From positions 1,664,001 to 1,728,000 of the forward strand of contig OZ241863.1 of the NCBI GenBank assembly GCA_965203055.1: 64,000 nt of DNA, written 5' to 3'. Of the stretch, positions 1 through 64,000 are shown one piece after another. A program made the translations under genes and the position numbers. The stretch comes from Spirochaetia bacterium (lineage in GTDB: Bacteria > Spirochaetota > Spirochaetia > SZUA-6 > Bin103). The notes below the pieces were generated by a model that saw only the letters and a program-made list of their open reading frames with translations, made no database searches and was not told where the DNA came from. The stretch's first letter is position 1; the number at the start of each line of letters is the position of its first letter.

Positions 1-2
1 GC

Positions 3-818
3 GGCGCGCTCAAGGCGCTGGTGGAACGGCAGATCGCGGCCGGCATCACCGGCCTGGTTCCGGTCGGCACCACCGGCGAGAGTCCCACGCTGACCAACGA
101 CGAACACCATGCGGTGATCCGGCTGGTGACGGAGCAGGCGGCGGGGCGGGTGCCGGTGATTGCCGGCTGTGGTTCCAACAACACCGCGGAGGCGTTGGAG
201 CACACCCGGCTGGCCAAGGAGGTGGGAGCCCAGGCCAGCCTGCACGTCGCCGGCTACTACAACAAGCCCTCCGCCGACGGCTTCCTGCGGCACTTCCGGC
301 TGATCGCGGACCGCGTCGATCTGCCCCTCATCGTCTACAACATCCCCGGCCGCACCGGCAAGAACATCGACAACGAAACGATGCTGGCCCTCGCCGACCA
401 CCCCAACATCGTCGGCGTCAAGGAGGCCAGCGGCGACTTCAAGCAGATCATGGATCTGCTGCGGCGCCGGCCGCAAGGGTTCACCGTGCTGTCCGGCGAC
501 GACGAAGTCACGCTGCCGATCATGGCCCTGGGCGGCAACGGGGTGATCTCGGTCACCAGCAACCTGCTGCCGGAGAAGATGGTGGCGCTGGTGGAGCGCA
601 TGCGGGCCGGCGACGGCGCCGGGGCGCGCGCGATCCATTATCAGCTTCTGCCGGTGATTACCGCGCTCATGGGGCTGGACACCAACCCCATTCCGATCAA
701 GGGCGCCATGGAGATGGTCGGTCTGATCGAAGCGAACTACCGCCTGCCGATGACCCCGCTTACCGAGCGGGCCAAGGCGGAGCTGCAAAGCGTCCTGAAC
801 CAATACGACCCCGACTGA
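3..818 (+). CDS. dapA: 4-hydroxy-tetrahydrodipicolinate synthase (5'-partial, begins before window)
   Basis: GTTGESPTL, YYNKPS, YNIPGRTG and GVKEASG (Schiff-base Lys) motifs; the frame is open from the window start. Confidence 0.95.
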   Translation, partial: GALKALVERQIAAGITGLVPVGTTGESPTLTNDEHHAVIRLVTEQAAGRVPVIAGCGSNNTAEALEHTRLAKEVGAQASLHVAGYYNKPSADGFLRHFRLIADRVDLPLIVYNIPGRTGKNIDNETMLALADHPNIVGVKEASGDFKQIMDLLRRRPQGFTVLSGDDEVTLPIMALGGNGVISVTSNLLPEKMVALVERMRAGDGAGARAIHYQLLPVITALMGLDTNPIPIKGAMEMVGLIEANYRLPMTPLTERAKAELQSVLNQYDPD

Positions 819-827
819 CCCCCCACC

Positions 828-1742
828 CTACGCCGGCGGCTCCTGGCCGGGGCACTCCTCCTCGAGCAGCGGGCCGGCGGCGTCCACCGCCGCTCCGGCC
901 GCGGCCAGCGCGTTGGCCAGGCGAATGACGGTGGCCGGCGCCAACTCTTCCGCGCGGCGCCCGGCGTCCACCCCCGCGGCCTCCACCGCGTCCAGCAGCC
1001 GCGCCTTGCTCAGGCCGAAGCCGTCGTGCGACAACAGGTTGTTGCGCAAGGTCTTGCGCCGCGTGCGGAAGGCCGTGCGGATCAGCGCGAACAACACCGA
1101 GCGATTGCTCACCCGGCGCCGGCCGGAGCCTGCCCGCAGCTCGATCACCGCGGAGGTCACCTCCGGCGCCGGGTAGAAGGTGCCCGGCGCCAGCTCGCCG
1201 TGCTCGGCAACTTCACTCAGACACTGGCAGAGCACCGACAGGGAGGAGTAATTGCGCGTCCCGGGGCGCGCCGTGAGCCGCTCGGCCAGTTCCCGCTGGA
1301 CGGTGAACACGCAGTTAACCCCAATGGCGTCATGCTGCACCAGCGCGGCGATGATGGCGGCGGAACAACGGTAGGGCAGATTGCCGACGATCCGACTCGG
1401 CGGCCCATGCTCGGCGCGCGCCTGCCGCCAGGTGCGCAGGAAGTCGCCCGCCACGATCGCCACCTGCGGCTGGCCGGCCAGCTCCTCCCGCAGATGGCGA
1501 ATCAGGCCGTGGTCGATCTCGAACAGCACCAGCCGCGCGCAGCGCGGCGCCAGCTCGCCGGTCACGGCGCCGAGTCCCGGTCCGATTTCCCACACCGTGT
1601 CGCCGGCGCGCGGCGCGAGGGTGTCCACCAGCTTGGCGCGGGTGCGCGGGTTGAGCATGAAGTTCTGGCCCCAACGCTTCTTCGGCTCCACTCCCAGGCG
1701 GCGCAGCGCGGCGCGCACCTCGGCCGGCGAGTTGTGGTTCAC
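828..1742 (-). CDS. rsmA: 16S rRNA m6,2A dimethyltransferase (KsgA)
   Basis: KKRWGQNF, EIGPGLG, GNLPY, FYPAPEVTS and RRKTLRNNL motifs. Confidence 0.95.
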   Translation of the reverse strand: MNHNSPAEVRAALRRLGVEPKKRWGQNFMLNPRTRAKLVDTLAPRAGDTVWEIGPGLGAVTGELAPRCARLVLFEIDHGLIRHLREELAGQPQVAIVAGDFLRTWRQARAEHGPPSRIVGNLPYRCSAAIIAALVQHDAIGVNCVFTVQRELAERLTARPGTRNYSSLSVLCQCLSEVAEHGELAPGTFYPAPEVTSAVIELRAGSGRRRVSNRSVLFALIRTAFRTRRKTLRNNLLSHDGFGLSKARLLDAVEAAGVDAGRRAEELAPATVIRLANALAAAGAAVDAAGPLLEEECPGQEPPA

Positions 1743-3145
1743 CAGCGAATTCCCGGCGCCTGCCCGAACAGATCGTTGAGCATCGTGAGCCCACTATACA
1801 ACAGGTTCAGCACGTAGTGGGCCAGCGGCTGCAGGCCGCCCGCGCTCACCTCCGCCAGCCCGACGCCGGCGATGCCGGTCCACAGGAACAGCGCGGTATA
1901 GGGCACCATCACCAGCCCCGACACGACGCCGATGGGATGCGCCCGGCCGAACACGGCGAGTACCAGCGGCAGCGTAGCCGCCTGCGCGCCGGCCGCCATT
2001 CCCATGGCGGAACGCAGACCCGGCGGCAGGCAGGCGGGAAGCCGCCGCGCGATCCGGGGGCCGAGCTGCAGGATGCCGAGCAGGGCCGCGTAGGAGAGCT
2101 GGAACGACAGGTCGCGCACCACGCTCGGATCGGTCGCCACGACCACGATCGCCGACAGCGCCAGCAGGTGGAGGGAGCGCGGGCGCCGGCCCAGGGCGGC
2201 CGCCAGCCGCCCCAGCGCCAGCATCATGGTCGCCCGCGCCAGCGACGGGCGGGTGCCGGCCAGCTCGACGTACAGGAACACCGCTCCCAGGGCGATGCCC
2301 GCCGCCAGCGCCGGCCACAGGCGCTGCCGGCGCGGCGCGGCCAGCATCCCGGCCATGGCGATGCCGCGCCCGACGCCGCCGGCCAGCGCGTACACCAGTC
2401 CCACGTGCAGGCCGGACAGGGCCAGCAGGTGGAGCGCCCCGGCGCGCCGGAACGCTTCCACTTCCTCCGCCCGCAGATGCTGCCGGTCGCCCAGCAGTAC
2501 CGCCAGCAGCAGGGCGGCGCCGGGCCCGCCCGGGGCCAGGATCATCCGCTCCGCGGCGGCTCGGGCGCGCGCCCGGACCGCCGCCGCGGGTCCGGCGTAG
2601 GAGGCCCAGGCGAGCTGCCCGCCGGCCGCCCGCAGCCGGCCCGCGGCGCCGCGCCGCAAGGTCACCCCGCGCACCACCACCCGGCGCCCGCGGTAGCCGC
2701 GCTCGGCCGGCGCCGCGGCGAAGGCGGCGTCGATGGTGAAGCGCGCGGAGGCGGTCGCTGCCAGGCGCGTCGACGCCACCCGATCCACCGCAATGCGGTA
2801 GCGTCCGCCGGCGCCGGACGGGCGGTCGTCCCGGACCAGCACCCCGTGCAGCTCGTCGATGGCCGCCGGCGGCAGCCCTGCCCCGTCGCCGGCGCGGCGC
2901 GCCACGGCTCCCAGCTCCAGCCCGCCGGCCAACGCGCAGCCGGCCGCCGCCGCCAGCAACGTCCGCTGCCCGCGCCGCCGCGCGGGCAGCACGGCCGCCG
3001 CCGCCGCGGCCAACAGCGCCGGCCCGGCCAACCACAGCGCCGCGCCGGCGCTCGGCGCCGCCGGCGGGAAGCGCGCCGCGGCCAGCAGGCAGGCCACCGC
3101 CGCCGCGGCCGCCGCCACCGCCGGCGCGGGCCGAGTGAGCGCCAT
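1739..3145 (-). CDS. comEC: ComEC/Rec2 competence membrane protein (no metallo-beta-lactamase domain); start uncertain
   Basis: HLLALSGLHVG and SFQLSYAA motifs; multiple TM segments; 4-nt overlap with rsmA. Confidence 0.85.
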   Translation of the reverse strand: MALTRPAPAVAAAAAAVACLLAAARFPPAAPSAGAALWLAGPALLAAAAAAVLPARRRGQRTLLAAAAGCALAGGLELGAVARRAGDGAGLPPAAIDELHGVLVRDDRPSGAGGRYRIAVDRVASTRLAATASARFTIDAAFAAAPAERGYRGRRVVVRGVTLRRGAAGRLRAAGGQLAWASYAGPAAAVRARARAAAERMILAPGGPGAALLLAVLLGDRQHLRAEEVEAFRRAGALHLLALSGLHVGLVYALAGGVGRGIAMAGMLAAPRRQRLWPALAAGIALGAVFLYVELAGTRPSLARATMMLALGRLAAALGRRPRSLHLLALSAIVVVATDPSVVRDLSFQLSYAALLGILQLGPRIARRLPACLPPGLRSAMGMAAGAQAATLPLVLAVFGRAHPIGVVSGLVMVPYTALFLWTGIAGVGLAEVSAGGLQPLAHYVLNLLYSGLTMLNDLFGQAPGIRW

Positions 3146-3147
3146 GG

Positions 3148-3189
3148 GTAACTTGGGTAACTTGAGTAACGACACGCGGGCCACCAACC
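3148..3189. repeat. Imperfect ~42-bp direct repeat, copy A (copy B at 7253-7293)
   Basis: gtaacttgggtaacttgagtaacgacacgcgggccaccaacc vs gtaacttgggaagttgagtaacgacgcgccagccaccaacc. Confidence 0.7.
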
Positions 3190-3258
3190 GGTACAACGGC
3201 CCCGCCGCGCCGGCGCTTCTAAAACCGGAGGAAGAACCAACGACGAACGACCCGTGAC

Positions 3259-3288
3259 TTGCAAGCTCCCCCGGCGCCGGCGTAGAGT
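3259..3288 (+). promoter_or_regulatory. Putative sigma70 promoter, probably giving a leaderless transcript for the 3296 gene
   Basis: TTGCAA-N18-TAGAGT followed 7 nt later by ATG, with no SD. Confidence 0.4.
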
Positions 3289-3295
3289 CGCGCCC

Positions 3296-4965
3296 ATGGA
3301 CCCCGCCGGCCGTTCCCCGTTGCATCACGCTTCCGTCGTCTCGTGTGCCAGGCTGGTCGCGACCGGGGCGGCGCTCCTCGGTCTGGCGGCCGCCTCTTCG
3401 TTCGGCCTCGGCGCCTGCTCAGCCGCCGCCCCGGCCGACCCCGCGTTTACCCCCCCCCCCCCCCCCCCCCCCCCCGAAAACCCGACCGAACCCGTAACTC
3501 CTACCGAACCGACTGAACCGACGACTCCACAGGATCCGACAGAGCCCGTTGATCCTATCCCGCCGCCTGCGGGCGGCGGCGGTCCTTCCGGGGGTGGAGG
3601 ACCTTCCGGGGGTGGTCCGTCAGGAGGAGGGGGACCTCCGCCTGCAACTCCTCCGCAGCCGAACAGGGCACCGATAATAACTTAACTTCAAGTCCGGTCA
3701 CGGAAGTTAATGAAAGTTCCGATTACAGATATCAGGTTACCGCAAGGGATCCCGACGGGGACGACATGAATTATAGTCTGCCGACGAAACCCGCGTGGCT
3801 TTCAATGAATTCATCGGGACTGATTACCGGGACGGCTCCTTCCGTGAGTTCTGACACGAACGTTAATCTTGAAGCGAGGGTTTCCGACGGGCAGGAAACG
3901 ACGAGCCATTCTTTCGCGGTTTCGGTTAAGGACGTGCCGACGCTGAGCGTTTCGGGGACTTTGCAGGACAGCGAGACGGACACGGGAAAAGCCGGGGAAG
4001 TCAGGGCGTATAAAAACAACGGCGACGGGACTTATACTTTACTGAAAAAAACGACGGCGGGAAGCAACGGTGCGTTTTCAATGTCGTTCAGTCACAGGGG
4101 AAATTTTGACTTGCAGGCAAGACTGAAACAGGGAACGGCTGACAAGAGTTACGTGAGGACGATACCGACGTCATCAACTTCAACTTTAACGGGACTGACG
4201 ATAAGGGCGGTTCCTTACACGGACCTTTCGGAAACTCAAACGGTAAGTGCCACTGATACAATCGTAAGCATACCCGAATTCAAGTCATTCATGGAAGACG
4301 TTAATAACCATGCCTCTAATCGTGCCGGCGGAGGATTCATGAGGTGGAATTTGGACAATTTTAACGGGGTTGAAATTTTAAGGGAAAATCCGACGGTAAA
4401 CACGGGAATTTTTGACACGACGAAGCAGAATTACATAGCAAATAAAATAAAGGCATCGGATGACGTAGCGTTATTGTTTGACGGAAGAACGGTAACGGTG
4501 CAGAAGGACGCCACGAGAACGGCTCAGGACGCGAACAAGAAATACACGGTTACGGGAAGCACGATAACGCCTGACACGGGCTGGATTGTCGTCGTTCCGG
4601 TGCATGATTATGTTGCTTCAGGCGGGGCGACGGGAGGAGATTCAGACAATGACGGTTACATTGACAGATACAGAATTGATTTAAAATCAAACTCATCCAC
4701 TAATTATACAGACGTCAGCAGAGTAATAACGCACGAATTTGCCCATGCGACTCTTTATCCCGGGGGTGACGTTACGATGGGACATACAAGCAGGCTGATT
4801 AATGATCAGTCAATTACTTCCACGGGTTCCGTTACGCCGAGACAGGCATGCACGAAGCCATGCACTTTTGACCAGAAGGCTGCCAAGTTGATTTACGAAT
4901 CTACCTTTGCCGTGGGGACGCCTTATAGTGAGATTCTGGGGACTGCGTGGCGGACCAACGAATAG
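3296..4965 (+). pseudogene. Frameshifted lipoprotein: signal peptide, Pro/Gly linker, putative Ig (He_PIG-like) domain and HExxH metallopeptidase-like C-terminus
   Basis: Lipobox LGAC. ORF 3296-3685 ends NRAPIIT*; removing the TAACT duplication (3678-3687) gives NRAPIITSSPVTEVNESSDYRYQVTARDPDGDDMNYSLPTKPAWL, joining ORF 3766-4965, which contains ITHEFAHA. Confidence 0.75.
3450..3475 (+). repeat. C26 homopolymer encoding poly-Pro
   Basis: 26 consecutive C, read as ACC + (CCC)8 in frame. Confidence 0.95.
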
Positions 4966-5054
4966 CCTGCGCCCCTCGCCCACCCCACCGGTGCGCCGCC
5001 CCCTCTGCCAGCCTCGCGCCGCCGGTCGCCGCGGCGCCGCCGGGACGGCGCGGC

Positions 5055-5199
5055 CCGCCAACGGTGTCTGCGGCCGCAGACCGCGCGGCGTCAGCGACGG
5101 CGGGGTCCGCCAACGGTGTCTGCCGCCACAGACCGCGCGGCGCCGGCCCACGAACCGCAGCCCCTCGACGTAGCCGCCCCGTCCCCGGCCCACGAACCG
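5055..5199. repeat. Intergenic direct repeats: 2 x 36 bp (5055-5090, 5107-5142) and 2 x 15 bp ccggcccacgaaccg
   Basis: ccgccaacggtgtctgcggccgcagaccgcgcggcg and a near-identical copy; each has an internal gtctg...cagac hairpin. Confidence 0.75.
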
Positions 5200-5294
5200 G
5201 GCCCCACCTTCGCTCTCCCCCGCCCCCTGTTTCACCGTGCGCCGCGCGTGCCCCGGCGACCAAGTGGCGTCATCACGGCACAGGCGCGCCGTGG

Positions 5295-5684
5295 CTACTG
5301 GCTTTCGGCGGTCGCTGATTCCGGGTCCAGGATGGTCTCGATGCGCACCAAGCGCTTGTCGATGGCATGGAGTTCGGCGCGCAGGGTCTCGACGGCGTCA
5401 CCCACCTTGCCTATGTCGGCGCCCACTTCGGCGCGCAGGGTCTCGACGGCGTCACCTACCTTGCCTACGTTGGCGCCCACTTCGGCGCGCAGGGTCTGTA
5501 TCTCGACACGCACGGCCTGGATGCTGCCGTTCGTACTGCCGTTCGTCGTGAGTATGACGAAAAGGACCGGTCCCATGACGGCAGCGACCGCTACCATTAA
5601 CTGAATGATGGTAGCCCAGTCGATCCGAAACATCAGACGCTGCGCAGATTGGGGTTCCGTGCCGGGCGCCAACGGGGGTTCCAT
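5295..5684 (-). CDS. Small membrane-anchored coiled-coil protein with 18-aa repeats
   Basis: One TM helix (IIQLMVAVAAVMGPVLFVIL), repeats of ETLRAEVGADIGKVGDAV, C-terminal IDKRLVRIETIL; purine-rich RBS before ATG 5684. Confidence 0.7.
   Translation of the reverse strand: MEPPLAPGTEPQSAQRLMFRIDWATIIQLMVAVAAVMGPVLFVILTTNGSTNGSIQAVRVEIQTLRAEVGANVGKVGDAVETLRAEVGADIGKVGDAVETLRAELHAIDKRLVRIETILDPESATAESQ
5373..5497. repeat. 54-bp tandem repeat (~2.3 units) inside the coiled-coil gene
   Basis: ttcggcgcgcagggtct recurs at 5373, 5427 and 5481. Confidence 0.9.
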
Positions 5685-5934
5685 CGTTCGCTCTCCCTCT
5701 ACAGGCGCCCGGTCGGCCAAGTTCGCCGTCTTCATGCCGGCCTTCCTGTCGCGCGGCTCATCCGCCCAGGAACGAGGTGCAGCCGTAGGGGGCGATCCTG
5801 CCGTCCGGCATTGGCCAAGACCGACACGCGCAACGGGCGATCCAGGCACTCCAGGCGACCACGGCAACGGGTCCTGTCGGGCACTCCTGCCTCCTCTCCC
5901 ACGGCACCATACTTACCTAAACGCATATGTGTAT

Positions 5935-6395
5935 ACGGCACGACGTGATCGATCTGCAGCATGTGTTGGGAGCCGTAGCGGCGCCCGCTGGTGCGGTCCA
6001 CGTAGCGGCAGCGGCCGCGGTCGCGCCGCCAGCCAGACCGCGCGCTTGACCGCCGCCGAGGTGGCGCGGCCGGTCACGCCGCCCGCCTTCGCTGCCGAAG
6101 TCCGGGTGCGCGGCGGCGGCGCAGCCCGCCGGCCGGGCGTTGCGTCTTCGGCGCCGAAGTGGCGTCGGTCGCCGGCTTCGCTGCGGAAGTGTCCGGGCGG
6201 TCAGCGGCTTCGTCGTCCGGCTGCGCCGGCGCCTGAGCCGATACCTTCGCCGCCGGAGGAGCGGCGCTGTCCGCGCCGGCCTCCTGGGCAGCGCCGCGAG
6301 CCGAAACCGCCTGCGTCTTCGCCGCCGAAGTTTGCTCGGCGCCTTTGGCCGGCGCGGCGCGCCGCCCGCGCGGCGGCCGGGCCGGATCGTGGCGG
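5935..6395 (-). pseudogene. Remnant of an HNH endonuclease gene
   Basis: Frameshifted ...YVDRTSGRRYGSQHMLQIDHVVPY, preceded by a low-complexity linker homologous to 22050-22457. Confidence 0.7.
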
Positions 6396-6649
6396 TCGAG
6401 CCCAAGACCGACACGCGCCTGGCGGCCTGCCGGCGCAACGCGCTGTTCAACCCGCATCAAGGCGCTATCGAGCCCCTGGCGGACGCCGGCTCCGAGGGAA
6501 CGCTCGCTGCTCGGGCCGCCCATGAGCGCTTCGACCGCTTGACCAATCGGCTGACGAGGGGCTAGATTCATGGCATCCGCCCCTTGGCAGTACGCCTCGC
6601 TCCCAGTCGAAAGACTGGCCATCATGAGCGGCGCCGATCCCTTGGGGCC

Positions 6650-6745
6650 TTCCCTTCTTCTTACGGCCCCAGGCGGCCTCATCGATCTCGTAGTCGAGGA
6701 GGAGGTCGCAGGCGGTGGCAACGTCGCTCCATCCGCAGGCGTCGA
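6650..6745 (-). pseudogene. Short remnant resembling the C-terminus of a type IIG/Eco57I-like DNA methyltransferase
   Basis: Reads DACGWSDVATACDLLLDYEIDEAAWGRKKK; family resemblance recalled from memory. Confidence 0.45.
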
Positions 6746-7002
6746 GCGGGGCGCGGTGTGTGGCGGTACTCGTAGTAGCCTTCCGGCGGCTTCGAGGGCG
6801 GATCGGTACCAACAAATTGGAAGTGTTCCCCCTGTCGCCCGCTTCAGAGGGGGTTGCGCCTGCCGGATAGGCGCACTTACCATTAGCGCGCGGCATGCCG
6901 ACCCCTTTGCGGGGCGGTTGGGCGATGCGGCATCCGAACATGGAGAACTGCGGTGAGCGCACGAGGAGCCGGCTCGATGGACGCTGACGGCGTAGGCCGT
7001 CG

Positions 7003-7269
7003 ATGAATGATGGCGGTGTTGCGGCCATGAACAAGTTGGCGGCCTTCCGACAGGAAGCGTCGGTCGGCGCCCGCGTAACGCTTCGCCTCACGCGTGGAGA
7101 AGACGTCTCCGGTCGCGTCGCGCAGCTTGACAAGGTAGTTGTCCGGGCAAACGTCGGAGAGTTCGCCTCGATCGGTTGCAGGCGGAGGGAGCTGCCGCGC
7201 GATACTGGAACGGTACGAGCAGTGGAAATCGGCCGACCGGCCGCGCAGATGAGTAACTTGGGAAGTTGA
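7003..7269 (+). CDS. Hypothetical protein, probably a gene fragment
   Basis: Plausible N-terminus (VGARVTLRLTRGEDVSGRV) that degenerates and ends in repeat B. Confidence 0.3.
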   Translation: MNDGGVAAMNKLAAFRQEASVGARVTLRLTRGEDVSGRVAQLDKVVVRANVGEFASIGCRRRELPRDTGTVRAVEIGRPAAQMSNLGS

Positions 7270-7293
7270 GTAACGACGCGCCAGCCACCAACC
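7253..7293. repeat. Imperfect direct repeat, copy B (copy A at 3148-3189)
   Basis: See alignment given for copy A. Confidence 0.7.
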
Positions 7294-7304
7294 TGTTTCA
7301 ACGC

Positions 7305-7763
7305 ATGACGGTAGTCAAAGTGAATGCGTCGCAGGCGGAGGAACTGGCCGATCTGAACCGGCAGCTCCTCGAGGACGAGCGGCATCCCGAGTCGATGACC
7401 CGCGCCGAGCTCGCCGCGCGCATGGCGTCCTGGTTGCGGGAAGACCACACCTGCTACGTGGCGCGTCGGGCCGGGGCGACCGTCGGCTATTGCCTGTTCC
7501 GTGACGCCGGAAGGTATTTCTACCTGCGGCAGCTCTTCATCGCCCGCAGCCACCGGCGCCGCGGCCTCGCCACCGCGCTGCTGGACTGGATGTACGCGCA
7601 CGTCTGGGACGGGAAACCGGTGCGGCTCGACGTGTTCGCCCACAACGAACAGGCCGTCGCCTTCTACCAAGCCTACGGCTTTCGGGTCGCAGTGCTGCGG
7701 ATGGAGAGGCGACCGGTGCCGTGCTGCGCCGGGCGGGCATCGACCCGGAACAGGGGTGAGTGA
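7305..7763 (+). CDS. GNAT family N-acetyltransferase
   Basis: LFIARSHRRRGLATALL (acetyl-CoA motif A) and NEQAVAFYQAYGF (motif B). Confidence 0.9.
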   Translation: MTVVKVNASQAEELADLNRQLLEDERHPESMTRAELAARMASWLREDHTCYVARRAGATVGYCLFRDAGRYFYLRQLFIARSHRRRGLATALLDWMYAHVWDGKPVRLDVFAHNEQAVAFYQAYGFRVAVLRMERRPVPCCAGRASTRNRGE

Positions 7764-8461
7764 GCGCCCGCTTGGCGCGCGCCGCGGCCATGAACGTGGT
7801 CACGCCGGCCGGCGGCCCCCCTGCCCTGCGGTCACCGGGGGCGGCGCTGGGGCGGATCGCGCTGCTGTACCCGTTGGTGATGCTGCCGGCGGGCGCGCTT
7901 GGCCTGCCGCGCACGCTGCTCACCGGCGCCGCGTTGGCCGCGCTGCAGACCGGCATGCTGGTGTTGGTCATGGCGCGCGACCGGAGCCGCGCCCGGTTCG
8001 GCTGGCGCCCGCGCCGGCGCGACGCCGCCGAAGCCGGGATCATCGCCGCCGGATTGCTGGCCCTGCTGGCGCTGGTGACGCTCCTGGCGGGCCTGGTGCC
8101 GGAGCCGGCGCGCGAGGCGCTGCTGCGCGGCTACCGCTGGGAGCTGCAAGGCGCCGCCCAGGTGCCGGCGGCCCTGGCGTTCGTGCTGGTCAGCGCCTAC
8201 CGCGAGGAACTCTACTTCCGCGCCTACGTCCTTACCCTCCTGGCGGAGACCGCCACCCCGGCATGGCTGGCGGCGCTCACCTCGGCGCTGCTGTTCGGCG
8301 TCGGACACCTGTACCAGGGCTGGCTGGCCGCCGGCAGCGCGCTGCTGATCGGCATTGCCTTCGCCCTGCTCTACCAGCGCCGGCCGGCGCTGCACCGGCT
8401 GGCATGGGCGCACGCGGCCTTCAACCTGACCGTGCTGAGCGCCACCCTGTTCACCGCCTGA
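7760..8461 (+). CDS. CPBP (CAAX/Abi) family intramembrane metalloprotease
   Basis: EELYFR, LFGVGHLYQG and AHAAFN motifs; hydrophobic. Confidence 0.9.
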   Translation: MSARLARAAAMNVVTPAGGPPALRSPGAALGRIALLYPLVMLPAGALGLPRTLLTGAALAALQTGMLVLVMARDRSRARFGWRPRRRDAAEAGIIAAGLLALLALVTLLAGLVPEPAREALLRGYRWELQGAAQVPAALAFVLVSAYREELYFRAYVLTLLAETATPAWLAALTSALLFGVGHLYQGWLAAGSALLIGIAFALLYQRRPALHRLAWAHAAFNLTVLSATLFTA

Positions 8462-8538
8462 CGGCTCCGCTACTATTCGAACGCCGGGCCGCCCGCGCCG
8501 GGAACGCGCGCGGGCCGCGCCGGCTGCCGACCCTGAGC

Positions 8539-9225
8539 GTGAAGCAAAGCAGCGGAGCATTGAACGCAGTGCGCAGACTCGCCGGCGGCGCCGCCCTCCG
8601 GCGGTCGCTGGCGTTGCTGCTGGCCTGCCTCGCCGCCGCCAGCGGCGCGGCCTTCGGGCAGCGCGAGGCCGCGGCCCCGGAGCCGCGGCCCGCGGCGGCG
8701 CCGCCGGCGGATGCTGCGGACGCGCCCCCGCCCGCCGACACCGTCGACGCACGGATGCGGGAACTGGGCTTCCAGTTGCCGCGCCGCGCCGTGCAGGCGG
8801 CGAGCTTCGACCTGCACGACCTCGCCGGCGCCACCCACTCGCTCGACGCCTACCGCGGTTCGGTGGTGTTCCTCAACTTCTGGGCTACGTGGTGCGGCCC
8901 GTGCCGCACCGAAATGCCGGCCATGCAGGAGCTGCATGAACGCCTCGCCGCCGGCGCCGACTTCGTCATGCTCGCCGTCAACCTGCAGGAGGACGCCGCG
9001 CAGGTGCGGCGCTTCGCCGACGACATGGGCCTGTCGTTCCAGATCCTGCTCGACAGCAGCGGCGAAACTGCCGCCGCCTACGGGGCGCGCACCTTGCCGA
9101 TGAGCTACCTGATCGACAAGGACGGATCGATCCTGGCGCGCGTCATCGGCATCCGCAGTTGGGACCAGCCGGAATTCGAGCGCCTCTTCCGCTCCCTCGC
9201 CGACCGCCCGCCGGCGCCCGGCTGA
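8539..9225 (+). CDS. TlpA/ResA family thiol:disulfide oxidoreductase; start uncertain
   Basis: Signal peptide, LNFWATWCGPCRTEMP, LPMSYLID. Confidence 0.9.
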   Translation: MKQSSGALNAVRRLAGGAALRRSLALLLACLAAASGAAFGQREAAAPEPRPAAAPPADAADAPPPADTVDARMRELGFQLPRRAVQAASFDLHDLAGATHSLDAYRGSVVFLNFWATWCGPCRTEMPAMQELHERLAAGADFVMLAVNLQEDAAQVRRFADDMGLSFQILLDSSGETAAAYGARTLPMSYLIDKDGSILARVIGIRSWDQPEFERLFRSLADRPPAPG

Positions 9226-9312
9226 GGAGCGCCCGCGCCGGTCTTTACATCGCCCCGCGCACGGTGTACAAATGGGTCCGGGCGGAGCGCCCCGTGACGG
9301 AAACTCGATAGC

Positions 9313-10542
9313 ATGGAGCAATCAACTACGAGCAGCAGCGCAGTCGACCTGTTCCGCAAGGTGCGGTCCTTCGAGGAGCACAAGGCTGCCAAGATAGCGG
9401 CCATCGGCTTCTACCCCTACTACACCGCGATTCAGGAAAATCGCGGTTCGCGCGTCGTCATCGACGGCCGCGAGCTGATCATGATCGGGTCGAACAACTA
9501 CCTTGGCCTCTCCTGGGACCGGCGCGTCATCGAGGCGGCGATCGAGGCTACCCGCCGCTACGGCACCAGTTGCTCCGGGTCGCGCTTCCTCAACGGCACC
9601 CTGCGCCTCCACGAGGAGCTGGAAGAGGAGCTGGCGGACTTCGTGAGCAAGCCGGCCGCGCTGTGCTTCACCACCGGCTACCAGACCAACCTGGGCGCGC
9701 TGCAGGCGCTTGCCGGGCGCCGCGACCACGTGTTCTCCGACCGCCTCAATCACGGCTCGCTGGTGGACGGCATGCTGCTGGCCGCGGGCACCACCGGCGG
9801 CACCCGCATCCACCGCTACCACCACAACGATCTCGACGAGCTGGAGCGCCTGCTGCGCTCGGTGGAGGGCGGCGGCAAGCTGATCGTGACCGACGGGGTG
9901 TTTTCCATGGAAGGAGACATCGCCCCGTTGCCGGAGATCGGCGCGCTCGCGCGCCGTTACGGCGCCCGCCTGTACGTGGACGAAGCGCACGCGCTGGGGG
10001 TGATCGGCGCGACCGGGCGCGGTTCGCAGGAGCACTTCGACTGCCATGACGCCGCCGACTTGCTGATGTGCACCTTTTCCAAGTCGTTCGGAGCCGTCGG
10101 CGGCTTCATCGCCGGCGCCGCGGAGGTGGTCGACTACGTCAAGCACCACGCCCGTTCGTTCATCTTCAGCGCCAGCATGGCGCCGGGCACCATTGCCGCG
10201 GTGGCCGCGGCCCTGCGCATCATGAAGGAGGAACCGCAGCACGTGCAGCGCCTGCAGGCAATCGGCGCGCGCATGATCGGCGAGTTCAAGCGGCTGGGAT
10301 TCGACGTCGGGAAGACGGAGACCCCGATCGTGCCCCTCGTGATCGGCGACGACGTGCTCACCTTCCAGTATTACCGCGCCCTCCTGGAGCACGGGGTCTA
10401 CGCCAATCCCGTGGTGAGCCCGGCCGCCCCTCCCGGCGGGGCGCTGATTCGCACCTCCTACATGGCGATTCACAGCGACGACGAGTTGGACCGCGCCCTG
10501 GAAGTGTGCGCCACCCAGGCGCGGGCGCTGGGGATCATCTGA
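9313..10542 (+). CDS. PLP-dependent alpha-oxoamine synthase, serine palmitoyltransferase-like
   Basis: GFYPYY, GSNNYLGL, GSRFLNGT, DGVFSMEGD, DEAHALG and TFSKSFG motifs. Confidence 0.85.
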   Translation: MEQSTTSSSAVDLFRKVRSFEEHKAAKIAAIGFYPYYTAIQENRGSRVVIDGRELIMIGSNNYLGLSWDRRVIEAAIEATRRYGTSCSGSRFLNGTLRLHEELEEELADFVSKPAALCFTTGYQTNLGALQALAGRRDHVFSDRLNHGSLVDGMLLAAGTTGGTRIHRYHHNDLDELERLLRSVEGGGKLIVTDGVFSMEGDIAPLPEIGALARRYGARLYVDEAHALGVIGATGRGSQEHFDCHDAADLLMCTFSKSFGAVGGFIAGAAEVVDYVKHHARSFIFSASMAPGTIAAVAAALRIMKEEPQHVQRLQAIGARMIGEFKRLGFDVGKTETPIVPLVIGDDVLTFQYYRALLEHGVYANPVVSPAAPPGGALIRTSYMAIHSDDELDRALEVCATQARALGII

Positions 10543-10544
10543 CC

Positions 10545-10973
10545 ATGCCGCCGATCACCGAGCTGATTCCCCACCGCTACCCGTTTCTGCTGGTGGACCG
10601 CATCGAGCGGGCCGATGCCGAGGAAATCGTGGGCTACAAGCGGTTCACCGCCGACGAGCCGTTCTTCGCCGGGCACTTTCCCGGCTATCCGGTGGTGCCC
10701 GGGGTCCTGCTGGTGGAGTGCATGGCGCAGACCGGCGGCGCCGGAGTGGCCGCCATGGGCGGTCTCGACGAGGCGGGGGGTGAGCCCGGGGTGACCTTCC
10801 TGGCCAGCGTAGACAAGGCCCGGTTTCGCCGCCAGGTGCGCCCGGGCGACGAGGTGCGCGTCGTGGTCACCACCAGACGGCGCAGCCGCAATGCCATTCG
10901 GCAAAGCGGCAAGGTCTACCTGGGCGATCAGTTGGCAGCCGAGGCTGAGTGGCTTTGTCTGCGCGGAGCATGA
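10545..10973 (+). CDS. fabZ: 3-hydroxyacyl-ACP dehydratase
   Basis: IPHRYPFLLVD, FFAGHFPGYPVVPGVLLVE and FRRQVRPGD motifs. Confidence 0.93.
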   Translation: MPPITELIPHRYPFLLVDRIERADAEEIVGYKRFTADEPFFAGHFPGYPVVPGVLLVECMAQTGGAGVAAMGGLDEAGGEPGVTFLASVDKARFRRQVRPGDEVRVVVTTRRRSRNAIRQSGKVYLGDQLAAEAEWLCLRGA

Positions 10974-12889
10974 CCATGCAAGATCAAGATACCGTTTCGC
11001 AGCGCCTGCTGCGCGTCGCCGACGCTCACCGCGATGCCGTCGCGGTGCTCAGCAAGGACGCCGGCGATACCTTTCAACCGGCCAGCTACCGGGAGCTGCG
11101 GTCCGAGATTGCCGCGGTGGCGGCCGGACTGGCGGCCCACGGGGTGGCGCGCGGCGATCACGTCGGCCTGATCTGCGACACGCGCAAGGAGTGGCTGCTG
11201 GTCGATCAGGCGTTGCTCGGGCTGGGCGCGGTCGACGTGCCGCGCGGCAGCGACTCCACGGGCGATGAAATCGCCTACATCCTGGACCACGCCGACTGCA
11301 AGACCACCTGCGTCGAGAACGCCGCGCAGCTCGCCAAGTTGACCGGCATCAAGGAGCGCCTGCCGCAACTCGGCAGTGCCATCGTCCTGGACGCGGCGGA
11401 GCTCACCGCGGCCAATCGCGCCGCGGCCAAGTCCCGCGGGCTGCAGGTGGTCACCCTGGATGACCTGATCCGTTCCGGCGGCGGCGAGCAGGCGGAGGCG
11501 CTGTTCCGCGCCGAAGCGGCGCAGGGCAAGCCGGACGACGTGGCCACCATCATCTACACCTCGGGCACCACCGGCGAGCCCAAGGGGGTGATGCTCACCC
11601 ACGCCAACTTCATCTACCAGATCGACGCCATTCCCGACTCGGTGCCGATCGGGCGCGGCGACATGCTGCTGTCGGTGCTGCCGGTGTGGCATTCCTACGA
11701 ACGCATCATCGAGTACGCGGCGCTGTTTTCCGGCGCCGGAATCGCCTACTCGAAGCCGATCCGGGAGGTGATGCTGGCCGATCTGGTGGCCGCCAACCCG
11801 ACCTTCTTCCCTACCGTCCCGCGCATCTGGGAGGGGGTTCGCGCCGGCGTGTACCGCAACGTGGAGGCCGAGGGCGGCGTCAAGGCGGCGCTGTTCAAGT
11901 TCTTCATCGCGGTGGGAGCCGCCCACAGCGGGCTGCAGCGGCGGCTGCTAGGGCGAATGCCGTGTTTCACCGTGCGCCCGCGGGCGCTGGACGTGCTGGC
12001 CGCCGCGCTTCCGCTGGCCCTGCTGACGCCGCTGGCGCTGCTGGGCAAGGTACTGGTGTTCAGCAAGATCACCGCGCGCCTGGGAACCCGCTTCAAGGCC
12101 GGCATCTCCGGCGCGGGAGCGCTGCCGGGATACGTGGACGACTTCTTCGCCGCGGCCGGCATTCTGGTGCTGGAAGGCTACGGGCTTACCGAGGCGGCGC
12201 CGGTGGTGTCGGTGCGCAAGCTGGACCATCCGGTCAGCGGCACGGTGGGACCGCCGCTCACCGGCACCGAGGTGAAGGTGATCAAGGAGGACGGCGCGTC
12301 CGCGCTGCCGGGCGAACGCGGGGTGATCCACGTGCGCGGCCCGCAGGTGATGAAAGGGTATTACAAACGCCCGGGCGACACCGCGGCGGTGCTGTCCGCC
12401 GACGGCTGGTTGGACACCGGCGACATCGGCACCCTCACGGTGAACGGCGAAATCCAGATTACCGGACGGGCCAAGGACACCATCGTGCTCCTGGGCGGCG
12501 AGAACGTCGAGCCGGAGCCGATCGAGGACCTGGTGCGGCAGTCGGACTACATCGACCACGTCATGGTGGTGGGCCAGGATCAGCGGTTCCTCGGCGCCCT
12601 GGTGGTTCCCAATGCGGAAGCGGCCGCGGCCTACGCCGCCGAGCACGGCGGTTCCGGCGGCGACTTGGCCGCGCTGGCCGCCAGCCCCGAGGTGCAACGC
12701 CTGATTCAGAACGAGGTGCAGAGCCGCGTGAACGCTAGGAACGGATTCAAGAGCTTCGAACGCATCGCGCGCATCGCGCTCCTCGATCAGCCGTTCGCGG
12801 TCGGCGAGCAACTCACCCACACGCTGAAGATGCGCCGCCACGTAATCTCCGCCCAGTACGAGCAACGGATCGCCGGCTTGTTCAAGTGA
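10970..12889 (+). CDS. Long-chain fatty acid--CoA ligase (AMP-binding)
   Basis: IIYTSGTTGEPKG, EGYGLTE, GWLDTGD and GRAKD motifs; ATGA overlap with fabZ. Confidence 0.93.
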   Translation: MTMQDQDTVSQRLLRVADAHRDAVAVLSKDAGDTFQPASYRELRSEIAAVAAGLAAHGVARGDHVGLICDTRKEWLLVDQALLGLGAVDVPRGSDSTGDEIAYILDHADCKTTCVENAAQLAKLTGIKERLPQLGSAIVLDAAELTAANRAAAKSRGLQVVTLDDLIRSGGGEQAEALFRAEAAQGKPDDVATIIYTSGTTGEPKGVMLTHANFIYQIDAIPDSVPIGRGDMLLSVLPVWHSYERIIEYAALFSGAGIAYSKPIREVMLADLVAANPTFFPTVPRIWEGVRAGVYRNVEAEGGVKAALFKFFIAVGAAHSGLQRRLLGRMPCFTVRPRALDVLAAALPLALLTPLALLGKVLVFSKITARLGTRFKAGISGAGALPGYVDDFFAAAGILVLEGYGLTEAAPVVSVRKLDHPVSGTVGPPLTGTEVKVIKEDGASALPGERGVIHVRGPQVMKGYYKRPGDTAAVLSADGWLDTGDIGTLTVNGEIQITGRAKDTIVLLGGENVEPEPIEDLVRQSDYIDHVMVVGQDQRFLGALVVPNAEAAAAYAAEHGGSGGDLAALAASPEVQRLIQNEVQSRVNARNGFKSFERIARIALLDQPFAVGEQLTHTLKMRRHVISAQYEQRIAGLFK

Positions 12890-12911
12890 TGCCGCGCCGC
12901 GGAGACCCGGC

Positions 12912-14087
12912 GTGGCTCCGGTAGTAGTCTACCTCACCGGCTTCCGCCAGCACGCCGGCAAGACGGTCACCAGTCTCGGCATCATCTCGCAGCTCCGCAA
13001 GCACCTGGAGCCGAGCGAAATCGGCTACCTCAAGCCGGTCGGCCAGCAACTGGTCCGCGACGCCAAGGGCATCGTGGTGGACAAGGACGTGGAGCTGATC
13101 GGCGAATTCGCCCAACTGCCGGACCTGCCGCTGGCCAAGCTGTCTCCGGTGCGGTTTTCCGGGAACTTCACCCGCTCCTATCTCGACTCGCGGCATCGCG
13201 CGCGGCTCACCCGCGCCCTCTCCCTGGAAATCAACCGCTCCCTGGAACACCTCGCCGACCGGCGCATCGTCATCGCCGAAGGCTCGGGCCATCCCGGCGT
13301 GGGCAGCGTGGTCGGACTGTCCAACGCCGCGGTCGGCAAGCTGCTCGGCGCGGAGATCATCTTCGTCTCGGGCGGCGGCATCGGCCGCGCGCTGGATACC
13401 ATCGACGTGGACCTGACCTACTTCCTGCACCACGGCTGCCGGGTACGCGGTCTGCTGGTCAACAAGATCATCCCCGAGAAGGCCGCCCAGGTGCGCCGCT
13501 ACATTACCGAGGAGCTGATCAACGAGCGGTACGCCGCGGCCAACGGCTCCCCGTTGCACATCTTCGGCTACCTGCCGACGATTCCGGCCCTGCCGCGGCC
13601 CTCGATGCGGGTCATTCTCGGCGCCCTCCCCCACGTCGAGCCGTTGGGCGACTCCGAGGCGATCGCCTGGCGGCGCCCCTGCGCGGCGATCAAGCTGGTA
13701 TCCATACCGGCGCAGCATCTGAAGTCGCAGCTCCGCCACTACGTCGGCGCGGGAGACGTGCTGATCATCAGCGCCAGCTCCACGCCCCGCATCCACCAGA
13801 TCCTGGACTATCACGCCGCCATCCGGCATCGCGGCGGCATCGCCGGCCTGATCCTGACCTGCGGCGAAACCGAGCGGTTGGAGCCGGAGGTGCGTGACGC
13901 GCTGATTCGCGCCGGTCTGCCGACGCTGTACGTGCGGGAAGACTCCGCCGCCACCGAGGAGCGGTTGTTCCGGCTCTACGAGAACACCAAGCTGCAGGTC
14001 TACGACACCGGCAAGATCGAGGAAATCGAGCGCCTGTTCGAGGAGCACTTCGACATCGAGCGCTTCCTCGAACTGTTTCTGGGGTAA
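12912..14087 (+). CDS. BioD-like P-loop protein (N-terminal domain of phosphotransacetylase/DRTGG-associated family)
   Basis: QHAGKTVTSLG, GYLKPVGQ, AEGSGHPGVGSVVGLSNA and GGIGRALD motifs. Confidence 0.8.
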   Translation: MAPVVVYLTGFRQHAGKTVTSLGIISQLRKHLEPSEIGYLKPVGQQLVRDAKGIVVDKDVELIGEFAQLPDLPLAKLSPVRFSGNFTRSYLDSRHRARLTRALSLEINRSLEHLADRRIVIAEGSGHPGVGSVVGLSNAAVGKLLGAEIIFVSGGGIGRALDTIDVDLTYFLHHGCRVRGLLVNKIIPEKAAQVRRYITEELINERYAAANGSPLHIFGYLPTIPALPRPSMRVILGALPHVEPLGDSEAIAWRRPCAAIKLVSIPAQHLKSQLRHYVGAGDVLIISASSTPRIHQILDYHAAIRHRGGIAGLILTCGETERLEPEVRDALIRAGLPTLYVREDSAATEERLFRLYENTKLQVYDTGKIEEIERLFEEHFDIERFLELFLG

Positions 14088-14097
14088 GGCGGCCGCG

Positions 14098-14574
14098 TTA
14101 CCGCCCGGGCGCGCCGCCGCCGGAGGCCGCCAGCGCGGCGATGGCCTGGGCCGCGTCAGCGGCGCCGCGCAGCCGGTTCAGCGCGGCCTCGTCCCGGACC
14201 AGAACCGCGATGGCGGTGATCAGCTCCAGATGGGGTTCCGGCGGCTCGACCGGCGACAGCACCAGGAAGATCACGTTCACCACGAACTGCAGGGTCGCGC
14301 CAAGGTGCAGGGACCGGCCCGGCGCCAGCACCCCCAGCGCCGCCACCGGGTGATTCAACTCCTCCAGCCGGGTGTGGACGATGCCGGCGCCGTTCCCCAC
14401 CAGGGTGGCCCGCAACGCGGCCTCCTCGGTGAGCCGCGCCAGGATCCGTTCGGGAGCGCTGAGGCCGGCCGCGGCCACGAGCCGTTCGACCAGTTGACTC
14501 AAGGCATCGTCATCGCCGGCCGCCTCGAGCGGCACCAGGACGACCTCGGGCGTGAGCGTCCGCGACAGATCCAT
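14098..14574 (-). CDS. PTS EIIA (fructose/nitrogen type) domain protein
   Basis: TLVGNGAGIVHTR (phospho-His region), VIFLVLSP, HLELITAIA. Confidence 0.8.
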   Translation of the reverse strand: MDLSRTLTPEVVLVPLEAAGDDDALSQLVERLVAAAGLSAPERILARLTEEAALRATLVGNGAGIVHTRLEELNHPVAALGVLAPGRSLHLGATLQFVVNVIFLVLSPVEPPEPHLELITAIAVLVRDEAALNRLRGAADAAQAIAALAASGGGAPGR

Positions 14575-14897
14575 CAAGCCCCGCCGCGGAACAGACCGAA
14601 CGCGAACGCCTCTTCCAGCTCGTCGAGCGCCACCTGCCCGGCGGCGTCGGTCTCGATGAGCGTGGCCATGTAGGCCATCCACTCATCCAGAATCGGCGCC
14701 TGGCGACTCTTCAGCCAATCCTCCTCGGTGGGCGCGACCGCGTGGATGATGAGGCGGTCGCCGTAGCGGTAGATCGCCATGCTCACCTGATTGTCGGTCA
14801 TGCTGCGCGCCACCTCGGGCCACAGCTCGTCATGGGCGCGGCGGTACTCGGCGTAGGCGCCGGGCCGGAGCTTCATCGCCAGACCAAGGGAATACAT
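14574..14897 (-). CDS. L-rhamnose mutarotase family protein
   Basis: MKLRPGAYAEYRRAHDELWPE ... WMAYM ... LEEAF pattern. Confidence 0.85.
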   Translation of the reverse strand: MYSLGLAMKLRPGAYAEYRRAHDELWPEVARSMTDNQVSMAIYRYGDRLIIHAVAPTEEDWLKSRQAPILDEWMAYMATLIETDAAGQVALDELEEAFAFGLFRGGA

Positions 14898-14907
14898 GCG
14901 CGTCTCT

Positions 14908-16563
14908 TCATGGCAGATACAAGGCGATACCGTGCGGGCTTGTCAATCCCGTGGTCACCAGGTCCTCGACGCCGGAGCCGTCCAGGTTGGCGCGCCGGAT
15001 CTTTCGGGTGCCGGAGTCGGTCCAATACATCCGGCCGGCCGCAACGTCCAACTCGATGCTCTGCGGGTTCAGCAGTCCGGCCGTGACCAGGTCTTCCACT
15101 CCGGCGCCGTTCAGGTTGGCGCGCTGGATCTTGTCGGTCCGCCGGTCGGTCCAGTACATCTTGCCGGCGCGGAGGTCGAGCGCGATTCCCTGCGGATTCA
15201 CCAGTCCGCTGGTCACCAGGTCTTCCACTTCCGAGCCGTCCAGGTTGGCGCGGCGGATCCGCTTCGCGCCGGGGTCGGTCCAATACATCTTGCCGCCGGC
15301 AACGTCCAGCGCGATCTCCCGCGGCGCCACCAAACCGGTCGTCACCAGGTCTTCGACCCCGGAGCCGTCCAGATTGGCGCGCTGGATCTTGTCCGGCGCC
15401 GAGGAATGGTTCCCCGAGTCGGTCCAATAGATCTTGCCGCCGGCGGGGTCCAGCGCGATACCGCGGGCGCCCTCAAGTCCGCTCGCCACCACCTCGCGCG
15501 GCCCGGAACCATCGAGCCTGGCGCGGCGGATCGCTCCCCCACTCGCCCAATACATCGTGCCGCCGGCAACGTGGAGCGTGATTCCCCGCAACTCGACGCC
15601 GGCGGACACCAGCGACTCCACGCCGGAACCGTCCAGGTCGGCGCGCAGGATGCCCCGCTCCCAGTCGGTCCAGTACATCTTCCCGCCGGCGGCATCCAAC
15701 GCGATCTCATAGGGACGCGCCAAGCCGGCGGTGACCAGATCCTCGATCTCGGAACCATCCAGGTTGGCGCGCTGGATCCGCCGCGCGCCGCGGTCGGTCC
15801 AGTACATCTTGCCGCCCGCCGCGTCCACCGCGATCGAATCGCGATGCGAAGCCGAAGAGTCCGCAGTCACCAGGTCTTCGACTTCGGTGCCGTCCAGGTT
15901 GGCGCGCTGAATCTTGTCCGTCTGCCGGTCGGTCCAGTACATCTTGCCGGCCGCGGCGTCCAGCGCAATCCCGCGCGGATTCAACAGACCGGAGAACACC
16001 AAGTCTTCTACGTGGCTGCCGTCGAGGTTGGCGCGCTGAATCTTCTCCGTTCCCGCATCGGTCCAGTACACCTTGCCGCCGGCCAGGTCCAGCGCGATGC
16101 CATACGGATTCGACAACCCATCGGTCACCAGGTCTTCGACCGCGGAGCCGTCCAGGTTGGCGCGCTGAATCTTGTCCGCGCCATAGTCGGTCCAGTACAT
16201 CTTGCCGCCCGCCGCGTCGATGGCGATCCCGTTGGGGGACGAGCCGGTTACCAGCAGGTCTTCTATCCCGGAACCATCCAGATTGGCGCGCCGGATGCGG
16301 TCCGTCTCGGCGTCCGTCCAGTACATCTTCCCGCCGCCGACCGCCAGCGCGATCCCATACGGTTCCCCGACCATGGCCACGAGGTGTTCGACGCCGGTGC
16401 CGTCCAGCCGGGAGCGCTGGATGCGGTTCGTCCCGGCGTCCGTCCAATAGATCTTGCCCGCCGCGACCGCTCCGGGCGCCGGGGTCGAGATCATCCTCGC
16501 GCAGCCCACCGCAAGCAGGCCAAGACCGGCCGCCAGCAGGACCAGCACGCCACATCGGTACAT
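14908..16563 (-). CDS. Lipoprotein with 12 YWTD (LDL-receptor class B) repeats, probably two six-bladed beta-propellers
   Basis: Lipobox LAVGC; 12 x GK(M/I/V)YWTD...IQRANLDGS.VEDLV...P.GIALD, with one degenerate YWAS copy. Confidence 0.92.
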   Translation of the reverse strand: MYRCGVLVLLAAGLGLLAVGCARMISTPAPGAVAAGKIYWTDAGTNRIQRSRLDGTGVEHLVAMVGEPYGIALAVGGGKMYWTDAETDRIRRANLDGSGIEDLLVTGSSPNGIAIDAAGGKMYWTDYGADKIQRANLDGSAVEDLVTDGLSNPYGIALDLAGGKVYWTDAGTEKIQRANLDGSHVEDLVFSGLLNPRGIALDAAAGKMYWTDRQTDKIQRANLDGTEVEDLVTADSSASHRDSIAVDAAGGKMYWTDRGARRIQRANLDGSEIEDLVTAGLARPYEIALDAAGGKMYWTDWERGILRADLDGSGVESLVSAGVELRGITLHVAGGTMYWASGGAIRRARLDGSGPREVVASGLEGARGIALDPAGGKIYWTDSGNHSSAPDKIQRANLDGSGVEDLVTTGLVAPREIALDVAGGKMYWTDPGAKRIRRANLDGSEVEDLVTSGLVNPQGIALDLRAGKMYWTDRRTDKIQRANLNGAGVEDLVTAGLLNPQSIELDVAAGRMYWTDSGTRKIRRANLDGSGVEDLVTTGLTSPHGIALYLP

Positions 16564-16728
16564 GACGCGATACTACCTGGCCCCGCGCCCTTCCGCAACC
16601 GGACAGCTTTGTCGGCGCCGCGGCGAGCCGCACGGTTGGCTCAAGACAGCCCGCCGGCACCGGCAACGGCCAGTGTGGCCTCCGGTGGACACATTGATAC
16701 ACCGGGCGAACGATGCAATGATGTTGCC

Positions 16729-17697
16729 GTGGCCCGGCGAACGCCTTATACCAGACTCGAAAAGGAAGGTCAGTCCCGGCCACCTCACGTCCAGGGGCAA
16801 GGCGACGTCGTCTACAAGGGGTTTCAGTGCCTGAGCGGCGACTGCAAGGAATTCATCGTCGTTCGCGAAGACGAGATCGGACCGGACTTCGAGATCAGGT
16901 GTCAGACATGCGGATTCATGCACGGAGCCGGACGAGAAACCAGGTTCTTCAAGTACCGACTGGTCCATCGTAGTGACGATCGAGTAATCGAGGAAGGCGA
17001 CTTCGTCGTACTGCACGACGACTATATCCACGAAACGCAACGATTCAAGTACTGTCTGCTGTGCTACGCACTGAAGCCGCTCGAATTCTTCGACGTGCAC
17101 CGCGCACGTCGATCAGGCCGGCAGGGCGAGTGCCGGCTCTGCAAGACGCTCTACAATGGAATCAAGAACCAGTCTCGCGTCACCGACCAGCACCGTGAAG
17201 CGGCTCAACGGCGGCGTCTCTACCAGCGCTTGACGGGACGAACCGGCAACATCGACAGTGCCGCGATCTACAGGAAGTTCGGTGGCGCATGCTTCAATTG
17301 CGGGCGCCGACTGACCGACCGGAAAGAGATCAACCTGGACCATACCCTTCCCGCTCGCCTGCTCTGGCCACTCACTACCGACAATGCGACCTTGCTATGT
17401 TCCTCCTGCAACAATGAGAAGCACGATCGCTGGCCATCGGAGTTCTACGACATTCGACAACTCAAGCGTTTGGCGGCAATGACCGGTTATCCGTATGATC
17501 TGATCGCCAGCCAACCGACCGTGAACGAGGAATCCGTATTGAAGATACTCGAAGATACCGATGCATTCATCGAAGAATTTATCCGATATCCGAGCGAGAT
17601 CAAAGGAGTACGGCGTCTGATCCGTGAGTATGGGAATGTCGATATCTTCGAGCACGCCAGGCATGTTCCCGATTATCTCCGGGAACCGGACGAATAG
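16729..17697 (+). CDS. HNH/His-Me endonuclease with Cys zinc knuckles; probable type II restriction endonuclease
   Basis: CFNC...NLDHTLP...NATLLCSSCNNEKH plus extra CxxC pairs; convergent with a methyltransferase; GTG start inferred. Confidence 0.85.
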   Translation: MARRTPYTRLEKEGQSRPPHVQGQGDVVYKGFQCLSGDCKEFIVVREDEIGPDFEIRCQTCGFMHGAGRETRFFKYRLVHRSDDRVIEEGDFVVLHDDYIHETQRFKYCLLCYALKPLEFFDVHRARRSGRQGECRLCKTLYNGIKNQSRVTDQHREAAQRRRLYQRLTGRTGNIDSAAIYRKFGGACFNCGRRLTDRKEINLDHTLPARLLWPLTTDNATLLCSSCNNEKHDRWPSEFYDIRQLKRLAAMTGYPYDLIASQPTVNEESVLKILEDTDAFIEEFIRYPSEIKGVRRLIREYGNVDIFEHARHVPDYLREPDE

Positions 17698-17706
17698 GAT
17701 TCCGAG

Positions 17707-20388
17707 TCAGCTCAGGATCAGGTAGGTGTGCTCGACTACGGTTCCCTTGTCGCGGATGCCGTGTGACTCGCAGTGCGCCACGCTTTCCGCAAAGACGTCG
17801 ATGTTACGGAACCACGGGGCAGCTACGGCGGTCAGTTCCGCCGCCATGTCGCACTTCCTGCTCCGGCCCAGATGCAGGACGCATACGCCGCCGGGCTTGA
17901 GCCGTTCCCGAGCCTGCCGGATGACCGGCTGGTATGCATCGAAGTCCCGTTTCTGCCGTTCGTCCAGGAACGCGTGCGGCCGTTCCTTGAAATCCCTCGA
18001 AGTCCAACCGGAAAACCACAATCGCATCCAGTTTGCCAGATAGAACCGGGTGCTGTCGAAGAACGGCGGGGAGGTAATGACCGCATCGAGCTCGTCTACC
18101 TCTTGCGGCCAGATACCCGTCGCGTCCTGGTACGTCGCCGTACCGTTCACGAAATCAGCGGAGCGCTCAGCGATGAAGCACCGTTCGACCTTCCTCGCAA
18201 GTTTGTCGATGAGCCTCTTGTATTCGGCGACGCCGGTTGGCGCGAACGGCGTGATCGGGTGGGAGCGCCGGCTGAGCGCGTACGGCCGATTGCCATGCAA
18301 CACGTGCAGAAGACAAGAGAACACCAGCGCAGAGGCAGCGGATTCCGGCGGTCTCTCCTGGAAGAAGCGGCGTGCAAGGAGGATCTCCGCGAAGGTCTTG
18401 GCGTGGAAATACGCCGGCAGCGGACCGTTGAACTGAATCGATGCGGCGTCATTCGCTTCCGCCGGAGTCGGACGATGGCTGCCGATGAAGCGATCCAGCT
18501 CATCGACCAACATCTGACAGGCTTCTTTCGAGGCCGGCAGAAGCTTCGCTCGCGCTACCGGAATGGTGGCGGGACTCAGGTCGAAGCTCCACGCAGCAAC
18601 GCCGTGGAGCGCGGCTTCGAACGGTATGGTCCCTACCCCGCCGAACGGATCGAGCAGACGATCTCCGGGCCGGGCGAATGTTCGTACCAGATGATGAGCG
18701 AGTGACGGCTTCATCTTACCCTGGTAGGAACAGAGCGAATGCAGTGGATTTCCCCAGTTTCGTTTGGAAAACGGACCACGCTGATGAGGAAGTTCCTGCT
18801 TGAAGCGGACCCAACCGGACCCCCACCAGGGAGAGGTGCGGGACGGGCGCGGCTTCCGAGATGGCGCGGTTGCGGCCAGGACGATCTGCCGGAGCGGCTG
18901 GCCGCTTCGGGAAAGACGCTGGCGCAGCGTCATCTCGTGGTTGACGCGCCAGCCGCGCGCACCCAACAACTCGGCCAGAATCTGCGGCGTATCGACCCGA
19001 ACCCCGGCGTAGGCGGAGTCGCCGATGTCGATGACCAGGGCCGCAGCAGGCGCCGCGTGGCGCAGCAAGGCGGCGAAGACTCGATCCATGTCGGCAAAAT
19101 AGTTGAGAACCATCCGCGGAATGCGCCGATCATACGCCCGATCGTCGAGTGCTCGGACCACCTCCTCGACGCTTTTCGAGACCGGTGAAGACTGTCTTTC
19201 CAAGGTGACGTCGTTGATCCCGGCGGTGACCGTCCGGCGGCGCAGCGAGGACAGATCGCTGCCCGACGACAGTACGCGCAAGAACCACAGCTCGATCTTC
19301 GTGTTGCGGTAGTAGTTGGTCCCGTTCAGATACGGGGGCGAGGTGACGATCGCATCGACCTCCAGATCGGCGACGCGGATGAGACGTTTGGCGTCGCCGG
19401 CAACGAGCAGCGGGGGGTTGGGAATGGTCGGCAGACGTACGACGTCGCGCGCCATGATCCGCAGCCGGGATGCCACTTCCTCCACAAGATCGGCCCTGGC
19501 ATCACACTCGGCGCCCCGGCGAAACCGAAGGTCTCCCCGGCGCATCAGATGGGAACAGGGTACGAGCGAAGCGACCGCGGCCACGGTCGTCATGGATGCG
19601 AGGACCGGGGCCTGGTACGCCGCGGCGTCGATCAAGCTCCGCAGCTTGAGGCAGGACTCCAAGGTATCGCGCGGGAAGAAGACGCTGTCACCGAAGGTGG
19701 CATGGTAGGCGGCGATGAGACGCTGATCGGGTTCATGCTCGGCAAGCAGCGCCCGCAGGTCGTCCGCCAAGCCGGAGAGTCGCGCCGCCAGTCGCATACG
19801 ATCCTGTCCTGGCATTGCCAGCACCATCGCCTTGGCGCCGACCAGAAACTGAAGCAGCGGGTTGAGTTCGCAATAGAAGCTCCGGCAGTTGGCCCGAGCC
19901 ACGGTCAGCGGCGTCGTTCCCGTTCCCGCAAACGGATCGAGCACTCGCGTGGCGGTTGGAGCAAAGGCGTGCAGCACGTTCTTGACGAACTCGGGTGAGT
20001 AACCCTCGAGGTAGGGGTACCAGTCGTGGAGCGGTTCGTTGACGCCCCCGCGATACGTCGCTTGAATCGGGTCGAACCGCGGGCTGCGCGCCGGATCGAT
20101 CTCCGCGGGAAACAGATCGAGCTGGGCAGCTTCCCCGTGCGCTGCAGCAGCTTGCCGCAGGCGGCGCAGGCAGAATGCGTTCAGACTGGCGCTTTCGGCT
20201 GCCGCGCCGTCCTTGAGCGCGTTGAAGCTGCCGTACCCGAGAAGATGACGAACCTCCTCGCTCGACAACCGCCCGACGGCCTGGAACAGGTCGGCGTCAC
20301 CCGACCCGAAGGCCAGTTTCAGATGGCGCCGCTTGGTGCTGCCGGACGGATGATCGGCGAAGTAGACGGACTTGAACCGTTGCTGCAT
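17707..20388 (-). CDS. Double-domain amino (probably N4-cytosine) DNA methyltransferase
   Basis: Domain 1 DPFAGTGT...TSPPY; domain 2 DPFGGVGT...TSPPF; ~110-aa N-terminal extension. Confidence 0.9.
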   Translation of the reverse strand: MQQRFKSVYFADHPSGSTKRRHLKLAFGSGDADLFQAVGRLSSEEVRHLLGYGSFNALKDGAAAESASLNAFCLRRLRQAAAAHGEAAQLDLFPAEIDPARSPRFDPIQATYRGGVNEPLHDWYPYLEGYSPEFVKNVLHAFAPTATRVLDPFAGTGTTPLTVARANCRSFYCELNPLLQFLVGAKAMVLAMPGQDRMRLAARLSGLADDLRALLAEHEPDQRLIAAYHATFGDSVFFPRDTLESCLKLRSLIDAAAYQAPVLASMTTVAAVASLVPCSHLMRRGDLRFRRGAECDARADLVEEVASRLRIMARDVVRLPTIPNPPLLVAGDAKRLIRVADLEVDAIVTSPPYLNGTNYYRNTKIELWFLRVLSSGSDLSSLRRRTVTAGINDVTLERQSSPVSKSVEEVVRALDDRAYDRRIPRMVLNYFADMDRVFAALLRHAAPAAALVIDIGDSAYAGVRVDTPQILAELLGARGWRVNHEMTLRQRLSRSGQPLRQIVLAATAPSRKPRPSRTSPWWGSGWVRFKQELPHQRGPFSKRNWGNPLHSLCSYQGKMKPSLAHHLVRTFARPGDRLLDPFGGVGTIPFEAALHGVAAWSFDLSPATIPVARAKLLPASKEACQMLVDELDRFIGSHRPTPAEANDAASIQFNGPLPAYFHAKTFAEILLARRFFQERPPESAASALVFSCLLHVLHGNRPYALSRRSHPITPFAPTGVAEYKRLIDKLARKVERCFIAERSADFVNGTATYQDATGIWPQEVDELDAVITSPPFFDSTRFYLANWMRLWFSGWTSRDFKERPHAFLDERQKRDFDAYQPVIRQARERLKPGGVCVLHLGRSRKCDMAAELTAVAAPWFRNIDVFAESVAHCESHGIRDKGTVVEHTYLILS

Positions 20389-20405
20389 CAGGGGTAGCCC
20401 GCTGC

Positions 20406-20456
20406 CGTGGTAGTAACTACCATATCATGGTAGTTACTACCACGCGCGCGCGTGGT
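20406..20456. promoter_or_regulatory. Nested palindromes upstream of the methyltransferase (putative operator)
   Basis: Perfect 18-bp IR cgtggtagtaactaccat-atc-atggtagttactaccacg; each arm contains TGGTAGT-N-ACTACCA; overlapping palindrome accacgcgcgcgcgtggt. Confidence 0.75.
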
Positions 20457-20561
20457 TGCCAAGCCCCCGGCAGGTAATGGGATGGGACGCATGCCCCTGT
20501 CAACAGGCGTTTCGGCAGCGGTGCTTCAATCCCGCTCCGCGTCGGAAGGAACGATGCAGGC

Positions 20562-21401
20562 TCAGGCGCCGTTGGGACGGTAGAACGGCACGTCGCCCTT
20601 GATGGATACGCGGTAGCCGTGGCGGGTCTGCGGGTAGTAATCCCAAATCGCCAGGTGCTGAGTGCAGCGGTTGTCCCAGAACGCCACGGAGTGCTCGCGC
20701 CACTGGAATCGGCAGTGGAACTCCGGGCGCTCGCAGTGACGAAACAGGAACGCCAGCAGGGCATCGCTCTCGGCGATCGGCAGCTCCTTGATGCGCGTGG
20801 TGAAGCCCTGATTCACGAACAGCGCCTGCCGCCCGGTGACCGGATGGGTGCGTACTACGGGATGCTCGGCGGCGGGATGGCGGTCGTCGCGCAGATTGGC
20901 CGAGCCGTAGCGCCCCCGGTAGTACTGTTCGCCGTCATGGATCGCGGTCAATCCGGCCAGCAGTCGCTGCAGCCGGTCCGACAGCCCTTCGTAGGCCGCG
21001 TACATGTTGGCGAACAGCGTGTCACCGCCCGACGACGGTACCTGCACGACGCGCAGGATGCTGCCCAGCGGCGGTTCGCGGTCGCACGACACGTCGGAGT
21101 GCCACAGGCTGCCGGCGACGAACTTCACCTTGTCGTCGCCGTGGACTACCAGGATCTCGGGATGCTCGTCGTCTTTCGGGGCGGCCGGATGGACGTGCAG
21201 CTCGCCGAAGCAGCGGCCCAGCGCCTTGTGCTGCGCGAACGAGAGGTGTTGATCGCGGAAGAACAGGACCAGATGCTGAGCCCAGGCATCCTTCAACTCG
21301 GTCAGGACGGCAGCGTCGAGCGCCTGCGCCAGATCCACGCCGGACACTTCGGCACCGATTACGGGAGACAGCGGCGTGACGCGCAAGGTGGAAGTCGGCA
21401 T
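20562..21401 (-). CDS. TauD/TfdA family 2-oxoglutarate dioxygenase
   Basis: WHSDVS, GGDTLFANM, HPVVRTHP and WDNRCTQH motifs. Confidence 0.93.
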   Translation of the reverse strand: MPTSTLRVTPLSPVIGAEVSGVDLAQALDAAVLTELKDAWAQHLVLFFRDQHLSFAQHKALGRCFGELHVHPAAPKDDEHPEILVVHGDDKVKFVAGSLWHSDVSCDREPPLGSILRVVQVPSSGGDTLFANMYAAYEGLSDRLQRLLAGLTAIHDGEQYYRGRYGSANLRDDRHPAAEHPVVRTHPVTGRQALFVNQGFTTRIKELPIAESDALLAFLFRHCERPEFHCRFQWREHSVAFWDNRCTQHLAIWDYYPQTRHGYRVSIKGDVPFYRPNGA

Positions 21402-21429
21402 GAGCGGCGAGGACCTGCGGTACCCGGTT

Positions 21430-21501
21430 TAGCCCCTAGGGGAATCGAACCCCTCTTTTGAGAATGAGAGTCTCATGTCCTAGCCGATAGACGAAGGGGC
21501 C
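21430..21501 (-). tRNA. tRNA-Glu (anticodon CTC), CCA not encoded
   Basis: GGCCCCT/AGGGGCT acceptor stem; TGAGA-CTCTCAT-TCTCA anticodon arm; AGGGG-TTCGATT-CCCCT T arm. Confidence 0.95.
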
Positions 21502-21519
21502 GCGGCTGATGACCCCTGC

Positions 21520-21548
21520 AATATAGCGCAGCCACCCTGAGCCGTCAA
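21520..21548 (-). promoter_or_regulatory. sigma70 promoter for tRNA-Glu
   Basis: TTGACG-N17-TATATT, 18 nt upstream of the tRNA 5' end. Confidence 0.7.
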
Positions 21549-21616
21549 GCCACGCGGTGTTGGGTTGACGGCGGGCGCACTTCCGATTTGTTGGTACCGA
21601 TGCCGCGCTTGAAGCT

Positions 21617-21690
21617 GCCGTTGGCCCGACGAAGTCGCGACGAAGTGCTCGCCCGCCTGCTTGCCCTCAACGCCGACCGCGCCGGCGCCG
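21617..21690 (+). pseudogene. Short remnant resembling the extreme C-terminus of a type IIG methyltransferase
   Basis: RWPDEV / RDEVLARLLALNADRA with a 1-nt frameshift. Confidence 0.5.
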
Positions 21691-21789
21691 CAGCCTCGCT
21701 CCGGCGCCGTACCCGGCAGATCGCCCGCTCGACGCCGGCGACATTCTCGGCAGTAGCATCTGACGGGAGGTCCAGCCGGACGGCGCTTA

Positions 21790-22466
21790 TGAATCCCGCG
21801 CAGGTGGTCGATGAGGCGTCCGGCAAGAGCAGCCGGCAGGTGATGCAGTTGCTGGCCAAGGTGGACCCGGAGCTGGCGGGGCCGGCGGATCGGGTGCGGC
21901 CCCTGAGCGGCGGGCGCTGGGATCTCAAGGCGGTGATCGACGATGAGTGCCGGCGCGGCTTGGAGCGGCTCCAGGGCCTCCTGTTCCACGTCGACCCGCG
22001 CCTGACGTTGGGGCAGCTCATGGGGCGGTTGGTGCGGGAAGGGCTCGCCCGTCACGACCCGGCGCGGCGCGCCGCGCCGGTCAAAGGCGCCGACCAAACT
22101 TCGGCGGCGAAGACGCAGGCGGCCTCGGCTCGCGGCGCTGCCCCGGCAGCGAAGCAGGAGGCCGGCGCGGACAGCGCCGCTCCTTCGGCGGCGAAAGTAT
22201 CGGCTCAGGCGCCGGCGCAGCCGGGAGACGAAGCCGCTGACCGCCCGGACACTTCGGCGCCGAAGACGCGGCGCCTCGACCGGCAGGCTGCGGCGTGCGC
22301 GCAGCCTGCTGCGCCGCCGCGGACCCGGACTTCGGCAGCGAAGCCGGGCGTGACCGGCCGCGCCATCCCGGCGGCGGTCAAGCGTGAGGTGTGGCGGCGC
22401 GACCGGGGCCGCCGCCGCTACGTGGACCGCACCAGCGGGCGCCGCTGCGGCTCCTAACACCTGCTA
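21790..22466 (+). pseudogene. Truncated HNH endonuclease gene
   Basis: AIPAAVKREVWRRDRGRRRYVDRTSGRRCGS*HLL; TAA where the paralogue at ~5970 has CAA; catalytic HNH part absent. Confidence 0.75.
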
Positions 22467-22582
22467 CCAGTACCTGGAGGTGGAAGCAGCCCCGCACTGC
22501 CTAGCGCGCCTGCCGACCCCGTCGCGCCTACCGCGCCTGCCGTACCAGTATCTGGAGGTGGAAGCAGCCCTGCACTGCCTAG
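22460..22582. repeat. Two ~45-bp direct repeats, period 78 bp, encoding PVxGGGSSPALPS
   Basis: taccagtacctggaggtggaagcagccccgcactgcctag / taccagtatctggaggtggaagcagccctgcactgcctag. Confidence 0.85.
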
Positions 22583-22583
22583 T

Positions 22584-23459
22584 GTGGTAGGCAACATCGT
22601 GTTTGAGATCAACACCGGCGCCGCGCCAACCAGATCATCAAGCATCGCCTCGCTGCCTCCGATTGATGGCACCCGGCAAGAATCAACCATCACTAGCAAG
22701 ATGATACGAAAGACTTTCCCCGGAGACTTCACCTACCACGCTCCGACAATACTGAATCTTACGACTTCCTTACCATGGAGATTGAAAGAGGAAGCGCCCG
22801 CTATCACGCAAGACTTTCTGAACAACGGCGGAACCGTGATCCCGTCGTTCAGCATGAACGGCGGAACCGAATGGCTATCCGGCGCCATTTACGGCCTGCC
22901 TATCGTTCACCGATGGGGATACAACGAATCTGGCGGATACGTGAAGATTGGAATGCACTTCACCTACTCCCTTCTGGGGGGCAGTGTAGGAGGTCGTCAT
23001 AGACAGCATGATTGCACTACCACAGAGACAGATTTTACCTACGAAATACCCCACCATCCGACAATGACAATTACCGAAGGATCCGCAACAGCTACCGCAG
23101 AGGCTACGCTATCGAACGGGATGATTACCGCGGTCGGCAATATCCAACATGGAAGCGGCACCTTTGCCGGAACCAACGTTGTCTACACTTGGGGAACATT
23201 CTGGAACGAACTGCAGCGTGGTAGCGGCGCTACCTTCACCTTCACAGTGTCGGCCGGACGGGTAACAGCCGTTGTCGTAACGAACGGAGGAACAGGCTAC
23301 CGGAAGCCTTGCAACGCTGGCACTGCTTACACCAACCCGCCGTCCTACTACGTTGACAAGACCGATCCGGGTTACTGGGCAACCGCCAGTATGCGCGCCG
23401 CGCTTCGACGCCACGGCACCGAGCCGCTACTTATCCGCTTCGCCATCATCAGCCCGTGA
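22584..23459 (+). CDS. Hypothetical Thr/Gly-rich, beta-rich protein of lower GC; probably 5'-truncated
   Basis: Open frame extends upstream through the Pro/Gly linker to TAA 22455-22457; GRVTAVVVTNGGTGY resembles surface/phage structural motifs. Confidence 0.6.
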   Translation: MVGNIVFEINTGAAPTRSSSIASLPPIDGTRQESTITSKMIRKTFPGDFTYHAPTILNLTTSLPWRLKEEAPAITQDFLNNGGTVIPSFSMNGGTEWLSGAIYGLPIVHRWGYNESGGYVKIGMHFTYSLLGGSVGGRHRQHDCTTTETDFTYEIPHHPTMTITEGSATATAEATLSNGMITAVGNIQHGSGTFAGTNVVYTWGTFWNELQRGSGATFTFTVSAGRVTAVVVTNGGTGYRKPCNAGTAYTNPPSYYVDKTDPGYWATASMRAALRRHGTEPLLIRFAIISP

Positions 23460-23469
23460 ACCCGCGCGC

Positions 23470-24966
23470 CTACCGGCCGCGCCTGCTCGGCCCAAACCCT
23501 TCAGGCCAGTGGTCTTCAGGCCAGAACTCGGCCGGGAAACTGAATTGAGCGTTGGCCGGCGGAATCAGATAGGACTGCAATTCGAGCTCCCCTACTCCAT
23601 CTGAAGTACGAGCATCATGGTCCCGGTCCGCGCGATCTCTCCACGACCCCCGCATGGGATAGCACTTCAGCGGCCACGTGGCTGTTCCGGCCGGCGATCG
23701 AACGGCGGGATTCTTTGCCAGAACGATTTCGTCCGCGCTCTGCAACTGCACGAAGTAGGGCGAATGGGTAGCGACGATCACTTGCCGCAACGGGTTGTCG
23801 GCGGCCACCCGCTCTTCCGGGTCGATCGCGATGTCGTGCAGCAATTGATTCATGGCCGCCAGCCGCTCCGGGTGGATGCCGTTTTCGGGCTCCTCCATAC
23901 AGTACACGCCGGCGTCGGCCGCTTCGGAGATAGCGGTCAGGGCCAGGAACCGCAGGGTACCGTCGGAAATCGAATTCGCCCGCAGGCGTACCCCGCCGCG
24001 TTCTTCGAGCTCCAGGGAATAGAGCTGGCGCACTTCGTCGCTCACCGCCCGCACCGCCCGGACCGGCGCCAGGCGCGACAGCGTGTTGGCGATTCGGCTC
24101 AGGAGGTCGTCATGCGGGTCGTCCGCGCCCGCGGATGGGGAAGTGCGGCTGGCCAGATGGTGCAGGGTGACGGGGATGTGTCCGCCGTCCGCAGTGATGC
24201 CCGGTTGGTCGGTGAATTTGTCCGGCCTCCGCATCGCCGATGGTTCCAGCGCCAGGATGCGCCACCGCTGCATTTCCCGGCGCGCCGCCAGGATCGTCGG
24301 CGTCGCCGCAGTGTTCTCGGTGCCGATGATCGTTCGGGGGGCGCTTTCGGCGGACGCCGCGGGCCGCGACCGCCCCGAGGAGCCGCCATCCTGATGGACG
24401 ACGATGGCCGCCGGTTCCGCCGCTCGGTCATTGCGCGTGGAGATATAGCCGGCTCCGCGCCGCTTGTTGAAGATGACGTTGCTCCGAAACTGCTGTTTGT
24501 CGTGCGGAAACCGAAGCCTTTGAGCGGCTTCGCCGGACGGGATGTGGCGCAGGTCTTCACGTTCCAGAACGAGGCCGCCGAACGGTCCGGCGGAGGAGGA
24601 TGGCGGTTCGTGTCGAAACGCGACTTCGTACCGCAAGAACGTCGATGAAGGCGCTCCCGGCCGTCCGAAGTCGTCCACGACCTGTCTGTCCACGATCATC
24701 TCCGCGGCCAACCTGATACGGTCCATCGTTTCGCCATTGGCGGAGAAGAACAGGTCGCCGATTTCGCCGGTATCCTGCGCGGAGCTCCGAATCAGCAGTG
24801 CCGATTGATTGATGGTGTGGTCGGTCAGCAAGGACAGAAACCGGATGGCGTCGAAGATGTTGGACTTGCCGACGCCGTTGACTCCGGCGATGCAGGTGTA
24901 CGGTCCCAGATCAAGCGTAAAATCGACCAGATTCTTGAAGCCGTCTACTTCAATGCGGGTCAGCAT
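23470..24966 (-). CDS. AAA/ABC-like ATPase (AAA_15/AAA_21 type)
   Basis: MLTRIEVDGFKN, GVNGVGKSN (Walker A), SDGTLRFL, MEEPENGIHP, VATHSP. Confidence 0.9.
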   Translation of the reverse strand: MLTRIEVDGFKNLVDFTLDLGPYTCIAGVNGVGKSNIFDAIRFLSLLTDHTINQSALLIRSSAQDTGEIGDLFFSANGETMDRIRLAAEMIVDRQVVDDFGRPGAPSSTFLRYEVAFRHEPPSSSAGPFGGLVLEREDLRHIPSGEAAQRLRFPHDKQQFRSNVIFNKRRGAGYISTRNDRAAEPAAIVVHQDGGSSGRSRPAASAESAPRTIIGTENTAATPTILAARREMQRWRILALEPSAMRRPDKFTDQPGITADGGHIPVTLHHLASRTSPSAGADDPHDDLLSRIANTLSRLAPVRAVRAVSDEVRQLYSLELEERGGVRLRANSISDGTLRFLALTAISEAADAGVYCMEEPENGIHPERLAAMNQLLHDIAIDPEERVAADNPLRQVIVATHSPYFVQLQSADEIVLAKNPAVRSPAGTATWPLKCYPMRGSWRDRADRDHDARTSDGVGELELQSYLIPPANAQFSFPAEFWPEDHWPEGFGPSRRGR

Positions 24967-25130
24967 GACCGTCTCCTGCGAGCGCGGCGCCGCCGCCGCG
25001 GGACCGCTCGTTAAGGGTAGCATAGGCCGTCTCCCCTGGGTTCATCTACCCTGCTCCCGGCCGCGCTGCTCTGCCGGCGCGCATTGCGTCTTGCGGGCCA
25101 ACCGGCCTACGTTCTGAGCCGGAGGGGTCG

Positions 25131-25949
25131 ATGGGTACGGAGGGCAGCGCGCGGGAAGGCAGCCGCCGGCGGCTGGATGGCCGGGTGGCGTTGATCGCCG
25201 GCGGAGCGGGGGCCATGGGTTCGGCGGTGGCGCGCCGGTTCGCCGCGGCCGGGGCGCGGGTCGGGGTGGCCGACTACCGCCTGGACGCGGCCGCGGCGGT
25301 CGCCGCGGAGCTGACCGCGGCGGGCGGCGGCGCGCAGGCGGTGGCGCTCGACGTCACCGAACCCGAAGCGTGGCAGGCTGCCGCGGCGCAGGTGGAGGCG
25401 CGCTTCGGCTCGCTGACCACCATGTGCTACCTGGCCGGGGGCAATCACCGGGTGAGCTACGACGCGATGACCGTAGCGCAGTTTCGGCGCATCCTGGAGT
25501 TGAACCTGACCGGCATCTTCATCGGCATCAAGGCGGTGGTGCCGGCGCTGCGCCGCGCCGGCGGCGGCTGCATCATCAGCGTCGGTTCGCTGGCCGCGCT
25601 GCGCGCCGGCCGCGGCGCCCCGGCCTACGCCTGCAGCAAGTTCGGCGTCAACGCCCTGACCGCGGCCACCGCCGCGGCCTACGCGGGCGACGGCATCCGC
25701 TGCTGCCAAGTGAACCCGGGCCACGTCGACACACCGTTCATCCGCGGCTCCAGCGACTACAGCCCCAACGACTGGTCCACCTCGATCGACAACCCCGACA
25801 ATTATGAACGCCGCCGCCGGGCGACGCCGCTGGGACGGCTCAATCAGCCGGAGGAGATCGCCGAAGCGTTCGCCTTTCTCGCCTCCGACGCCGCCGCCAT
25901 GATCACCGGCTCCGCCATCACCGTGGACGGCGGCGCCGCCCTTACCTGA
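25131..25949 (+). CDS. SDR family oxidoreductase
   Basis: GGAGAMG, YACSK, NPGHVDT and ITVDGG motifs. Confidence 0.93.
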   Translation: MGTEGSAREGSRRRLDGRVALIAGGAGAMGSAVARRFAAAGARVGVADYRLDAAAAVAAELTAAGGGAQAVALDVTEPEAWQAAAAQVEARFGSLTTMCYLAGGNHRVSYDAMTVAQFRRILELNLTGIFIGIKAVVPALRRAGGGCIISVGSLAALRAGRGAPAYACSKFGVNALTAATAAAYAGDGIRCCQVNPGHVDTPFIRGSSDYSPNDWSTSIDNPDNYERRRRATPLGRLNQPEEIAEAFAFLASDAAAMITGSAITVDGGAALT

Positions 25950-25987
25950 GACCTGAAGTCGCTGGAGGCCGCGCGCCGCGCGGACGC

Positions 25988-26707
25988 TCAGGCCACCCCC
26001 GCTTCGAGAATCATCGTTACCCCCATGTCCAGGTAGCGGCCCGGATCGTCGCCGGCCGTGGTGCGCATGCACACGTGCGCGCCGGTGCCCTCCACTTCGC
26101 GCGCCAGATAGCGGACGCAGTCATCCACGCTCCGCAGCGCATGGCGGGGATGGCGGCGCAGATCGAAGGTCATGTCGGCCGGGCCGATGGTCAAGAAGTC
26201 GACGCCGGGCTTGGCCAGGCGCCGCGCCGCGGTGACCGCGGCGACCGACTCGATCTGCAGCGCCAGCGCGCCGGTCCGCTCCCAGGTCCGGGCGTAGTCC
26301 TCCAGGCTCTGATCGGCGTAGCCGTACCGCGCCGCGCCGCCCCAACTCCGCGCGCCGGTCGGCGGGTAGTAGAAGTTGGCTACCGCCTCGTCGGCCGTGG
26401 CCTCCTGTTCCACTTGCGGCACTTCGATGGCCTGCGGCCCCAGGTCCAGGTAGTTGCCCACCAGAAAGGTGAACCGGGTGTGCTTGATGCGAAAGCAGAC
26501 CGCCACCCCCACCTCCGCGGCCGCGGCGCAGAATGCCGCCAGGGTCCGTTCATCGAATGCCGAGTGCTGCGCGTCCACCGACACGAAGTCGTAGGGGCGC
26601 CGGGCGACGACGGCGCGCAGCCAGTCGACCTCCGGGCGCATCGGTATGGAAGCGCCGAAGATCTTCTCGCCGGCGCGGATCCGTTGCTTGAACGTCAGTT
26701 TTTCCAA
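25988..26707 (-). CDS. HpcH/HpaI aldolase family protein
   Basis: VDAQH, LDLGPQAIEVPQV, YPPTGARSWG, QIES and IGPADM motifs. Confidence 0.88.
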   Translation of the reverse strand: MEKLTFKQRIRAGEKIFGASIPMRPEVDWLRAVVARRPYDFVSVDAQHSAFDERTLAAFCAAAAEVGVAVCFRIKHTRFTFLVGNYLDLGPQAIEVPQVEQEATADEAVANFYYPPTGARSWGGAARYGYADQSLEDYARTWERTGALALQIESVAAVTAARRLAKPGVDFLTIGPADMTFDLRRHPRHALRSVDDCVRYLAREVEGTGAHVCMRTTAGDDPGRYLDMGVTMILEAGVA

Positions 26708-26792
26708 AATGCTTCCTCCTGCACGGTGCGTTCCCTGCGTTCCCCGCGCACTCTATCATCATCGCGCGCCCCCGTATTATGGTCGGGCCGCT

Positions 26793-27689
26793 ATGGCAAG
26801 GCAGGCAGAGTCCCGGGAGACCCAGGTAGAGATCATCGTGCGGCGGCGGTCGCTGGTCGGCGAAGGCGCGATCTGGGACGCCGAGCGGCAGGTGCTGTAC
26901 TGGGTGGACATCATCGGCCACAAGCTGTTCGTGTACGACCCGGCGACGGGCGAGAACCGCGCGCTCGACACCCTGCAGGCGGTGGGCACGGTGGTGCCGC
27001 GCGCCGCCGGCGGGGTGGTCGTGGCGCTCCACAACGGCTTTGCCGGCCTCGACCCGGACAGCGGTTCGATGCGCCCCATCGCCGATCCGGAACGCCATCT
27101 CCCGGCCAACCGCTTCAACGACGGCAAGTGCGACCCGGCCGGCCGGCTGTGGGCCGGCACCATGGAGTTCGACGGCGCGCCGGGGCGCGGCGCGCTCTAC
27201 TGCCTCGAAGTGGACGGCACCGTAACCCGCAAGTTCGGCGGCGTTACCATCTCCAATGGGATCGTCTGGAGCCGGGACGGGCGCACCATGTACTACGTCG
27301 ATACCGGGCGCAACGACGTGCGCGCATACGACTACGACCTGGACAGCGGCGCCATCGACAACGAACGGGTCACGGTGACCAATGCCGGGCGCGGCCGCTT
27401 CGACGGCATGACGATGGATGAGGAAGGCATGCTGTGGATCGCGATCTTCGGCGGCGGCGCAGTGCGCCGCTACCACCCCGAGAGCGGCGAGCTGTTGGCC
27501 ACCGTGGAGCTGCCGATGAGCCAGATTACCTCGTGCGCCTTTGGCGGCCCCGACCTGAGCGATCTGTACGTCACCTCGGCCTGCCTGCGCCTGAGCCCCG
27601 CCGAGCGGGAGGCGGAGCCGCTGGCCGGCTCATTGGTAAAGGTGGCGCCCGGCGTGCGCGGCCTCCCTGCCATCCCCTACGCCGGCTAG
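26793..27689 (+). CDS. SMP-30/gluconolactonase family protein
   Basis: GEGAIWD, RFNDGKCD, SNGIVWS, DGMTMD and CAFGG motifs. Confidence 0.93.
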   Translation: MARQAESRETQVEIIVRRRSLVGEGAIWDAERQVLYWVDIIGHKLFVYDPATGENRALDTLQAVGTVVPRAAGGVVVALHNGFAGLDPDSGSMRPIADPERHLPANRFNDGKCDPAGRLWAGTMEFDGAPGRGALYCLEVDGTVTRKFGGVTISNGIVWSRDGRTMYYVDTGRNDVRAYDYDLDSGAIDNERVTVTNAGRGRFDGMTMDEEGMLWIAIFGGGAVRRYHPESGELLATVELPMSQITSCAFGGPDLSDLYVTSACLRLSPAEREAEPLAGSLVKVAPGVRGLPAIPYAG

Positions 27690-27896
27690 CGCTGCCGGTT
27701 GGCGGCCCGGTTCGGCGGCGGGCGGCGCCGTTCGGGGCATCACGTTGCAGGAACCGGCGGTAGCAGCGATGTAGTCCCGCGGCGCCACGTTCGCCGCGAG
27801 CGCTCATTTGACGGTTGGCCGGCGGCGCGCGGCGCGCGGCTGAGCGAGCCCCGGCGTTGACCGCGTTGCGCGGCGGGCGATAGATTCCGTGCTTCC

Positions 27897-30086
27897 GTGA
27901 CCCTGCCTGCCGACATCGCCGCGCTCGTGGAGCGTACCCAACCGGGCTTTCGCGTGGCCGCGGCCTTCGCCGCCGACATCAGCCGGGAGGGCCGCCTGAC
28001 CACCGAATGGCTGGCCGCCGGGCCGGCCGGCCTGGCGCTGGTGCGCGGCCGGGCGGTCACCGTGCTGGCGCGGGCCGAACTCGAGTCGCTTGCCACGCAC
28101 CGCTATCTGAGCGGCGGGCGGCTGACGGCGCGGCGCGCCGGCGGCGAGCTGCTGCTGGCCCGCTACTCCGGCGCCCGCGCGGGCGCCGCGGAGGAGTTCG
28201 TACGTACTGCCAATCGCGTGCTGCGGGAGGACGAGGAACCGGCGCGCGGCATCGAGCAGGCCGCGGCGCCGGATACCGCGGCCGCGGCGGAGCCGGGCGC
28301 CGCCGCCGCGTCGGCCGCGCCGGCCGCCGGCCGCGTGCTGCCGCGGCTGTTCGCCCTGATGCCGCCCGGCAAATACTGGCGGCTGCCGGTCATTGCGCTG
28401 GCGCTCGCCGGGGCGGCCGGCGCCGCGGTGCTGGCGCCGCTGCTGGCGGGGCGCTTCCTGTTCGACGAGGTGCTGGCCCCCGACGGCCGCTTTGCCGGCC
28501 GGCTGCTGCTGGCGGTGGGCCTGCTGCTGCTGGCGCGGCTTGCCAACGTGGCGTGCAACGTCACCTGGGGGTGGACCAACGCCGCCTTGATCCATGACCT
28601 GGAGATCACGCTCAAGCGCACCGCGTTCGGCTCGCTGCAGCGCCTCTCCATGCGCTTCTACGGCGCCCGCCATACCGGCGAGATGATGACCCGCCTGGAG
28701 CAGGACGCCTCCGACATTGCGCTGCTGTTCCACCTCATCGCGCCGAACGCGCTCACCGGCGGCCTGTTCGTGGCCGGCTCGCTGATCGCCATGCTGCTCC
28801 TCGACTGGCAGCTCGCCCTGGCCGCCATCCTCCCCTTCCCGCTGCTGTTCATCGTGTTCCGGCGCATCATTCCGGAAGTCAACTCCTACTTCGAGCGCCT
28901 GTTCCGCGCCGAGGCAGAACTGCGCACCGTCACCAGCGATTCCCTGACCGGCGCGCGGGTGGTGCGCGCCTTTGGCCGCCAGGAGTATGAGCTGAAACGC
29001 TTCGCCGGACCCAATCGCGCCGCGGCGCGGCTCGGTCACCTGGCCGACGTCATGGAGGGAACCACGCAGCCGCCGATGCAGCTCGTCACCGAGCTGGTAC
29101 TGGTGGGGGTGTGGGCGGCCGGCGCCTGGGCGGTGGCGCGTGATCAGGTGAGCGTCGGGGCTCTGGTGACCTTCGCCGCCTATCTGGCGCAATTCTTCTG
29201 GCCGGTGGGCGGCCTGGTGTCGCTGGCGCAGGATTGGGCCCGCGTCGCCACCGCGGCGCGGCGGCTGCTGACCTTGATCGACGCGCCGCCGGACCTGCCG
29301 CAGCCGGCGCGCCCGCGGCGCGCCGCTCCGGCAAGCGGCGGGGTCACCCTGGAGCGGGTGTCGTTCAGCTACACCCCCGGCCAGCCGGCGCTGCGCGGCG
29401 TGAGCCTGCAGGCCGCGGCCGGCGAGATGATCGGCCTGGTGGGGCCCACCGGGGCCGGCAAGTCGACGGTGATCAACCTGCTGGCGCGGCTCTACGATGC
29501 GGACGAAGGGGTGGCGCGGCTTGGCGGCCGCGACGTGCGCTCGCTCGCCGCCGCCGACCTGAGCGGCCAGATCGGCATCGTCCTGCAGGACACCTACCTG
29601 TTTCTGGGCAGCGTGGCCGCCAACATCGGCTACGCCCGGCCCGACGCGGGGCGCAACCGGATCGTCGCCGCGGCCATGGCGGCCAACGCCCACGACTTCA
29701 TCGTGCAGCTTCCCGACGGGTACGACACCGAGTTGGGGCCGGGCGGCCAGGAGTTGTCCGGCGGGCAGCGGCAACGTCTCGCCATTGCCCGCGCGCTGCT
29801 GTTGGATCCGCCGATCCTGCTGATGGATGAGGCGACCTCCAGCGTGGACAGCGAGACCGAGCTGCGCATCCAGGCGGCCATCGAACGGTTGGTGCGCGGC
29901 CGCACGGTGGTGATGATCGCCCATCGGCTGTCCACCCTGCGGATGGCCGAGCGGCTCTACGTGCTGGACCGCGGACAGGTGGTGGAGAGCGGCCCGCACC
30001 ACCGGCTGATGCGCAGCGGCGGATTCTATCAGCGGCTGGTGGAGCGCCAGCGGGAGGCGTTGCACGTGATCGGAGTTGGCGAATGA
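27897..30086 (+). CDS. ABC exporter (fused TMD-NBD) with N-terminal extension
   Basis: GPTGAGKS, LSGGQRQ and LMDEATS motifs; TM domain; ~140-aa N-terminal soluble region. Confidence 0.92.
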   Translation: MTLPADIAALVERTQPGFRVAAAFAADISREGRLTTEWLAAGPAGLALVRGRAVTVLARAELESLATHRYLSGGRLTARRAGGELLLARYSGARAGAAEEFVRTANRVLREDEEPARGIEQAAAPDTAAAAEPGAAAASAAPAAGRVLPRLFALMPPGKYWRLPVIALALAGAAGAAVLAPLLAGRFLFDEVLAPDGRFAGRLLLAVGLLLLARLANVACNVTWGWTNAALIHDLEITLKRTAFGSLQRLSMRFYGARHTGEMMTRLEQDASDIALLFHLIAPNALTGGLFVAGSLIAMLLLDWQLALAAILPFPLLFIVFRRIIPEVNSYFERLFRAEAELRTVTSDSLTGARVVRAFGRQEYELKRFAGPNRAAARLGHLADVMEGTTQPPMQLVTELVLVGVWAAGAWAVARDQVSVGALVTFAAYLAQFFWPVGGLVSLAQDWARVATAARRLLTLIDAPPDLPQPARPRRAAPASGGVTLERVSFSYTPGQPALRGVSLQAAAGEMIGLVGPTGAGKSTVINLLARLYDADEGVARLGGRDVRSLAAADLSGQIGIVLQDTYLFLGSVAANIGYARPDAGRNRIVAAAMAANAHDFIVQLPDGYDTELGPGGQELSGGQRQRLAIARALLLDPPILLMDEATSSVDSETELRIQAAIERLVRGRTVVMIAHRLSTLRMAERLYVLDRGQVVESGPHHRLMRSGGFYQRLVERQREALHVIGVGE

Positions 30087-30580
30087 ATCGCACTGACCCG
30101 GCCCGGCTGGGCCCCGAACAGATCCGCTTCGAACGCACCGGCGGCGACTTGGTGCGCGCCATTCTGGCCGACGGCACGCGCCATGAACCGGTGGACTTCT
30201 ACCGCGCATTTCCCTTCTCGGCGCCGGATGACCTGGTCGCAGTGCATGACGCGGATGGCGCGGAGCTGGGATTGCTGGCGCCGCTCGAGACCTTCTCCGC
30301 GGCCGCTCGCCGGCTGATCGACGAGGAACTTGAGCGCCGCTACTTCGCCCCGCGGATCACCGCCGTTACCTCCCTGACGGAACGGTTCGGACAATCGCAC
30401 TGGCAGGTGGAAACGGAAGCCGGTCCGGCGCGGTTCACCGCCCGGAACGAGCACGCCAACCTGCGCGATCTGCCGGACGGGACCCTGCTGCTGCTCGACG
30501 TGGACGGCAACCGCTACCGCCTGGCGCCGCGCTCCGAGCTGCCGCCGCGCATCCGGCGCCGGCTGGAGGCGATGTTTTGA
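30083..30580 (+). CDS. DUF1854-like protein
   Basis: RAFPFSAP, ELERRYFAPRI, WQVETEAG and DVDGNRY motifs; sits between two ABC exporters. Confidence 0.75.
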   Translation: MNRTDPARLGPEQIRFERTGGDLVRAILADGTRHEPVDFYRAFPFSAPDDLVAVHDADGAELGLLAPLETFSAAARRLIDEELERRYFAPRITAVTSLTERFGQSHWQVETEAGPARFTARNEHANLRDLPDGTLLLLDVDGNRYRLAPRSELPPRIRRRLEAMF

Positions 30581-32793
30581 CCGCGCCGCCCCCGGTGTTG
30601 GCGGTGGTGGCCGCGGCGGCGCCGGGAGAAGCGCCGCTGCACTACGCGCCGGCGGACCTCGACGCGCGCGCCCACTACCAGGACGGACACCTGGTGGTCA
30701 CCGAGCGCAGCGTACTCGCCATTGCCGGCGGGCGCGTGGTGTTGCGTCACGCGCGCCGGCCCGGCGACCGCTTCGCCGCCCACGTGATGACCGGCTCCGG
30801 CCTGTTTCTGCTCCTCCCGGAGCACCGCGGCGAGGCGGCCGGCGGCGCGCCGGGCAGCCGCGCCCTCGCCCGCTTCAGCCGCCGCCATGCCGGCGCCTAC
30901 CTGCGGCTGGCCGCGGCCCTGGGCGGCGCCGCGCGCAGCGCGCGCCCGGAGCGCGACGCCGCGCCCGCGGCCGACGGCCTGCGCGCGCAACAGCGCGGCG
31001 GTTTCGCCCGCGACTGGGTGGCGGAACCGCTGCGCAACCCGCGCGCGGTCCTGCTGCGGCTGCTGGCCTTCCTCCGGCCCCATCGCGGGACCCTGCTCCT
31101 GACCTTGCTGCTGTTCGCCGCGGCCAACCTGCTCGCGCTGGCGATCCCGCAGTTCACCCGCGTGCTGCTCGACGACTGGCTGGTGCCGCGCACCGTCCGG
31201 CCGGCGCCGGTGGCCTGGCTGCTGGCCGCAATGGCCGGCTGCTACGTGCTGCGCGCCGCCATCCTGGTGCTGCGCAACCGCGGCGTGGCGCGCCTCAGCG
31301 CCGGGCTGGTGTACGACCTGCGGCGCGCCGTCTACGCCAGCGTGCAGACCATGTCGCTGCGCTTCATCGCCGCCAAGCCGCCCGGCGACGTCCTCAACCG
31401 GGTGGCCGCCGACACCACCAACCTGCGCCGGTTCCTGCAGAGCTGGGCCACCGAGGGCGTGAGCCAGGCGCTGCTGTTCGTGTTGCTGTGCGCGGTCGCC
31501 TTCGTCCAGAACTGGTTGTTGGCCCTGCTCACCATCGCCACCATTCCGCTGGCGGCGCTGCTGGCGGTAGCGGTGTGGCGGCTGGCGCGGTGGATGGAGC
31601 GTACCCATCACCGCCTGCACGACAAGATCGGCACCTTCGTCCACGACGTGCTGGCCGGCATCCGCGTGGTCAAGGCGTTTCGTCGCGAGCCGGCCGAGAT
31701 CGCCCGCTACCGCCGCTGGACGGCGCGCAAGTACGTCATCGACGTGCGCAACCAGAAGATCTGGCGCACCATGGGGCCGCTGGTCGAGTTCTCCACCCGC
31801 CTGGGCGAGTTGCTGGTGTTCCTGGTCGGCGGCGCCCTGGTGCTGGCCGGCGAGCTGAGCGTCGGCGAGCTGGTGCAGTTCGCGGCCTACGTGGTGCTGC
31901 TGGTGGAGCCGCTGGCCTGGGCCGGGGAGCTGCCGCAGCGGTTGGTCGAGACGCTGACCTCCGCCGAGCGGGTGTTCGAAGCGATCGACCAGCAGCCGGA
32001 GATTGCGGCGCCCGCGCGCCCGGTCAGCCGCGCGCTGAGCGGATCGGTCGAGTTCCGCGGCGTGGAGTTCGCCTACCGCGCGGGCGAGCCGGTGCTGCAG
32101 GAGTTCTCACTGCGCATCGCCGCCGGCGAGATGGTGGGCCTGGTGGGCGCCTCGGGGGCCGGCAAGTCGACCGTGATCAACCTGCTGCTGCGCCTCTACG
32201 ACGTCGACCGCGGCGGCATTACCCTGGACGGCATCGACGTTCGCCGCCTGGAGCCGGCCTGCCTGCGGCGCCACCTGGGAGTGGTGCTGCAAGACCCCTT
32301 CCTGTTCTCCGGCACGGTGGCGGACAACATCCGCTATGCGAAGCCGGACGCCGGCGCCGCGGAAGTGGTACGGGCGGCGCGCATCGCCCAGGCCTACGAC
32401 TTCGTGATGGCGTTTCCCGACGGCTTCGATACGCTGGTCGGGGAACGCGGGCAACGGCTGTCCGGCGGCGAACGCCAGCGCATCTCCATTGCCCGCGCCA
32501 TCCTGCGCGATCCCCGCATTCTGATTCTGGACGAAGCCACCTCGGCCCTCGACCTGGAAACCGAGGAGCGCATCCACGCCGCGCTGGCCGCGGTCACCGC
32601 CGGGCGCACCGTAATCGCCATCGCCCACCGGCTGGCGACGCTCCGCCGCGCCCGGCGGCTGGTGGTGATGGAGGCCGGCCGCATCGCGGAGTCGGGCACC
32701 CACCGCCAGTTGCTGGCCGCCCGCGGCCGCTACCGCCGCATGGTGGAGGCGCAACGCGCCCTGGCCGACGCCCAGACCCTTACCCACGCCTGA
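30577..32793 (+). CDS. ABC exporter (fused TMD-NBD) with N-terminal extension
   Basis: GASGAGKS, LSGGERQ and ILDEATS motifs. Confidence 0.92.
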   Translation: MTAPPPVLAVVAAAAPGEAPLHYAPADLDARAHYQDGHLVVTERSVLAIAGGRVVLRHARRPGDRFAAHVMTGSGLFLLLPEHRGEAAGGAPGSRALARFSRRHAGAYLRLAAALGGAARSARPERDAAPAADGLRAQQRGGFARDWVAEPLRNPRAVLLRLLAFLRPHRGTLLLTLLLFAAANLLALAIPQFTRVLLDDWLVPRTVRPAPVAWLLAAMAGCYVLRAAILVLRNRGVARLSAGLVYDLRRAVYASVQTMSLRFIAAKPPGDVLNRVAADTTNLRRFLQSWATEGVSQALLFVLLCAVAFVQNWLLALLTIATIPLAALLAVAVWRLARWMERTHHRLHDKIGTFVHDVLAGIRVVKAFRREPAEIARYRRWTARKYVIDVRNQKIWRTMGPLVEFSTRLGELLVFLVGGALVLAGELSVGELVQFAAYVVLLVEPLAWAGELPQRLVETLTSAERVFEAIDQQPEIAAPARPVSRALSGSVEFRGVEFAYRAGEPVLQEFSLRIAAGEMVGLVGASGAGKSTVINLLLRLYDVDRGGITLDGIDVRRLEPACLRRHLGVVLQDPFLFSGTVADNIRYAKPDAGAAEVVRAARIAQAYDFVMAFPDGFDTLVGERGQRLSGGERQRISIARAILRDPRILILDEATSALDLETEERIHAALAAVTAGRTVIAIAHRLATLRRARRLVVMEAGRIAESGTHRQLLAARGRYRRMVEAQRALADAQTLTHA

Positions 32794-32918
32794 ACCACCC
32801 GCCGCCGCACCTGCGGCCCGCCGGAGCAGGAACTGTCCGTGTCGGACGGAACGCGCGCGCTTGACCGCTGCCGGGGGTGCACTATAGTGGCTCTATCCAG
32901 ACCCGTAGGAGGCACAGG

Positions 32919-34244
32919 ATGACCCGTAACGTACGTGCAGGTACCGCGCTTGCCGCGCTGCTGCTGGCGGCGCCCCTACTTTGGGCCGGCGGCGGCGGCG
33001 AAGGAAGCGCCCCGGAGGGACCGGCCGAGGTCGTCGCCTGGTTGCGCGGCGGCGCCGGCGGCGTGGAATGGTTCGAACGCATGGCCGCCGAGTACATGCA
33101 GGCCCACCCGCAGGTTACCATGCGCATGGAGCATCAAGGCGGCAGCCACTCCGACTACGGCGCCAAGCTGCGCCTGTCGTTCCGCTCCGGCACCGGCCCC
33201 GACATCATCCACGAACCGCATGACGTCAACCTGACCTCGCTGATGTCCGCCGGCTTCACCGCACCGGCTCCCGACGACCTGGTGGCGCTGATCGAGCAGG
33301 AGACGATCGCCGAGAACGCGCTCCTGTTTCAGCACCTGGACGGTGACCCGTCCAAGCCGATCCACGCCGCCCTCATCACCTGGCAGTGCCAGCAGTACCT
33401 GTACAACCGGGACTATCTGGCCGCCGCGGGACTGCCCGAGCGCGGCGCCGCCGACCGCGACGAGTTTCGCGACTGGGCCAGGAAGCTCACGGTACGGGAT
33501 GCCGACGGCAACATGGTCCGGGCCGGGTACACCTTCAAGATGCCCAACCCCCACTGGCACATGTCGCCGTGGGTGTTCGGCGCGGGCGGCACCTATCTGA
33601 ACCCGGAGCAGACCGCCGCCGCGGTGACCACGGCGGAAGGCCGCGCCGCCTGGAAGCGCGCCATGCAGTACATCTACGACATCACCTGGGAGGATGGCTC
33701 CGGCGACTTCGGCGCCGGCAACCCGCGTGAGCTGTTCTGGAACGGCGACGTCGCCATTCACGCCGAAGGGATCTACGAAATCGCCAATCTCCACCGCAAC
33801 GCGCCCGAGCTCGATTACATCCTGGACAACATCCCCGCGGACCGCTACTCAAGCCCGGTGTGCGCAGTGGGCGGCATTGCGGTCTCCAGCAAGTCGGAGC
33901 ACCCGGAAGTGGCGTGGGATTTTCTGCGCTTCTCGCTGCAGCCGGAGCGGCACAAGACGCTGTTCGATCCGGAGAGTGAGAGCCAGTTGCCTCCCTACCG
34001 CAGCACCGCGGAGCTGGTGGCGGTGGATCACCCGGCATGGCAGACCTTCCTGCAGCAGCCCAACCGCCGCCTGCGCATGCAGGGCCTGGGCGCCAACGAG
34101 GCGTGGCAGGAGGTCGGGCGCGCGGTGGAGGCGTACCTGTCACAGAGCAAGACCCTGGATCAGAGCCTGGACGACCTGGCCGCGGCGTTCGCCAAGATCA
34201 TGGAGGATCGTCCCATTCGGGAGCTGCCGATCACCTATCAGTAG
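32919..34244 (+). CDS. Carbohydrate ABC transporter substrate-binding protein
   Basis: Signal peptide ending LWAGGGGE; GPDII, YLYNRDYL and AWDFLRF motifs; followed by two permeases. Confidence 0.9.
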   Translation: MTRNVRAGTALAALLLAAPLLWAGGGGEGSAPEGPAEVVAWLRGGAGGVEWFERMAAEYMQAHPQVTMRMEHQGGSHSDYGAKLRLSFRSGTGPDIIHEPHDVNLTSLMSAGFTAPAPDDLVALIEQETIAENALLFQHLDGDPSKPIHAALITWQCQQYLYNRDYLAAAGLPERGAADRDEFRDWARKLTVRDADGNMVRAGYTFKMPNPHWHMSPWVFGAGGTYLNPEQTAAAVTTAEGRAAWKRAMQYIYDITWEDGSGDFGAGNPRELFWNGDVAIHAEGIYEIANLHRNAPELDYILDNIPADRYSSPVCAVGGIAVSSKSEHPEVAWDFLRFSLQPERHKTLFDPESESQLPPYRSTAELVAVDHPAWQTFLQQPNRRLRMQGLGANEAWQEVGRAVEAYLSQSKTLDQSLDDLAAAFAKIMEDRPIRELPITYQ

Positions 34245-34283
34245 GAGCGTTTGCCGCCGGCGCCGCGCCGCGCGCGCCGGCGC

Positions 34284-34318
34284 GATGACGCGCGGGCCGT
34301 ACCGGCCCGCGCGTCATC
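34284..34318. terminator. Intercistronic hairpin after the binding-protein gene (mRNA stabiliser or partial terminator)
   Basis: gatgacgcgcgggccg-tac-cggcccgcgcgtcatc, perfect 16-bp stem. Confidence 0.6.
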
Positions 34319-34330
34319 CAAAGAGGTACG

Positions 34331-35254
34331 ATGAGCACACCTGTCAGGCATGACCGGAGCCGGAGCCTCAACCGGGAGTTGGTGACCACCTACGCCATCG
34401 TGCTGGTGCTGATGGCGTACTTCGCCCTGCGCCATCTCTACCCCACCCTGTTCGCATTCTTCGTCAGCTTCAGCAAGTACGACCTGCTGACCGGCGCGTT
34501 TTCCTTCGTCGGCCTCGACAACTACGTCGATGCCTTCACCGATCAGCGCTCCGTCAGGTCGATCGTCAATACCTCGATCTACGTCGTGGGCAACGTTGCC
34601 GGGGTAACCCTGCTGGGACTGGTGTTCGCCCTGCTGCTGGACCTCATGGGCACCGGTTCGGTGGTGCTGCGCACCATCTACTTCATGCCCGTAGTGGTGT
34701 CGGTGGTGGCCCTGTCGCAACTCTGGATCTGGATCTATCACCGCGATCTCGGCCTGCTCAACTGGGCGCTGTCGCTGGTCGGGATCGGCAAGGTGGGCTG
34801 GCTGGTCGACACCCGTTACGCGCTCACCTCGATCATCATCATGAACGTGTGGCGGGAGATGGGCTTCGCCCTGGTGATCTTCCTGGCCGGCCTGAAGACC
34901 ATCCCCGAGCACTTCTACGACGCCGCCCGAGTCGATGGAGCCGGCGTCTGGCAGGTGGCGCGCCGCATCACCATTCCGCTGCTGACGCCGATTACGCTGC
35001 TGGTCGTGGTGGTCAACACCATCGGGGCATTCAAGGTATTTACCCAGGTGTTCGTGATGGGGCAACAGGGGGGCACCTACTTCGGCGGACCGATGAACAG
35101 CACGCTGACCATCGTGCTCAAGATCTACGAAACCTCGTTCACCGACTTCCGCATCGGCGCCGGACAGTCGCTGGCGTTCGTACTCACTGCCATCGTAGTG
35201 TTGATCACCACCCTGCAGCGCAAGGCGTTCAAGCGCTTCGACTACGAGTATTGA
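34331..35254 (+). CDS. Carbohydrate ABC permease (MalF-like)
   Basis: FVGLDNY; EAA loop YDAARVDGA. Confidence 0.93.
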   Translation: MSTPVRHDRSRSLNRELVTTYAIVLVLMAYFALRHLYPTLFAFFVSFSKYDLLTGAFSFVGLDNYVDAFTDQRSVRSIVNTSIYVVGNVAGVTLLGLVFALLLDLMGTGSVVLRTIYFMPVVVSVVALSQLWIWIYHRDLGLLNWALSLVGIGKVGWLVDTRYALTSIIIMNVWREMGFALVIFLAGLKTIPEHFYDAARVDGAGVWQVARRITIPLLTPITLLVVVVNTIGAFKVFTQVFVMGQQGGTYFGGPMNSTLTIVLKIYETSFTDFRIGAGQSLAFVLTAIVVLITTLQRKAFKRFDYEY

Positions 35255-35258
35255 GTCG

Positions 35259-36143
35259 ATGAGTACCGAGCTGCCGCCTGTCGACCGCAGCGTCACCCGC
35301 GCCGCGCAACGGGCCGCCGGCAGTGCCATCCTGTCTCCCTGGCGGCTGTTGCTCTACCTGGTGCTGGGGATGGTGGCGGTGATCTACATTACCCCCTTCT
35401 ACTGGATGATCGCATCGGCCATCAAGCCGCAAAGCGAGATGTTCAAGTTCCCGCCCACGCTGATCCCGCAGGCGGTCACGGCCGACAACTTCGCGCGCGT
35501 GTTCGAGGTGATTCCGCTGGCGCGGGCCTACTGGAACACCTTCTACACCTCGCTGTACATCGTGCTGTCGCAGCTCCTGTTCTGCTCGGTCGCCGGCTAC
35601 ATCTTCGAGAAGGCGCGGTTCCGCTTCCGCGAGCTGTGCTTCACGCTCATTCTGATCACCATGATCATCCCGTTTCAGTCCGAAATGGTGCCTCTGTTCC
35701 TGTTGATGAGCGACCTGGGGCTGGTGGACACCCACGCCGCCATCGTATTGCCGGCAATGATCACTCCGTTCGCGGTGTTCTTCTTCCGCCAGAACGTGAA
35801 GAGCATCCCCGACGACCTCCTGGACGCCGCCAGGATCGACGGCAGCGGCGTGCTCGGCCGCTACTGGCACGTGGTGGTGCCCAACATCAAGCCCGCCATC
35901 GGCACGATCACCATCTTCGCCTTCCTGGGGGCCTGGAACAACTTCCTGTGGCCGCTGATCATTCTCAACTCGCGCCGGAAGATGTTGATCGAGCAGGTAC
36001 TCTCGGTGTTGACCGCGGAGTTCGCCCAGGAACCGGCGGCGCGGATGGCCGCGGCGACCATGGCGGTCGTACCGATCTTGCTGGTGTTCTTCTTCTCGCA
36101 GCGCTACTTCGTGCGCGGCATTGCGCTCACCGGATTGAAGTAG
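35259..36143 (+). CDS. Carbohydrate ABC permease (MalG-like)
   Basis: LDAARIDGS, WNNFLWPL and QRYFVRG motifs. Confidence 0.93.
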   Translation: MSTELPPVDRSVTRAAQRAAGSAILSPWRLLLYLVLGMVAVIYITPFYWMIASAIKPQSEMFKFPPTLIPQAVTADNFARVFEVIPLARAYWNTFYTSLYIVLSQLLFCSVAGYIFEKARFRFRELCFTLILITMIIPFQSEMVPLFLLMSDLGLVDTHAAIVLPAMITPFAVFFFRQNVKSIPDDLLDAARIDGSGVLGRYWHVVVPNIKPAIGTITIFAFLGAWNNFLWPLIILNSRRKMLIEQVLSVLTAEFAQEPAARMAAATMAVVPILLVFFFSQRYFVRGIALTGLK

Positions 36144-36165
36144 GCAGCCCAACCCTGCGCCGGCC

Positions 36166-36200
36166 GCAGTGGTGCTGCGCCGCGGGCGCAGCACCACTGC
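36166..36200. terminator. Hairpin between convergent operons (likely bidirectional terminator)
   Basis: gcagtggtgctgcgcc-gcg-ggcgcagcaccactgc, perfect 16-bp stem. Confidence 0.7.
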
Positions 36201-36223
36201 CGTTCCGGTAGCTGACGATCGGC

Positions 36224-37960
36224 CTAGTACCCCAGGCTGTTCTTGAGCTCCTGATCGATCCAGATGCGGGCGTTGATGTGGGCCGTTCCCCAGGCGCTTT
36301 CCTCGGTTTCGCCATACCAGTTCTTGACCCAGGGCCAGGTGACCCGCAACTGATACGGCGTACCCAGCGGTATCCCCGGCACCACCTCATCGATGGCCCG
36401 TACGCTGATGTCGCGCAGCATTGCCATGCGGTCCGGGCCCGCCGCGGTCTGCTTCGCCTCCAGAAAATCCTCATGGAAGTAGAACCCGAAGCGGCCGCCG
36501 ATGGTGATGAGCGGGTCGATGTTGTACTCGCCGTGCAGCCAGATATCGAAGTTGGGGGGCGATCCCTCCTCACGCCGCATGAACTCGTTGAGCGCGGCGG
36601 ACTCCATCGGCCGCATGTCTACGGTAACGCCGATCTTGCTCCACTGGTCGGCGATCTGGCTCAGCATGTCCACCCGTGTGGTATCCGCGGCGTTCACCGG
36701 AGCCACCACGGTGAAGCCGTTCGGGTAGCCCGCTTCCGCCAGCAGCCGCCGCGCCTTCTCCGGGTCATATGCGAACAACTCCTGCGCCGATTCCGGCAGC
36801 TCGTTCATCGGTACGAACGCCGCGGCGTTCTTGTCGCTCACCGGCCAACTGTGCAGGTCCGCTTCGAAGAACGTCGCCTTGGCAATCGCTTCCCGGTTGG
36901 TGCCGAGGGCCAGGGCGCGGCGCACGGCCACGTTGTCCGCGATCTCCGTCCCCGGTCGGCCGCGCGTCCGTTCCGCCATGGCGAACGACAGCGTGTGCGC
37001 CCAACTGCCCTTCACCGATTCCACCATCAGGTTCGGCGTCTTGCTCAGCGTGTCCCGGTAGTGGATCGGCACCGGCGCCAGGTAGCCTCCCATGTAGTCG
37101 ATCTTGCCGGTCCGCAAGGACGCGATGCGGGTGGATTCATCGGGAATGATCGGCAGCACGATCTCGTCGACGAACGGGATCTGATATTCGACGCCGTCGA
37201 TGGTCGTGGTATCGTAGAAGATGGGGTTCTTCTCGTAGACCATGGCCGATCCCTGGACGTACTCCTTGACCATGAACGGCCCGGTGCCGACCAGATTGTT
37301 CCAGTCGTGGGCTCCTGCCGCGACCACTTCCGGGGCATACAAATCGTTCGCCCAACCAGATCCGAGACGCCCCCGCCAGACCGCGTTGAAGTACTTGTAT
37401 TCGACCACGAACGTATGCTTGTCCTCGGCGTACATGCCGACCAGCCAATCCGGGAACTCGTTGGCTTCGAGCCAGCCCATGTTGGGCGCCGTCCAGAAGC
37501 GCATGAGGCTGAACACGATGTCCTCGGCAACGAACTCCCTCGATTCCATGACGTGTTCCTTGCCGATGGCGGCCCATTGCACGCCGGGGCGGAGCCGGAA
37601 GATCAGCTTGTTGGAGGTGATCTCCCAATCTTCGATCACCCCGGCTCGGGTAAACTCCTCCGGTACGCTGAGCGGCGAGGTAAAGGCGTGTTCGCCGCTG
37701 CCGCGCGGCCCGAACTTGTCGATGTCGGCGGTCAGCAGGTAATCCAGTACGAAGCTGGTGAACTTGGTGGTTGGCCAGCGGCCTTCGACGGTGTCCGCGG
37801 TGGGCGGATCGGTATCGGCGTAGCCCAGGGTAAGGGTGCCGCCGTACTGCGGCCCGGCGGCGGCGCCGGCCGCCGCCTCACTCGACTCGGCCTCGCCGGC
37901 GGCGTAGCCGGGCAGCCCGACCACTGCGAGCGCCAACGTCAACATGACGATTCTGTTCAT
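36224..37960 (-). CDS. ABC transporter substrate-binding protein, family 5 (peptide/nickel type)
   Basis: Signal peptide MNRIVML...YAAGEAES; PQYGGTL, VGTGPF and YDPEKARRLLAEAGYPNGF motifs. Confidence 0.92.
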   Translation of the reverse strand: MNRIVMLTLALAVVGLPGYAAGEAESSEAAAGAAAGPQYGGTLTLGYADTDPPTADTVEGRWPTTKFTSFVLDYLLTADIDKFGPRGSGEHAFTSPLSVPEEFTRAGVIEDWEITSNKLIFRLRPGVQWAAIGKEHVMESREFVAEDIVFSLMRFWTAPNMGWLEANEFPDWLVGMYAEDKHTFVVEYKYFNAVWRGRLGSGWANDLYAPEVVAAGAHDWNNLVGTGPFMVKEYVQGSAMVYEKNPIFYDTTTIDGVEYQIPFVDEIVLPIIPDESTRIASLRTGKIDYMGGYLAPVPIHYRDTLSKTPNLMVESVKGSWAHTLSFAMAERTRGRPGTEIADNVAVRRALALGTNREAIAKATFFEADLHSWPVSDKNAAAFVPMNELPESAQELFAYDPEKARRLLAEAGYPNGFTVVAPVNAADTTRVDMLSQIADQWSKIGVTVDMRPMESAALNEFMRREEGSPPNFDIWLHGEYNIDPLITIGGRFGFYFHEDFLEAKQTAAGPDRMAMLRDISVRAIDEVVPGIPLGTPYQLRVTWPWVKNWYGETEESAWGTAHINARIWIDQELKNSLGY

Positions 37961-38013
37961 CTGCAATATCCTCCAAGACAGATGACGTGATGCGATGAGG
38001 AACTGGTGTTCCT

Positions 38014-39003
38014 CTACAGGTCGACTCCGCGCGCGGCGCCGGTGACGCCGCCGCCGGTCGATCCGCGAGCCTTCTTCCTGCCCTGCGCGCCGTGCGCGCG
38101 ATAGCTGCCGGCGCCCCCGCGCAGCCGGGGATCGAGCAAGTCCCGCACCGCGTCGCCGAACATGTTTACGCCGTATACGACGATGCTCAAGGCCAAGCCC
38201 GGCCAGATGACCATCCACGGCGCGTTGAACATGAACCGGCGGCCGCTGCCGCTCAACATGCCGCCCCAACTCGGCGCCGGGGCGGGGATGCCGAAGCCGA
38301 GGAAGCTGAGCGACGCTTCGCCCAGGATCACGCCCGGCACCGCCAGCGAAAAGCTGATGATGATCGGCGCCATGATGTTCGGCAAGACGTGGCGCAGCAG
38401 CATGCGCCGAGTCGAGCTGCCGACGGCCAGCGAAGCCTCCAGGTAGGCGTTCTCCTTGATGTTGATCACCACGCTGCGCGAGAAGCGCGAGCCGCCAATC
38501 CCGCCCGACACTCCCATCACGATGATGAGACCGAGCAGCCCGGGACCGACGATGGCCATCACCACCATGAGAATGGGAAGGTACGGCAGACACATCCAGC
38601 CGTCGACGAAGCGCTGCACCAGCAGGTCGAACTTGCCGCCCAGATAGCCGCACAGTACGCCGATGGCGGTGGCGATCAGGGTGCTGACCGCGGTCGCCGA
38701 AATCCCGACCACCATCGAAATGCGGGCGCCGTAGATGACGCGGCTGAGCACGTCGCGGCCCAGATTGTCGGTGCCCAGCCAGAACTGGCGCGACGGCGGC
38801 TCCAGGAACTCGCCTGCTTCGGTCTCGTTGAATCCATAGGGCGCCAGCAGGTCGGCGAACACGCCGGTCAGGAGCAACAGCAGCGTTATGACCGCGCCTA
38901 CCGTGCCGAGCGGCTTCTCCGTTATCAGCCGGCGGAGAAAGCGCGTCCGCCTGGAGCTGCCGCCCGCCGCGCCGCTCTCCGGCGCCCGGCCCGGCGCGCT
39001 CAC
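38014..39003 (-). CDS. Peptide ABC permease (DppC/OppC-like)
   Basis: LGTDNLGRDVLSR, HVLPN, EASLSFLGFG and GDAVRDLLDPR motifs. Confidence 0.93.
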   Translation of the reverse strand: MSAPGRAPESGAAGGSSRRTRFLRRLITEKPLGTVGAVITLLLLLTGVFADLLAPYGFNETEAGEFLEPPSRQFWLGTDNLGRDVLSRVIYGARISMVVGISATAVSTLIATAIGVLCGYLGGKFDLLVQRFVDGWMCLPYLPILMVVMAIVGPGLLGLIIVMGVSGGIGGSRFSRSVVINIKENAYLEASLAVGSSTRRMLLRHVLPNIMAPIIISFSLAVPGVILGEASLSFLGFGIPAPAPSWGGMLSGSGRRFMFNAPWMVIWPGLALSIVVYGVNMFGDAVRDLLDPRLRGGAGSYRAHGAQGRKKARGSTGGGVTGAARGVDL

Positions 39004-39995
39004 AATCGGACCCTCGGGTTCAGTATGCCGTAGGTGAGGTCGATGACCAGATTGATGAGCACCATCCCGACGCCGAACATGAGCATGATGCCGCTCACCA
39101 CGGTGTAATCGCGGTTGAGGGTTGCGTCCACCAGCAGGCGGCCCATTCCGGGCAGGCTGAAGATCTGCTCGATGATGACGGCGCCGCCGATCATGACGGG
39201 CAGCGTATACCCGATCAGGGTGATCACCGGGATGAAGGCGTTCTTGAGGGCGTGGCGCAGGACCACCGCGCGCTCCCGGAGTCCCTTGGCCCAGGCGGTT
39301 CGCACGTAGTCCTGGCGCAGCACCTCCAGCATCATGGTGCGCGTCATGCGCATGGTTCCTCCGGTCATGGCCAGACCCAGGACAATCGCCGGAATGATGA
39401 ACATCTTGAGGTTTTCGAGGACGTCATCGGTCAATCTTGTGAACATGATGGGCGGTGAGTAGCCCCACCACAATGACGGGAACACCACGATCATCGTACC
39501 GAGCCAGAAGCTCGGCACGGCCATGCACAGGATGGCGAAGCTGCGCACCAGATAGTCGCTGACGGTATCCTGCCGCAACGCCGAATAGACGCCGATCGGC
39601 AGGGAGATCAGGTTCGCTATGACGAACGCGATCAACCCGAGCTCCAGGGTAACCGGCCACCTGACGGCTATGTCCCGCAGCACCGGAGTATGGCGCCGGA
39701 ACGAGGTTCCGAAGTCGCCTTGCAACAGGCCGCTCAAGGCGCCGTCCGCTTGCGGATAGACGCCGATCCAGCGTCCATACTGGGCAAAGATCGGGACGTC
39801 GAGCCCATACTGCTTCAGCAGCTCATCTCTGGCCTGTTCGAGCGACTCGCGGGAGACGCCGATCTCCTCCATCTGGGCAATTTCAGCGTCCACGATGTCG
39901 CCCGGCATGAACCGGATCACGGCGAATATCACGAAGCTGACGATGAACAGCGTCGGCACGGTGAGCAGCAGTCTGCGGTAGAGGTAGGCGCGCAT
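39000..39995 (-). CDS. Peptide ABC permease (DppB/OppB-like)
   Basis: DYVRTAWAKGL, HALKNA and EQIFSLPGMG motifs. Confidence 0.93.
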   Translation of the reverse strand: MRAYLYRRLLLTVPTLFIVSFVIFAVIRFMPGDIVDAEIAQMEEIGVSRESLEQARDELLKQYGLDVPIFAQYGRWIGVYPQADGALSGLLQGDFGTSFRRHTPVLRDIAVRWPVTLELGLIAFVIANLISLPIGVYSALRQDTVSDYLVRSFAILCMAVPSFWLGTMIVVFPSLWWGYSPPIMFTRLTDDVLENLKMFIIPAIVLGLAMTGGTMRMTRTMMLEVLRQDYVRTAWAKGLRERAVVLRHALKNAFIPVITLIGYTLPVMIGGAVIIEQIFSLPGMGRLLVDATLNRDYTVVSGIMLMFGVGMVLINLVIDLTYGILNPRVRL

Positions 39996-40013
39996 GCGGT
40001 GACCCGGCGCGGA

Positions 40014-41429
40014 TCAGTCGTAGACTGCCCGCACCCAGAGCTGGTCTTCGGTGATCGGCAGCAGGGTACGGGGATTCTGGACCCGGCCGGGCGGGCGGCA
40101 GTTGGCGCCGCGGATGCCGGTGCGGGCGTCGCCCAGGTCGTCGCGGCAGGCGTCGGCGCGGTCGCGCAACTCGCGCACTACCTGCGGGTGGCGCTCGAAC
40201 TGGTTCATCGTCTCGCCGACGTCCGCGTCGAGGTCGTAGAGCTCGTCCTTGTCCAGATGCAACTTCCAGCGCCCCGCGCGGACCGCGTCGAGGCAGTGAT
40301 TGCCGGTGCCGTAGTAGAAGAACTGCTCGTGCGGGCTGGCGGCGCCCGGCCGGCCGGTCAGCAGCGCTCCGATGTCGGCCCCGTCGATGATCCGGTCCTG
40401 CGGCGCGGCGGCGCCGGCCAGGCGCGCGAGGGTGGGCAGCAGGTCGAGGGTCGAACACAGCTCGTCGCAGACCGCCCCCGCCGGTACCAGGCCGGGCGCC
40501 CAGGCGATGAACGGCTCGCGCATCCCGCCTTCCCAGGTGGTGCCCTTGCCGCCGCGCAACGGCCGGTTGCTGCCCACGCCGCCGCGGCTCAGGCGCGCGG
40601 CGTCCACCCCCGCCGGCGTGCGCGGTACCCCGGCGCCGTTGTCGGAGGTAAACAGCACCACGGTGTCGCGCTCCAGCCCCAGGTCGCGCAGCGTGTCGAG
40701 AATGGCGCCGGTGGTGAAGTCCAGATGGGCGACCGCCGCGCCGTAGGGACCGTTGCGCGATCCGTGGTGGTACTTGATCGGGGTGTAGATCGGCACGTGC
40801 ACGTACAGGTGCGCCAGGTAGAGGAAGAACGGCCGGTCGCGGTGGTCGTGGATGAAGCGCAGCGCGTCGACCAGATAGCGGTCGGTGAGGGACACCTGAT
40901 TGGGGTCTGCCTCCACCACCCGGTCGCGGCGCATCAGCATCAGCGGCGGATAGGGCTTGCGTCCGGGAGCGCGCAGGTCGGGCAGCATGTCGTTGCTGTA
41001 GGGCAGCCCGAAGTAGTCATCGAAGCCGTGGCGATCAGGCAGGAACTCCGGCTGGTCGCCGAGGTGCCACTTGCCGACCGCCTTGGTGGCGTAGCCCTGC
41101 TGCCGCAGCAGCGCGGCGATGGTCACCTCTTCGGTGGACAGCCCGAGCGGGTCGCCGGGCAGCAGCACCGGAAAGTCGACGCCGCTGTCCAGCCCGGTCC
41201 GCTTGGGGTAGCAGCCGGTGAGCAACCCGGCGCGCGACGGCGAGCACACCGCTGACGGCACGTAGCAGTTGGTGAAGCGGGTGCCCTCGGCCGCCATCCG
41301 GTCGAGTCGCGGCGTGTCATGGACGGTCGCCCCGTAGCAGCCGAGGTCGCCGTAGCCCAGGTCGTCGCAGAGGATCACCACGAAGTTCGGGGTGCGCGGC
41401 GGAACGGCGGCGGGTTGCTGCTGCGGCAT
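40014..41429 (-). CDS. Sulfatase (arylsulfatase A-like, Cys-type)
   Basis: PNFVVILCDDLGYGD, CSPSRAGLLTG, GKWHLG, TSDNG and EGGMR motifs. Confidence 0.95.
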   Translation of the reverse strand: MPQQQPAAVPPRTPNFVVILCDDLGYGDLGCYGATVHDTPRLDRMAAEGTRFTNCYVPSAVCSPSRAGLLTGCYPKRTGLDSGVDFPVLLPGDPLGLSTEEVTIAALLRQQGYATKAVGKWHLGDQPEFLPDRHGFDDYFGLPYSNDMLPDLRAPGRKPYPPLMLMRRDRVVEADPNQVSLTDRYLVDALRFIHDHRDRPFFLYLAHLYVHVPIYTPIKYHHGSRNGPYGAAVAHLDFTTGAILDTLRDLGLERDTVVLFTSDNGAGVPRTPAGVDAARLSRGGVGSNRPLRGGKGTTWEGGMREPFIAWAPGLVPAGAVCDELCSTLDLLPTLARLAGAAAPQDRIIDGADIGALLTGRPGAASPHEQFFYYGTGNHCLDAVRAGRWKLHLDKDELYDLDADVGETMNQFERHPQVVRELRDRADACRDDLGDARTGIRGANCRPPGRVQNPRTLLPITEDQLWVRAVYD

Positions 41430-41452
41430 GCGGGAGCCTCCTGCGGCTTGGG

Positions 41453-42016
41453 TCAGTCGTCGTGCGTGAACAGCGCGCTTGACGGCAGGCGGAGCGCTGC
41501 GACGGTGGCGGAAACGATCGGTTCGCCGCGGCGCACCACCCGCTGTCGGGCATAGCCGTCAGGCTGCGGCACGGAGTAGATGGTGACCTCGCGGGCGGCC
41601 ACGTCCACCAGCCACGCTTCCGGTATTCCGGCCTGCGCGTAACGCGGCATCTTCTCGGCCCGGTCGTAGAGGAGCGAGGAATCGGCCACCTCGACGACCA
41701 GCAGAATCTCCCCGGCCTGCGGGTGATGCCGCTGGTAGTAGTCGTCCCGGCGCCGCAGGACCGCCAGATCGGGCTCCGGTTCGGTGTATCGGTTCAGACG
41801 AACCGGGCCTTGCGTCCTGACCTGCGCCGCGCCCGCGAGGCGGGCGAAGAGCAGTTCGGCCAGCCGGTCCACGATGCCGGCGTGGGGTGGTCCGATGGGA
41901 CTCATCTCGCGTATCTCACCGGCGATCAGCTCCACCCGGTCATCAGCGGTGAGGATGCCGGCCTCTCCCATCCGGGCATAGTCGTCAACGTTGAACCGAT
42001 GTCGCTGGATCTCCAT
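41453..42016 (-). CDS. Uma2 family endonuclease
   Basis: RVELIAGEI, PEPDL, EVADSS and YAQAGIPEAWLVD motifs. Confidence 0.92.
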   Translation of the reverse strand: MEIQRHRFNVDDYARMGEAGILTADDRVELIAGEIREMSPIGPPHAGIVDRLAELLFARLAGAAQVRTQGPVRLNRYTEPEPDLAVLRRRDDYYQRHHPQAGEILLVVEVADSSLLYDRAEKMPRYAQAGIPEAWLVDVAAREVTIYSVPQPDGYARQRVVRRGEPIVSATVAALRLPSSALFTHDD

Positions 42017-42190
42017 GGCGATGCCGCCGCTCCCGGCCGGTCGACGGGCCGACCGTACCACACGCCCCGGCGGGCCGCAACGCGGCACGTTGCGCGGGTG
42101 CCGCCAAGCCAGTGTCTTGCTGACCGTTGATCGCCCGATCGCGGGTGGCCGTTTGGCCGCGGAATGGTAGAATGGGCGCCGGGAGGAGCC

Positions 42191-43600
42191 ATGGCCACCA
42201 GCGATCGGAACGGGCGCCTGCTGTCCGACCGGCAGATGCAGGGATTCATACGCGACGGATACGTGACGGTGAGGACCGGGGTGCCCGATTGGATCCACAC
42301 CTCGATCTGCCGGCAGGCCGAGCGGTTGCTCGACGGCGAACCGAATCCCGGCAACAACCTGCTGCCGCGCATCCCGGACCTGGCGAAGATGCTCGCGGAC
42401 CCGGCGGTGCGCGGCGCCTTGACCAGTATTCTCGGTCCCGGCTACCTGCTCGACGATCACCGCTACTGCCACGACAATCAGCCGGGCAGCAAGGCGCAGG
42501 AGCTGCACCAGGATGGCGGCAGCCAGGGCGACCATCGCACGCGCAAGGTGCTGCTGCTCTACTACCCGCAGGATACGCCGGAGCGGATGGGTCCGACCGG
42601 GGTACTGCCCGGCAGCCAGTACTACGGGGAACGCCCGGCCGGGGTGGAGGTGCGGCCGCTGCCCGGCGCCGCGGGTACCGTCACCATCACCCACTACGAG
42701 TTGTGGCACGGCGCCACCGCCAACCGCGCGCCGGTGCCGCGCTACATGATGAAGTTCCTGCTGCACCGGATGCAGGAACCGCGGGCGCCGAGCTGGGACG
42801 CTGCCGGCGGCGACTGGGATACCGAGCGCTCGCTTTGGCAAGCCATGTGGCGCTGGCACCGGGGCGAGGCAGCGGCCGCTCCCCTGCCCGCCGCCGGTGG
42901 TGGCGGCGGCGGCGCTGATCTGACGGGGTTGGCCGAGCGCCATCCGCAACGCGGCATGGAGGCCGCGTATGCCGTTGCCGCGGCGGCGGGCGCCGGCGGC
43001 GACGGTGGCGCTGACCTCGCCGCCCAACTGTGCGCAGCGTTGGGCGCGGAATGCGCCGCTACTGCAACGCGCTCCGTGTACGCCCTGGCGGCGCTGGGCG
43101 CGGGCGCGGTGCCGGCGCTGACCGCGGCCCTGGAACAGGGCACTGTCCGGGTACGCGGCAGAGCCGCGCAAGCGCTGGCCGAGATGGGGGGCGGCGCCAC
43201 CGAGGCGGCCGTGCCGGCGCTGCGCCGGGCGCTGGAGGCCAGCGATGAGCAGGTCGGTACCTGGGCTGCCGCGGCGCTCGGCACCTGCTCCGGCGGCGAT
43301 GCGGGAGCGTCGATCGCAGCGCTGGAGGCGACCCTGGACGAGGCGCTGCCGAACCACCCCCACCGGCGCCAGATCGCGGCCCAGGCCATCGCCCGCCTGG
43401 CGCCGCGGGTGGACGACGCTGCCGCCGAGCGCCTGACCGGCCTGCTCGCCCCGCACCTGGAGAACGGCAACCGCTACGTGCGCGGACTGGCTGCGGCAGC
43501 GCTGCGCCGGCTGGGGAGGCCCGCCGCCACCGAGCTGGTGCTGGACTGGCTGGCGATGGCGCGCTGGTGCCCCCTCACCACTCCCGACCACCCCTTCTGA
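42191..43600 (+). CDS. Phytanoyl-CoA dioxygenase (PhyH)-like domain fused to HEAT repeats
   Basis: LHQD, GPTGVLPGS and LWHGATAN (HxD...H); C-terminal AVPAL..AL....VR..AA.AL repeats. Confidence 0.85.
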   Translation: MATSDRNGRLLSDRQMQGFIRDGYVTVRTGVPDWIHTSICRQAERLLDGEPNPGNNLLPRIPDLAKMLADPAVRGALTSILGPGYLLDDHRYCHDNQPGSKAQELHQDGGSQGDHRTRKVLLLYYPQDTPERMGPTGVLPGSQYYGERPAGVEVRPLPGAAGTVTITHYELWHGATANRAPVPRYMMKFLLHRMQEPRAPSWDAAGGDWDTERSLWQAMWRWHRGEAAAAPLPAAGGGGGGADLTGLAERHPQRGMEAAYAVAAAAGAGGDGGADLAAQLCAALGAECAATATRSVYALAALGAGAVPALTAALEQGTVRVRGRAAQALAEMGGGATEAAVPALRRALEASDEQVGTWAAAALGTCSGGDAGASIAALEATLDEALPNHPHRRQIAAQAIARLAPRVDDAAAERLTGLLAPHLENGNRYVRGLAAAALRRLGRPAATELVLDWLAMARWCPLTTPDHPF

Positions 43601-43688
43601 CCGCGCCGGTCGGGACTCCTCGGCCGGTTCGCCAGTTGGCTCGCGGCCGGCGACGGTTGCCGACCTCGTGCGCCGGTCCACGTACCAC

Positions 43689-44381
43689 ATGAGTGAGGAG
43701 ACGCGGCGCTCGGTAATCGGGCTCACCGGAGGCATCGGCAGCGGCAAGTCCGCGGTCGCGCGGCTGCTCGCGGAACGGGGCGCCGCGGTGGTGGACGCCG
43801 ACGCCGCCGCCCATCAGGTCTACCGCGCCGGCACCGCCGGCTGGAAGGAGATCGTGGCCGCGTTCGGGCGCGAGATTCTCGATGCCGCGGGCGCCATTTC
43901 CCGCCGCAAGCTCGGCGCCATCGTGTTCCACGACGCGGCCGCCCGCGACCGCTTGAACGCCATCGTCCACCCGCAGGTGCGCCGGTTGCTGAGCGAGCAG
44001 ATCGCGCGCCTGCAACGGCGGGGGGCGGCGGTGGTGGTGGTAGAGGTGCCGCTGCTGATCGAAGCGATCCGCAACGCGGCGGGTTGGCGGCGGATGCTCG
44101 ACGAGATCTGGGTAGTCACCGCCGCGGAAGCCGAAGTGATCGAACGGGTGCGGGCGCGCGGGCGCATGAGCGAAGCCACCATCCGCGCAGTGATCGCCGC
44201 CCAGCTCACCCCGGAACAGCGGCTCCCCTACGCCGACGTGGTGATCGATAACCGCGGCAGCATGGAGCAGCTTCGCAGCCGGGTGGCGCAGCTCTGGCGC
44301 GCCCGCTTCGAACCTCACCTGAAGCTGCCCCGCAACGAGAGACCCCACCGTAGACCGTTCAGTACGGCGCGTCGCCGGTAG
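43689..44381 (+). CDS. coaE: Dephospho-CoA kinase
   Basis: IGLTGGIGSGKS, DAD, LNAIVHP, VPLLIE and ADVVIDN motifs. Confidence 0.95.
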   Translation: MSEETRRSVIGLTGGIGSGKSAVARLLAERGAAVVDADAAAHQVYRAGTAGWKEIVAAFGREILDAAGAISRRKLGAIVFHDAAARDRLNAIVHPQVRRLLSEQIARLQRRGAAVVVVEVPLLIEAIRNAAGWRRMLDEIWVVTAAEAEVIERVRARGRMSEATIRAVIAAQLTPEQRLPYADVVIDNRGSMEQLRSRVAQLWRARFEPHLKLPRNERPHRRPFSTARRR

Positions 44382-44453
44382 GGGCAGACGCACAAGCCGC
44401 GGCCTTGTCTTCTCTCGACATCCGCGGCGCAGCCGCGATACGCTCCGGTAATC

Positions 44454-45062
44454 ATGGCGACGCTCACGCAATCTCCGCAGTCATTCGCGGTCAGGCGCCG
44501 GCGATTCAGCCGGGAGGAGTACCACGCCATGGGCCGCGCCGGAATCCTCGCGCTGAAGGAACGCGTCGAGTTGCTGTCTGGAGAGATTATCGTCATGTCC
44601 CCCATCGGGCTTCGTCATGCCGCATGCGTCGACCGGCTTACCCACTGCTTCACGGCTGCGGGCCGGTTGGCCGGGCGCGCGTTGCTGCGCGTCCAGAGCC
44701 CGCTGATGGAATCGGAAGACTCCGAACCGCAGCCCGACCTCATGCTGCTGACCCATCGCGACGACCACTATGACTTTCGACATCCGCAGCCGCGGGACGT
44801 GCTCCTGCTGGTGGAGGTCGCCGATTCCTCCGCCGGCTACGACCACCGCACCAAGCTTCCGTTCTACGCCGCTGCCGGTATCCGCGAGTTGTGGATCGTC
44901 AACCTGCGTACGGATCAGATCGAGTGCTACACCGAGCCGGCCGCGGGCGGTTACCGTCAGTCGCGCCGCCACGCCGCGGGCGAAAGCGTGGCCCCGACGG
45001 AGCTTCCCGACTTGCGCATCCCCGTGGCGCAGATCATCCCTGCCCGACCCGGTTCAACTTGA
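44454..45062 (+). CDS. Uma2 family endonuclease
   Basis: RVELLSGEI, PQPDL, EVADSS and YAAAGIRELWIVN motifs. Confidence 0.92.
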   Translation: MATLTQSPQSFAVRRRRFSREEYHAMGRAGILALKERVELLSGEIIVMSPIGLRHAACVDRLTHCFTAAGRLAGRALLRVQSPLMESEDSEPQPDLMLLTHRDDHYDFRHPQPRDVLLLVEVADSSAGYDHRTKLPFYAAAGIRELWIVNLRTDQIECYTEPAAGGYRQSRRHAAGESVAPTELPDLRIPVAQIIPARPGST

Positions 45063-45116
45063 TCTGAGCCGTCGAACTCGCGCGCCGCATGGTACACTAC
45101 CGGCAGGAGGAACCCG

Positions 45117-45494
45117 ATGCCTTTCATAGCGTTGCGCGAGCTGCCGAAGATGGAGCTGTTTCCCGGCATACGGAGCGCCCTGGCCGCCGGTGAACAGCTC
45201 ATGCTCTCGGCGCTGGAGATGGAGCACGGCGGGGTGGTGCCGGAGCACAGCCACCCGCACGAGCAGGCCGGCCTGGTCCTGGAAGGCAGGCTGCGGCTGC
45301 GCATCGGCGGCGAGGAGCGCGAACTGGCGCCCGGCGATGCCTTCCTGATCCCCAGCCACGTGGCGCACTCCGGCGAGGTGACCGAGGGGCCGGCGCGCGT
45401 CCTCGACATCTTCAGCCCGGTGCGCGAGGACTACCGGAACCGCTACAACCGCTTTACCGGCACCGACAGCGATACCCGCTGGCACGACAAGTAA
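45117..45494 (+). CDS. Cupin domain protein
   Basis: HSHPHEQAG...IPSHVAHSG, DIFSPVREDY; SD AGGAGG. Confidence 0.92.
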   Translation: MPFIALRELPKMELFPGIRSALAAGEQLMLSALEMEHGGVVPEHSHPHEQAGLVLEGRLRLRIGGEERELAPGDAFLIPSHVAHSGEVTEGPARVLDIFSPVREDYRNRYNRFTGTDSDTRWHDK

Positions 45495-45505
45495 CCGGCA
45501 ACCGG

Positions 45506-46231
45506 TCACGGCACCAGTGGGATGAAATCGCCGCCGCTCATCGGTTCATGGTCCCCCAACCTTCCCCGCACTTCGATTGTCACCGGCGGCGGACTCAGGC
45601 GGACTACCTCTGCCTGGCAGTCATCAGGCCACCCATCTATGGCGGTAGCAAGATCGGGCACGAGATAGTGTGGTGACCATCCGATCTTGTGGCCGTCCAT
45701 GGTCTGGATCTGCACTGCCAAGCCGGTCTTTGGATTGTCTTGTTCCAGAATTACATGGAGCGGTTCCCGGTGGCGCAGGTCCTTGATGCGCTCCTGCACT
45801 GCCGCCTCCACGTGCCGCGATCCATGCAGAAAAAATCGACAGCGGAAGCATCCGTCGCCGTCCTTTTCGATCTTTGGAAAGACCTCGTAGGAATCCGTTT
45901 CCCGACGGCCTCCGTTCGTCGACAGAATTTCGATGGAGTCGGCTTCCTCCGGCAGATCTAGACTGCGCAAGTAGTCCTTAAAATCAGGCCGTTTACGGTT
46001 CATCACCCGGTTCTGAAAGAGAGGAAACAGTTCGGATGACCGATAATCTTTCTGCAAATCGGGAAACTCCAACAAAGGTGGAAATCTGACCTTCTGTTTC
46101 GCACGCTTCGCGCCGCCGATATAGCGAAAGCGATAGGAAGCATTGCCGACATCGGCATCCAGACGACCCACCGGAAACCATTGACGAGTCAAGTCGTCCT
46201 GCCATGCTAGAAACAACGTCCGTTCACTCAT
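45506..46231 (-). CDS. HIRAN domain-containing protein (HipA partner)
   Basis: LFLAWQD, ELFPLFQNRVM, GGRRETD, EQDNPK..LAV..KIGWSP pattern; ATGA overlap with the kinase. Confidence 0.75.
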   Translation of the reverse strand: MSERTLFLAWQDDLTRQWFPVGRLDADVGNASYRFRYIGGAKRAKQKVRFPPLLEFPDLQKDYRSSELFPLFQNRVMNRKRPDFKDYLRSLDLPEEADSIEILSTNGGRRETDSYEVFPKIEKDGDGCFRCRFFLHGSRHVEAAVQERIKDLRHREPLHVILEQDNPKTGLAVQIQTMDGHKIGWSPHYLVPDLATAIDGWPDDCQAEVVRLSPPPVTIEVRGRLGDHEPMSGGDFIPLVP

Positions 46232-47139
46232 CGGTATAGCTCCTGTAATTGCGCGTGGCCATAGGTCATCATTTCGATGGCGAATCTCCTCTCGGAACAG
46301 GACATCCACTCGCCGGGTACGCGATCTACTGCTTCACGCACCGCAAACCGATCCAGATTCTCGATCTTCCGCAATGCCGGGAGGAACGACTCGCGGTAAG
46401 AGCTGAAGCCGAACCTTACCAGTTGTAGCGGGCTCGGCCCATGGTGATCTTCCGCCGACCGGAAGATCGCCCCTCGTCCCCGCTCAACGTACTCGCCGAT
46501 CCTGGATCCTTCCAGTAGCAGTTCACGTCGCTCGGGCCGAAGCTCCCGGCCTAACGAAGACGCATGATCGAACGAGGGCGCTACGGTATCGCGCCACTGC
46601 TTGCCGTACCGCTCCCGGAGTATGCCCCAGTTCTCATGATGACGATCAGTGTTGCCGATCAAGGCATCGAGGACCAGATATTCCGAGACGCGGATCTTCG
46701 CCTGCCGTGCATTCTCTGTATTCGCAAAGACGTAGTCCATTACTGCCCAAATATTCTCGATCGTGTGACTCGACTGATGAAACCTCATTCTATAATCGTA
46801 ATTGAAAACAACCTCTTGCAGGAGCTCATTGCCATGATTCAGGACCTGTTCTTTGCAAACGAATGACTCGCATGTCGATCCTCGTTGTCCGTCACAGGTC
46901 GCCAACTCGACCTTTGCATGCGGAATGTCGAGCAAGCGGGCGATCTCGGCGGCTATCTTCTCGGCCCAGTGCTCACCGGTATTCGGTCGCGGGAATTTGA
47001 AGAGCCACTTCGTCGTATCCTGTGACGATGGATCTTGATACCAGAACTTGCGCTTGGTCCCCATCGCCTCCGTACCAAGACGCCATCCGTACTCAACGTT
47101 GAGAACAGGATATGACGCAGGCTTGCGAGTGGCCGTCAT
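46228..47139 (-). CDS. HipA-like Ser/Thr kinase
   Basis: [37 protein letters not shown] and [11 protein letters not shown] motifs. Confidence 0.88.
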
Positions 47140-49760
47140 GCGGCGTCGGTCCGGTAGTAGGGAGACGGCACGGTGGGATAGACGCGGAACACGTGCCGGA
47201 ACACGGCTTCGGAGCGGGCGTCGACTTCCGGGTCGGTGTAGTCGTCCGGGAGTCCGGTCCGGTCGCTCCACAGGAAGTCTTTGATGGTGACGCGCACCGC
47301 AGCGCGGGTGGCCTCCTTCTCCTGCCACCGGTCGACGCGGAGCTTTTCCGCCTTCAACGTCCGCAGCAAGCCGACGGCAACGTCCTTTATTCGCTTGATG
47401 TCACGTGCCTTCAGATCCGGCTTCTTCAACAGGTCGAAGACCGCCAACGATTCTTCGTCGAGCCCCTCGCGCACGGCGCGGCGCTCTTCTTCATCCAGTT
47501 CCTGCTCCAGCTTGAGCAAAGTCTCGAAGGTCCGCTCGATGGTCAGGCGGTCCTTTTCGCGGTTGTAGGCGGCAACGACGCCCTCATAGTGTTCCTGGAA
47601 GTCGGTACGGAGCGGGTTGCGCTCCAGCAGACGGCGCAGCCGGGTCTCCACCAGGTGCTTGAGTTCCTGAATCGCCGTGCGCTTGCCGCGGCCCCGGCGA
47701 AACTCCCGCCGCAGCAGGTCGAAGTCGATCCGGCTGACGTCGAACGGCTCGGGTGCCTCCGCGACGCGGTCGGAGCGCACCTCGATGGCGTCGTCCACCA
47801 CTTCGTGCAGCGAACGCATGATGCCGCTGACGTCGGCGCGTTCCCGATCCTGCTGCAGGCTGCGGTAGATGATGTCGATGGCGTCGCGGTCCGCGCGGCG
47901 GGCGGCGAGGCCCGGTACGGTGATGCACGCCCTGAACTTCTTGAACACTTCGCGGCACATCACCTCGAAGCGCTTGCGGGTCTCGTCACTCTCGTTCGCC
48001 GCTTCCTTGCAGGCGACGATGGCGGCATTGCGGGCGAAGCCTTCCGCGCGCAGCACGGCGTCGAGCGGCGCCCCGCCGCCGCGCAGGAAGCCGCGCACCA
48101 GCGCGATCGCCTCGTCCAGGTCGTCGAGCAGTTCCGCTTCGGGTCGAGCGGGGTCGAGGCGGCCGCCGCCGGCGCCAGCGCCGGGCAGCGTGCCGGCGAA
48201 GGTGGCCAGCGCGCTTCGCAAGTGCTTGAGGATGCCGCAGTAATCGACGATCAGGCCGTTGTTCTTGCCGTCGTTGACGCGGTTGGCGCGCGCGATCGCC
48301 TGCATCAGGGTGTGCGCCTTGAGCGGTTTGTCGAGATAGAGCGTGGCGAGGCTCGGCACGTCAAACCCGGTCAGCCACATGGCGCAGACGATGGCGACGC
48401 GGAACGGGTGCGTGGCGCCGTCCTCCACGGCGCGCTGAAAGTCGTAGGTGGATACGTAGTCGCCGAATACGCGCCGGGTAAGCTGGTCGTCGGTAAACAG
48501 CGGCGTACCGGTAAAGCCGAGGTAGCTCGCGTTGGGCAAGGCGCGGCGCAGGTTGAGCGCAAGGTTGCCGTACTGGGTGCGGTGCGCCTCGTCGGTGATG
48601 ACGATGAGATCGTCGCGCCGGGTGTAGCCGGCGCCCGGCGCGGCGTCCTGGTTGAACTTCTGGATGAGCGAGAAGACGTGCGACGTGCGCTCGGCCAGCA
48701 GCCGGCTCAGGTGCGCGCCGCTCGCCGCGCGGCAGGGTTCGCGGTCGTGGTCCACCACCCCGCAGCCGGCAAAGGTACGGTAGATCTGGCGGTCCAGATC
48801 GTCGCGGTCGGTGAGCACCAGGAAGGTGAAGTTGCCGCCCAGCTTGCGGCGCACCTTGCGGGTGAACATCACCATGGAGTAGCTCTTGCCGGCGCCCTGC
48901 GTGTGCCAGAACACCCCGAGGCGCCCCTGCCGCGACCGGCGCTCGCGCACCGCCTGCACGGCGCGGTTCACGCCCAGGAACTGGTGGTTGCGGGCGACGA
49001 TCTTGCGCAGCGCGCCGGACGAGTCATCGAACAGGATGAAGTTTTCCACCAGGTCGATGAAGTTGCGCCGGTCGCAGACGCCCTTCAGCAGCGTCTCCAT
49101 GGCGACCGCGCCCGGCTCCTCCTCGGCCAGCCGCTTCCACTCGTGGAAGTGTTCCCAGCGGCTGGTGATCGAACAGATCATCGCCTGCTCGCCGTTGGCG
49201 AACATCACCACCGCGTTGTGGTGAAACAGGTGGGGAACGGTGTCGCGGTAGTCCGAGTAGTTCGCCTCGAAGGCGGCCTTGAGGTCGCGGTGCATGTTCT
49301 TGCACTCGATGAACAGCAGCGGCAGGCCATTGACGAAGCCGATCAGGTCCGGGCGGCGCCGGTAGAGATAGTAGTAGACAAACTGCGGTTCCAGTGTCTC
49401 GGCAGGAGGTTCGATCTTCATACATCCGGTTCCACAGAGAAACCGTTCCGTATAGCCGTCGACGTATGCGCACTTGCCGATCTCGCCCCGTCTTGGGAAG
49501 ACGATCGATCCCGGCTTGAGATAGTGACGCGCCAGCTCGGTCGCTTTGTGCTCCGACACCCTCGCAACCGTGCTTTCGTCGATTCGTCCCGCCCGTATGT
49601 CCTTGGGCATGACAACCGGGACACCGTGCTCGGTGTAGTCGCGCTGATGAAGCTGCGAACCGAAGGGGCCGGTTTGTATCAGTCCGCCGTACTCATCGAT
49701 CAGATCGCCGAGAGCAACCATCTTGACGGCAGCCTCGGCCCTGAAATCATCGAGGTTCAT
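47136..49760 (-). pseudogene. hsdR: In-frame chimera of an HsdS N-terminal TRD fragment and an internally deleted HsdR
   Basis: [10 protein letters not shown]...GTGC (HsdS-like) joined at ~49365 to [45 protein letters not shown] abuts [17 protein letters not shown] directly. Confidence 0.8.
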
Positions 49761-49896
49761 GACCGGCGCCAGTGACATCTCCTCGAAATTCCTCTGAACG
49801 GGAGCGATACCGGAGCGGGCCGGGGACAGACTCCCGCCGTTACCGTACCGCGCAGGAGAGTTCGACCGGGGTGGCGCGGCACTTACGCGAGCGCCG

Positions 49897-51102
49897 TCAC
49901 GACCGCGCGATCGACGCTACTCGTGCCAGAAATTGGTCGCCGGCGCCGGACTGCACCAGCCAGTCGCCGACGTCGGCCAGTTGATCCGCTTCCCCGATGT
50001 CCGCCATCAGAGCCGCCGCACGCTCGGCGGTTTCCGCGCCGAACCGCAACGCTGCCATACGGCGCAACAGCGTTCGTTCGTGTTCAAGTCCCTGCTCGCG
50101 GCCCTGCTCGCGGCCCTGCTCGCGGCCCTGCTCGCGGCCCTGCTCGCGGCCCTGCTCGCGGCCTTGTTCGCGGCCCTGCTCAAGACCTTCCTCGCGGCCC
50201 TGCTCGCGGCCTTGCGCAAGTCCTTGCTCAAGACCTTCTTCGCGGCCTTGCGCAAGTCCCTGCGCAAGGCCTTGCTCGCGGCCTTCCCGCATCCACTGCG
50301 CCGGCCACTCCTTCACTCGATCTTCCAGCGTCATCCGTACCTCCTCCAGGTTCTTCATCTCCGGCAGCTTCTCCCCCTTCCGCTTGATCCGCTCCATCGA
50401 ACTCCGCAGCCAGTCCTCGAACACCCGTCGCAACTCCTCGTGCTCCGACCCCGCCAGCCACTCCGCCAGCGCGTTCGCTACCCGCAACAAGTCCTCCGGC
50501 GACCGACTCTGCTCCAGCCCCACCACCGCACGCATCAGATTCCCGCGCGGCACCGAGTCCGCCCCCACCCGCTGCTCGTCCACTACAAAATATCGCTGCG
50601 CCGGTTGGTACGCCGCCAGCCACTGCCCCACCGGCGCGATCAACTCGCCCACCTCCTGCGGCGCCCCCCACGGGTCCGTGCCGTTGTAGAGCACTACCGG
50701 CAGCACCGCCGGCAAGCGGCGCGCTTCCTGCCCTTCTCGCCCGTCCTGTCCGTCCCGCCTCCTCCGACTCTCGTTGCGCAACCACTCCTGGTACATCAGG
50801 CTGACGTAGACCAGGATGCGCAGCGCCATGTAGTAGTCATCGCGCGACTGGAACTCCAGCAGCACCAGCAGATAGGCCCACTCGTCTCCCACCCGCAGCC
50901 GCCATACCGCGTCCCCGTGGCGCTTCAGCAACTCGTCGCTGACGTACTCCGCCGACAGCTTCTGCAGCGTCGAGAAGTCAACGGTAGCGAGCTGCTCGCC
51001 GCTGAAGAAGGCGCGCACGAGGTCTTCGACCATGCGCGGGAAGGCGAACAGCATCTTGTACCGCTCATCGTACCGGGGGCGGGACTCGCGTCCGGGGCTC
51101 AT
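49897..51102 (-). CDS. Rpn family PD-(D/E)XK nuclease/putative transposase (copy 1)
   Basis: [36 protein letters not shown], then GREQ repeats. Confidence 0.9.
50090..50285. repeat. 12-bp VNTR encoding [12 protein letters not shown] (shorter arrays at ~51502-51551 and ~52760-52895)
   Basis: (ccctgctcgcgg)n and variants. Confidence 0.9.
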
Positions 51103-51308
51103 TACCGCATCGTAGCAGTATGATCCGGCGAGCGGCAATCAAGAAGAGAAGACGCAGATGCTGGTTCTCATGACCGGCGCCAAGTGGCATCTCCTCGAAA
51201 TTCCTCTGAACGGGAGCGATACCGGAGCGGGCCGGGGACAGACTCCCGCCGTTACCGTACCGCGCAGGAGAGTTCGACCGGGGTGGCGCGGCACTTACGC
51301 GAGCGCCG

Positions 51309-52361
51309 TCACGACCGCGCGATCGACGCTACTCGTGCCAGAAATTGGTCGCCGGCGCCGGACTGCACCAGCCAGTCGCCGACGTCGGCCAGTTGATCCG
51401 CTTCCCCGATGTCCGCCATCAGAGCCGCCGCACGCTCGGCGGTTTCCGCGCCGAACCGCAACGCTGCCATACGGCGCAACAGCGTTCGTTCGTGTTCAAG
51501 TCCCTGCTCGCGGCCTTGCGCAAGTCCCTGCGCAAGGCCTTGCTCGCGGCCTTCCCGCATCCACTGCGCCGGCCACTCCTTCACTCGATCTTCCAGAGTC
51601 ATCCGTACCTCCTCCAGGTTCTTCATCTCCGGCAGCTTCTCCCCCTTCCGCTTGATCCGCTCCATCGAACTCCGCAGCCAGTCCTCGAACACCCGTCGCA
51701 ACTCCTCGTGCTCCGATCCCGCCAGCCACTCCGCCAGCGCGTTCGCTACCCGCAACAAGTCCTCCGGCGACCGACTCTGCTCCAGCCCCACCACCGCACG
51801 CATCAGATTCCCGCGCGGCACCGAGTCCGCCCCCACCCGCTGCTCGTCCACTACAAAATATCGCTGCGCCGGCTGGTACGCCGCCAGCCACTGCCCCACC
51901 GGCGCGATCAACTCGCCCACCTCCTGCGGCGCCCCCCACGGGTCCGTGCCGTTGTAGAGCACTACCGGCAGCACCGCCGGCAAGCGGCGCGCCTCCTGCC
52001 CGTCCTGTCCGTCCCGCCTCTTCCGACTCTCGTTGCGCAACCACTCCTGGTACATCAGGCTGACGTAGACCAGGATGCGCAGCGCCATGTAGTAGTCATC
52101 GCGCGACTGGAACTCCAGCAGCACCAGCAGATAGGCCCACTCGTCTCCCACCCGCAGCCGCCATACCGCGTCCCCGTGGCGCTTCAGCAACTCGTCGCTG
52201 ACGTACTCCGCCGACAGCTTCTGCAGCGTCGAGAAGTCAACGGTAGCGAGCTGCTCGCCGCTGAAGAAGGCGCGCACGAGGTCTTCGACCATGCGCGGGA
52301 AGGCGAACAGCATCTTGTACCGCTCGTCGTACCGGGGGCGGGACTCGCGTCCGGGGCTCAT
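51309..52361 (-). CDS. Rpn family nuclease (copy 2, shortest repeat tract)
   Basis: Near-identical to copy 1. Confidence 0.9.
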   Translation of the reverse strand: MSPGRESRPRYDERYKMLFAFPRMVEDLVRAFFSGEQLATVDFSTLQKLSAEYVSDELLKRHGDAVWRLRVGDEWAYLLVLLEFQSRDDYYMALRILVYVSLMYQEWLRNESRKRRDGQDGQEARRLPAVLPVVLYNGTDPWGAPQEVGELIAPVGQWLAAYQPAQRYFVVDEQRVGADSVPRGNLMRAVVGLEQSRSPEDLLRVANALAEWLAGSEHEELRRVFEDWLRSSMERIKRKGEKLPEMKNLEEVRMTLEDRVKEWPAQWMREGREQGLAQGLAQGREQGLEHERTLLRRMAALRFGAETAERAAALMADIGEADQLADVGDWLVQSGAGDQFLARVASIARS

Positions 52362-52566
52362 TACCGCATCGTAGCAGTATGATCCGGCGAGCGGCAATCA
52401 AGAAGAGAAGACGCAGATGCTGGTTCTCATGACCGGCGCCAAGTGGCATCTCCTCGAAATTCCTCTGAACGGGAGCGATACCGGAGGGGACGAGGTCAGG
52501 CTCCCGCCGTTACCGTACCGCGCAGGAGAGTTCGACCGGGGTGGCGCGGCAGGTACGCGAGCGCCG

Positions 52567-53703
52567 TCACGACCGCGCGATCGACGCTACTCGTGCCAGA
52601 AATTGGTCGCCGGCGCCGGACTGCACCAGCCAGTCGCCGATGTCGGCCAGTTGATCCGCTTCCCCGATGTCCGCCATCAGAGCCGCCGCACGCTCGCCGG
52701 TTTCCGCGCCGAACCGCAGCGCTGCCATACGGCGCAACAGCGTTCGCTCGTGTTCAAGTCCCTGCTCGCGGCCTTGCTCGCGGCCTTGTTCGCGGCCCTG
52801 CTCAAGACCTTGCTCGCGGCCTTGCGCAAGTCCTTGCTCAAGACCTTCTTCGCGGCCCTGCGCAAGTCCCTGCGCAAGGCCTTGCTCGCGGCCTTCCCGC
52901 ATCCACTGCGCCGGCCACTCCTTCACTCGATCTTCCAGCGTCATCCGTACCTCCTCCAGGTTCTTCATCTCCGGCAGCTTCTCCCCCTTCCGCTTGATCC
53001 GCTCCATCGAACTCCGCAGCCAGTCCTCGAACACCCGTCGCAACTCCTCGTGCTCCGACCCCGCCAGCCACTCCGCCAGCGCGTTCGCTACCCGCAACAA
53101 GTCCTCCGGCGACTGACTCTGCTCCAGCCCCACCACCGCCCGCATCAGATTCCCGCGCGGCACCGAGTCCGCCCCCACCCGCTGCTCGTCCACTACGAAG
53201 TAGCGCTGCGCCGGCTGGTAGGCCGCCAACCACTGCCCCACCGGCGCGATCAACTCGCCCACCTCCTGCGGCGCGCCCCACGGGTCCGTGCCGTTGTAGA
53301 GCACTACGGGCAGCACCGCCGGCAAGCGGCGCGCCTCCTGCCCTTCCTGTCCGTCCCGCCTCTTCCGACTCTCGTTGCGCAACCACTCCTGGTACATCAG
53401 GCTGACGTAGACCAGGATGCGCAGCGCCATGTAGTAGTCATCGCGCGACTGGAACTCCAGCAGCACCAGCAGATAGGCCCACTCGTCTCCCACCCGCAGC
53501 CGCCATACGGCGTCCCCGTGGCGCTTCAGCAACTCGTCGCTGACGTACTCTGCCGACAGCTTCTGCAGCGTCGAGAAGTCAACGGTAGCGAGCTGCTCGC
53601 CGCCGAAGAAGGCGCGCACGAGGTCTTCGACCATGCGCGGGAAGGCGAACAGCATCTTGTACCGCTCGTCGTAGCGGGGGCGGGACTCGCGTCCGGGGCT
53701 CAT
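52567..53703 (-). CDS. Rpn family nuclease (copy 3)
   Basis: Near-identical to copy 1, with several substitutions (FFGGE, QSQSP, TGER, DIGD). Confidence 0.9.
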   Translation of the reverse strand: MSPGRESRPRYDERYKMLFAFPRMVEDLVRAFFGGEQLATVDFSTLQKLSAEYVSDELLKRHGDAVWRLRVGDEWAYLLVLLEFQSRDDYYMALRILVYVSLMYQEWLRNESRKRRDGQEGQEARRLPAVLPVVLYNGTDPWGAPQEVGELIAPVGQWLAAYQPAQRYFVVDEQRVGADSVPRGNLMRAVVGLEQSQSPEDLLRVANALAEWLAGSEHEELRRVFEDWLRSSMERIKRKGEKLPEMKNLEEVRMTLEDRVKEWPAQWMREGREQGLAQGLAQGREEGLEQGLAQGREQGLEQGREQGREQGREQGLEHERTLLRRMAALRFGAETGERAAALMADIGEADQLADIGDWLVQSGAGDQFLARVASIARS

Positions 53704-53739
53704 TACCGCATCGTAGCAGTATGATCCGACGAGCGGCAA

Positions 53740-55827
53740 TCAAGAGAAGACGCGCAACGCTTTGAAGTTCCGGCGAATCTTGGCCGCCAGCGTCACCGAT
53801 TCGGCGTCGAGGTCGTCGAGCTCCGCGTGGATGTTCCGCAGCGTCTGCGCGAAGTCGAAGTCCTCTTCCTCGTCGTCGGGCGCGATGCCGACGTAGCGGC
53901 CGGGGGTGAGGCTCCAGTCGTTGGCCGCGATCTCGGCGCGGTCCACCAGCTTGACCAGCCCCGCCACGTCGCGCAGCTCGGCGTCGGGGAAGCGCTCGGC
54001 GAGCCACTGCGCTTGCCGCCACAGGTAGCGCACGCGCTCCAGCCGCGCCACTGCGTTCCGGCGCGCCTCGTCCGCTGCTCTGCGGGCGCGGGTCACGGCG
54101 CGGTTGTTCCAGGCGGCGCTCGATCCGGCGTCGCGCCGCTGCTCGCAGGTCTCGATCAGCCGGGTGGCGAGGGAATGGAGGCGGTCCGCCTGCCGCGCCA
54201 AGCCGCCGGCCGCGGCGGCCAACGGGGCAAGGCGGTCGACCGGCTGCCGGACCGCCGCTTGGGCCGGCGGCTCGCAGTTTCGCATCCGGTCTGCTGCGGC
54301 CGCCGCGGTCCCGAAAGCGTCCACCTCGCGCTCGAAGGCGGCGCGCGCCGCGTCCAGTTCGCCAAGCGGACCGGTTGGGCTGCGGTCCGCGCCAAGGGTC
54401 CGCAGAACGGGCGCCAGCGCGGCCTGCAGCTCCTCCAGCGCGCCGAGGAAGTCGGCGGCCGCGCCCCGGCAGGCGGCCCCTGCGCGCACCGCGCGGCGGC
54501 AATAATCGGCGACCAGGTCCCGGAACCGATCGGTCTGCTCCCGGTAGAGATGGACGATGGCGAGCAGGTTCCGCATCTGCTCCGGGCTGAAGTCGTAGAT
54601 CTTGCGGGTCACCTTGCGGAAGATGGCGCGCGCGTCGATCATCAGCACCTTGCCGCGGCGGCGCTCCGGCTTGGCGCGGTTCAGGAACCACAGCTCGCAC
54701 GGCACGGTCCGGGTGTAGAAGAAGTTGGAGCGGATGGCGATCATGACCTCCACGTCGCCGGTCTCCACCAGCTTGCGGCGCACCGCGGCTTCGGCGCCGC
54801 CGGCGCTCGATGCCTGCGACGACATCACGAAGCCGGCCCTGCCGTTCCGGTTCAGGTAGCTGTGGAAGTAGCTGATCCAGACGTAGTTGCCGTTGCTGAC
54901 GCGCGCCCGCCGGTTGACGCCGGGCAGGCCGAACGGCAGGCGCGGATCGGCCTTGACCTTCTCGGCGTCGATTTCGTCCACGTTGAACGGCGGATTGGCC
55001 ATCACGTAGTCGGCCTTGCCCACCAGCTCGTGCGGGTCCTCGTAATAGGTGATCGCCTGCCGTATGTCCCCCTCCAGGCCGTGGACCGCGAGGTTCATCC
55101 GCGCCAGGCGGATGGTGGCGGCGTTCTTCTCCAGCCCGCGGAAGGTGAGCCGCTCGGTCGGGCTGCGGCCCTGTTCCCGCACCGTGCGCGCGCTCTGGAC
55201 GAACATGCCGCCGGAGCCGCAGGCGGGATCGAGGACGGCGCCGCGCTCGGGATCGAGCACGTGGGCGATCAGCGAGACCAGTGAGGAGGGCGTGAAGAAC
55301 TCGCCGCCGTCATGCGCCTTCTGATCGGCGAACTGGGTGAGGAAGTACTCGTAGATGCGCCCGAAGACATCGCCCGATACCCGCTTCAGCTCGTCGGGGT
55401 CGAGGGTGCGCAGGAGCTGGCCGAGGACCTCGTTATCCAGCTCGTGATACTCGCTCTTCGGCAACATGCCGCGCAGGCTCTCGTAGTCGGCTTCGATCGA
55501 CTCCATGGCGGCGATGATCGCCGCGGCGCGGTCGAGGCCGTCGGGCAGCGCGACCAGGTGGTCGAACCGCGCCTGTGGGCGCAGGAAGATGGCGTCCCGC
55601 TGCGAGAAGTCCTGCTTGGCAAGCGGCCGCGCCCGGCCGCCGCGGGTGGGCCGGCCGGCGGCGGCTTCCTCCGCCACCGCCAGGTAGCGGCGGTAGGCGT
55701 GGCGCAGGAAGACCAAGCCCATCACCGGCAGGAAGTATTCGTTGCTGGCGTAGTTGGAGTTGGCGCGCAGCGTGTCGGCCGCGCTCCAGAGGCGCCGCTC
55801 GATGGCGTCGACGTATTCGAGCTGCAT
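53740..55827 (-). CDS. hsdM: Type I R-M methyltransferase subunit
   Basis: LWSAADTLR, GEFFTP, DPACGSGGM, ANPPFN and WSLTPGRYVG motifs. Confidence 0.95.
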   Translation of the reverse strand: MQLEYVDAIERRLWSAADTLRANSNYASNEYFLPVMGLVFLRHAYRRYLAVAEEAAAGRPTRGGRARPLAKQDFSQRDAIFLRPQARFDHLVALPDGLDRAAAIIAAMESIEADYESLRGMLPKSEYHELDNEVLGQLLRTLDPDELKRVSGDVFGRIYEYFLTQFADQKAHDGGEFFTPSSLVSLIAHVLDPERGAVLDPACGSGGMFVQSARTVREQGRSPTERLTFRGLEKNAATIRLARMNLAVHGLEGDIRQAITYYEDPHELVGKADYVMANPPFNVDEIDAEKVKADPRLPFGLPGVNRRARVSNGNYVWISYFHSYLNRNGRAGFVMSSQASSAGGAEAAVRRKLVETGDVEVMIAIRSNFFYTRTVPCELWFLNRAKPERRRGKVLMIDARAIFRKVTRKIYDFSPEQMRNLLAIVHLYREQTDRFRDLVADYCRRAVRAGAACRGAAADFLGALEELQAALAPVLRTLGADRSPTGPLGELDAARAAFEREVDAFGTAAAAADRMRNCEPPAQAAVRQPVDRLAPLAAAAGGLARQADRLHSLATRLIETCEQRRDAGSSAAWNNRAVTRARRAADEARRNAVARLERVRYLWRQAQWLAERFPDAELRDVAGLVKLVDRAEIAANDWSLTPGRYVGIAPDDEEEDFDFAQTLRNIHAELDDLDAESVTLAAKIRRNFKALRVFS

Positions 55828-55930
55828 GTCGTGCGCAACGACCGCTGCGGTCCGGGCGCGATGCGGGCGCCGGCCCCCGCGCCGGCGCCCGGCCCTTCGA
55901 CCCGGATCTACCGGAGGTCGATTCCGCGGC

Positions 55931-57247
55931 TCAGACGCCCGCCGGCGGGGCGGCGGTCGCGATTCCCTGCTCGACCAGCAGCTTGAGGAAGTCGTCGGCC
56001 AGGTCGGCCGCGGCCCCCTCGGGCAACGCCTCCCGGAACGCGCCGGCGCGCACCGGCGCGCCGCGCAGCAGGGTAGCCAGCAGCTCCATGCAGCGGCCGT
56101 CGAACGTCCAGCGGTAGCCGTTCGCCTGCAGCACCGCTTCGCCGCCGGCGCCCCGTTCCAGCGCCGCGTGCCGGGCGCCGCGCAGCCGGATCTCGCAGCG
56201 TTCCCAGTCGGGGGACTTCCACGGATCGAGATAGGGGCCGAGGCCCGGGCGCGACCGTTCCGACCAGGTAGCGCGCATGTGGTCGTCGAATCCCCGTTTC
56301 AGGTCTCCGTCCAGTTCCCTGAGGAGCAGCTCCCGGAGCGCCGCGTAGTGGGCGCCGCCGGAGCGGTCCGTCGGGTGGGGAAGATCGCGGCGGAAGGTCT
56401 CGTGGCGGGCGAGCCGGCCGGAAAGCCATTCCATGAATTCGATACCGGTGACCGCGTTGATGCTGCAGGTGAGGTGCACGCTGCCGGCGCCGTCGGAACC
56501 GTCGTCAGCCTCGGCGCGGGCGTCGTGCCACCAGCCGCGCGGGAGGTAGAGGACGTCGCCGGCCCTGAGCATCCCGTTCCACACCGGCTCGCCGGGCGGC
56601 GTCGCGGGCGGTTCCGCATCCCGCGTCAGCGGAAAGCGCCGCGTTTCGCCGTAGATCTGCCAGCGCTTGGTGCCGGCCACCTGCAAGATGAACACGTCGT
56701 GGTCGTCCCAGTGGGTTGCAAAGCCGGGGGAGGCCATCCACGACGCGTAGAGGTTGATCATCGCGTAGCCGCCCAGGGACTCCTCGATCGCGTCGGCCAC
56801 GGCACGAATCGGAGGATGGAGCTCGTGGATGCCGGGCAGGACGACGGAGGCGCCCTGGCGGAGCATCGCCTGCAGTCGCCGGCCATCGAGCACGCTCGAA
56901 TTCGCCGGTGAGGCGCCCATTCTCCAGCCGAGACCGAACATCGGCCTGGTGTAGGCGATGGAGGGGACGTTCCTGCCCTCCTTGACCAATTTCATCCGGA
57001 CGTACCAGGCGTCCGAGCACAGCAGTTCGTTGAGCTGCTCCCAGGAGCACAGGGACGCGAACCGAGGCGCCTCCGCCCGAAACAGGACCGGGCGCTTCTC
57101 CCGGTAGCGGGTATCGAGGAACTCCTGCGTGGTCAGCGGCCGGACGAGGCCGGCGAACTCGGCCGGATCGTGGCGCTCCGCGCCGGCGGGGAGCACCTCG
57201 ACCGCCGCGGCGGCCGCTGGCGGAACGCGCTCGCCGCGTTCACTCAT
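55931..57247 (-). CDS. JmjC/Cupin_4 2-oxoglutarate/Fe(II) oxygenase
   Basis: GFATHWDDHDVFILQVAGTKRW...LYLPRGWWH (HxD...H triad), SVHLT. Confidence 0.9.
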   Translation of the reverse strand: MSERGERVPPAAAAAVEVLPAGAERHDPAEFAGLVRPLTTQEFLDTRYREKRPVLFRAEAPRFASLCSWEQLNELLCSDAWYVRMKLVKEGRNVPSIAYTRPMFGLGWRMGASPANSSVLDGRRLQAMLRQGASVVLPGIHELHPPIRAVADAIEESLGGYAMINLYASWMASPGFATHWDDHDVFILQVAGTKRWQIYGETRRFPLTRDAEPPATPPGEPVWNGMLRAGDVLYLPRGWWHDARAEADDGSDGAGSVHLTCSINAVTGIEFMEWLSGRLARHETFRRDLPHPTDRSGGAHYAALRELLLRELDGDLKRGFDDHMRATWSERSRPGLGPYLDPWKSPDWERCEIRLRGARHAALERGAGGEAVLQANGYRWTFDGRCMELLATLLRGAPVRAGAFREALPEGAAADLADDFLKLLVEQGIATAAPPAGV

Positions 57248-57458
57248 CGCGTTCCCCTTCGGCGCGCGCGGCCGGCGCGCGGTCCGGTTGCTTCGCCGCG
57301 GTGTCGGGTATGATTTCGATGCTGATGTGCGGAACCGCGCCGCCGGAACTGGCGGCAGGCCGGATCCTGCTCAGGTAGTCGGCCTCCTGCTTGAAGGCAT
57401 AGTGGAAGGCCAGGCACACCACCGGCGCCTCGCCGTGCAAAAGCTTACGAGCGTCCAT
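57240..57458 (-). CDS. Small hypothetical protein (72 aa)
   Basis: TATACT 10 nt before ATG; 8-nt overlap with the JmjC gene, whose SD lies in its 3' end. Confidence 0.4.
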   Translation of the reverse strand: MDARKLLHGEAPVVCLAFHYAFKQEADYLSRIRPAASSGGAVPHISIEIIPDTAAKQPDRAPAARAEGERDE

Positions 57459-57651
57459 GACGCAGGGTAGTATACCGAACCGGGCCGAGGTCCGCATGCG
57501 CCGCCACACGCACCACACGCACCACGGCGATGCCGGATAATCCAACTTGATGGCCGTTCGCTTGACCCGCGGCCAACGATAGCCCAATACTCTGATCGAC
57601 GGCGCCTGCCGCCGAGCGCAGGCGCAGAGACTCGACGAGGAGGTGGAAGTC

Positions 57652-58014
57652 GTGGATACCGGACCCAAGACGATGGGTGAACTTCGCGAGCACTTGATCG
57701 AGAAGGCGACCATCGATGAGAAGTTCCGCGCGCAGTTCATCGCGGATCCAAAGGCTGCCATCAAGGAGGAGTTGGGGGTGGCGCTGCCCGACGGCTACAC
57801 CATCGAGGTGCATGAGGACGCCGCCGACGTCAGCCACATGGTGCTGCCGCCGCCGGCGGCGCTCGCCGAGTCGGAGCTGGCGGCGGCGGCCGGCGGGTCC
57901 GTCAAAGCATGGAATGCCGTAGATCGCACCTATGTCAGCATCGACAACGTGATCTCCTTCTGGGACGACTACGGCGGCACGACCTATCACGGCGGCCCGA
58001 GGCACAACGCCTGA
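57652..58014 (+). CDS. NHLP-leader RiPP precursor 1
   Basis: SD GAGGAGG then GTG; LIEKATIDEKFRAQFIADPKAAI...VHED...VLPP...LAESELAAAAGG; core SVKAWNAVDRTYVSIDNVISFWDDYGGTTYHGGPRHNA. Confidence 0.9.
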   Translation: MDTGPKTMGELREHLIEKATIDEKFRAQFIADPKAAIKEELGVALPDGYTIEVHEDAADVSHMVLPPPAALAESELAAAAGGSVKAWNAVDRTYVSIDNVISFWDDYGGTTYHGGPRHNA

Positions 58015-58027
58015 CTGACGGGCGGGG

Positions 58028-59164
58028 ATGGTTCCCCGCCCGCCGGCAGCGGCGGGTAATCGAGCAGTGCCGTTGTCAGACCGCCAGTACCCAATACCCG
58101 CCGGCGCCAGCTTTGCCGCGGTCCTCGCCGGATGCCGCTCCCTGTTTCCGCCCGCGCTGCTCGGCGCGGCCGGTTGGGAGCGCCTCCTGGAGCAGGCGCG
58201 GCGGCTGCCCCGTTGCGTGGCAGACCATCACTTCGGCTTCGAGTTCCGTCTCGGCGAGTCGAGCCCGGCCGCCGACCTCGGCGTAGTCGTGCTCCCGGCA
58301 TCGGAGCTGGCGCGTCACTACGTCCGCGAGGGGGCGCGCGCCGAACCGGGGTCGCCGGCCGCCGCGCTCGCGGCCGGGCTGCGGGAACAGACCGAGAATC
58401 CCGATTCGTACCTTGCCCGCGGCGTGGCCGGGATGGTGTTGGAATACGATCTGGCCAAGGTCGAACCGGACCGTCCGCCGCCGGCCCCCGGGATATTCTT
58501 CACCCCGCGGCACTCGGCCCCGGGGGCGCGGCCGGAGTTTCATGAACATGGCGATCCCGCCGGCCTGCTTGCGGCGCTTGCCGTGACCGCCGGCTGGAGC
58601 AGTTACGAAGATGAGGTCCCGCGCGTCGAGCGCATCCTGGAGTCGCTGCCGGACAGCGGCTATCTGCTACAGGCGGGAGCCCTCCCGGGGCGCTCTCCGA
58701 AGGCGTTTCGGCTGGTCATCAAGGGCGTGGCGAAAGACGCGATTCCCGCGCTGCTGGAGCGTATCGAGTGGCCCGGCCCGACAGCCGAGGCGGCGGACGT
58801 GCTCGCCGCGCTGGACGACCTGGTCGCCTACGCCGCGGTCAGCCTCGACGTGACCCCGCGCGGCGTGGGCCCGCGGCTCGGTCTGGAACTATACCGCCCG
58901 CCGAAGTGGTTCGCGGTCGATCGCACCGGGTGGCACCCCTTCATCGCCCGAATCGAGGAGCGCGGCTGGTGCTTGCCGGCCAAGGCTGACGGACTGCGAA
59001 GCTGGCCCGGCGCCGAACGGCTGCTCGCCGACCGGGAGGTGCGCGCCGTTCGCCGGGGCATCAACCACGTGAAGGTCGTCATAGCCCCGGATACCCCGAC
59101 GGCGGCGAAAGCATACGCCGGCATGGACGTCCATCCGTACGGATCAACGCCGGCGCTACGATAA
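58028..59164 (+). CDS. Hypothetical enzyme, possibly an ABBA-barrel prenyltransferase-like RiPP maturase; start uncertain (GTG 58067 possible)
   Basis: Directly after precursor 1; motifs FGFEFRL, VLEYD, PGIFF, GPRLGLE, INHVKV, AKAY. Confidence 0.6.
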   Translation: MVPRPPAAAGNRAVPLSDRQYPIPAGASFAAVLAGCRSLFPPALLGAAGWERLLEQARRLPRCVADHHFGFEFRLGESSPAADLGVVVLPASELARHYVREGARAEPGSPAAALAAGLREQTENPDSYLARGVAGMVLEYDLAKVEPDRPPPAPGIFFTPRHSAPGARPEFHEHGDPAGLLAALAVTAGWSSYEDEVPRVERILESLPDSGYLLQAGALPGRSPKAFRLVIKGVAKDAIPALLERIEWPGPTAEAADVLAALDDLVAYAAVSLDVTPRGVGPRLGLELYRPPKWFAVDRTGWHPFIARIEERGWCLPAKADGLRSWPGAERLLADREVRAVRRGINHVKVVIAPDTPTAAKAYAGMDVHPYGSTPALR

Positions 59165-59223
59165 CGCCGCGCCGGCGAAGCGCTTCCCGATCAGGAGCCC
59201 CGGTGCTGTTGTTTACCCATGCA

Positions 59224-59257
59224 CAGCCGCAGGGATCGGAAATCGTCCCTGCGGCTG
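59224..59257. terminator. Hairpin between the convergent maturase gene and precursor 2
   Basis: cagccgcaggga...tccctgcggctg, 12-bp stem. Confidence 0.6.
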
Positions 59258-59275
59258 CAACGGAACGTCAGCCGG

Positions 59276-59635
59276 TCAGTCGGCGTTATGCCGCGGGCCG
59301 CCGTGATAGGTCGGGCCGCCGACGTCGTCCCAGAAGGTAAACAGATTGTCGGTGCCCACGTAGTTGCTGCCATTCCACCGGTAGATGGCCCCGCCGGACG
59401 CGGTCTCCAGCTCCGACTCGGCGAGCGACGCCGGCGGCGCCAGTACCAGGTTGGCGGTGTCCGGCGAGTCCTCATGCACCTTGATGGTGAAGTTCGGGGG
59501 GACCGCCATCTCCAACTCGTCCTTGATGGCAGTCTTCGGATCGGAGATCAGCTGAGCCCGAAACTCCGGGTCGGACGTAGCCTTCTCCACCAAGCGCGAC
59601 CGCATTTCCCGAACGGTCAGGGTTGCTTCGCTCAT
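59276..59635 (-). CDS. NHLP-leader RiPP precursor 2
   Basis: SD GGAGGGAAGG; LVEKATSDPEFRAQLISDPK...LAESELETASGG; core AIYRWNGSNYVGTDNLFTFWDDVGGPTYHGGPRHNAD. Confidence 0.92.
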   Translation of the reverse strand: MSEATLTVREMRSRLVEKATSDPEFRAQLISDPKTAIKDELEMAVPPNFTIKVHEDSPDTANLVLAPPASLAESELETASGGAIYRWNGSNYVGTDNLFTFWDDVGGPTYHGGPRHNAD

Positions 59636-59920
59636 TACCTTCCCTCCATAAGTAAGTGTTCAAATGGAGAGTATCGGCTACCGGCGACAGGTGTCAACCG
59701 AGACGTACCTGACCTGGCGCAGAAAATCACTTATCCGGTATTTCAGTGGCCGCTCGCCCACCGGCCCGCGCCCCCCGGCGGGCCGCCGGCCGGTTTCCCG
59801 GTGCCCTTCCGGACCGCCCTTGGTATTCCCTATCGAATTACCTGTAAATCAATTACGCGGTAATCGTCGAGGTCCCGCCAGCCCTGCTGCGCACGTCAAC
59901 CCCTCCCGCAGCCAGCCAGT

Positions 59921-59956
59921 CTCAGGCAGTCCGGCGGTGGCGGGTGGCGCCGTCGG
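59921..59956. repeat. ~35-bp imperfect direct repeat (second copy 61440-61473)
   Basis: ctcaggcagtccggcggtggcgggtggcgccgtcgg vs ctcaggcatgccgggtggcgggtggcgccgtcgg. Confidence 0.75.
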
Positions 59957-59991
59957 GGATCGAGATCGTCCCCGCGGCTGCGGAACGCCGG

Positions 59992-60324
59992 TCAGTCAGC
60001 GTTATGCTGCGGGCCGCCGATATAGGTCGGACCGCCGACATCGTCCCAGAAGGTAAACGCCTCGTCGATGCCCGCGTTGCCATATGCGGCATTCCACTTG
60101 TAGACGGCCCCGCCGGACGCGGTCTCCAGATCCGACTCGGCGAGCGACGCCGGCGGCGCCAGTACCAGGTTGGCGGTGTTCCGCGAGTCCTCATGCACCT
60201 TGATGGTGAAGTTCGGGGGGATCGCCATCTCCAACTCGTCCTTGATGGCAGCCTTCGGATCGGAGATCAGCTAAGCCCGAAACTCCGGGTCGGACGTAGC
60301 CTTCTCCACCAGGCGCGACCGCAT
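59992..60324 (-). pseudogene. NHLP-leader RiPP precursor 3, 5'-truncated with an in-frame amber codon
   Basis: Nearly identical leader to precursor 2, but TAG at 60271-60273 replaces CAG; homology stops at ~60327; core AVYKWNAAYGNAGIDEAFTFWDDVGGPTYIGGPQHNAD. Confidence 0.88.
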
Positions 60325-60396
60325 TTCGGGCGCAGCCGGCTGCGCGCACGGCTTCGGGCAGCGCCCGGCAGCGCCGATCTCTTCGGGTGTGTGTCG

Positions 60397-61365
60397 TCAG
60401 GTCCCGTCGCCGCCCGCCGCGGCCGCGCCGTTGGGTTGGCTCCTGAGCTTCTGATACTCCTGCTCGCCAATCCCGGTCGCCCGCTCGATCAACGACCAGT
60501 CGACGCCGACCCGCAGGAATCCATCGATTATCTCCAACCGGCCCTCGCGGTGCCGCTGTTCGGCAACCGCTCGCATCTCGTCGCGCCCTTCCTGGCGCAG
60601 CCGCTCGCCGCTCGTCATCAACTCCCCTCCTGCCGCCGTGCGGCTCAGTATATCGCCCATCGCCTCGGGCGTGTCTTCAGGTCCCGTCTCCGCGATATAG
60701 TGCATGAACATCTTCATGTCGTCCTGACCGCCGCTTCCTTCCCGCTCCAAGTCGTCCAGCAGCGGCCGCATCCGCGCCCGTGCCTCCCGCACCGCGCGGC
60801 TGAAGGCGTGCATCATCGTCAGCTGCAGCAACCGCGCCCGGACGCTGCCGGCCGCCTGCGCCGGCGACACCTGCGTCTGATCGAACAGCACGTGCTCGAA
60901 CCGGGGCAGCCATGGCCAGTCCCGCGTTGCGGCCGGGAACAGGTCAGCGAACTGCGGGGAGTGCTGCCAGCCGGTGGGACCCTGGTAGAAGACCAGCGGC
61001 AGGATCGGGCGCAGATAGCCGGCATCCTGGTGGTCCCGGCGGTCGTGCTCCCAGATGCGGCAGCAGTAGGCCAGCAGGCGCAGGCGCAGCCAGTAGTCCG
61101 GGGTGGACTGATGCTCGAACAGCAGGTAGAGCCAGAGCGGAGCCTGCGCGGCGCCGGGTGCGGCGTAACCGATCTCGAACAGCAGGTCGGACGCGGTGCC
61201 GCGGAGGTCCGGGGCAACGAAGGAAGCGGGGAGCTGCTTGAGCGTGGGCCAGCGCAGGGCGCGGCTGAGCCGCGCGGGCAGCCTGGCTTGCAGGAATGAC
61301 GCGGCGTCCGCCGGGGCGCCGAACACGCGCTTGAACAGATGGTCGTGGGGCTGATGGATAGCCAT
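60397..61365 (-). CDS. Rpn family nuclease/putative transposase (Transposase_31 type), divergent from copies 1-3
   Basis: PHDHLFKRVF, SDLLF, LFEHQS, LRLRLLAY, PLVFYQG, LIERATGI. Confidence 0.92.
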   Translation of the reverse strand: MAIHQPHDHLFKRVFGAPADAASFLQARLPARLSRALRWPTLKQLPASFVAPDLRGTASDLLFEIGYAAPGAAQAPLWLYLLFEHQSTPDYWLRLRLLAYCCRIWEHDRRDHQDAGYLRPILPLVFYQGPTGWQHSPQFADLFPAATRDWPWLPRFEHVLFDQTQVSPAQAAGSVRARLLQLTMMHAFSRAVREARARMRPLLDDLEREGSGGQDDMKMFMHYIAETGPEDTPEAMGDILSRTAAGGELMTSGERLRQEGRDEMRAVAEQRHREGRLEIIDGFLRVGVDWSLIERATGIGEQEYQKLRSQPNGAAAAGGDGT

Positions 61366-61602
61366 GCCCCATATAACGGGCCGGCCGTCTGTGGCGCTTT
61401 TGCCCGGCGACGCCAACCCTGCGAGCATGGGGGATCGTCCTCAGGCATGCCGGGTGGCGGGTGGCGCCGTCGGCCCGCCGCCCCGTGCGCGCCGGCGGGC
61501 GGCCTCAGCCCTTCCCTGCCTGCGCTCGGCGGCAGCATGCGCGCCGCAATTCTGCTATGGTAGCTTCCGGCACGTATCGTTAGCGCTAAGAGAGAGGGAG
61601 TC

Positions 61603-63042
61603 ATGCCGTCCATCGCAGTCAGAAACTTCGGTCCGATCGCGCACGCCGAGGTCGATCTGAAACCGCTTACCGTGCTGATCGGCTCCAACAACACCGGAAA
61701 ATCATACCTCGCTCTGGCAGTATACTCCCTGTTTCAGGCCGTCTTGAGGATTCGCGACCATAAATATCGGCCGACAAGATCGCGAAGAACTCTGAAACCA
61801 TTGTACGAGCATGAAAATTCGGTTCAACGCCTGGTGAGCGCGGGAGGTGACTGGAGCCGTATCAAGCCGGATGTCGTCAACGTCATCTCAGGGGCATCCC
61901 GGTTCCGCAATCTGCCAGCAGAGATCAAGGAATCTCTTCGAAAGGAATCGAAACTATGGGCCAGGGTGTACTCCGATTACATGGCGTACGAGTTGCAGCG
62001 CAGTTCTGGTTTCAACATGAGTCAACTTGAAAGAAAAGATCACCGGATAGAGCACGGAGGACTTGAAATAAAGGTGTGTGACAAGTCAACCGGACTATCC
62101 TGGAACATGCGTTGTATTGGAGACAATCTAACGGTCGATAGATGGGAACCAAACACATCGATTATGTCAGAAAGTGACGATCGACCATCGCTCATTTCGT
62201 CAAGTCACGATCTAGACCAAGAACGTGACTTGGTCGACTTGTTGACGACGTGGTATCCGGCATTCCTGCTACGAGGTTATTCAACTCCATCGCATTATCT
62301 ACCGGCCGGCAGGTCGGCCATCCTGCAAAGACACAAGACGCTGGCGGGTCTGATCGTCGGACAGGCATCCACCGCGTGGATCGAGTCGAAGCAGGTCGAT
62401 CAGATGCCCGGTGTCATCGCGGATTTCGTTCGGGCGTTGCTCTTCCTTACACGTACAGAACTTCGATCCGGAAAGATAAAGAACACCGTAGAGTTCCTGG
62501 AATCGAATGTCCTCGCGGGGTCGGTGGACCTCGAACGGCAATATGAATACGCGGATCTGCAATACCGGAGCGATGTGGGAGAGTTCAACTTGCACCAAGT
62601 ATCGTCCATGGTGTCCGAAATAGCCCCGCTGGTGCTATACCTGAAGTATCTGGTAAGACTGAATCATCTATGCATCATCGAGGAGCCGGAGTCGCACCTG
62701 GACCCGGCCAATCAGCGCCTCCTTGCCCGAGCCATCGCGATGTTGGTAAACGCCGGCGTACGAATTCTAGTGACGACTCATAGCGACATTTTTCTGAACC
62801 AGATCAACAACTTGATGCAGATTTCCAGTCTTGCACCAAGAAAACGTCTGAGGATGGGTTACAAGGCTGCCGAAGTGCTGACCCCAAGTGACGTATCAGC
62901 ATACGTGTTCAGACCCGGCGACCGCGGCACTCACGTAACTCCGCTTTCGGTCGATGGCGATTACGGTATCTCTACCGAGTCGTTCGACGCAGTTCACCGC
63001 GCCCTCTACGACGAAGCCGTCAAGATGGAGCATGACGGATAG
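61603..63042 (+). CDS. AAA/ABC-like ATPase (AAA_15/AAA_21 type), lower GC
   Basis: NFGPI, GSNNTGKSY, SSMVSEIAP, IIEEPESHL, VTTHSD. Confidence 0.9.
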   Translation: MPSIAVRNFGPIAHAEVDLKPLTVLIGSNNTGKSYLALAVYSLFQAVLRIRDHKYRPTRSRRTLKPLYEHENSVQRLVSAGGDWSRIKPDVVNVISGASRFRNLPAEIKESLRKESKLWARVYSDYMAYELQRSSGFNMSQLERKDHRIEHGGLEIKVCDKSTGLSWNMRCIGDNLTVDRWEPNTSIMSESDDRPSLISSSHDLDQERDLVDLLTTWYPAFLLRGYSTPSHYLPAGRSAILQRHKTLAGLIVGQASTAWIESKQVDQMPGVIADFVRALLFLTRTELRSGKIKNTVEFLESNVLAGSVDLERQYEYADLQYRSDVGEFNLHQVSSMVSEIAPLVLYLKYLVRLNHLCIIEEPESHLDPANQRLLARAIAMLVNAGVRILVTTHSDIFLNQINNLMQISSLAPRKRLRMGYKAAEVLTPSDVSAYVFRPGDRGTHVTPLSVDGDYGISTESFDAVHRALYDEAVKMEHDG

Positions 63043-63210
63043 CGCCCGTGTACGTTCCTCCGCAAACACTTGGCTGCGTCTGCGATTCATGCAGCGAAGG
63101 GAACTGCAGTATCGACTTGACCGGCCGAACCAGGATCGTTCAGGTGTTGAACCTCGACGCGAAGCAGCCGGATTGAGTTTCGAGGGCAGAGCCGCAGAAT
63201 AATTCCGATG
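63032..63210 (+). pseudogene. Probable frameshifted partner gene of the ATPase
   Basis: ATG overlaps the ATPase end; a different frame reads CVCDSCSEGNCSIDLTG...VLNLDAK then stops. Confidence 0.35.
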
Positions 63211-63571
63211 GAATGCGGATCACGGCTCAGCAGCATCCGGGGACTATGAGAGGATCAAGGTCGTCGCGCGCGGCCGGTGCCGGCGGGTAGCTCCGGGAAC
63301 CGGCACCGCCCCTGATTCTCGGCACCGGGGCGCAGACCGAAAGGCGATGCAAGCGCTGGGCGCACTTCCAAAGTGTTGTTGGTGACTGCCGGCCGGGACC
63401 TCCGGCCGGCGGGCGCCGACGGTTATCTGCTTGGCGTGTCGTTCTCACCCCGCTCGCGGAGCATCGCCTCAAGTGCGGCGATGCGCGCTTCCGCCTGGCT
63501 CGGGCGCCCCGTCGGTCACCGTCGGTCGCGGCGAGGTTGACAGCGGCGCCTGCCGGTGCAAGCCTTCCGGG

Positions 63572-64000
63572 ATGCCGGAGCGACGTGCCGTGCACCGTTC
63601 TCTGCTGTCGTGGCGGCGCGACCTGAGCGTCAACTACCAGCTCTACCTGCTGGTGCTGCTGCCGGTCGTCTACATCTTCGTGTTCATGTACCTGCCGATG
63701 TACGGCACCCAGATCGCGTTCCGCGAGTTTCTCGCGGTCAAGGGCATCTGGGGCAGCGACTGGGTAGGCTTCAAGTACTTCCTCAAGTTCTTCGACTCCC
63801 CCTACTTCGTGCGCGTGGTGCGCAACACGCTGGAAATCAGCCTCTACACCCTGATCGCCGGGTTCCCGTTCCCGATCCTGCTGGCGCTGGCGCTCAACAG
63901 CGCCCTCAACCGCCGCTTCAAGAAGACGGTGCAGATGATCACCTACGCGCCCTACTTCATCTCTACCGTAGTCATGGTCGGCATGCTCTTCCAGTTCCTC
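63572..64000 (+). CDS. Carbohydrate ABC permease (LplB-like), 3'-partial
   Basis: Translated by hand: YQLYLLVLLPVVYIFVFMYLPMYGTQIAF...SDWVGFKYF...FPFPILLALALN...YAPYFIS; runs off the window. Confidence 0.9.
   Translation, partial: MPERRAVHRSLLSWRRDLSVNYQLYLLVLLPVVYIFVFMYLPMYGTQIAFREFLAVKGIWGSDWVGFKYFLKFFDSPYFVRVVRNTLEISLYTLIAGFPFPILLALALNSALNRRFKKTVQMITYAPYFISTVVMVGMLFQFL

Follow-up and report, generated by a model that had tools for sequence, protein, structure and literature searches.

The locus at positions 55,931 to 60,324 of the analysed DNA (the window, a stretch of 64,000 nucleotides from a Spirochaetia bacterium, contig OZ241863.1) proves to be a genuine cluster of RiPP genes with NHLP leaders and a small core library, in which two intact precursors are accompanied by a JmjC oxygenase and by a 378-aa protein with the predicted fold of an alpha-beta-beta-alpha (ABBA) prenyltransferase. 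With a probability of roughly two in three, the cluster carries out leader-guided prenylation of tryptophan together with hydroxylation, followed by cleavage after Gly-Gly and export, the ABBA protein being the defining maturase. An earlier sequence-only reading had placed the genes correctly and had recognised both the NHLP locus with its core library and the JmjC partner, all of which stands; only two of its three precursors are intact, and its interpretation of the locus as proteusin-type, maturase-less and supplied with three functional precursors has been abandoned.

Organization of the locus

The features of the locus are collected in Table 1. The JmjC gene is transcribed divergently from precursor 1 and the 378-aa gene, which are separated by a gap of 13 nt between the stop of the former and the start of the latter. 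Two sigma-70-like matches were found in the region 55800-60500 against 0.4 expected from shuffles, both being matches to the consensus only.

Table 1. Features of the NHLP locus, in window coordinates.
Feature	Position	Strand	Length	Remarks
JmjC hydroxylase gene	55931..57247	-	438 aa	Pfam JmjC_2
Sigma-70-like promoter match preceding precursor 1 and prenyltransferase	57562..57591	+		TTGACC-18-AATACT, 9/12 positions
NHLP precursor 1	57643..58014	+	123 aa	TIGR03793
Precursor 1 leader	57643-57897	+		ends in LAESELAAAAGG
Precursor 1 core	57898-58011	+	38 aa	F-W-D-D motif at 57958-57969
"Orphan" gene	58028..59164	+	378 aa	predicted ABBA (PT-barrel) prenyltransferase fold
NHLP precursor 2	59276..59635	-	119 aa	TIGR03793
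Precursor 2 leader	59635-59390	-
Precursor 2 core	59389-59279	-	37 aa	F-W-D-D motif at 59335-59324
Sigma-70-like promoter match preceding precursor 2	59670..59697	-		TTGACA-16-GATACT, 10/12 positions
Precursor 3, probable pseudogene	59992..60324	-		ATG 60324-60322, end 59992; TAG at 60273-60271

Precursor leaders and cores

The NHLP leaders recognised by the earlier reading passed the HMM search for precursors 1 and 2, with 61.4 and 52.1 bits, respectively, against the NCBIfam NHLP leader model TIGR03793 (curated cut-off 50.9). None of 14 control genomes gave a match to this model, so the leader matches in the locus are not due to chance. The leaders end in GG, and LAESELAAAAGG carries L(-12), E(-8), L(-7), G(-2) and G(-1), the residues that make up the double-glycine leader pattern. 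The three cores (38, 37 and 38 aa in precursors 1, 2 and 3) are free of Cys and rich in W, Y, F, D and N, as can be read directly from the sequence and had been reported before.

Alignment of 17 FWDD-type precursors, including precursor 2, revealed that F106, W107 and D108 (precursor 1 numbering) are invariant in all 17 and D109 nearly so. F-W-D, usually extended to F-W-D-D, thereby represents the sole invariant core element of the subfamily, and the Trp of the window cores is internal, not C-terminal. The genome as a whole encodes 12 NHLP genes, 11 of them precursors scoring above the cut-off.

Fold and family of the 378-aa protein

The AlphaFold2 model of the 378-aa protein, built on a 56-sequence alignment (pLDDT 88.6, pTM 0.86), is composed of five alpha-alpha-beta-beta repeats, as in the ten-stranded ABBA/PT barrel. 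A Foldseek search against the PDB gave 66 matches at E<=1e-3, and among the matches listed all are aromatic prenyltransferases. A second structure search (VIA, which does not lean on Foldseek) over 48,161 representative PDB chains returned 19 chains with Z>=8, all of them ABBA prenyltransferases, with Z from 17.7 down to 11.2, the next chain having a Z of 6.2. The best match is MpnD (Z 17.6-17.7, rmsd 4.1, 292 aligned residues), followed by CymD (16.7), FgaPT2 (16.4), NphB-type enzymes (13.8), PatF (12.4), PagF (12.2) and DciF (11.2), so that indole prenyltransferases (Z 15-17.7) rank above the other acceptor types. The predicted fold is unambiguously that of an ABBA prenyltransferase. A trans-IDS-like fold of the PalQ type has been rejected in favour of the ABBA barrel; a match to SQS_PSY was obtained for one of 56 family members, with an E of 0.038, below the cut-off.

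At the level of sequence, the protein matches no Pfam or NCBIfam family. Prenyltransferase Pfam families were matched by none of 56 family members at E<=10, and prenyltransferase families by none of 37 family representatives at E<=0.01, while a profile search against PDB sequences retrieved nothing relevant (the best hits, both to an unrelated protein, had E 0.11 and 0.38). Language-model comparison gave leads only, to a Trp_DMAT cluster (0.90) and to PTase_Orf2 (0.88). The word "orphan", chosen in the earlier reading, is thus apt as regards family annotation but not as regards relatives, since close homologues number at least 189, with 2,830 representatives of clusters at E <= 1e-3. A second prenyltransferase gene is present elsewhere in the same genome.

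Residues invariant in 56 homologues include E72, D83, Y140, R222, R228, R283, K349, K361 and Y363, all located on predicted strands except R222, which lies between two strands. The invariant Arg, Lys and Tyr residues would form the kind of set that binds diphosphate in the ABBA fold. With no sequence-level link to known prenyltransferases, the functional call depends on fold and context, and a shared fold by itself does not show a function. On these two grounds the seemingly missing key enzyme is very probably the product of this gene, a prenyl transferase of a large family that is unannotated in databases. The claim that the locus lacks any class-defining maturase is replaced by this assignment, the protein being of predicted ABBA prenyltransferase fold and a conserved partner of the precursors. 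The second, unspecified modification postulated in the earlier reading would be encoded by the same gene, and the prenyl mass shifts listed there point in the right direction.

Linkage of the prenyltransferase to precursors in other genomes

The neighbourhoods of 65 full-length prenyltransferase homologues on 29 contigs have been analysed; all counts are conditional on a search made with the prenyltransferase. An NHLP precursor is located within 500 bp of the prenyltransferase gene in 57 of 65 cases, being directly upstream on the same strand in 46, and a JmjC gene lies within 6 kb in 38. The proposed co-occurrence check thereby gave a positive result, no other gene being linked to the precursors as tightly as that of the 378-aa protein.

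Most of the listed cores paired with prenyltransferase homologues contain Trp. In some other clades the cores end in Trp. Trp is lacking, among others, from the cores of a distant clade, which terminate in Tyr-Tyr, and from a few short ones rich in Tyr or acidic residues. When core type was mapped on the prenyltransferase tree, 28 label changes were counted against a shuffled mean of 38.3, and none of 200 shuffles was as low; the test is descriptive only, because related sequences share labels.

The predicted complex of prenyltransferase and precursor scored 0.42, the best of three controls reaching 0.01, with at least 43% of contacts agreeing between runs and a partner pLDDT of at least 62. 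Of 157 solved complexes 116 reach the mark set for such predictions, as do 2 of 215 mismatched pairs; at scores of 0.60 or under it is reached by only 18 of the 157 and by both mismatches. The prediction lends weak support to docking.

Of 42 related loci, 10 hold a class II terpene-cyclase-like gene inside the fetched +-6 kb of the prenyltransferase gene; this genome has one copy, 1.2 Mb from the locus. The profile of this gene matches 8paj (7.7e-5), squalene-hopene cyclase (3e-4) and MstE (0.04), and an Atlas search also pointed to SQHop_cyclase_C. As judged by these matches, such neighbours may be taken as an independent sign of isoprenoid chemistry.

The PT-barrel protein might instead modify the precursors in another way, on a different residue (Tyr, an Asp carboxylate or a terminus) or by another alkylation or cyclisation. 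ABBA enzymes vary in their acceptor, and His, Arg and Tyr prenyltransferases are found among the structural matches of the model; the function is deduced from the fold, and the distant clade with its Trp-free, Tyr-Tyr-ending cores would suit such a reading. It is nevertheless considered unlikely, given that Trp is the one residue common to the cores of the window's clade, that the nearest structures are indole prenyltransferases, and that terpene-cyclase-like genes accompany the family. Prenylation of the invariant Trp remains the preferred assignment.

The JmjC oxygenase

The divergent JmjC oxygenase named in the earlier reading is well supported, with a score of 90.2 bits against Pfam JmjC_2 (PF08007; cut-off 22, E 9.5e-26). 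Its sequence matches in the PDB are NO66 (2.4e-16), MINA53 (4.6e-15), YcfD (2e-6) and the cupin-4 protein 4csw (3.7e-8 over residues 142-402). Alignment with NO66 indicates that the HxD...H iron triad and the 2-oxoglutarate-binding Lys are intact, and all 20 homologues retain H179, D181, H241, K194, N165 and Y167. By these sequence features the protein is a ribosomal-oxygenase-type Fe(II)/2-oxoglutarate hydroxylase with an intact site.

The target of the enzyme is not readable from its sequence; JmjC genes also adjoin precursors with cores devoid of FWDD, and the solved relatives (NO66, MINA53 and YcfD) act on ribosomal proteins. Together with the fact that the genome has no other JmjC_2 gene, this last point would agree with a cellular ribosomal-protein hydroxylase, an analogue of YcfD/RoxA that is simply a neighbour of the RiPP genes. 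Such an origin appears very unlikely in view of the context. Of 42 related loci, 19 combine the JmjC gene with prenyltransferase and NHLP genes, at 59-89% identity, in MAGs labelled as Spirochaetia, Gammaproteobacteria, Alphaproteobacteria, Binatia and Vicinamibacterales, a spread across five lineage labels that fits a cassette gene and not a housekeeping one. The gene often directly adjoins a precursor in these loci. JmjC enzymes that hydroxylate RiPP precursors are also on record, namely CzlI and BipG (PMC11575548, PMC12707348). The context argues that the window enzyme acts on the precursors rather than on a ribosomal protein.

Export system and other maturases

The genome search for a C39 transporter, suggested beforehand, was successful. 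An NHLM C39-peptidase/ABC pair is encoded at G000:951882-957028, about 765 kb from the locus and beside a further FWDD-type precursor, with scores of 905.2 for TIGR03796 (cut-off 853.3) and 729.8 for TIGR03797 (cut-off 709.4). The sole C39 match of the genome (G000:956639-957022) belongs to this region, outside the window. The same transporter genes are found within 6 kb of the prenyltransferase gene in 15 of 42 related loci.

The earlier observation that radical-SAM, LanM, YcaO and C39 genes are missing from the window is supported. YcaO gave no match in the genome, nor did LanC-like proteins in a search whose control gave no match in any genome; the eight radical-SAM matches of the genome all lie outside the window and more than about 15 kb from each of the 12 NHLP genes. 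Membership of the proteusins was consequently rejected, as neither the window nor the surroundings of the NHLP genes encode a radical-SAM maturase.

These absences from the window, and the want of a family annotation for the 378-aa protein, speak for the version of the sequence-only reading, hydroxylation plus an unspecified modification with no class-defining maturase, the enzymes possibly being encoded elsewhere. That version is now highly improbable, for the fold of the 378-aa protein is definitely that of an enzyme, its gene has the tightest linkage to the precursors, and no radical-SAM gene is found within about 15 kb of the NHLP genes.

Precursor 3 and the state of this copy

Precursor 3 cannot be counted as a third functional paralogue, as had been supposed. 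It scores 47.3 bits against TIGR03793, under the cut-off, and contains one in-frame TAG (translation FRA*LISDPK) where precursor 2 has CAG (Gln). In the DNA alignment with precursor 2 the homology starts only at codon 10-11, at GAAATGCGG, which leaves precursor 3 without the promoter-like site, the ribosome-binding site and the first codons of precursor 2; the promoter-like stretch upstream of precursor 2 has no counterpart upstream of precursor 3. The two cores differ from each other. Judging from the alignment, precursor 3 is probably a 5'-truncated duplicate of precursor 2 and a pseudogene.

The whole window copy might accordingly be regarded as a remnant in decay, no longer functional and carried on a mobile island. 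Besides precursor 3, several observations agree with this: Rpn/YhgA-like genes, four in number, and a solitary HsdM-like methylase flank the locus; its gene order is rearranged relative to the closest relative, where a precursor that has moved in the window sits between the JmjC gene and precursor 1; both exporter and cyclase-like gene are far away; and no RNA run is among the runs listed for the stretch. However, the JmjC gene, the prenyltransferase gene and precursors 1 and 2 are open, full-length and retain every invariant residue, and a promoter-like site precedes both intact precursors. The genome keeps its above-cut-off precursors, the second prenyltransferase and one complete NHLM exporter, as expected if the system works in trans, and metagenome runs from several studies carry the stretch with sequence variants. 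Decay of the entire copy is therefore improbable, though the activity of this particular cluster copy is not assured.

Proposed pathway

In the preferred reading, the product of the locus would be linear, lipidated ribosomal peptides made from the two intact precursors, each designed as a structured nitrile-hydratase-like leader followed by a Cys-free core with Phe-Trp-Asp(-Asp) as its sole invariant element. The 378-aa ABBA prenyltransferase would bind to the leader and, with a prenyl diphosphate as donor, prenylate the indole of the invariant Trp. The JmjC enzyme would add a hydroxyl to the same peptides, most likely in or beside the Trp-Asp motif or, alternatively, at the His or Arg of the GGPRHNA tail. 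The leader would then be removed by cleavage behind Gly-Gly, and the distant NHLM C39-peptidase/ABC pair would export the peptide.

Comparison with known systems

The cluster is most likely akin to the MppC, NctPC and PalQ systems and not maturase-less, MppC and NctPC being compared here by their descriptions. MppC is described as a leader-dependent ABBA prenyltransferase that geranylates Trp on a Nif11-led precursor (PMC12715784), and NctPC and PalQ as prenylating Trp of ribosomal peptides (PMC13290415, PMC10853753). As in the MppC/NctPC type, a PT barrel is encoded here with precursors bearing a long structured leader of the Nif11/NHLP kind.

The likeness to MppE/MppC of the Moorena producens PAL mpp cluster lies in the soluble ABBA prenyltransferase, a PT barrel combined with a long structured leader (PMC12715784; bioRxiv 10.64898/2026.10.04.756588). 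According to the same sources, MppC needs the long leader and alkylates the Trp indole in a short core, which the window enzyme may do likewise, and a peptide hydroxylase, MppG, is encoded alongside the prenyltransferase (PMC12715784), as an oxygenase gene is here. There are also differences. The mpp precursor, as described there, has a Nif11-type leader and a core first macrocyclised by a lanthionine synthetase, whereas the window has NHLP leaders, Cys-free cores and no LanC-like match in the genome (with a silent control); its oxygenase is a ROX-type JmjC protein, unlike that described for the mpp cluster.

NctPC, as portrayed in a review, shares prenylation of a ribosomal-peptide Trp and the company of an MstE-like terpene cyclase (PMC13290415), and relatives of the present cluster have an MstE/SHC-like gene near the prenyltransferase. 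In contrast to NctPC, a fused prenyltransferase-cyclase in that description, the two functions are here on separate and distant genes, and no fused long forms of the 378-aa family were found, which is weak evidence. PalX/PalQ of Paenibacillus alvei shares the compact cluster, the NHLP-type precursor and leader-enhanced Trp prenylation (PMC10853753), and cores ending in Trp are common to that system and other clades of the 378-aa family. PalQ, however, has an isoprenoid-synthase (trans-IDS-like) fold and requires a C-terminal Trp (PMC10853753), compared with the predicted ABBA barrel and the internal Trp here.

Among solved structures, the DMATS-type enzymes MpnD, CymD, FgaPT2 and IptA come nearest, with Z 15-17.7 across about 290-310 residues, but their substrates are free Trp or small indoles, their identity to the 378-aa protein in structural alignment is only 6-13%, and Pfam Trp_DMAT is not reached. 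The cyanobactin F-family enzymes PatF, PagF and DciF are likewise peptide-modifying PT barrels, though structurally farther from the model (Z 11.2-12.4); they are described as leader-independent and as acting after macrocyclisation (PMC12715784). Regarding the oxygenase, the JmjC_2 core with the HxD...H triad and Lys is shared with NO66/MINA53/YcfD, CzlI and BipG, while its context differs from theirs, which are ribosomal proteins, azole-containing peptides and biphenomycins; here the enzyme belongs to an NHLP/prenyltransferase cassette.

Gene content of the locus

Five genes occupy positions 55931-60324 of the window (table). The NHLP leaders proposed in the sequence-only reading have been recovered with TIGR03793, the curated NCBI model for such leaders, which rings in none of 14 control genomes and whose cut-off is exceeded by precursors 1 and 2. 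Both leaders terminate in Gly-Gly and carry Leu(-12), Glu(-8) and Leu(-7) before it, a set of residues that matches the double-glycine pattern. The description of the cores as Cys-free and rich in Trp, Tyr, Phe, Asp and Asn is likewise accurate for precursors 1 and 2, with 38 and 37 residues, respectively. Across 17 precursors with a core of the FWDD (Phe-Trp-Asp-Asp) type, invariance within the core is confined to F106, W107 and D108, and D109 is nearly invariant.

Three paralogous precursors had been counted, but only the first two are intact. The third falls below the NHLP cut-off, is truncated at its 5' end and is interrupted by a TAG at 60273-60271 (translation EFRA*LISDPK), where the matching codon of precursor 2 is CAG. 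In the DNA alignment its similarity to precursor 2 starts only at GAAATGCGG, codons 10-11, so that this copy has neither precursor 2's promoter-like site nor its GGAGG stretch nor its opening codons. Precursor 3 is read as a probable truncated pseudogene copy. Its leader DNA is near-identical to that of precursor 2, while the core has diverged; a constant leader followed by a divergent core is the usual pattern of precursor diversification.

Features of the locus, its flanks and the partner genes elsewhere in the genome (G000, coordinates of the window's own genome, contig C1; other coordinates are those of the window)
Feature	Coordinates	Strand	Length (aa)	Match or remark
Three tandem Transposase_31 (Rpn/YhgA-like) paralogues	49897-53739	-	413, 362 and 390	
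HsdM-like N6-adenine methylase	53740-55827	-	695	directly abuts the Rpn-like genes
JmjC oxygenase	55931-57247	-	438	Pfam JmjC_2, 9.5e-26, 90.2 bits (cut-off 22)
Precursor 1	57643-58014	+	123	TIGR03793, 61.4 bits (cut-off 50.9)
PT	58028-59164	+	378	starts 13 nt after precursor 1; no Pfam/NCBIfam family
Precursor 2	59276-59635	-	119	TIGR03793, 52.1 bits (cut-off 50.9)
Precursor 3 (small reading frame)	59992-60324	-		TIGR03793, 47.3 bits; one TAG
Fourth, divergent Transposase_31 copy	60397-61428	-		opposite side of the RiPP locus
AAA_15/AAA_21 ATPase	61603-63042	+	479	after the RiPP locus
TIGR03797 transporter	G000:951882-953936			729.8 bits (cut-off 709.4)
TIGR03796 transporter	G000:954887-957028			905.2 bits (cut-off 853.3); only C39 domain of the genome
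Cyclase-like gene	G000:C1:2925471-2926433			L047:6472-7434 (+) in the fetched stretch of the own genome

Rearrangement and flanking genes

The locus has been compared with its closest relative, L014. The JmjC segments share 92% and the precursor-1/PT segments 84% DNA identity. A minus-strand precursor lies between these two segments in L014 and is absent at that place in the window; its homologue is precursor 2, downstream of PT, and again the dead precursor 3. The RiPP locus is flanked on both sides by Rpn/YhgA-like (Transposase_31) genes. The three tandem paralogues differ mainly in the count of (R)EQG(L/R) repeats near the C-terminus, and a homologous stretch is found beside the L014 cluster (window 60980-61354 against L014 81-446, 73%). 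The region is covered, with sequence variants, in contigs of all four metagenome runs compared; aligned to the locus, these contigs present many joints, with short sides of 21-44 letters. Runs matching the DNA are labelled sponge or marine metagenome, the lineages are uncultivated, and no RNA run occurs among the listed matching runs.

The 378-aa protein has a prenyltransferase fold

The protein named PT in the table had been described as an orphan. It indeed belongs to no Pfam or NCBIfam family, but it has many unannotated relatives. A word-indexed search returned 189 homologues at E<=1e-3; among the 120 listed, identity is mostly 53-98%, and none is named or carries a Pfam domain. A profile built from 56 homologues reached 2,830 cluster representatives at E<=1e-3, 1,691 at <=1e-10 and 223 at <=1e-30. 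Only one of 41 cluster members bears a name, "hypothetical protein". Prenyltransferase Pfam families were found neither in 37 sampled representatives (E<=0.01) nor in the 56 aligned members (E<=10), and the same profile run against PDB sequences gave only two irrelevant matches (E 0.11 and 0.38).

From the 56-sequence alignment AlphaFold2 computed a confident model (pLDDT 88.6, pTM 0.86) consisting of five alpha-alpha-beta-beta repeats. Foldseek returned 66 PDB matches at E<=1e-3, and all those listed are aromatic prenyltransferases. A separate structural search of 48,161 representative PDB chains is decisive: all 19 chains at Z>=8 are PT-barrel enzymes, and the next chain stands at Z 6.2. The highest values were obtained for MpnD (17.7), auraA and CymD (16.7), CdpNPT (16.5) and FgaPT2 (16.4), followed by NphB-type enzymes (13.8), CloQ (13.5), PatF (12.4), PagF (12.2) and DciF (11.2); by this order, the closest structural kinship of PT is with the DMATS-type indole prenyltransferases, the cyanobactin F family being more distant. 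The residues invariant in all 56 homologues include E72, D83, Y140, R222, R228, R283, K349, K361 and Y363. They are located on predicted strands, except for R222, which lies between two strands, and the set would be of the type that cages diphosphate in the PT-barrel fold.

A PalQ-like isoprenoid-synthase fold was also considered for PT, on the grounds of a weak SQS_PSY match (E 0.038) and the published PalX/PalQ system. This assignment was rejected because the match appears in only one of the 56 members and because the predicted fold is an ABBA barrel. PT is regarded as a candidate peptide Trp prenyltransferase of the ABBA type.

Neighbourhoods of PT genes in other genomes

A scan of one genome per species yielded 42 loci encoding PT relatives, all from metagenome-assembled genomes (MAGs) labelled Spirochaetia, Gamma- and Alphaproteobacteria, Binatia, Vicinamibacterales, Dehalococcoidia/SAR202 and others. 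After overlapping loci had been merged and two loci of the window's own genome added, 65 full-length PT genes on 29 contigs were available. An NHLP precursor lies within 500 bp of 57 of them and within 1,500 bp of 59, directly upstream on the same strand in 46, and a JmjC homologue lies within 6 kb of 38, all these counts being conditional on PT as the search query. The expected co-occurrence of precursor, JmjC oxygenase and 378-aa gene is therefore borne out, and the locus is a conserved, real RiPP system. Contrary to the earlier proposal, it does not lack a class-defining maturase: by its ABBA prenyltransferase fold and its linkage to precursors, PT is very probably that enzyme.

Most of the listed cores beside PT genes contain Trp. 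PTs like that of the window stand next to FWDD-type cores, for example RGSGNDEAITFWDDF and RTAASSFWDD. The clade that includes the second PT of the genome has x-x-W cores beside it, among them IDWGEVGWR and FSWDNVGW, and a further clade, with about 42% identity, has arrays of Trp-ending cores. Exceptions to the presence of Trp are a few short Tyr-rich or acid-rich cores and those of a distant clade (about 33% identity), which end in Tyr-Tyr. In L043, L044 and L045 this distant clade is paired with NHLP precursors whose cores terminate in EADYY or NLYY, without Trp, and Tyr prenylation may take place there.

In a quick maximum-likelihood tree, the PT of the window groups with that of L014 (SH-aLRT 99) and then with those of L006, L004 and L018, all with long FWDD-type cores. 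Core labels are clustered: they change 28 times along the tree, where shuffled labels average 38.3 and none of 200 shuffles is as low. This result is descriptive only, as related sequences share labels. The branching order disagrees with the taxonomy labels and suggests that the cassette has been exchanged horizontally between these lineages. L012 and L013, from MAGs labelled Binatia and Vicinamibacterales, hold an identical core, IDWGEVGWR, and closely related PTs.

Two further precursor forms were observed. L034:7139-7873 (+) and the matching gene of L035 encode an NHLP leader and a short Trp core fused to a C-terminal extension of about 150 aa, beginning with CFRPDALVRLADG and giving a weak, sub-threshold Hint_2 match (E 0.0088); such a fusion could be a self-cleaving precursor. 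In L026, L031 and L033, labelled Vicinamibacterales, the precursors adjoining JmjC genes contain two Cys in a repeated C-T-R-D pattern, e.g. ITCRRKSIWTEERVCTRDVADYNNSWGGSNW, in contrast to the Cys-free cores elsewhere.

The JmjC oxygenase

JmjC is the sole JmjC_2 gene of the genome. Its nearest solved relatives by sequence are ribosomal oxygenases: NO66 (2.4e-16) and MINA53 (4.6e-15) lead the matches, followed by a bacterial cupin-4 protein (3.7e-8, residues 142-402), YcfD (2e-6) and YxbC (2e-5). Residues H179-x-D181, H241, K194, N165 and Y167 are invariant in 20 homologues, and since these include the metal site, the enzyme appears to be active. Related loci contain 20 distinct JmjC genes. 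The precursors are argued to be the substrates of JmjC because its gene stands directly beside precursors in many loci and because identity remains at 59-89% across MAGs of different phylum labels. Apart from a Trp with Asp, Asn or Thr after it (FWDD, TWDD, DWDN, TWDP, IWTE), the adjoining precursors have little in common. The cores of the window end in GGPRHNA, a tail presumably resembling the Gly-rich His/Arg sites of ribosomal oxygenase substrates, which offers a lead.

Partners encoded elsewhere in the genome

The genome contains 12 NHLP matches, 11 of them over the TIGR03793 cut-off, with two more FWDD-type precursors (G000:951590 and 2482893) and several x-x-W precursors. Precursor genes without adjacent enzymes are scattered over C1 (among twelve places, e.g. 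2117734, 2118367, 2066809, 4216664, 4217053, 2482893 and 951590), with either an FWDD core or an x-x-W core (IDWS.., MGWSFQW). A copy at 1335971, covering model positions 3-63 only, looks degenerate. A second PT, 60% identical, directly follows the precursor with the core FSWDNVGW. This arrangement suggests that two PT paralogues serve a dispersed precursor library in trans.

The C39 transporter absent from the window is encoded in trans, as part of the single complete NHLM export set of the genome, which adjoins the FWDD precursor at G000:951590. In 15 of the 42 related loci, these transporter genes stand no more than 6 kb from the PT gene. As the sequence-only reading stated, radical-SAM, LanM and YcaO enzymes are absent from the window. 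The whole genome gives no YcaO match, no LanC-like match (in a search whose control rang nowhere) and eight radical-SAM matches, none of them within about 15 kb of an NHLP gene.

In 10 of the 42 related loci, the stretch retrieved around the PT gene (+-6 kb) includes a gene of about 320-350 aa resembling terpene cyclases (62-80% identity), one copy carrying an in-frame stop. The window's genome has a single intact homologue, 75% identical to the PT-linked copies, which stands alone, far from any PT and 1.2 Mb from the window. Its profile matches 8paj, a monodomain squalene-hopene/tetraprenyl-curcumene cyclase (7.7e-5), squalene-hopene cyclase (3e-4) and MstE (0.04); the Pfam SQHop_cyclase_C match is sub-threshold (6.8e-4), and an Atlas search agrees. 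Profile and language-model evidence thus points to a class II terpene-cyclase-like protein, whose proximity to PTs is a second sign of isoprenoid chemistry. Profile comparison revealed no relation between PT and this family, and no fused PT-cyclase form was found among proteins of 663-2000 aa, which is weak evidence. The two polyprenyl synthase genes of the genome are not near any RiPP gene and are uninformative on donor supply.

Proposed mechanism and significance

In the proposed order of steps, PT would first bind the leader and attach a prenyl group to the invariant Trp, JmjC would then hydroxylate a core residue, and the C39/ABC pair would finally cleave after Gly-Gly and export the peptide. 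To this scheme as a whole we assign a probability of roughly two in three. The predicted PT-precursor complex scored 0.42 against 0.01 for the best of three controls. Of 157 solved complexes 116 attain the mark, as do 2 of 215 mismatched pairs; with a score of 0.60 or under it is attained by only 18 of the 157 and by both of those mismatched pairs. Contact agreement between runs was at least 43% and partner pLDDT at least 62. The prediction lends weak support to the scheme.

A more far-reaching interpretation, which we consider improbable when taken whole, is that PT represents a third, unannotated lineage of peptide prenyltransferases, defining together with JmjC a new RiPP class of linear lipopeptides. 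PT would then descend from DMATS-like indole enzymes and would have acquired a dependence on the leader of NHLP precursors. The product would bear a prenyl-Trp anchor directly before a hydroxylated acidic Asp-Asp-x-Gly stretch, and a genome-wide precursor library would be served in trans by two PT paralogues and one exporter. Such a product would correspond, among ribosomal peptides, to the calcium-dependent acidic lipopeptides, whose Asp-x-Asp-Gly motif presumably resembles that of the window's cores.

Prenylation confers lipopeptide properties on ribosomal peptides and is sought for peptide engineering; to our knowledge, few families of peptide prenyltransferases have so far been characterised. 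Annotation pipelines leave the PT family unnamed or "hypothetical protein", with no Pfam or NCBIfam model, and RiPP mining keyed on radical-SAM, LanM or YcaO enzymes would therefore see orphan precursors only. Recognition of the family accounts for many "maturase-less" NHLP precursors and provides a source of leader-guided Trp-modifying enzymes with natural substrate libraries.

Comparison with known systems

MppC is a leader-dependent alpha-beta-beta-alpha prenyltransferase which geranylates Trp at C5 in a Nif11-led lanthipeptide precursor (PMC12715784), and its mpp cluster also encodes the hydroxylase MppG (bioRxiv 10.64898/2026.10.04.756588). NctPC, an alpha-beta-beta-alpha prenyltransferase fused to an MstE-like cyclase, geranylgeranylates Trp (review PMC13290415), and PalQ, with an isoprenoid-synthase fold, prenylates the C-terminal Trp of an NHLP precursor (PMC10853753). 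CzlI and BipG are JmjC enzymes hydroxylating RiPP precursors (PMC11575548, PMC12707348). On these accounts the chemistry and logic of the locus are precedented, so that the system should strike a specialist as moderately, not highly, surprising.

The literature searched, accessible in part and with subscription journals largely outside it, contains no report of an FWDD core, nor of an NHLP precursor accompanied by both a JmjC enzyme and an ABBA prenyltransferase. The system is probably a new variant of peptide Trp prenylation. In contrast to the enzymes listed, the PT of the window belongs to a sequence family recognised by no database, and acts, as proposed, with NHLP leaders and linear, Cys-free FWDD cores. 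Its genes are dispersed across the genome, and its JmjC partner is of the ribosomal oxygenase type, a kind of hydroxylase undescribed with prenylated RiPPs in the literature searched.
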